A DNA stretch of 26,818 nt from Gonapodya sp. JEL0774. Lineage: Eukaryota. Location: positions 62,001 through 88,818 of the forward strand of contig JADIIX010000092.1 of NCBI GenBank assembly GCA_027604505.1. The letters are read 5' to 3'. Positions 1 through 26,818 of the stretch are shown piece by piece (positions within the stretch are counted from its first letter, which is position 1; every line of letters starts with the position of its first letter). The notes beneath the pieces are model-generated. The model saw only the letters and a list, made by a program, of their open reading frames with translations, was not told the origin of the DNA and did no database searches. Made by a program: the position numbers and the translations under genes.

Positions 1-1217
1 TGTCTGATGTGGATCAACATGACTCTTCACAATGCAACGCAAAGAGTGAGTCCACTCGGGAAATGCCTGCATCCAATCGTCCAGCGGAATGAACGACTTA
101 CATCAAGTGCGCGTGGAGAAAGTAAAATGTATGAACAGGCATCTTGCTTCTCGCTTGTGAAGGTATATGGCCGCTATATATCAACCGGCGGATTGATGCC
201 AAATACGTAAGGTAAAGCGGCATGTGGGGTTTCCAACCTTGACATGTGGCATCCACTTCCGCTCCACATATCACAATAGCAAGAACAGATATGATAGCAC
301 TGTAAGTCAGCAAGTGGTGACGTTGCATGCCTCCAGGATGGCGTGAGGAATTACCTGTCCGCTGGCAGAGGATGTGTCCCGCCCTCGCGTTTGGCGGCTT
401 GAGGACTCGCAGAAGCGCGAGCTATGGACAAATTCTCATGACATGTTGATTTAATCAGGTTCGTTGGTAGATTGAAGTGCGTGAACGGCCTGCAAGGTCA
501 ATTCAGAAGGATTCAGGCGATGGGAACCAAAGAGACACCGGCGGAAGAAGTCCGCAGCAATCATGGACATGAATAGAACCTGTTGCAGCTGAGAGTAGTT
601 ATGAACCTTTGGTCTTCTTAGGAAGATATCCGGGACGTGAGGGTGCCAGATTTAAGACAGATTGCGCACGATGCGGGTGTGTGGATAGAAGGACTGCGGG
701 CGGGCGCCCGTGCACGGTGGGAGATCCAGTTTCTGCAGCACAACCATGTGTCTGCCCATAACGCAGAAACCCCTTCATTATCTGACCAAGGCACTGCCGC
801 AGGACACTTTCCATGAGCATGAGCAGCACTGGTGTGGAATGAGCAGGTACACAGCACAGCACGCAGATTTGGCACGAAAGTCGTACAAGCCGCCATGGCA
901 CGAGCACAAGAGAATCGCCAGACAAGCCCACTGTGAATGAGAGTGAAATCAGAGCGTCGGGAAGACTCCCGACGCTGGGTTACGCGTTACCGATGTGGAG
1001 GTCAATTAGATTGAGACCAATAGACTGACTTTGTTTGCAGACAATAATCAACCGATTACCAGTTTCTTGGCTGAAAATGAGTTTTGTATTTGAATGGCTT
1101 TGGGGAGGCGAGGAAAGCGACAACACTGTGAGAACCTCATCCCAGATCCGATAATGCAATTACGGGAGCGGCGTGAATGAGCGAGCGCGTCGCATTCAAA
1201 CCAAAAACACTTAATCG

Positions 1218-4200
1218 ATGGAGCCGGAAAAGGCGCGCGATGCCGAAGCGAAGGTGAAGATGGAATTTGGGGAATCTGGGATGACCACGCAGGTGTCTCT
1301 GTCTCCCACACTTGGAAACCCCACAATCCAACAGGGACAGACTGAACCTGCAGACGGTTCGCCACAAATCCAGTCGTCTTTGGCGCAAACCTTACCGCCG
1401 CCGCCGTCGTCGTCGTCTCGCACCATCTTTGCTGCGTTGCTCCACCTTGTTCGCACAAATGACAGAAGCGGCCTCCGCCATCTAATAAAGTCAAATAATA
1501 AGACTCTCGTGGTGCTTAGGAATGGGAAGGATGATTCGGGCTCTGGTTTGCTTGCTCATGCAGTTGTGTGCGGACACATGGACATGGTGGCCTTGCTACT
1601 GAAGGTGCGTTATCAGTTTACCGCACCCCCTTAAGAGTCCGGGCTTGCTATGTGGATACGTGTGTGTCTAGCGTGATGTGTGTATAAGTGTGTGTGAACG
1701 ATAGGAGCTCTGGTGTTAGCTTGTTTGAAGATGGTTGGTGGCAGAACACCAAATGCACTCGAGGCTCAAGCGGTGGCGCTCGAGTATTGGTGCGCTTGGA
1801 CACATATTTCAGATGCGGGTCCGAGATCTAGGACTTAGAACCTGAGCCCAAGTGACGAGGTTGACGTTCTCTTCTTTCTGGTGTGCAAACACATTCACCA
1901 CGCGGCAACCTGGACCTCCCAGCTGGCATGTGATCCAAATTCCGCCAACGCTTATGGCTGGACCCCTCTCACTCTAGCTGCCTACTATGGCCTGACAGAT
2001 TGCGTCGGCCTCCTTCTTCGGGCTGACACTGCCTCTGCGACCGGCGACACGGGTGAAAGAGATCGAGGAGTAGGCAAGGCAGACGAACGGCCGGCTTTCT
2101 GGGGTGGAGTTGATGGCTCGACTCCCACAAGCCCCCCTTCCATCTCCTTATTCCACTCGGCACTCTCACCCGCCGACCCCAACGCCACGACCGCGCTCGG
2201 GTTCTCTCCGCTTATGTGCGCTGTCGCTAATGGTCACCACGATATTGTGCGGCTCTTGTGTCTCGGAGGTCGTAGCGGTGACAACTCAGTTGGTACGTCC
2301 GCCCCTACCGCGGGTAACTCCCGAAGTCCCCCGGGAAGCCGCGATATCGACATGGATAACAACTACATTGCGCGGAGCGCTGATGGCCGTGGATGGCCAG
2401 TAGGCTCACTTGACTCGCACAACGACCCCCGTGCGGGCCGCCGTCTGGTGTCATCGTCAGATCAACATCATCATCGCCAGACCAGCAACAGCCACTACCA
2501 CCCCCCACATGCCGCAATAAATCTCCGTCAAACGCATGGGCTTGGATTGACCGCTCTGATGCTCGCAGCGCACGCTGGGTCGCTCTCCGCATGCCAGTTC
2601 TTCATCAACCTCCATGCCGAAGTCAACGCCCAATCGAAACTCAACGGGTGGACGCCACTCATGTACGGTACTGCTGCACGGAACGCGAGCGTGGTACGGG
2701 CTCTGTTGGATGCCGGTGCGGATCCTGGTATCGCGAACAATTCGGGAGAGACGGCACTTGAGGTTGCCATACATTGCGAATGGGCTGAAGGGGTCGATAT
2801 GTTGGCACGGGCCGTGGGAATCGACGAAGAAGTGCTGTTTCGGGCGCTTGAGGGTGCTGCAGGCGGCAGCAGTGGAACGAGTGGGGATCACAGCAGTTTA
2901 GACAGTTCAGGGACAAGTTCGTTCGCTGGAACGGTTTCATTTGGCGCGGGAGGTGGCGGAGGAGGTGCTGGTACTGGATTTGGTGCCCGTGCCCTCCCAG
3001 CAAGCTCAACCCCCTTGGAACAGCCACCGACACCTCAACGCTCCTCCACATCTTCACACGATGTACATACACCTGCGAATCCCTTGCCCATTCCATCCCG
3101 TCATCATCGCCTTACTTCTGCCCCGCCGGTTCCACCTATCGCGACCAACTCGTTCCCTTCATCGCAATCAGCTAACAGCCCATCTCTGAATCCTGTCTCC
3201 CCAGTGTCTCCTACGTCCCCATCTTCTCCCCACGCACCCCGTCCGTTCCGTCCGAGTGCTGTTCTCCATAAAAGAAGACCGAGCGCTGGGGCATTTGCCG
3301 GTTGGGACGACACCGAAGTGGAGGCTGAGAGGTCTTTCCTGGCGGGATCAGGAAGCGGTGCGGGGCTTGGCGGGAAGAGGACGGGATCGGGAGGATTGAG
3401 TGTGGGTGTGGAGAGAACAGTGAGTGTTCAGGGATTCCCACTGTGTATAGATTCAGTGCAGCCAGTTATGCTACGCTCCGATTTAAACGGCGCTCATTCC
3501 TCGCACCGACACCTTTTCCCTCCCCTCTTAGGGCCTTCTTTCTCGCCTTGCATCCAAATTCCTCTTCCGCTCACCCCGCCGCGAAATGTCCTCCTCGCCG
3601 TCGGCTTCATCTGCCACATCGTCCGCCTCCGTCACGGGGAGACATGTACCAGACAGAACCACATCACCAACGCCTATGACGTCCGGCTCAACACCCGTGT
3701 TTGCTCTATCCCTGCCAGCCCCCGTTATATCGTCGAAGAACTCTCCACCCCCGCCTTTCACGAATCCGTTCGACACCACAACGCCTTCATCCACAACCAC
3801 ATATTCTGCAGCCACGACTCTTGCCGGTTTAGCACAGGCACAAGCGCCAAATGCACCTGTCTCGTCGTTTCTCACACGGGATGGAAGTTTGGCAACTCTG
3901 GGGCGACTTCACAACTCTGGACGCCCTCCTGGGGTGTACGATGACGACGGTGGTGCTGGTGGGGCCCGCGGAATAGCAGGATGGGGAGTAAGTAATGGCT
4001 GCCTGCTGATTTTACGAACAGGTTGGGAAGTATTTCTCACGTTACCGTTTTGTTGCGCTCTTTAGTCGCCCTCCATTGGCCCTTCCATGTCCAGTCTACC
4101 CTCATTCTCCTCTCATAATGGTTCCCGATACCCCTCGCGGGACGGGTCAAGCCACTTTGAGCTGTCTGTGGGGCAAGCAGGTGGCAGGGAGAAGGGGTTG

Positions 4201-5299
4201 TCAGGGACTGTCGGCATACTTAGCAACGGAAGCGTGAATGCGGATGGTCACCAGAACGTCTATGTTTCTCACGGCGTGGGGGGAAATCCCGTGGTTCATT
4301 CACACAACTATACCCATTCGCGCACATTTACCCATGAACGTCGATCCAGCGGGAACGCTCATCCTGCTGCGAATATTGCACCAGTTGCCAATGCCGCCCC
4401 ACTGCACGCGCGTTCAGGTTCGCTCGCTGCCGTGCGAGTAGAACTGGGCCCGACAGGGATTAACGGAGGGCCGGCTTCAGCACCAAGTTCCGCTGGGATA
4501 AAGAGGAGCCCCAGTGCTGGAGTGGCTGCCGGCGGAGGATTGAGTCACGTAGGGCGGGAGGTTAAAAGAGGGACGACAGGGAGCGTAACAAGTAGGGAAG
4601 GAAGAGGGGGACACAGAGGTGAGAGAGTTCCGACGGGTACTTGGTTGGGACTGTCCCTTACTGTTCCACTGATTCCGTCAGAGGATCCCACGTTTCCGGC
4701 TCTACCTATGCTCCCGCATACTCCACCTGTGCTACCTCGTACTGACCGCAGCCCTGTCCGCCGACTAGCGAGCCATTCCACGGTTAATAGTGACGCTCCA
4801 ATCAGTATGACAGGTGGGGCGGGTTCGAGCGAACGTGCCCTAAGCGCAGATGCCAGAGGCTATGTGGGAACACCCATGCAATTGCCGAGAGGAGGGAGAT
4901 TGCCGGAGCTTGGTGGGTGATTCGTGAACTTTTGCGGGTTTGATATATTAAATGGGTCACATCCCAACTTTGTCCGTGCAATTCACAGACCCTACGACCG
5001 TACACGTTCCGTCATCTTTCGATGACATCCGTCTGAAATCTCGCCATCGTACTGTTAGCGAAACCATCGCTCCGCGTCTGCCGTTCGATCCAGGCTCACT
5101 CAACTTGGGTTCAAAGCCAGGGTCAGGAGGGCCGAGACTGACTCCAGTGGCCCCGAAAGTGCGCCGAGACTCACATTCCGCTGGCGCAGGGACGGGTGGT
5201 GATGGGCAAACGGTGCAGGCGCCTGTTCGAAGCTCTATGAGGAAGAGCTTATCCATTCAGCCGAAGAGTTCGGGAGTTGCAATGGAGCATCAATTTTGA
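1218..5299 (+). CDS. Ankyrin-repeat protein with long disordered Ser/Pro/Gly-rich C-terminus (ANKS6-like ankyrin region); 5 exons
   Basis: Exons 1218-1604, 1923-3419, 3532-3987, 4066-4912 and 4989-5299 join in frame through GT..AG sites (GTGCGT, GTGAGT, GTAAGT, GTGGGT donors). Ankyrin motifs: GWTPLTLAAYYG, GFSPLMCAVANGH, GLTALMLAAHAG, GWTPLMYG, GETALEVA. Confidence 0.85.
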
Positions 5300-5378
5300 T
5301 TGTTAAGTGTGCTTGATAGTCCATGTACGATAGTTGTAAATGCAAACAATGGCTGTATATATATATTGCAAGTTCCCC

Positions 5379-6762
5379 TCACGCAGCAACTTCGGCAACG
5401 ATTTTGTCTAATCGTTGCCTGAGGCCCACCAACTTGTCTCTCTCGCGCTCAAGTGAGGGAATCGCATCCCTTTCGTGCGTTTCGATAGCTCGTTTGAGGA
5501 GCTCCACCTCCTTCTCAAGGGCGGCGGACGCAGCACCACCATCCGCAGAGGATCCGAAGAGGGCAGCATTATAGGATTTTGTGGGAGCAGAGACGTTCTC
5601 AATGGATCGGACGAATTCATGGCGATTCGCGTGATCTTGAAATTTCCAAGAGGTGAGAAGTTGCTACCCCGAGAGGTTGAGGGAGCCTGCCAACGCACCT
5701 GGTTGCTTTCTCCCATCCTCGGATTTGACAATCTCTTTGAAGATTTTGTCGGGAAGCGTCTCTGGAATCGCTTTTCCTTAACGCGCAACAGCAAACGGGG
5801 GGTTTATCCAATTTTAAACGAACAATCGGGGAGTTGCTACCTTTCCTCCGTGAAGATACAAGGTGGTAGAAGTACACAAACTGAGTTTCATTTAGTCGGC
5901 CCGTCTGGAGATAGTCGACGAGATCCCAGCATTTCAGGTATTCGTCCCGGGGCAATCGAGAATCATGGTAGATATCCTCGACGTCCGCGCCTATGAAACA
6001 GCACGAGTTGAGCAAGGTAATTCCCGCAAGAGTAATGCAAAAACGCTTACGGAGCACGTAGTCGTTCTTTGATCTACGGGTGAATTGTGATTCAATTTGG
6101 AACTTTTCAGAAGGAGCGATATAAAAGTCAAATTCCGGTGCCTTGCTCTTTAGTTTTCGGGTACGGAGAGGCAAAAAGCCAAGCAATGAGACCTTTTCAT
6201 CACAGAGATTGTAAGTCCAAGGGATACTGCTTACCGGGACGGATGTGACAGGTGGTTTCGCAGTTGCCTGCGGCACGAACGCTGGCGAGGAGGAGGTTGT
6301 GAGGGCAGTGGGAGGTAGAAGATCCTCGAAGCCCTCTATTTTCGGCAGGGGTAAGGCTTTTGGTGGAGATAGAGATTAGTAAGAACTTTGCAGGTAAGGT
6401 GTGTGCTGACGGAAGCCCACGTTGGGAGCCAACAGTCCGTGGATCCGGTACGCCATTCTGAAGTGCAGCGATGCACCGAAGCATTGCAAAAACAGTTGGT
6501 TGATCCACCAGCGCCAGGCTGCCTGGGTTACATATCTTTGTGGTTCAAGTTAGCGAATATCTCAGGTGACCCATCACGATATTATGTTCGCTCTCACCTC
6601 CCAAACTGCCGCCAAACGATCTGTGCTCAATCGCGAGCCACTGAGAAAAGATGCCGCTGATGCAGCCTGTATGGCTGGGAAAGGATTCCCCCCCGTAAGC
6701 CTGTTCCAAAATGAACCATAGAACTGTCTCTCAGAATCTGAAATGGGTGTTCCGAAAGACAT
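5379..6762 (-). CDS. END3: End3-like EH-domain endocytosis/actin cortical patch protein (multi-exon)
   Basis: N-terminal EH domain (ISDSERQFYGSFW...SGSRLSTDRLAAVWE). End3-like linker EFDFYIAPSEK. Second EH domain (SRLPRDEYLKCWDLVD...QFVYFYHLV...GKAIPETLP). C-terminal coiled coil (LEKEVELLKRAIE...LRQRLDKIVAEVAA*), TGA at 5379-5381. Confidence 0.75.
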
Positions 6763-6849
6763 CTGGTGGGATCAAGGCGATTGCGAGGTGCAAGAGCTGG
6801 TAGGAAGAGCAGAGGGTTCTATTGTTGGTTTATAATAACAATCATATGT

Positions 6850-8741
6850 CTAAGCGCTGACCGTGGCCATCTGGTTTCGCAATTCTCGTGTCTCCGTCTG
6901 AGTGAAGACAATGGAACTCTTCCTAAATCCGTTGAAGTTACTGGCAGCGCACAATGTATAAGCGCCCATCTGATAGTCGTTTAAGAGAGGCTCAGTTGGG
7001 TTGGATGATGTGCTCGAAAGGACTTCGTCACTCACGCTACTAAAATACAACCAGTCACCAACGTCTAACACAGGAAGCTCGGCTGTTTTGGCGATACAGT
7101 CGATAGAATCACAAGTCTGGGCAACGGCGAGGTTAAGTTACATTTGCTCGTTCGACATGGGAAGCCGACTTGTTATCTCACCGGTCCCCACAACGAGCAC
7201 GGGAACTTATGTTCGACAGCAGAAGACTCGTACAGGTACTCGCCATCTTTTTTAAGCACTTTGGGAGATGCGACAGCATGATCAAACATGATGTTGTTGA
7301 AGCTCCCGTACATCCCATCATTGATGTAGTCTGCAAATATTGAACGAATGCCAGGTAAGACGCTGATACAAGAATCAAAATAAACAGAGTACCTACACAT
7401 GAATGATGCATTTTGGTAGTCGCCTTTTGAGACCTGCTCGAGAACCTCTTCCGACTGCCCTTCGTCACCATTGAGGGGTATCACTCGACGAGCAACTACG
7501 TTCACGGCAAGTGTGAAGGCTGCAGACACGAAGTATCGCCCAGGTTCCGCGATGACTTTCACAGATGGAGGGAAAAGCTTGTCGATAGTAGGAGCCAGGG
7601 AGGTAGCAACGTCCTCAAATGTAATTCCATCACTGTCCGCACCAGGAAAGCCGCCGCCAACTACACAAAGCGTCATTGTTATTCACAAAGTGGGGTGATA
7701 AATTGAGGTGTCTCCTTGCTTACTGTCGAGGAGGCGCATATTAAATCCCTGAGCCTCTCCTTCGTCGAATACCTTGCGTGCAGTTATGACAGCGTCACGG
7801 AAGGCTGTGGCGTCGAAGCACCCACTGCCGACGTGGAAGCTACATCCGAGCAAAATTCTAAGTCACCATATGAATCAATCTCCACTAACTCCCGAGCTCA
7901 CCTGACGCCAACAACATTGAGGTCCAACTCTTTGGCGAGTCGAAGCAGGATAGAGGCAGAGCTCGGTGAAGCGCCAAACTTCAACCCGAGCTTACACAGA
8001 GACTTGGAGTCATCCGCGAGAACTCGGAGAATGAGCTCCGCTTCTGGGTGATTCTTCTTCACTTTGCGAAGCTCGTCTGCGTTGTCAAAGGTAAGCATTT
8101 TGACTCCGTTGACTGCTGCGTATTTCAAGTGGGAAACCTGCTTGCACGGATTCGCGTAGATAATCTCTGATGGTGATACTCCGAGAGCGAGAACCGTCTC
8201 GATTTCCGCCTATAAAAAATACCACAGCAAGGGTGAAATCACGACTCAGTTTGATTGTAAATCGCATATACGCACCCTGCTTGCGCAGTCGAAACCAGCT
8301 CCAAGAGCAACGAGTTGTTTCACAACGGTGCGGTCCGGGTTGCATTTCACAGCTGAGCAAGATTGACAGATACAGGTATTTCCGTCAATGATGGTTCTAC
8401 CCAGAATCGGTGCAAATTTCCCGCTCACCATAAAACGGCTTCACCCGCGGCAAAAGTCTGTTCCACTTGACATACTGCTTTACGATAGAGCCAAGGTCGC
8501 AAACAAAGAATGCATCCTCGTCTCCCTCCACACTGCCAGAATTTTCTGTCCGAGCGCGGAGAATCTTGTCCACGGACCTCTGCTCGCTGAACAAGTCCGA
8601 GAAGTCCAAGTCCGAGTCGACCTGAGCGCTCTGGAGGATGGTCTTTGGGTTTGGTGCAGATTGCAAAGACTTGGTCTTCACAATGGTTTGGTCAAAGGGG
8701 GCGATGCCCGATAAGTTGGCGGTTTCGATTTCGGCACCCAT
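6850..8741 (-). CDS. SPE1: Ornithine decarboxylase (PLP-dependent, fold III); 8 exons
   Basis: Exons 8741-8429, 8352-8276, 8209-7902, 7839-7724, 7660-7397, 7330-7182, 7116-7036 and 6969-6850. Motifs: PFYAVKCN (PLP lysine), GFDCAS, IIYANPCK, KFGA, SFHVGSG, DIGGGFPG, IAEPGRYF, YINDGMYGSF, WGPTCDS (catalytic Cys), MGAYT, FNGF. Confidence 0.96.
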
Positions 8742-8769
8742 GTGTATGACGTGCTCGGTGTGGGGTATG

Positions 8770-9010
8770 TCACCAAGGAGGGGCAGCTGGATGAAGTGGA
8801 GTCGGGGGATGAGTTTTATATCAAATATATGGATAGGTTCAGGCGGGAAGGAGGGAGGGCGAAGATGAGTCCAAAGTCGCAAATGGCGAAGGTCGGTGAA
8901 GGTGAGACATTCGAGACATTCCATCGCACGTTCGCACATGGTAAACCTTCCAGAAGACACCCACCAAAGGCACCGTTACCGCCGATCACCCTTTTACGGA
9001 ATTCGGGAAT
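8770..9010 (-). promoter_or_regulatory. Non-AUG (AUU) spliced uORF (uCC) in the ODC 5' leader, ending PPW-stop
   Basis: Minus strand: ACA-ATT-CCC-GAA-TTC-CGT-AAA-AGG..., with ATT at 9010-9008 and A at -3. Phase-1 donor G|GTGGGT at 8964, acceptor CATCCAG| ending 8787, then CT GCC CCT CCT TGG TGA (stop 8772-8770). Product is IPEFRKRVIGGNGAFAAPPW*, ending 28 nt before the ODC AUG. Confidence 0.8.
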
Positions 9011-9279
9011 TGTGTAGCGCAGAGGCGAGCTCGATGGCCCCTCTGCTCTTGTGAGAAAAGAAAGTTGGTGTGCTGAGCGCGACTCTCTCCGTCTGGATCG
9101 ACGAGGAGGAAGGTCGAGCGCGAGGACGGAAAGGCTCTGAAAGTCAAGGCGCGAGAGCAGACCGCGTGGATGCTTTCGCTGGGAGAATGAAAAGTGGAAG
9201 TTTGAAAAGAGAAACCCCGCTGTCAGCTCATTATTCTGAAATTTCGAAGCAGGAACAAAGAATAATATGCAATAATATA

Positions 9280-10799
9280 TCACATCACAGGTTCCTTCCC
9301 CGTCAAGAGTTTAAATGCTTGAACGTATTTATCTAGTGTATTACGCACGACGTCTTCCGGTAACTCTATCCCGTGGGTCTTGTCAAACCCAATCTTTTCG
9401 AGGTAATCTCGCAGGTACTGTTTGTCGAAACTGAGAAGCAGAAACGTAACGAAGAGAAAGAGAATTGAGCATCGATTTTATCCAAGGTTCAACCACATTC
9501 CAGGAAGATTCGAACCTATCTTGAGATCGTCCTGGCTCGTACTTGTCTCGAGGCCAGAAGCGGGAAGAGTCTGGTGGAGGAACGCTTGAGATACGCCTAG
9601 GCGCGACAGCCACCACAAGCGACTGCAAATCCATCACCAAATCATGTGATTCCTCACCAGGAGTCAGCACTTCGTCCGCAAGGATCAATTCACCCTCCAG
9701 GTCGACCCCGAACTCGAATTTGGTATCTGCAATTATGATGCCCCGTTCTGCGGCATAGTCGCGAGCCTGGCGATGGAGGGACTTCGATGAATTTGTGGTG
9801 CGGGCATAGAGACATAGAAAGTGACACGGCACGCAGACCTTTCCGTACAGTTTGACAGCAGCCCCAGACATTTTCTGTGCGAGTTCGGCTCCCACCAGTG
9901 TGGCTACTGTAAAGGATAGCAAGAGATGAGGAGGGCCCCGGGCATGATCAATCAATCGTGTGATATGGTCACCTTTACTAGGGTGAATGTTTTCGTCTGA
10001 AAATCAGCTCAATAGACTGTTAGTTAGGATTCGCGAGAGACAAAGGGGATGAGGATGAGAATAACGTTTACTCACCATGCTGTCCGAGTTCTGCCTTTGT
10101 GGACGGGGTGAACAAGGCTTCCGGGAGTTTCGAGGATTCCTTCAATCCCGATGGAATCTCAATGTCACAAATCGTGCCTGGATCCCTCCGCTGGGGTTAG
10201 CCAACCGGACCCGGAATTTAGGCGACAGAGAACAACGGTACCTTTCTTTTTGTACTCTGCCCACCCAGAACCTGAAAAACAGAAACCCTTGATGATTGAG
10301 CAACGGGGAGACGCCGGCGAACGGATCAAGGTGGCTCAACATACCGGCGACATACCCTCGGACGATTGCCTCCACTGGCAAGATCTTGACCTTGCGAACA
10401 AGCATTACGCGCCCTTCCAGCTGATCCTTGTACTTTTGCACGATTGGGGGCATTTTGGCAAGGTCGGTGGCGATGAGGTGATTTGGGAGTACATCAGCCA
10501 GAAGACTGAACCAGAAAACCGAGAGTTGAGTGAGAACTTTTCCCTTGCCGGGGATTCCCTGTCAAATCGACGACACGGCGAGAATGGCAAGCCGATGCAG
10601 GACTATGAGGGTCATATGGGCACGAGGATATGTCCAGTGATTTGCGTACGTTCTTCATGATGACATCAAAAGCAGAGATTCTGTCCGTTGCGACAAATAG
10701 GAGAGAGGAATCGTCGATTTCATACAGGTCTCTGACTTTTCCGCGGGCGACGAGTTTGAGTTCTGGGCAGTGGGTTTCTGTGATTGCGGGTCCAGTCAT
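9280..10799 (-). CDS. ADE1: SAICAR synthetase (phosphoribosylaminoimidazole-succinocarboxamide synthase); multi-exon
   Basis: Motifs [66 protein letters not shown]. Stop TGA at 9282-9280. Confidence 0.95.
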
Positions 10800-11092
10800 C
10801 ACGTGTTGAGTGTGGAGAAACAAGAGAGCTTAGTGTTTCTGCGTGTCGGGCAACTAGGGAATCTACATAGAAACGCATCCGAAAACCGTGATCCGAAATC
10901 CCCAAGGGCATAAGCGCCCTCAGTGAAAGCATAAAATCGTCCGACGCCGCGGCGGATACGGCAGTGCTTATTATTACGTATTGTGTACATTTCCTCCTTT
11001 GTAGCCCTTCCTTTTCTCCTTACCAGTCAACTACACTCGCAGGATTCGTCGCATGCATGCAATTTTTCATGTAATACTGTGTCTATTCTATA

Positions 11093-13621
11093 TCACTCCT
11101 CATCGTGCACATCAAAATATCCCGCAATCTCGGTGATGTCATTCACCATTCTTCGTTGTTCAAGAATGCGCCTCGCAGTCCCGATTTTCCCAAAAGTGTT
11201 CCATGTCAAAATTCCGACAATTTGCCGGTCTCGGAGGTAGAATACGACACCTTTGTCACACAGAACCAATCAGCCGGGTCAATCGTCACTGCGTTTTCAA
11301 ACCGCACAACAACAGTGCTTCTGCCTTCCGGACTTACCTTTTGTGTACCGTTTATCTGTTCCATCACCTTTCGCCCAGACACCCACAGTGGGCAAAGCAG
11401 CATCCAGAATTCCAACAGCTTCACAGTTGATCTGCGTAAGGGCCGCCTAGTGTGTCACTCCCATCCGTCAGAAATTGGTCACTCACTCAAACCTCATACC
11501 TCGTGTCCCAGCTCGAACCAAAAGAACGGCTGATGTGTGTACATGTGCTTTTTCGGCCCCACGAGATTCGACCCGGCGATCCTTCCCGACATGACCGCGT
11601 GGTCGTGGTGCTCCACCTGACGTCGCTGGCTCAGTGCCGTATCCTGGTGATCAAGCATTCACATCAGCCAACACTCCCCGATATTGCCGTAATCTACTGA
11701 AGTCATCCATCGTCGATCAACACCACTGACCTGAAACGAAATGACGTCACCCGCGGCGTACACGTTTGGCGCCGCTTCGAGGAACGAATTGACGGCTATA
11801 CCACCCTAATGCCGATCACCGTCAGGATTAGGATCAGAATCGAACGGTCGAGCATCACCCCCGCAGGCCCAGACTTTCATATTCAAACCGCACCTTTTCT
11901 GGATCGACTTGCAGCCCCGCCCCCTGTGCAACCTCCGAATTCGGTACTATGCCAAGCGACACAACAACATGATCCGCCACATGCGTCCGCCCATCGCTCG
12001 TGTTGATCACGACCCGCGAGTCTGGAGCCTCGATCGCGGAAACGATTTCGGTGCTCGTGAGGACGTGGACGCCCTGGGCTTGTACGCGAGAGGTCGTCCA
12101 TTGGGATAGGTAGCGAGGTAAGATGAGGGGAAGATGGAAATCTTCCTTGAAGGCCTGCGTGACCGCCACACCTGGAGTAAAAAAGGCCGAGTGATATCTT
12201 AACAAGTTGAAGCGACGTGAAAAAAAACTCAACCCTACCCCTGTTCGCTAGCGCAACTGCAAGCTCCGTGCCTAACAACCCGTTCCCCACGATGAAGACT
12301 GACGTGCCGTTTTTGGCGGTCTCGTGGAGCCGGCGGAAATCTCCGACCGTACGGTAGGTAGAAACCGTATCCTAAGATAGATATGGTAGTGAGGGAGCAG
12401 ATGTGTGAGTACGTGCGCGCGTGTGGGCGGTGGGGTGGTGGGGCGTGAGAGGGGGGGGTGGGGGGGGTTGCGGATGACGAGTGACGAACTTCCGTTGAAG
12501 CACTCGCGTCGCAATCACTTTCAATCACTCACTTTTGGTACCGCCACATCAAGGTCTCTCGGTCTACCCCCCATCGCCAGCAAAACCCCCTTCTCGAACC
12601 GAATGACCTCCCCCGAGTCGAGCACGAGCGTCTTCTTGGCAACGTCGAGACCGACCACTTTCGCCACCAGGAGCTTGCCATGTTTTCCTTCAGGGAGGGG
12701 TCCAGCAAGGTCACTGGCAGACGATGCTTGGTAATAAGTGGAGGGGGGTTTGTAGAATACGTCACGTTCGGCTCCGAGCCACTGTGACAGGGAAACGTGG
12801 GCACTTATTCGATCACAAAAGTCTGCACAGTTCCAAAATTTACGCACGTCCTTAAATGTTAAGGTTGCAGTATTACTGCCCTCCATCCACAGTTCCTTGG
12901 AAAGCGGCGGGCGCTGGTCTGTAATTTGGGAAATCATACACGTCAGCTTTCTCGTGGCACGGACGACACTCCCAGTGCCCCTCACAAGGTACTAGTCCCT
13001 CTTCTGACACAACGAGAATGTCCGCCTTTGGATCTTTTTCCCGAATCGCCTCTTCTGCAGCGAAACTCGCGGTCCCTCCTCCTACGAGTATGTAGGAGAA
13101 CGTAGACTGGCTCACAACCGAAGGCATGGGGGCGCTATGGATTCTGCGATCCCAAGCTGCCGTCATTGAAGATGTTTTCACATGTTTCGCAACGGTTCGT
13201 GTAGTGTTCCCTTGACCGTCTGCCGAATGTTGAGATGGCTTCCGTCGAAAATCCGTTGCGTAGAAGAACTTTGGGAAAGGAGAAAGTGAAGCGGGAAAAT
13301 TTCAGCGGGATGAATTAAATCATTTGCGGTCTGCTTGACAAATGCGCACCAACGGAAGAAGGACGGCTGGAAAGTGAAGTGAAGACTCAAATTTCGAAAC
13401 AGCAATTTCGTCGAGAAACACGAACCGCACGACCCGGCGGCCCAATACAAATTCGCGTTGCTTGGCTGATCATTCGGCCCCGAGTTTGAATCAGTGTGCT
13501 GGTGAGTTGCGGGAGTGGCAAAGTGTCGACGAGGGGTGGAGTGTGTGTGTGCGAAAGAACAAGCCTTTCCGCGGATGGCGTGAGCAGTAAGATTGCCAAG
13601 ACGGTGATGGGGAGACATCAT
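11093..13621 (-). CDS. AIFM1: Apoptosis-inducing factor 1-type mitochondrial FAD/NADH oxidoreductase; multi-exon
   Basis: Arg/His-rich presequence-like N-terminus. Motifs [13 protein letters not shown]..., [59 protein letters not shown]...ILTWN, and C-terminus [11 protein letters not shown]. These parallel animal AIFM1 as recalled. Start codon and N-terminal exons are less certain. Confidence 0.85.
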
Positions 13622-13764
13622 AGCGTGTGCTTCGCTTGTTAGTCGAGAGGGAATTCGCTGAGTGGAAAGAATCCCCCGGAGGGAATCTCGATCGAGAAAA
13701 TAAGTAAAGTCGGGTGGCCACAGCACTCTCGTACTTTGTCGCGAGTCTCTACGAGCGAGCAATC
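13622..13764. promoter_or_regulatory. Short bidirectional promoter between AIFM1 and RRP4
   Basis: Head-to-head start codons separated by only 143 nt. Confidence 0.55.
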
Positions 13765-15005
13765 ATGACGTCTTCGCTTCCCATAACTTTCTCCCTTCCT
13801 GCTGGAAGAAAAACTGTACGTGGCCCTGAATTCTCTCGACGTGATGCTCGATTGGACGATGACCACGGTGACCGAGGGAATCCATCGAGAGACTCCACCA
13901 ATATCGTACTACCTGGAGAAGAGATTGCGGCCGCGGCGTCGTTCATGCGGTAAAACTCATAAATGCGCTTGAGACAATTGTTTCCACTCTGGAAACTCTG
14001 TTCTCTTTTTCCAGGGGACATGGAACCTATTCCCTCAACGACCAGCTTCACTCGTCTCTCGCGGGCGTGATCGAACGGGTCAACAAACTAATCTCTGTGA
14101 GGGCACTTCGATCGCGATATAGTGGTGAAGTCGGAGACGTTGTTGTGGGACGAATCACCGAGGTGGGGCAGAAGCGGTGGAAGGTCGACATGAACGCACG
14201 CCAGGATGCCGTCCTCCTTCTTTCTTCCATCAATCTCCCCGGTGGAGTACAACGAAGAAAATCTGAAATGGACGAGCTCAACATGCGCAATTTTTTCACG
14301 GAAGGAGATCTTCTCAGTGTTAGTGTTGGGATGACACCACCCGAACTGAATCAATTGAAAAAGCGCACCATTTCCAGGCAGAGGTACAGTCCTTCTTCAA
14401 CGACGGTGGAGCGTCTCTTCAAACTCGGAATTCCAAGTATGGCAAGGTACATTGTCACCTGCTTTTGCACAGTTTTGGAGAGACCCGTTTTGTTTTGAGC
14501 AGTGATCCTCTGTTTAACGTTTTATCCTATCAGCTTCGAAACGGTACATTAGTCACTGTTCCCGCTTCTCTCATTCGCCGCTCGAAATCGCACTTCCACG
14601 CATTGTCCTCTGGAGTCCATCTTATTGTCGGACTCAATGGAAACATATGGGTCAGCAAAGCAGCGCCTCGATCGACCGAGGAACAGGACTCGGAAATGAT
14701 TTATTGGGGGAAGAATGACGTGGGTAGTGGTCACCCGTGAGGCTCAGAAATGAATTTGGGCGTGTGACCGAAATATACCTTTTACGTAGGACGACATCAG
14801 CGACGAGATTCGTTTGAATATTGCCCGCACCTGTAACTGCATCATCGCACTCGCTCGTTGCCAAGTTCTAATCAACGAAACGCTCATCTTTCAAATGTAC
14901 GAAGCGACACTAGACCTCGACGTCGCTGTCAAAGACATTGTTTCACGTAGAGATGAGGTGTTGCCGTACGTTCAGAAAGGCGATGATTTCATGCAGACAG
15001 AATGA
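13765..15005 (+). CDS. RRP4: Exosome complex cap subunit Rrp4 (S1/KH); 5 exons
   Basis: IVLPGE...FMR/GHGTY, GVIERVNKLISVRALRSRYSGEVGDVVVGRITEVGQKRWKVD, LSSINLPGGVQRRK, KYGK/LRNG, LIVGLNGNIWVS. GT..AG introns join the frames. Confidence 0.95.
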
Positions 15006-15102
15006 CAGCGCATAGGAATTTGAAACATGAACAATCTCAATGATATAAATGCTACCCCTAGAATACTACCTCAATGTACCACCTTGCCGTCACGACAGAT
15101 AT

Positions 15103-16686
15103 TCAATCCCACCCAGTCCACGCATCATCATCGTCATTGCCGCTCGCTTTCGCAGATGACGATGGAAGACGGGCACTTGCACTTGCCTCTGTGCCCGTCC
15201 AAGATTCATTCCCCCGCCATTCGCCTTCCAATTCTTCACTCGCTGTGAGAGATGGCTCCACCATCACGCCGGTCGTCACAGTGTCTCCCGAGAGTCGAGG
15301 GGCGATTTTATCGTCTCCCACTGATGAAATCGGACTCTCAGAAGGTGGTGGGAGAACTTCAGGATCATCACGATCCTGAGCTACCAACTGGGAAGCAATG
15401 GGATCAATCATCACGCCCGCTTGGGGTGTATGATTGGAAAGATCCTGCGACAAAGATGGGACAAAACCATCGGAGACAAGATGCACAGCCGCGCTATCCT
15501 CTTCACCTGAGAGTTTGTTGCTCGCAGTCGCTTTGGCGTGTGCACCCGATTGAGAATCTGATTCGTCTACAATCTCTTTGTCGTCGTCTGCGTCCCAGTC
15601 GAACCCCGAATCTTCTTCCATCTTCGCTCGAATCACAGCTAATACCACAAAAAAAAAAAAAAACAGAAGCAATACCAATTAAGAAACATGGAAACATGAA
15701 AAATTGTTTCAACGATGACGCCAACCAACTTTCCACAAGTTTCTTTCTGCGAGCTTCTTGAAAGTCGATTTCCGCGACCCGGAAGTAATATCTTAGCCAA
15801 AATGTGTCATAGGATACTTCCGATGGAACTGCAGGATGCAGGAGAGTGGAGCAACGTCAAATGGTGAGAAGGAGATTCCAATCGTTCGCCCCATCTCATC
15901 AATGTCGTCGAAGTGCATACCAAGGCGGTCCATCATCCGCCGCAAATCGGAGTCCACGTTGAGAAGGCGAGTGATTTCCCCCGCGTATGCGGAAACATTG
16001 AAGTTTTCACTGAATGTCGAGAAGCGTTCCTCTAGAAAGCTTGGATCTTCACTCTGCGCGGAAGAGCTGAGCTCGGAAACTCCAAGTCTACTGGGCGATG
16101 CTATTGTCCCTGGAACTCCTGAAATGGGCGAAGTTAAGAATGTTGTTGGGTCCGCTCGGAGTTGCGAGATGATTGTATGTTTGCGGTCGTAACTGCAGTG
16201 TCATTCCGTATAATAAGTCGACGGACATTGATCATTTGCAACATGGCGATCTCACATGATGCTGCGAGACTTTTGGGACTCATCCACAGCAGGCGAAATG
16301 GTGACAGCCTTTCGAACCCAGGAAGTTAACTCCATTCCCACTTGACTCAAAATCTGAGTGCCTCTTTCCAATCCCTCTTCCAGCGTCTTTTCAACTTCCG
16401 TCAGTTCATCTTCCCCATCGTCTTCTTCTTCTTCGAGGACGAAATCCCTGACTCTGGCGGTTGACGAGGCGACAACCGAGGAAATCTGAGTTGCGACGGC
16501 AGGAGCACTTTCAGCAAGCTGATGGGCTTGATCTGCAAAAGTTTGCGCCTAAATCGTGAGACCGCAATTCGATCATGCAAGTTTCCGAGATTCGAAGAAC
16601 GTGTTCAAACGAAAGCCCACCTGTTTCTTCACTTCCCCGACTAGGAAGCTCCACGACGATGTGCTTCCAGAGTCAGCATTCCCCAT
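15103..16686 (-). CDS. BSD-domain protein (Dos2/BSDC1-like); multi-exon
   Basis: Spliced BSD core LRRMMDRL/VPSEVSYDTFWLRYYFRV, preceded by LRADPTTFL. Acidic EEDSGFDWDADDD segment and C-terminal DDDDAWTGWD*. Confidence 0.75.
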
Positions 16687-16839
16687 TGCAGAGGGTAGCT
16701 GAAATACGCTTCGGAAGTCCCATGAGTGCTTTTCAGAGCTTGACATGATGTACAAACTAAACAGCAGCACTCTCCGATATTTTTGCATTTAAGACACAAA
16801 GCGTGCGATACATGAATACAAGAGAAGTGGAGTGGATTA

Positions 16840-18668
16840 TCATTCATTGAGAGAATGTACTATTACATTCAAAATTTCTGACGCCACACCAGAAACTTGA
16901 TCACTTGCCACCGATTCAGCTGCGAAGCTGAGGACAACGTGTTCACCCAAGATACCGAGAAACGTAGCCACGATTAACTTACAGGACAAAAAGCCGATGA
17001 ATCCCCTCGCATCTATGCACAAATCAGTGAACTCCACGTGTGTAGCGTCGCGGAGTGCCCAGATCTCACCTTGAATAGAATCGATATTGATCCCGATGCA
17101 AGAACACTTCAGTCATACCAGGTAACCGCATGGCGGAGCTGAGAAAGTCGTTTTAACTACCGAAGCGATTACCGCGATCAATGTCGCTGAACTGACCAAG
17201 TCTCCCCAAAGAATCCCCAAAAGGAATTTAGAATTTCTCTCTGCTGTACTTCTGGAGCTGGTCGAAGCTGGGGAAAGATAACCTGACCGGTCTTGATATT
17301 GTGATAAAGCATTGCTAGTGTCTCTCGTTTTGCATACAGACGCAGAAGAACAGGGGGTTCCTACGGGAGTTGTAGCTATGGCCACTTTGTCAAACACAAC
17401 AGTAACCGGCGGACGCTTCAAACCTCAGTTGGGATCTCCAAGCGTGATTGTATGAATGCAGCGCGAAATTCTTCAACACGCCGTTGAATGCTGATGAATG
17501 AGGTGTCCATATGTGCTTTGATGACGAGAATGTAATTTTGAATCCGAATCGAGTACATCGCGTGCCATGCACCGGCAACAAAAACAGGTGTGAATCGGAC
17601 AGTGGCAGCATCGAGAGGACGCGCACGACTGAATTGAAGCACCTATAACGATTATCACAATATAAAGTTACAAAACGAGCTTCATTCATTACTTTATAAC
17701 GCACCATTCGGGTTTCCGATAAGGTAAGCCTAGAATGAAGCACCGATTCCCCGATAATCAACATCGTCCCGTTGCCACAGATACCATCCTGACTCTCTAA
17801 AAAGGCTAGTAGTTTGTCGATTCGATCGAAATTTTGTTGATTCATTCCCAGAAGCACCTTTTTATGTTGGAAAATTCATTCGCAGTGTGGACGCTGAGTG
17901 GAGTTTTCATATCGTCACCTGAGTAATGCCGCTCACGGCAACAATTGGATCCATTGATCTGGAGAAGTACGTCGATATCACATCCTTTCATTCGCGCAAA
18001 CATTGGCAGATGAATAGAACGACAGCATTTGGTTGACGAAGAAGTACCTCGGCTCCAGTCAGATCCAAAGTATCCTCATCCCAAAATTCATACGATCCGA
18101 AAAGGAACTGGGACGTCAAGTGGCAGGAATGATCGCAACCAAGTGGAACATTGGAAGGAACCGCCGATGCATGTTGAACCAACCTCGCACATCGCGCTTA
18201 TGTCGGCCAGAGTTGCTTGAATCAACATGCTGTTGTCTGATAATTCATTGTGCGCTACAAACACAAACTGCATCGGGGAACGGTTCCTCTTAAATGATAT
18301 CGGTAGCTTGATGTGTGCAGTTGCTCACATCACCGAACTCCTTGAAGGTGAATCGACTTTTAGTCGAGAGGAGCTCTCGAACATCTTCTCCAACCAGTGT
18401 TTGGGTGAAGTCGGATACCGATGAGGAGAATCCAACGATGAGTCTAAACGAGTTGGAGAGGTGGTGTTGGTCGGCGCAGACATCCTCGAGAATTACAAGA
18501 CCCCACCCCTCGTCCAGTGCATCCACTTGAACTAGTTTTCACAGTTTTGTTGAGAAATCACTCAATAAAAGGGATTTCAGAAAGCGTCATGTCAAGGGAC
18601 GACTCACAGGTCTTGGAGAAAGAGCAGGTTCCGGACTTGTGAATCACAAAAAAGTTCTGTAGTGCCAT
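16840..18668 (-). CDS. Putative tri-longin-domain protein (Mon1/Fuzzy/HPS1 or Ccz1/Inturned/HPS4 superfamily); many short exons
   Basis: Longin-like start MALQNFFVIHKSGTCSFSK. Middle segment NFDRIDKLLAFLES...GTMLIIGESVLHSRLTLSETRMVLQF...FTPVFV. C-terminal strand-strand-helix EVFLHRDQYRFYS..HRLFVLFAAE..VSGVASEILNVI. Consistent GT..AG introns. Family assigned from pattern only. Confidence 0.45.
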
Positions 18669-18844
18669 TCAGCGGAGTATGTTAAACCTGGTACTCGGGG
18701 TTCCCATGGTACCAATGAGATTGTAGTACCTTCATGTGAGGAGTTGCTGGAAATTGTGATGGAATGTTCGCAACCCAACTCAAATCATTGAATACGTCCA
18801 CATACATTCGTTCGTGGAGATCTCTGCCTTAAGCTCAAACAAAA
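18669..18844. promoter_or_regulatory. Short bidirectional promoter between the longin gene and the CEP295-like gene, containing an X-box-like palindrome
   Basis: 176 nt between divergent ATGs. GTTCCCATGGTACC at 18700-18713. Confidence 0.45.
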
Positions 18845-20249
18845 ATGCTTTTATCACCGAACGAGCAACTCCGTCTTGCTCAACGAGCTTCTGATGAAGC
18901 CCGTTTGAAGCGGATCCAGCAGGTGAGTGACCTTGGGCTTGCGGTCTCAAACCTCGACTACTCACCTATCCCCAACCTTCAAGGTTCGCGCCCTCGAACA
19001 TAACAATGCCACGGAGCGTCGGTGTAAATTTCGGGTGGCGGTGGATGAGGTGTGGCATTCTACAGCTCAATCCGCGAAGGTGAACAGCAGCTAAATTGCA
19101 ATCAGTACAGCCGACAGTGGTGAGCTCTAACTAACGTCGGTCGTTTGCTTTGGCTTGGTTGCTTCCATAAATTCACTCCGTGAGGCCCATTCACGCTTGA
19201 ATGTGGTTCTCCAGCGGGGGAGACTTCAAAAAGACCACGCCATTTCCACATCATCCTCTAACTTGGGGCAGTCTCATCTTCTGGCAGCAAAACATGATTT
19301 GTCAATGGTTGGTAGGGCGAAGGCATTGCCCTCTACGGGGTAAATTCAGACAAACCTGAGCAACTAATTATGTGCTACTGAACAGGATCACTTTGTTGAA
19401 GAGTTTACTTCTCAAATGAGGTTGCTTCACCTTTCAGAATGGCACAAGTTCAGAGAGTCTACAGACTATGTTCGTTTTGTCTTGCTTGAAATGATGTCAT
19501 ACACCAACCTTTTATTTTATTTGTGGTCTCAGTTTTGCCAGGAACAGCAGCTTGCAAACTCAAATCGTATGCAACTTCTGACACAAATGAAAAGAGCAAG
19601 AGCTGCTGAACGTGAACGAGCTGCAAAAATGGCCATCTCACAAGTGCACCAAGTTACAAATAAAGTTCCAGATGTTCTGGCTGCGCCACGCCATAAAATT
19701 CCAAGTTTTCAAACCTCTGAACAAAGGAAACAGTTTCAGTCAACAAGTTTTCACACTGGTCATGTTGCTGTGCATAGTAGATCCCAGCATCAGCACACAA
19801 ATGCATTCCAAGCAGCTCTTATAGAGGCAGCCTCTCACACTGAGAGACAAAATTTCAAGGAGGTGCAAAGATTAAGTCTTCAGGAGAAATCTGACAGAAG
19901 AAGAGCAGCAGCAAGTGATCACTTAGCTGCAGAACAGGTTCGAATGGCAGTGTTGCCAATTTGGAGTGAAGTGTTTATCTCTTTGCTTTTGTTAACTCAG
20001 GCTAAAGGGCAAATGGACAACTTTCTGGATACTATATCTCACTTAGATGCAGTTCGGTTGGCTGCAACAGTCACAAGAAGGTTTGCAGGGAATTCTCAGA
20101 ACAGTTCACAAGAATTTGCAACACACTTTGAGGTTGCAGAGCCACCAATTGTATCTGTTCCCCGTGAAGTCAGCAGAGTCTCAGAACAGAGGAAACAGAG
20201 TGAACCAATAGACTTGGCCACTTATTCAGATATTAGCTTTACTAACTAG
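18845..20249 (+). CDS. CEP295/Ana1 N-terminal (DDC8-like) coiled-coil centriolar protein, short form
   Basis: MLLSPNEQLRLAQRASDEARLKRIQQ/VRALE resembles the recalled CEP295 start LSPNEE...RRRKLRLLQVREQE. Further collinear blocks: SSNLGQSHLLA, ARAAERERAAK, STSFH..H, NAFQAALIEA. Exon 1 is 18845-18922 and exon 2 is 18984-19079. The intron-2 acceptor (GAG at 19184) is uncertain. Confidence 0.65.
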
Positions 20250-20321
20250 TGTGATTATAAGATCCAGAGCTTCAATGGAAACCTGAACAATGTCAAAAAA
20301 AACAGTAATTCAAGAGTTCAG

Positions 20322-21150
20322 TCACAATACTGTACCAGTCATGTAGAACCAGCATTGAGAGACTGTGCCTGAAAGCCCAGGTGGATTGAACCCCATCCCA
20401 ATCTCCTTTGTCTGCTTCATAACCCAATTGTTGTATTCAGCACTATTAATATACACTAGGGGATTGTGTTGAGGATCAGTCATTTCATCAATACTGTTTT
20501 CTAAGATTGCCCTTTGAAAATCAGTGAGCTGTTCTACAGGAAAGTCATTCAAAGTCTGCAAACTCTCACCCTGATTAGCAATTCTGCTAGTACTGTTTTC
20601 AGCCAGTGGTGCATCATTCTGCACTAAGTTTTGAACACAAGTCTCCCCCTGAGAGGGATGAGCGTATGACCTAGAGTTAGAGGGTTTTGGTTCAACAGGA
20701 TCAGCAGTTACAGGTTTTGCTACTTTGCGAGGCACACATTGAGAAAAGTTTAAAGAGAGGAAGTCTGCTAGCAGCAGGTGGGGCAGGCGCTGTAAATTGG
20801 ACAGTTCCAGGCTCTATAGGGCATTCTTTTCCTTTGTCACTGCGTCTAATCATTGAGTGAGTACGTGGCACTGGTGGCTCACAAGATAAGATATCTTCAG
20901 GCAGTGGCTTTATTGGTGCATTGGGAACCTGGCTGCGAGTAAATAGGTGTGAAACTGGTACATGGACAGGTGTTTGCATAACTAGAGCAGTTTCCGATAT
21001 GCTTATACAGGAATCCTCATCATCTTCATCATCTAAAAGAATTTGGTTATGTTCAGTTTGTTCAATAATTTTGTGGAAGCTGGCAAAGTGTTTTCTTTGT
21101 GCTCAAGCAATCCCAACCGTTAAACTGAAGTGGCATGGCTGGAACATTGA
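20322..21150 (-). pseudogene. Decayed ORF of unknown origin (Pro/Ser-rich, frameshifted)
   Basis: Overlapping ORFs 20701-20979 and 20322-20735 in different frames, plus an upstream in-frame TGA, all in CpG-depleted sequence. No recognisable domain. Confidence 0.3.
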
Positions 21151-21309
21151 GCAGAGGCTCCCCGGTAGAGTACTTATGATGTAGCAAACTCCAAATACAA
21201 TCTAGGTTTTCTCAGTTTATAAAGCAAAGTCCCTCAGTCCATTTCGTAAACTAAACGTCCTTTGTAAAGAGAAAATAGTACCAATCTATCCTAAGAGTGT
21301 GCCAGTTTG

Positions 21310-22800
21310 TTATGGTCTTCGTCGGACTGTCCAATGTGGCAAATGTCCCAGTGACCAAAGTAGTAACATCAGCTGCGAAATCCAACACCAACTATTTGAC
21401 ATCCTGTAAAACATGACTGGAATGAGGTAGATAGTAACTGCCAATAAATGCTTCTTCAAGGAATCTGCAGTCATGAGAGCAAGTAATTTTGTGTGTCTTT
21501 GGGTTATAGAGTGTAGACTGTGGAATCTGTGTTGTAGCCAACAAGGTACCACAAGTCTGCTTTTGGTTGTAATTTGTTACAAGGTCCATCTTTGTTCAGC
21601 ACCATCGCACAGCAGCCTAGGATTCTCAAATGAGAGATTTTGGATTTTTGTTTTGTTAATATCTCAATTGGGATTTTCCCATTGTGGGCTGCTGAAGGAG
21701 ACTGGTTACGCACATAGCTAATGGCTTCAGTTTTATAACCCCATAAACTGACAGGCAATTGTGCTAAACTTAAAGCACTCCGTGCAGTCTCCTTTATTGT
21801 TCTGAGAAAATGCTCAGCACGACCATTATATAAGGGCACGTAAGGTGGGGACGTTTCAGCTTCAATCCCATGGTCAGCCATCTGTCTTTCTATTTTGTTA
21901 CTCAACAAAATTTCCTTCCCATTGTCACTGTGAATTCCTTTTGTTCTCCAATGGTATTGTTGTTTGTCTGAGATAATAGATAGTATCTCGAAGTTTCCTT
22001 GCCGCTGCACTTTTTTTTTTCTATAGACCAACATATCCCATTCCAGAGGCTTCATCTACTATGGCTGTACGATATCAATATCTTCCTAGTACTGTTGCTC
22101 CAATGGCTGCAGGTCCCAAGTTGTCAACGTCTCCGGAGATGTTCGCCAGGTTTTATTACAAGTATACAATTTGGTTTAGAATTTGCTACCAAATGTGCCT
22201 CCCCATGCCCCATCTAAGGCAATCAAGAGTTTTCCCGCCGCCAAGTTTTGTGATTTTCAAACCATGAGTTTGGGCCGAACAGAGGAGATCCTGTATGTTC
22301 AAATGTCCAAACTGGAAGAGAGCCAGAATTTCATTGATTTCCCGAACTCCAGTGGAAATGACCAGTGGTATTGAAGATTGCAGTGGTTCCACTGAGATGG
22401 GCATTCAGTATAGTGATAACCCCAGGCATGATCCTTGGCAAATGACTGTGTCATTCCGAATGTCCCACAGCTCCAATATATTTGAGTGTCCTGGCACAAA
22501 AATTGAGATTCCCACATTCTGTAAGCTTCCATTAAAATAATTATCTGCACTATATAGAACTCCTGGAATATTGCGCTTGATAACAGATGTGAATCCATGG
22601 AAAATCACATTCATATTGCCACAGCCTTCTGCAATAGCAACCGATCTCCATTCATTCATTTGTGAGTTTCAAAAGAAGTCCCTTGTGCAGGCAGATAGAG
22701 TGGGAGGCCACAGTGTCAACATGCACCTTGAGCCCAGATGCATTCCATGGGAGTAGTGGACTCAAATTCAATTTAGAAAAGCTAGAATTAACTGAGGTCA
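21310..22800 (-). mobile_element. Degenerate Ty1/copia LTR-retrotransposon pol fragment (protease, GAG-pre-integrase, integrase core, SH3-like)
   Basis: Protease-like VDTVASHSIC and pre-integrase FGHLN. Integrase core HSDNGKE...HGIEAETSPPYVPLYNGRAE..RTIKETARSAL..AQLPVSLW, then HLRILGC...KLQPKA...LVGY...VYTLYNP. Stops and frameshifts present. No RT/RNaseH or LTR seen. Confidence 0.88.
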
Positions 22801-22854
22801 TATTAATCAACCATTCCCATTTCAGGCCTGTACTTCAGAAAGGTTTCTCATGTA

Positions 22855-23172
22855 AGGACTGTCACAAATATTTTTTCCACCCACATTGTCAGACCCACCC
22901 CCCCGGGGGGTGGATTTTTTTTCAAGGGGTTGGACAAAACATGTGAGACCCTAGAGGGTGGGTGGAAAGTTTCAACCTACATTGTTGGAAAAACTGAAGG
23001 ACATACATGAGGGGGTGGGACAAGTAATCAATTTGGACCACCTCAAGGTTAGACATAACAGCATACCCTCCCTCTAGGGTTGCACACATTTTGTCCACCC
23101 CCTCAAAAGAAATTTCCACCCCCGGGGGGGTAGGTCTGACAATGGGGGTGGAAAAATAATTTGTGACAGCTG
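22855..23172. mobile_element. MITE (non-autonomous DNA transposon) with ~100-bp terminal inverted repeats, possibly Tc1/mariner-derived
   Basis: 22859 CTGTCACAAATATTTTTTCCACCCACATTGTCAGACCCACCCCCCCGGGGGGTGG...CCCTAGAGGG matches the reverse complement of ~23070-23169. The right end reads ...CAGCTG|TA and a TA lies at 22853-22854. Confidence 0.85.
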
Positions 23173-23899
23173 TACCCGGCAAGTCCTCGAACAATACGAT
23201 TTTGTCCTAGTGGACTTTCTCGGTGGCAATATGGGCAAGCAGTAGGTATTTCACACTGCAGTGCCCTTCCCTCCTCGTCCTGGCTGAAGTCACAAAAGGA
23301 TTTTGGACTTTCACTCTTTCTCCCACCGTTCAATGCTATCACGCCATGAAGTACACCAAGGACACTCATTCCGTATGCCAAATCTCATCTCGGGGCTCTG
23401 CTTTCCCGTCTCGCAACAAGTTCAGCGTCCCTATTGCCGTTGCCTGATCAGTGCACCTGATCGATGCTGGTGGAAAAAGTGGACAAGGTAGAGGAGTTGG
23501 GAAACAGTTGAGTTTTGTGCTAAAGGAAGAAGTGGATACTCCTCCTCAATGGACAAGACACTAAGACATACTTCTTTCTTTGTCAATTTCAATTGTAGCT
23601 GTACTCCTACATTCCTGCAATGAAGGAGGAATATGAAATCGACGATGGGAGCATTGCCATCGTGAAGGGGGGTCCTCGCTGTTCAATGTGGGTAACATGT
23701 GCAGTGTCAGCTCTCAATTTTGTAAGACGACTGAATTCATAAATACGGTGTCTGCCAATTAGGTCCAGTTAGTGTACGATGTCACATTTTTAACCCATCC
23801 CTAGATCACTAATATGGAAGTAAAACATTTGTATCAAAAGTATATTAATTTCAGTGAAGAACTATGCCATGACATAAGTCATAAGTCTATACAGACCCA

Positions 23900-25742
23900 G
23901 TGCTTCAACCCCTTCTGAGCTGTATCGCACTTGCATTCCCCCTTCCCCTGCAACTACCTGGCGTGTTCCCACTTGCACTACTTCTCCTCATCCCGCAACC
24001 ATCCCAGTTTGCCCCCCGTGTTGGTACGAGGCGTTGACGCTTTGGTTCTGGTTCCAGTCAAATAGAGACAGTAAGAAGAGACCATGCAGCGACCAACAGG
24101 GCAAGAATGTGTACTCACCAGAGAAATTAAAACCCTTCAACTACCTTCTGCTTTGCGGTAGCTTCAGTCTCTTCCTTCGAGGATTTTGAAGCCCCTTTAG
24201 GGTTGTCGTCTTCCTCAAGTTCAACAGTAAGATCCAACTACGAGTTTGGCTAATGCATGTAAGAAATAATCAAGTTGAAAGTGTCAGGTCACTCACATCT
24301 GTGGGGGGCAAATAGGCAGACACCGAGGATTCACCTTGTGCTCTGCGACATGGTTTCAGTGAAGGGGATGGTGGTAAGTGACACATTGTGCCGGAACCCC
24401 GAAACAAGAAGTACCTTTTTCCTTTCCCTTACCACTTGTGGCGCCTTGGGGGGTAAGTTCAAGCAACCTGGCCAACTAAATGATTACTGTGGCGCGTGTG
24501 GTATGTTCAGGGAACGTGCCTGTCCAGATAGCAATCATTAAATGAAGATAGAGGGAGTTACCACACATTCTACAATGGAACGTACCTGCAATTATCAATT
24601 CGGTGGCCTGTTTGTTCTTTTCATCCGTCCATCCCTGACTGCTGTTCCCAGAGCTTCACCAATTCCTTGACCTCCTTTTGCGTTGCAGCTTTTGGAAATT
24701 CAGCAAGTTGGTATATATATGTTTCTTGTGGATATCACAATCGATTCAGGGTTAATCAAAATGTTGTCTCAGCAACACATATAGTAAAAATTTCTGTGAA
24801 CTTACTGCAAGGTCCGGATTCCTGTTCACTATCTGCACCTTCACAGTACCTTCCGCGTGGATAACACCAATTGGGAGACGGAAATGAGGGCGGTTGTTGA
24901 GGGAGTGCGTCCGAAGTATAGAATTGAACAGCAGGTCATGTTAGAACAGGTGTACGTACAAATTCTTGACGAAGCTCTTACATTTGGGATGACATGGTAG
25001 TATCTTGCAACAGCCAGCCAACTGCTGACTTGTGTGATGCTAGTCTTGCCAGCCCCTTTGAAACTTTTGGCGATGTCGGAGTTGGTCAGCAACCTCCTGT
25101 TGCTGTTGGCAAAGGTAATTGCCCGGCTCATAGTGACGTAGGTGTTGTACGGGGTCATGGGTACATCTGTTGGAGATGGAGGTGAGTGAAGGATGGTTGG
25201 CGCAATGGTTAGGTACTCGCATGCCTCATTGGAGTAGTTCATCATGGACCCTATACCCAAGCGCATCCTGTCTGGTGTGTCAGCCTACAGTGTGTGAATC
25301 ATACCTTGAGTTGGGATACTGAATGGAATTGTGAATGTTCTCCAACACTCACCCTTAGAACAATTGCACTGACTGTCTTCGTCCCATCCAGAAGACCTGG
25401 AAGAAACTCTATCTCCTCGCCAGCTCCTTGAGGCGGATGAGCGTGATAAGACGGTGATTTCCATTGACAATGCCATAGAGACTGTGTCCCAGCTAGATGA
25501 GGATCACGACACTTATGTGGAGCCAGCCGAGCTTGTCGATGGCGGTCTTGGAGTAGGCTAGTTGTCAGTAAGATAGAAATGAAAAGGTTATCACCTGCTT
25601 ACATGAGCTCCTTGATGCCTTTCTCATAGCGTTCCCGTACTTGCTCAGACCACCCATGGTCCAGCCAGATATCCTTGACAGAAACTTGGCAATTGCCAGG
25701 GAGGCGGTAACAATCAATTAGTTGTTGGATGTTGCCTTCCAT
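23900..25742 (-). pseudogene. Intron-containing ParB/Sulfiredoxin N-terminal-domain gene, disrupted; 3' end uncertain
   Basis: From ATG 25742: MEGNIQQLIDCYRLPGNCQVSVKDIWLD (frameshift) SEQVRERYEKGIKEL / TAIDKLGWLHISVVILI*LGHSLYGIVNGNHRLITLIRL. This follows the ParB-N order (QxR, ELxxSIxxxG, hydrophobic strand, YxIxxGxHR). GT..AG introns continue downstream. Confidence 0.6.
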
Positions 25743-25809
25743 TGAAGCAATGCTTGTAATCAAAGCAAGTTCCTGGTATTTGAAAGACGTGATCTTGGAA
25801 AGTGCAATC

Positions 25810-26290
25810 AGGCCCTCTCCGGTCTGGAGCGGGCCTGTTTTGACCTTCCGAGATCATGCCCCAAAACCAAACTGGTACATCTGCTCCAACCAGTTTAAAA
25901 TGTCCCCGCTCCATTCTGGAGCAGCCCTATTTTCAGAGAGTCTAATGATGCACTTTTGAGTGGTTCTTTGGTCATGAATATTGGACCAAAAACGTGATCC
26001 GCTCCGGACTGGAGAGAGCCCATTTTCAGCTTCCAAGATGGTCCTCCAAACCAACCTCCACCTCCAATCTAAAACACCCCCCGCTCCTTTCTGGAGCAGT
26101 CTCATTTTCAGAGAGTGCATTGAAGTACTATTGAGGCATCTTTTTGTTCACGTATGCTGGACCCAAAAAGTAGTCCTCTCTGGACTGGAGAGAGCCCATT
26201 TTCAGCTTCAGAGATTGTCCTGCAAACCAACCTCAACCACCACTCTAAAACACCCCCCGCTCCGTTCCGGAGGAGTCCACTTTTCCCAGA
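25810..26290. repeat. Three imperfect ~180-bp tandem units, each with two palindromic CTCC-N5-GGAG motifs
   Basis: Units start near 25813, 25998 and 26174. Units 2 and 3 share GGACTGGAGAGAGCCCATTTTCAGCTTC and TCTAAAACACCCCCCGCTCC. Palindromic cores at 25817, 25909, 26002, 26084, 26178 (CTCT variant) and 26260. Confidence 0.85.
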
Positions 26291-26483
26291 CAATTTGCTA
26301 TAGAGCAGCGACAATTTTACACAGAAACTTCATGTAATTCAGTGTTGGATTTCTGCATTAGTGGACGAAAAAAGAGGGCTACTCTGTTGCAGAGCGGCGT
26401 ATCCAAACTAAGCAGGCCGCCCCATATTACAGGTGCAAACAGATCCAGCCACTCTGCCAGCCACCTTACCAACTGCAATCATT

Positions 26484-26818
26484 ATGCGTGAATTCATCAG
26501 TGGCCACGAAACATCTATACGCTTCAGAACGAGTTTGACATCTATCAACAAGGATGTTCCGTGTGTTCACCTGAACATGGATCCTCCAACACTCCTCCGT
26601 GATGTAGCATCTTCACAACTAATCCATTGCGTTGAATGCACCTACACCATGAAGAGCAGTGGAATGTTTACTGTTATTGGCGAGCCTACCACAGCGTCTT
26701 CTAGACCAGCACCTCCTTCTCCCAGAATTGTCAATCTCAATGACAATGAGTACTACAGGCTGAGGGCATACTTCATCAAACACTCCGAGATTGCTACATA
26801 TCTTCAGAACAAGCAGTT
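26484..26818 (+). CDS. Unknown open reading frame running off the window end, possibly transposon-related
   Basis: ATG 26484 opens MREFISGHETSIRFRTSL...YYRLRAYFIKHSEIATYLQNKQ with no stop in 111 codons. No recognisable motif. Confidence 0.3.
   Translation, partial: MREFISGHETSIRFRTSLTSINKDVPCVHLNMDPPTLLRDVASSQLIHCVECTYTMKSSGMFTVIGEPTTASSRPAPPSPRIVNLNDNEYYRLRAYFIKHSEIATYLQNKQ

Follow-up and report, generated by a model that had tools for sequence, protein, structure and literature searches.

The tested example of an upstream conserved coding region in the leader of an ornithine decarboxylase (ODC) homologue is reportedly that of vertebrate AZIN1, which is said to have been the subject of work by Ivanov, Loughran & Atkins in 2008 and by Ivanov et al. 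in 2018. Upstream conserved coding regions (uCCs) of ODC homologues were divided into four groups in a 2010 review and published as four independent origins (PMC2811004). AZIN1 was the only one of them to have been tested directly as of that review, and the shortest, with 22 codons, was found in the Zygomycota (PMC2811004, section 6). The Pro-Pro-Trp (PPW) motif of AZIN1 is described as a polyamine-dependent stall site in the passages of PMC11550727 and PMC9082881 that deal with it, and the yeast HOL1 uORF, in the corresponding part of PMC11550727, as a polyamine sensor of the Pro-Ser-stop type. The word "intron" is absent from the main text of PMC2811004, whose section 6 names neither chytrids nor Monoblepharidomycetes. 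Our search of the literature listed no paper on an ODC uCC in chytrids or Gonapodya, or on the positions of uCC introns; Ivanov 2008 (PNAS) and Ivanov 2018 (Mol Cell), with their supplements, may cover both subjects.

Here we describe a candidate element of this kind in the leader of the ODC gene of Gonapodya sp. JEL0774, a member of a lineage outside the four groups of the 2010 review (PMC2811004). The putative uORF resembles AZIN1 and the other animal uCCs in its candidate start, an AUU in good context with Pro as the next codon, in the Pro-Pro-Trp near its end and in its location 5' of an ODC homologue; it differs from them in size (20 codons, whereas the animal loci examined have about 45-50) and in its stop codon, which directly follows Trp where the animal frames continue for three more residues, and its host is an intact ODC whereas that of AZIN1 is an antizyme inhibitor. 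Its likeness to the uCCs of Basidiomycota lies in the ATT start (with Ile-Pro-Asp in three of six), a length there of 24-25 codons and a phase-1 intron, predicted in Gonapodya, placed two codons before Pro-Pro, but the mushroom frames end in Glu-Pro-Pro-stop without Trp, carry an additional phase-2 intron, have a peptide middle unlike that of Gonapodya and are 229-360 nt away from the ODC AUG, compared with 28 nt in Gonapodya. The uCCs of Zygomycota (Mortierellaceae), known here from transcripts alone, are also short, non-AUG and endowed with Pro-Pro-Trp, the distance from start to Pro-Pro being 16 codons versus 17 in Gonapodya, but they start with ACG and extend eight residues past Trp. Finally, the HOL1 uORF, as far as it is presented in the relevant part of PMC11550727, is likewise very short, stalls ribosomes at or next to its stop codon and is read out via eIF5A; its host gene and motif are different, however, and it would fit the Gonapodya locus mainly if the donor of the leader intron were 8929 (see below).

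The ODC gene and its neighbours

The window, that is the whole stretch of DNA analysed, is 26,818 nt long, and all of the features described below lie on its minus strand. The ODC gene (6850..8741) has seven introns of 62-76 nt. In protein comparisons, one of its exons is 100% identical to a Gonapodya sp. JEL0774 protein and 89% identical to the ODC of G. prolifera. The encoded protein carries the Pfam domains PF02784 and PF00278, and scores 444 bits against human ODC versus 322 bits against antizyme inhibitor 1. In the alignment, Lys and Cys occupy the positions of K69 and C360 of human ODC, which are known catalytic residues. Given the higher score to human ODC than to antizyme inhibitor 1 and the retention of both residues, we assign the host gene to ODC, in agreement with a first-pass annotation of this DNA that had described an ODC with intact catalytic residues. 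An antizyme inhibitor, which is an ODC homologue that has lost its activity, is ruled out by the Lys and Cys kept at these positions.

The NCBI model (P0001) starts ODC at 8741 and continues into the downstream EH-domain gene by means of a 99-nt intron (6861-6763) that skips the ODC stop at 6850. As the ODC of G. prolifera stands as a separate protein of 451 aa, this fusion is probably an annotation error. On the other side, the outer limit of the ODC leader is set by the stop codon of the SAICAR synthetase gene (9280..9282), located 270 nt from the ATT discussed below. The NCBI model of the SAICAR synthetase gene (P0121; 372 aa, 10799-9280) seems to treat several in-frame introns as exon sequence and to rely on one or more questionable junctions. 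Elsewhere in the window, a frame at 21507-22055 matches the retroviral-polymerase SH3-like domain PF25597 and is likely to be a retrotransposon remnant.

A candidate uORF in the ODC leader

The candidate uORF is situated 5' of the ODC homologue, in a region whose transcription from position 9010 onward we infer. It would start at an ATT (9008..9010) that has A at -3 and C at +4 and is followed by Pro and Glu codons, extend over 15 codons and 1 nt (8965..9010) if the donor is 8964, and be joined by the predicted splice to a second exon part (8770..8786) made up of the end of the split codon and Ala-Pro-Pro-Trp-TGA. The joined frame comprises 20 codons, with Ile-Pro-Glu at its start and Ala-Pro-Pro-Trp-TGA at its end; its stop is separated from the ODC ATG at 8741 by a spacer of 28 nt (8742..8769) and is in another frame than ODC. 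The first-pass annotation had placed the ATT at 9010, a GTGGGT donor at 8964 and the end of a CAG acceptor at 8787, with a span of 178 nt, all of which we reproduced from the sequence. It had also proposed that removal of this intron takes out every AUG from the AUU to the ODC start, and the four ATGs present between 9010 and 8741 (8939, 8924, 8919 and 8910) are indeed all inside the predicted intron. A C/T-rich tract 5' of the ATT (9047..9066), judged by eye, may represent a promoter or a transcription start region; a tract of a similar kind is also found ahead of the SAICAR synthetase ATG.

The Pro-Pro-Trp-TGA at 8781-8770 places a pair of prolines close to the C-terminus, as PPW does in AZIN1. 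The whole window contains a single PPW-stop, compared with 0.11 expected, and 10 of 100 shuffles contained it at least once on either strand; its weight rests on its position in the leader of ODC. The start motif, taken alone, is not rare (16 occurrences in the window versus 16.2 expected).

The predicted leader intron

The splice prediction places a phase-1 intron of 178 nt at 8787..8964, the final 160 nt of which are free of AG. With a score of 6.1, the acceptor at 8787 is the best among 14 AG sites scanned from 9120 to 8742, and the AG-free run that ends there is the longest in the window on both strands; shuffling the bases of this 160-nt stretch 20,000 times left it AG-free in 0.4% of cases, although this test was made after the feature had been seen. 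A branch-point-like YTRAY is located 38 nt 5' of the acceptor (8820..8824), where it overlaps the start of a TATA-like heptamer (8820-8814), and a YTRAY is found within 50 nt of the acceptor in 6 of 13 model introns. In the unspliced leader, the PPW frame is shut by a TGA 14 codons upstream with no near-cognate start in between, so that the motif would be readable only with acceptor 8787. Altogether, we consider this acceptor to be well supported, albeit indirectly.

Among 18 model introns, which measure 60-91 nt, the longest has half the length of the predicted intron; shorter options are offered by donors 8929 and 8937. We also tried a two-intron model of the mushroom type and abandoned it, since AG does not occur between 8947 and 8787 and the use of 8947 would call for a purine-rich intron of 33-51 nt. 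Since neither the intron (z -0.59) nor the 9060-8900 region (z +1.29) folds better than shuffles, we claim neither a hairpin-assisted start nor an intron shortened by structure.

The choice of the donor was approached by testing 12 GT sites, of which seven are in phase 1, four in phase 0 (8989, 8929, 8917 and 8908) and one in phase 2. Seven of the 12 leave the AUU in frame with PPW; the in-frame non-AUG start thus holds with the seven phase-1 donors and fails with 8929 or 8989. The alternative donors that had been said to preserve the frame (8979, 8973 and 8946) are in phase 1 and do reach PPW-stop, but this earlier account omits the phase-0 sites, one of which, 8929, scores like 8964. Scores were derived from matrices built on 13 and then on 18 introns, five of them from the SAICAR synthetase model that is partly wrong in appearance. 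Depending on the width of the matrix, 8929 and 8964 score 7.7 and 6.9, 7.0 and 7.0, or 6.2 and 8.0, respectively, which ranks 8929 first, first-equal or second. Donor 8964 is the only candidate to combine G at -1 with G at +5, found in 12 and 17 of the 18 model introns, respectively. The GTGGGT hexamer is as frequent in the window as expected (12 seen, 12.5 expected); for the neighbouring EH-domain gene, the NCBI model uses a GTGGG donor. We favour 8964 as the most likely donor, at slightly better than even odds; 8937 and 8973 would retain the same AUU-PPW logic.

A cluster of elements at 8924..8939, recognized from the sequence and from donor scoring, would support a different arrangement. 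It includes ATG 8939, which has A at -3 and is in the ODC frame if the leader is unspliced, and the alternative donors 8937 and 8929. Were the intron real but spliced from 8929, ATG 8939 would open an 8-codon AUG uORF ending in the same Pro-Pro-Trp-stop, the AUU would turn into the start of an in-frame ODC extension, and the resulting short AUG sensor would resemble the yeast HOL1 uORF. In line with this possibility, 8929 is top or tied in two of the three matrices of varied width and also top in the 13-intron matrix, the intron would be shorter (143 nt), ATG 8939 has the favourable A at -3, and AUG-started versions of the uCC exist in vertebrate ODC (PMC2811004). The C at -1 of this donor is seen in only 4 of the 18 model introns, however, and its use would reduce to mere coincidence an ATT-Pro start that matches the starts of animal and mushroom uCCs. 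Moreover, a good-context upstream AUG blocks most downstream initiation under the established rules of scanning, and one located 28 nt 5' of ODC would block most ODC synthesis constantly. We therefore regard splicing from 8929 as unlikely.

Pro-Pro-Trp and Pro-Pro-stop frames in other ODC leaders

We queried 16 of the 64 parts of a metagenome collection with 32 aligned ODCs, most of them of early fungal origin, and the best 80 of 581 loci were placed by a tree from which six AT-rich, probably viral loci (L070, L071, L073 and L075-L077) were left out. No Monoblepharidomycetes were found among the best 80 of the 581 loci from these 16 parts. In each leader we searched the 400 nt nearest the ODC start for PP-Trp or PP-stop frames, excluding L061, the 5' end of which is cut, and four leaders of less than 100 nt. 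Ten of the 16 fungal leaders have such a frame (1.7 expected), as do 14 of 21 leaders of the animal-side clade (1.5 expected), some members of which may not be animals, and one of 38 other eukaryotic and virus-like loci (1.6 expected). Scans of prokaryotic and viral ODC loci, which contain no fungal loci and served as controls only, yielded 3 of 79 (5.3 expected) and 7 of 80 (2.3 expected), respectively. Several of the viral loci look like near-duplicates, and their count indicates that the shuffle expectation can run low. Counted as independent lineages, the ten fungal frames amount to only about four. The N-termini of 120 ODC proteins contain no PPW, and mis-joined gene models thus yield no extra uCC sequences.

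Among the leaders of other zoosporic fungi, the motif is found in one of four, L002. This transcript, which the tree places together with chytrids and Gonapodya (support of 0.81), has no AUG in its 326-nt leader and displays an ACG 19 codons before PPW. An ACG-started frame of 28 codons with Asp-Pro-Pro-Trp at positions 197-283 of this transcript is a second candidate zoosporic uCC. The motif is absent from L001 (Anaeromyces clade; 391 nt), L005 (115 nt) and L007 (155 nt), the last two of which are perhaps cut short, and the fungal leaders L015, L031 and L054 have no PP-Trp or PP-stop frame. L003, which clusters with Mortierella alpina, and L004 both show an ACG 16 codons ahead of PPW, and L036 has a Glu-Pro-Pro-stop frame. 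The mushroom clade consists of six loci, including L023, which shares 78-79% identity with ODCs of Agaricales. As in the Gonapodya candidate, an ATT with a purine at -3 and a Pro codon after it begins 7 of the 14 PPW frames on the animal side and two of the six mushroom frames, ATA-Pro taking its place in one more mushroom.

A predicted intron position common to Gonapodya and mushrooms

The mushroom transcript L023 contains a 25-codon ATT frame that starts with Ile-Pro-Asp and ends with Gly-Glu-Pro-Pro-stop. Five genomic loci of the mushroom clade encode the same type of peptide, of 24-25 codons from matching ATT or ATA codons, once two introns of 51-67 nt are removed; the search patterns were modelled on L023, and the fit is therefore partly by construction, but this transcript itself lacks both introns. 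The second of the mushroom leader introns is in phase 1 and is located two codons ahead of Pro-Pro in all five genomic loci. Provided that the Gonapodya intron is real, acceptor 8787 is in the same position and phase. A plain pattern, YAG-N5-Pro-Pro-TRR, matches the five mushroom leaders, with any match in 14 of 240 loci, and occurs once in the window (0.33 expected), at the Gonapodya site.

Introns in the mushroom ODC coding sequences were placed by spliced alignment blind to those of Gonapodya. An intron at 104/phase 1 is found in all five of the loci that cover this site and another at 359/phase 1 in five of six (357/2 in L062), both of which are among the seven positions of Gonapodya, and on this evidence the ODC gene keeps intron positions over the distance from Gonapodya to mushrooms. 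The same spliced alignment revealed no position in common with Gonapodya in L009, L015 and L054. We estimate that the uCC intron would match by chance at about 2 positions in 57, or about 3.5%, and more often if both introns had been gained at a favoured site. The Gonapodya peptide has little in common with those of mushrooms and Mortierella beyond Ile-Pro, a few basic residues and Pro-Pro. The C-terminal type of mushrooms, W-S-S-V-R-G-E-P-P-stop, is absent in Gonapodya with only Pro-Pro in common, and because of this difference the Gonapodya uORF is not filed in the Basidiomycota group of uCCs.

Proposed mechanism and alternative readings

Our preferred reading, to which we give a probability of roughly 70%, is that the ODC leader contains an intron-joined uORF running from AUU to Pro-Pro-Trp-stop that would sense polyamines and thereby restrain ODC translation, the last steps being drawn by analogy from AZIN1. 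What has been shown are the sequence elements, the intact ODC and the comparable frames in the ODC leaders of other fungi and of animals. An AUU-started, spliced and PPW-ending uCC was already the core of the first-pass annotation; comparative evidence now speaks for it, while the donor is undecided and neither splicing nor size appears unusual. Transcription would start upstream of 9010, and the intron ending at 8787 would be removed, most likely from 8964, together with all upstream AUGs. If the locus behaves like mammalian AZIN1, most scanning ribosomes would pass the AUU at low polyamine concentrations and initiate at the ODC AUG. At high polyamine concentrations, eIF5A would be hindered and the ribosome would stall at Pro-Pro-Trp beside the stop codon; scanning ribosomes would then queue over the AUU some 54 nt upstream, initiate there more often, and ODC synthesis would drop.

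The leader could instead lack an intron altogether, with transcription starting just after the TATA-like heptamer at 8820 and a leader of about 50 nt, in which case PPW-stop would be a product of chance or a start-less relic. This heptamer, one of 12 matches on both strands of the window, lies within the proposed intron, in a pyrimidine-rich region such as promoters can be; this richness could also account for the absence of AG, and the intron would be an outlier in length. Three coincidences would nevertheless be needed, namely a PPW-stop in an ODC leader, a good acceptor at the mushroom position and an in-frame ATT-Pro upstream, which in our view makes an intronless leader quite unlikely. 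A further alternative accepts that the uORF is spliced and translated but takes it to be a fixed damper or a trigger of mRNA decay, devoid of a polyamine response through eIF5A and ribosome queuing. Suggestive of such a role are the stop straight after Trp, unlike in animal uCCs, the Ala before Pro-Pro where Glu is common in animals and mushrooms, and a direct test that, as of the 2010 review, concerned AZIN1 only (PMC2811004). Yet the motif itself, PPW, is the one described as the polyamine-dependent stall site of AZIN1 in the pertinent passages of PMC11550727 and PMC9082881, and ODC is the first enzyme of polyamine synthesis, so that we hold a fixed damper to be very unlikely. Least credible is an unspliced, transcribed leader with ODC made from ATG 8939 and bearing a 66-residue N-terminal extension: although no stop interrupts the ODC frame between 8975 and the first coding intron and the -3 base of ATG 8939 is better than that of ATG 8741, open runs of 66 codons occur in 14% of shuffles, the extension frame has no Pfam match, and AVKCN would be preceded by 170 residues compared with a median of 96 and a maximum of 138 in 100 Met-started homologues (88 in G. 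prolifera), none of which has so long an N-terminus.

Class assignment and origin of the element

Returning to the preferred reading of a spliced, AUU-started sensor, its location and motif make the Gonapodya element very probably a uCC, and as such a new member, in a further lineage, of the class known from Ivanov et al. Neither splicing nor small size distinguishes it. Its description as unusually compact (20 aa) does not stand, 20 codons being barely under the 22 of Zygomycota (PMC2811004) and the 24-25 of mushrooms, nor does the notion that its splicing is unusual, given that mushroom uCCs carry two introns. Should the element prove real, it would bring a known feedback switch governed by polyamines to the Monoblepharidomycetes, a lineage outside the four groups of PMC2811004, and would allow the ribosome-queuing model to be examined on a natural uORF of very small size, with an AUU about 54 nt from the stall site and a stop directly after Trp. 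The mechanism itself is already known, and the sole point beyond routine is the common intron, which makes a single versus multiple origin of uCCs testable.

The intron in common with mushrooms hints at one ancestral fungal uCC, contrary to the four independent origins published. A broader scenario, which we put forward tentatively and at somewhat less than even odds, would have the uCC arise once, before early zoosporic fungi split from the mushroom line and perhaps before fungi and animals split. The phase-1 intron would then be a molecular fossil kept along with two ancient ODC coding introns, the proposal of four independent origins would be wrong at least within fungi, and the 20-codon form of Gonapodya would combine a PPW stall of the animal type with a stop of the mushroom type.

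Other conserved elements in ODC leaders

Besides the uCC, mushroom leaders share another conserved element, which lies between it and the ODC start (approximately 260-355 in L023; also in L059, L068, L079 and L080). A 2-nt length difference in this element breaks any reading frame; together with the complementarity of its ends, this is suggestive of an RNA stem. The leaders of the protist-like loci L014, L016 and L025 have in common a short stretch without Pro-Pro that reads Lys-Ser-Ser-Ser-Trp-Ser in one frame and is possibly another kind of leader element. Finally, L015 and L054, which belong to a basidiomycete-side clade without PP frame, carry a nearly identical 40-nt element (at about 2460-2505 and 2170-2215, respectively) 300-500 nt 5' of ODC.
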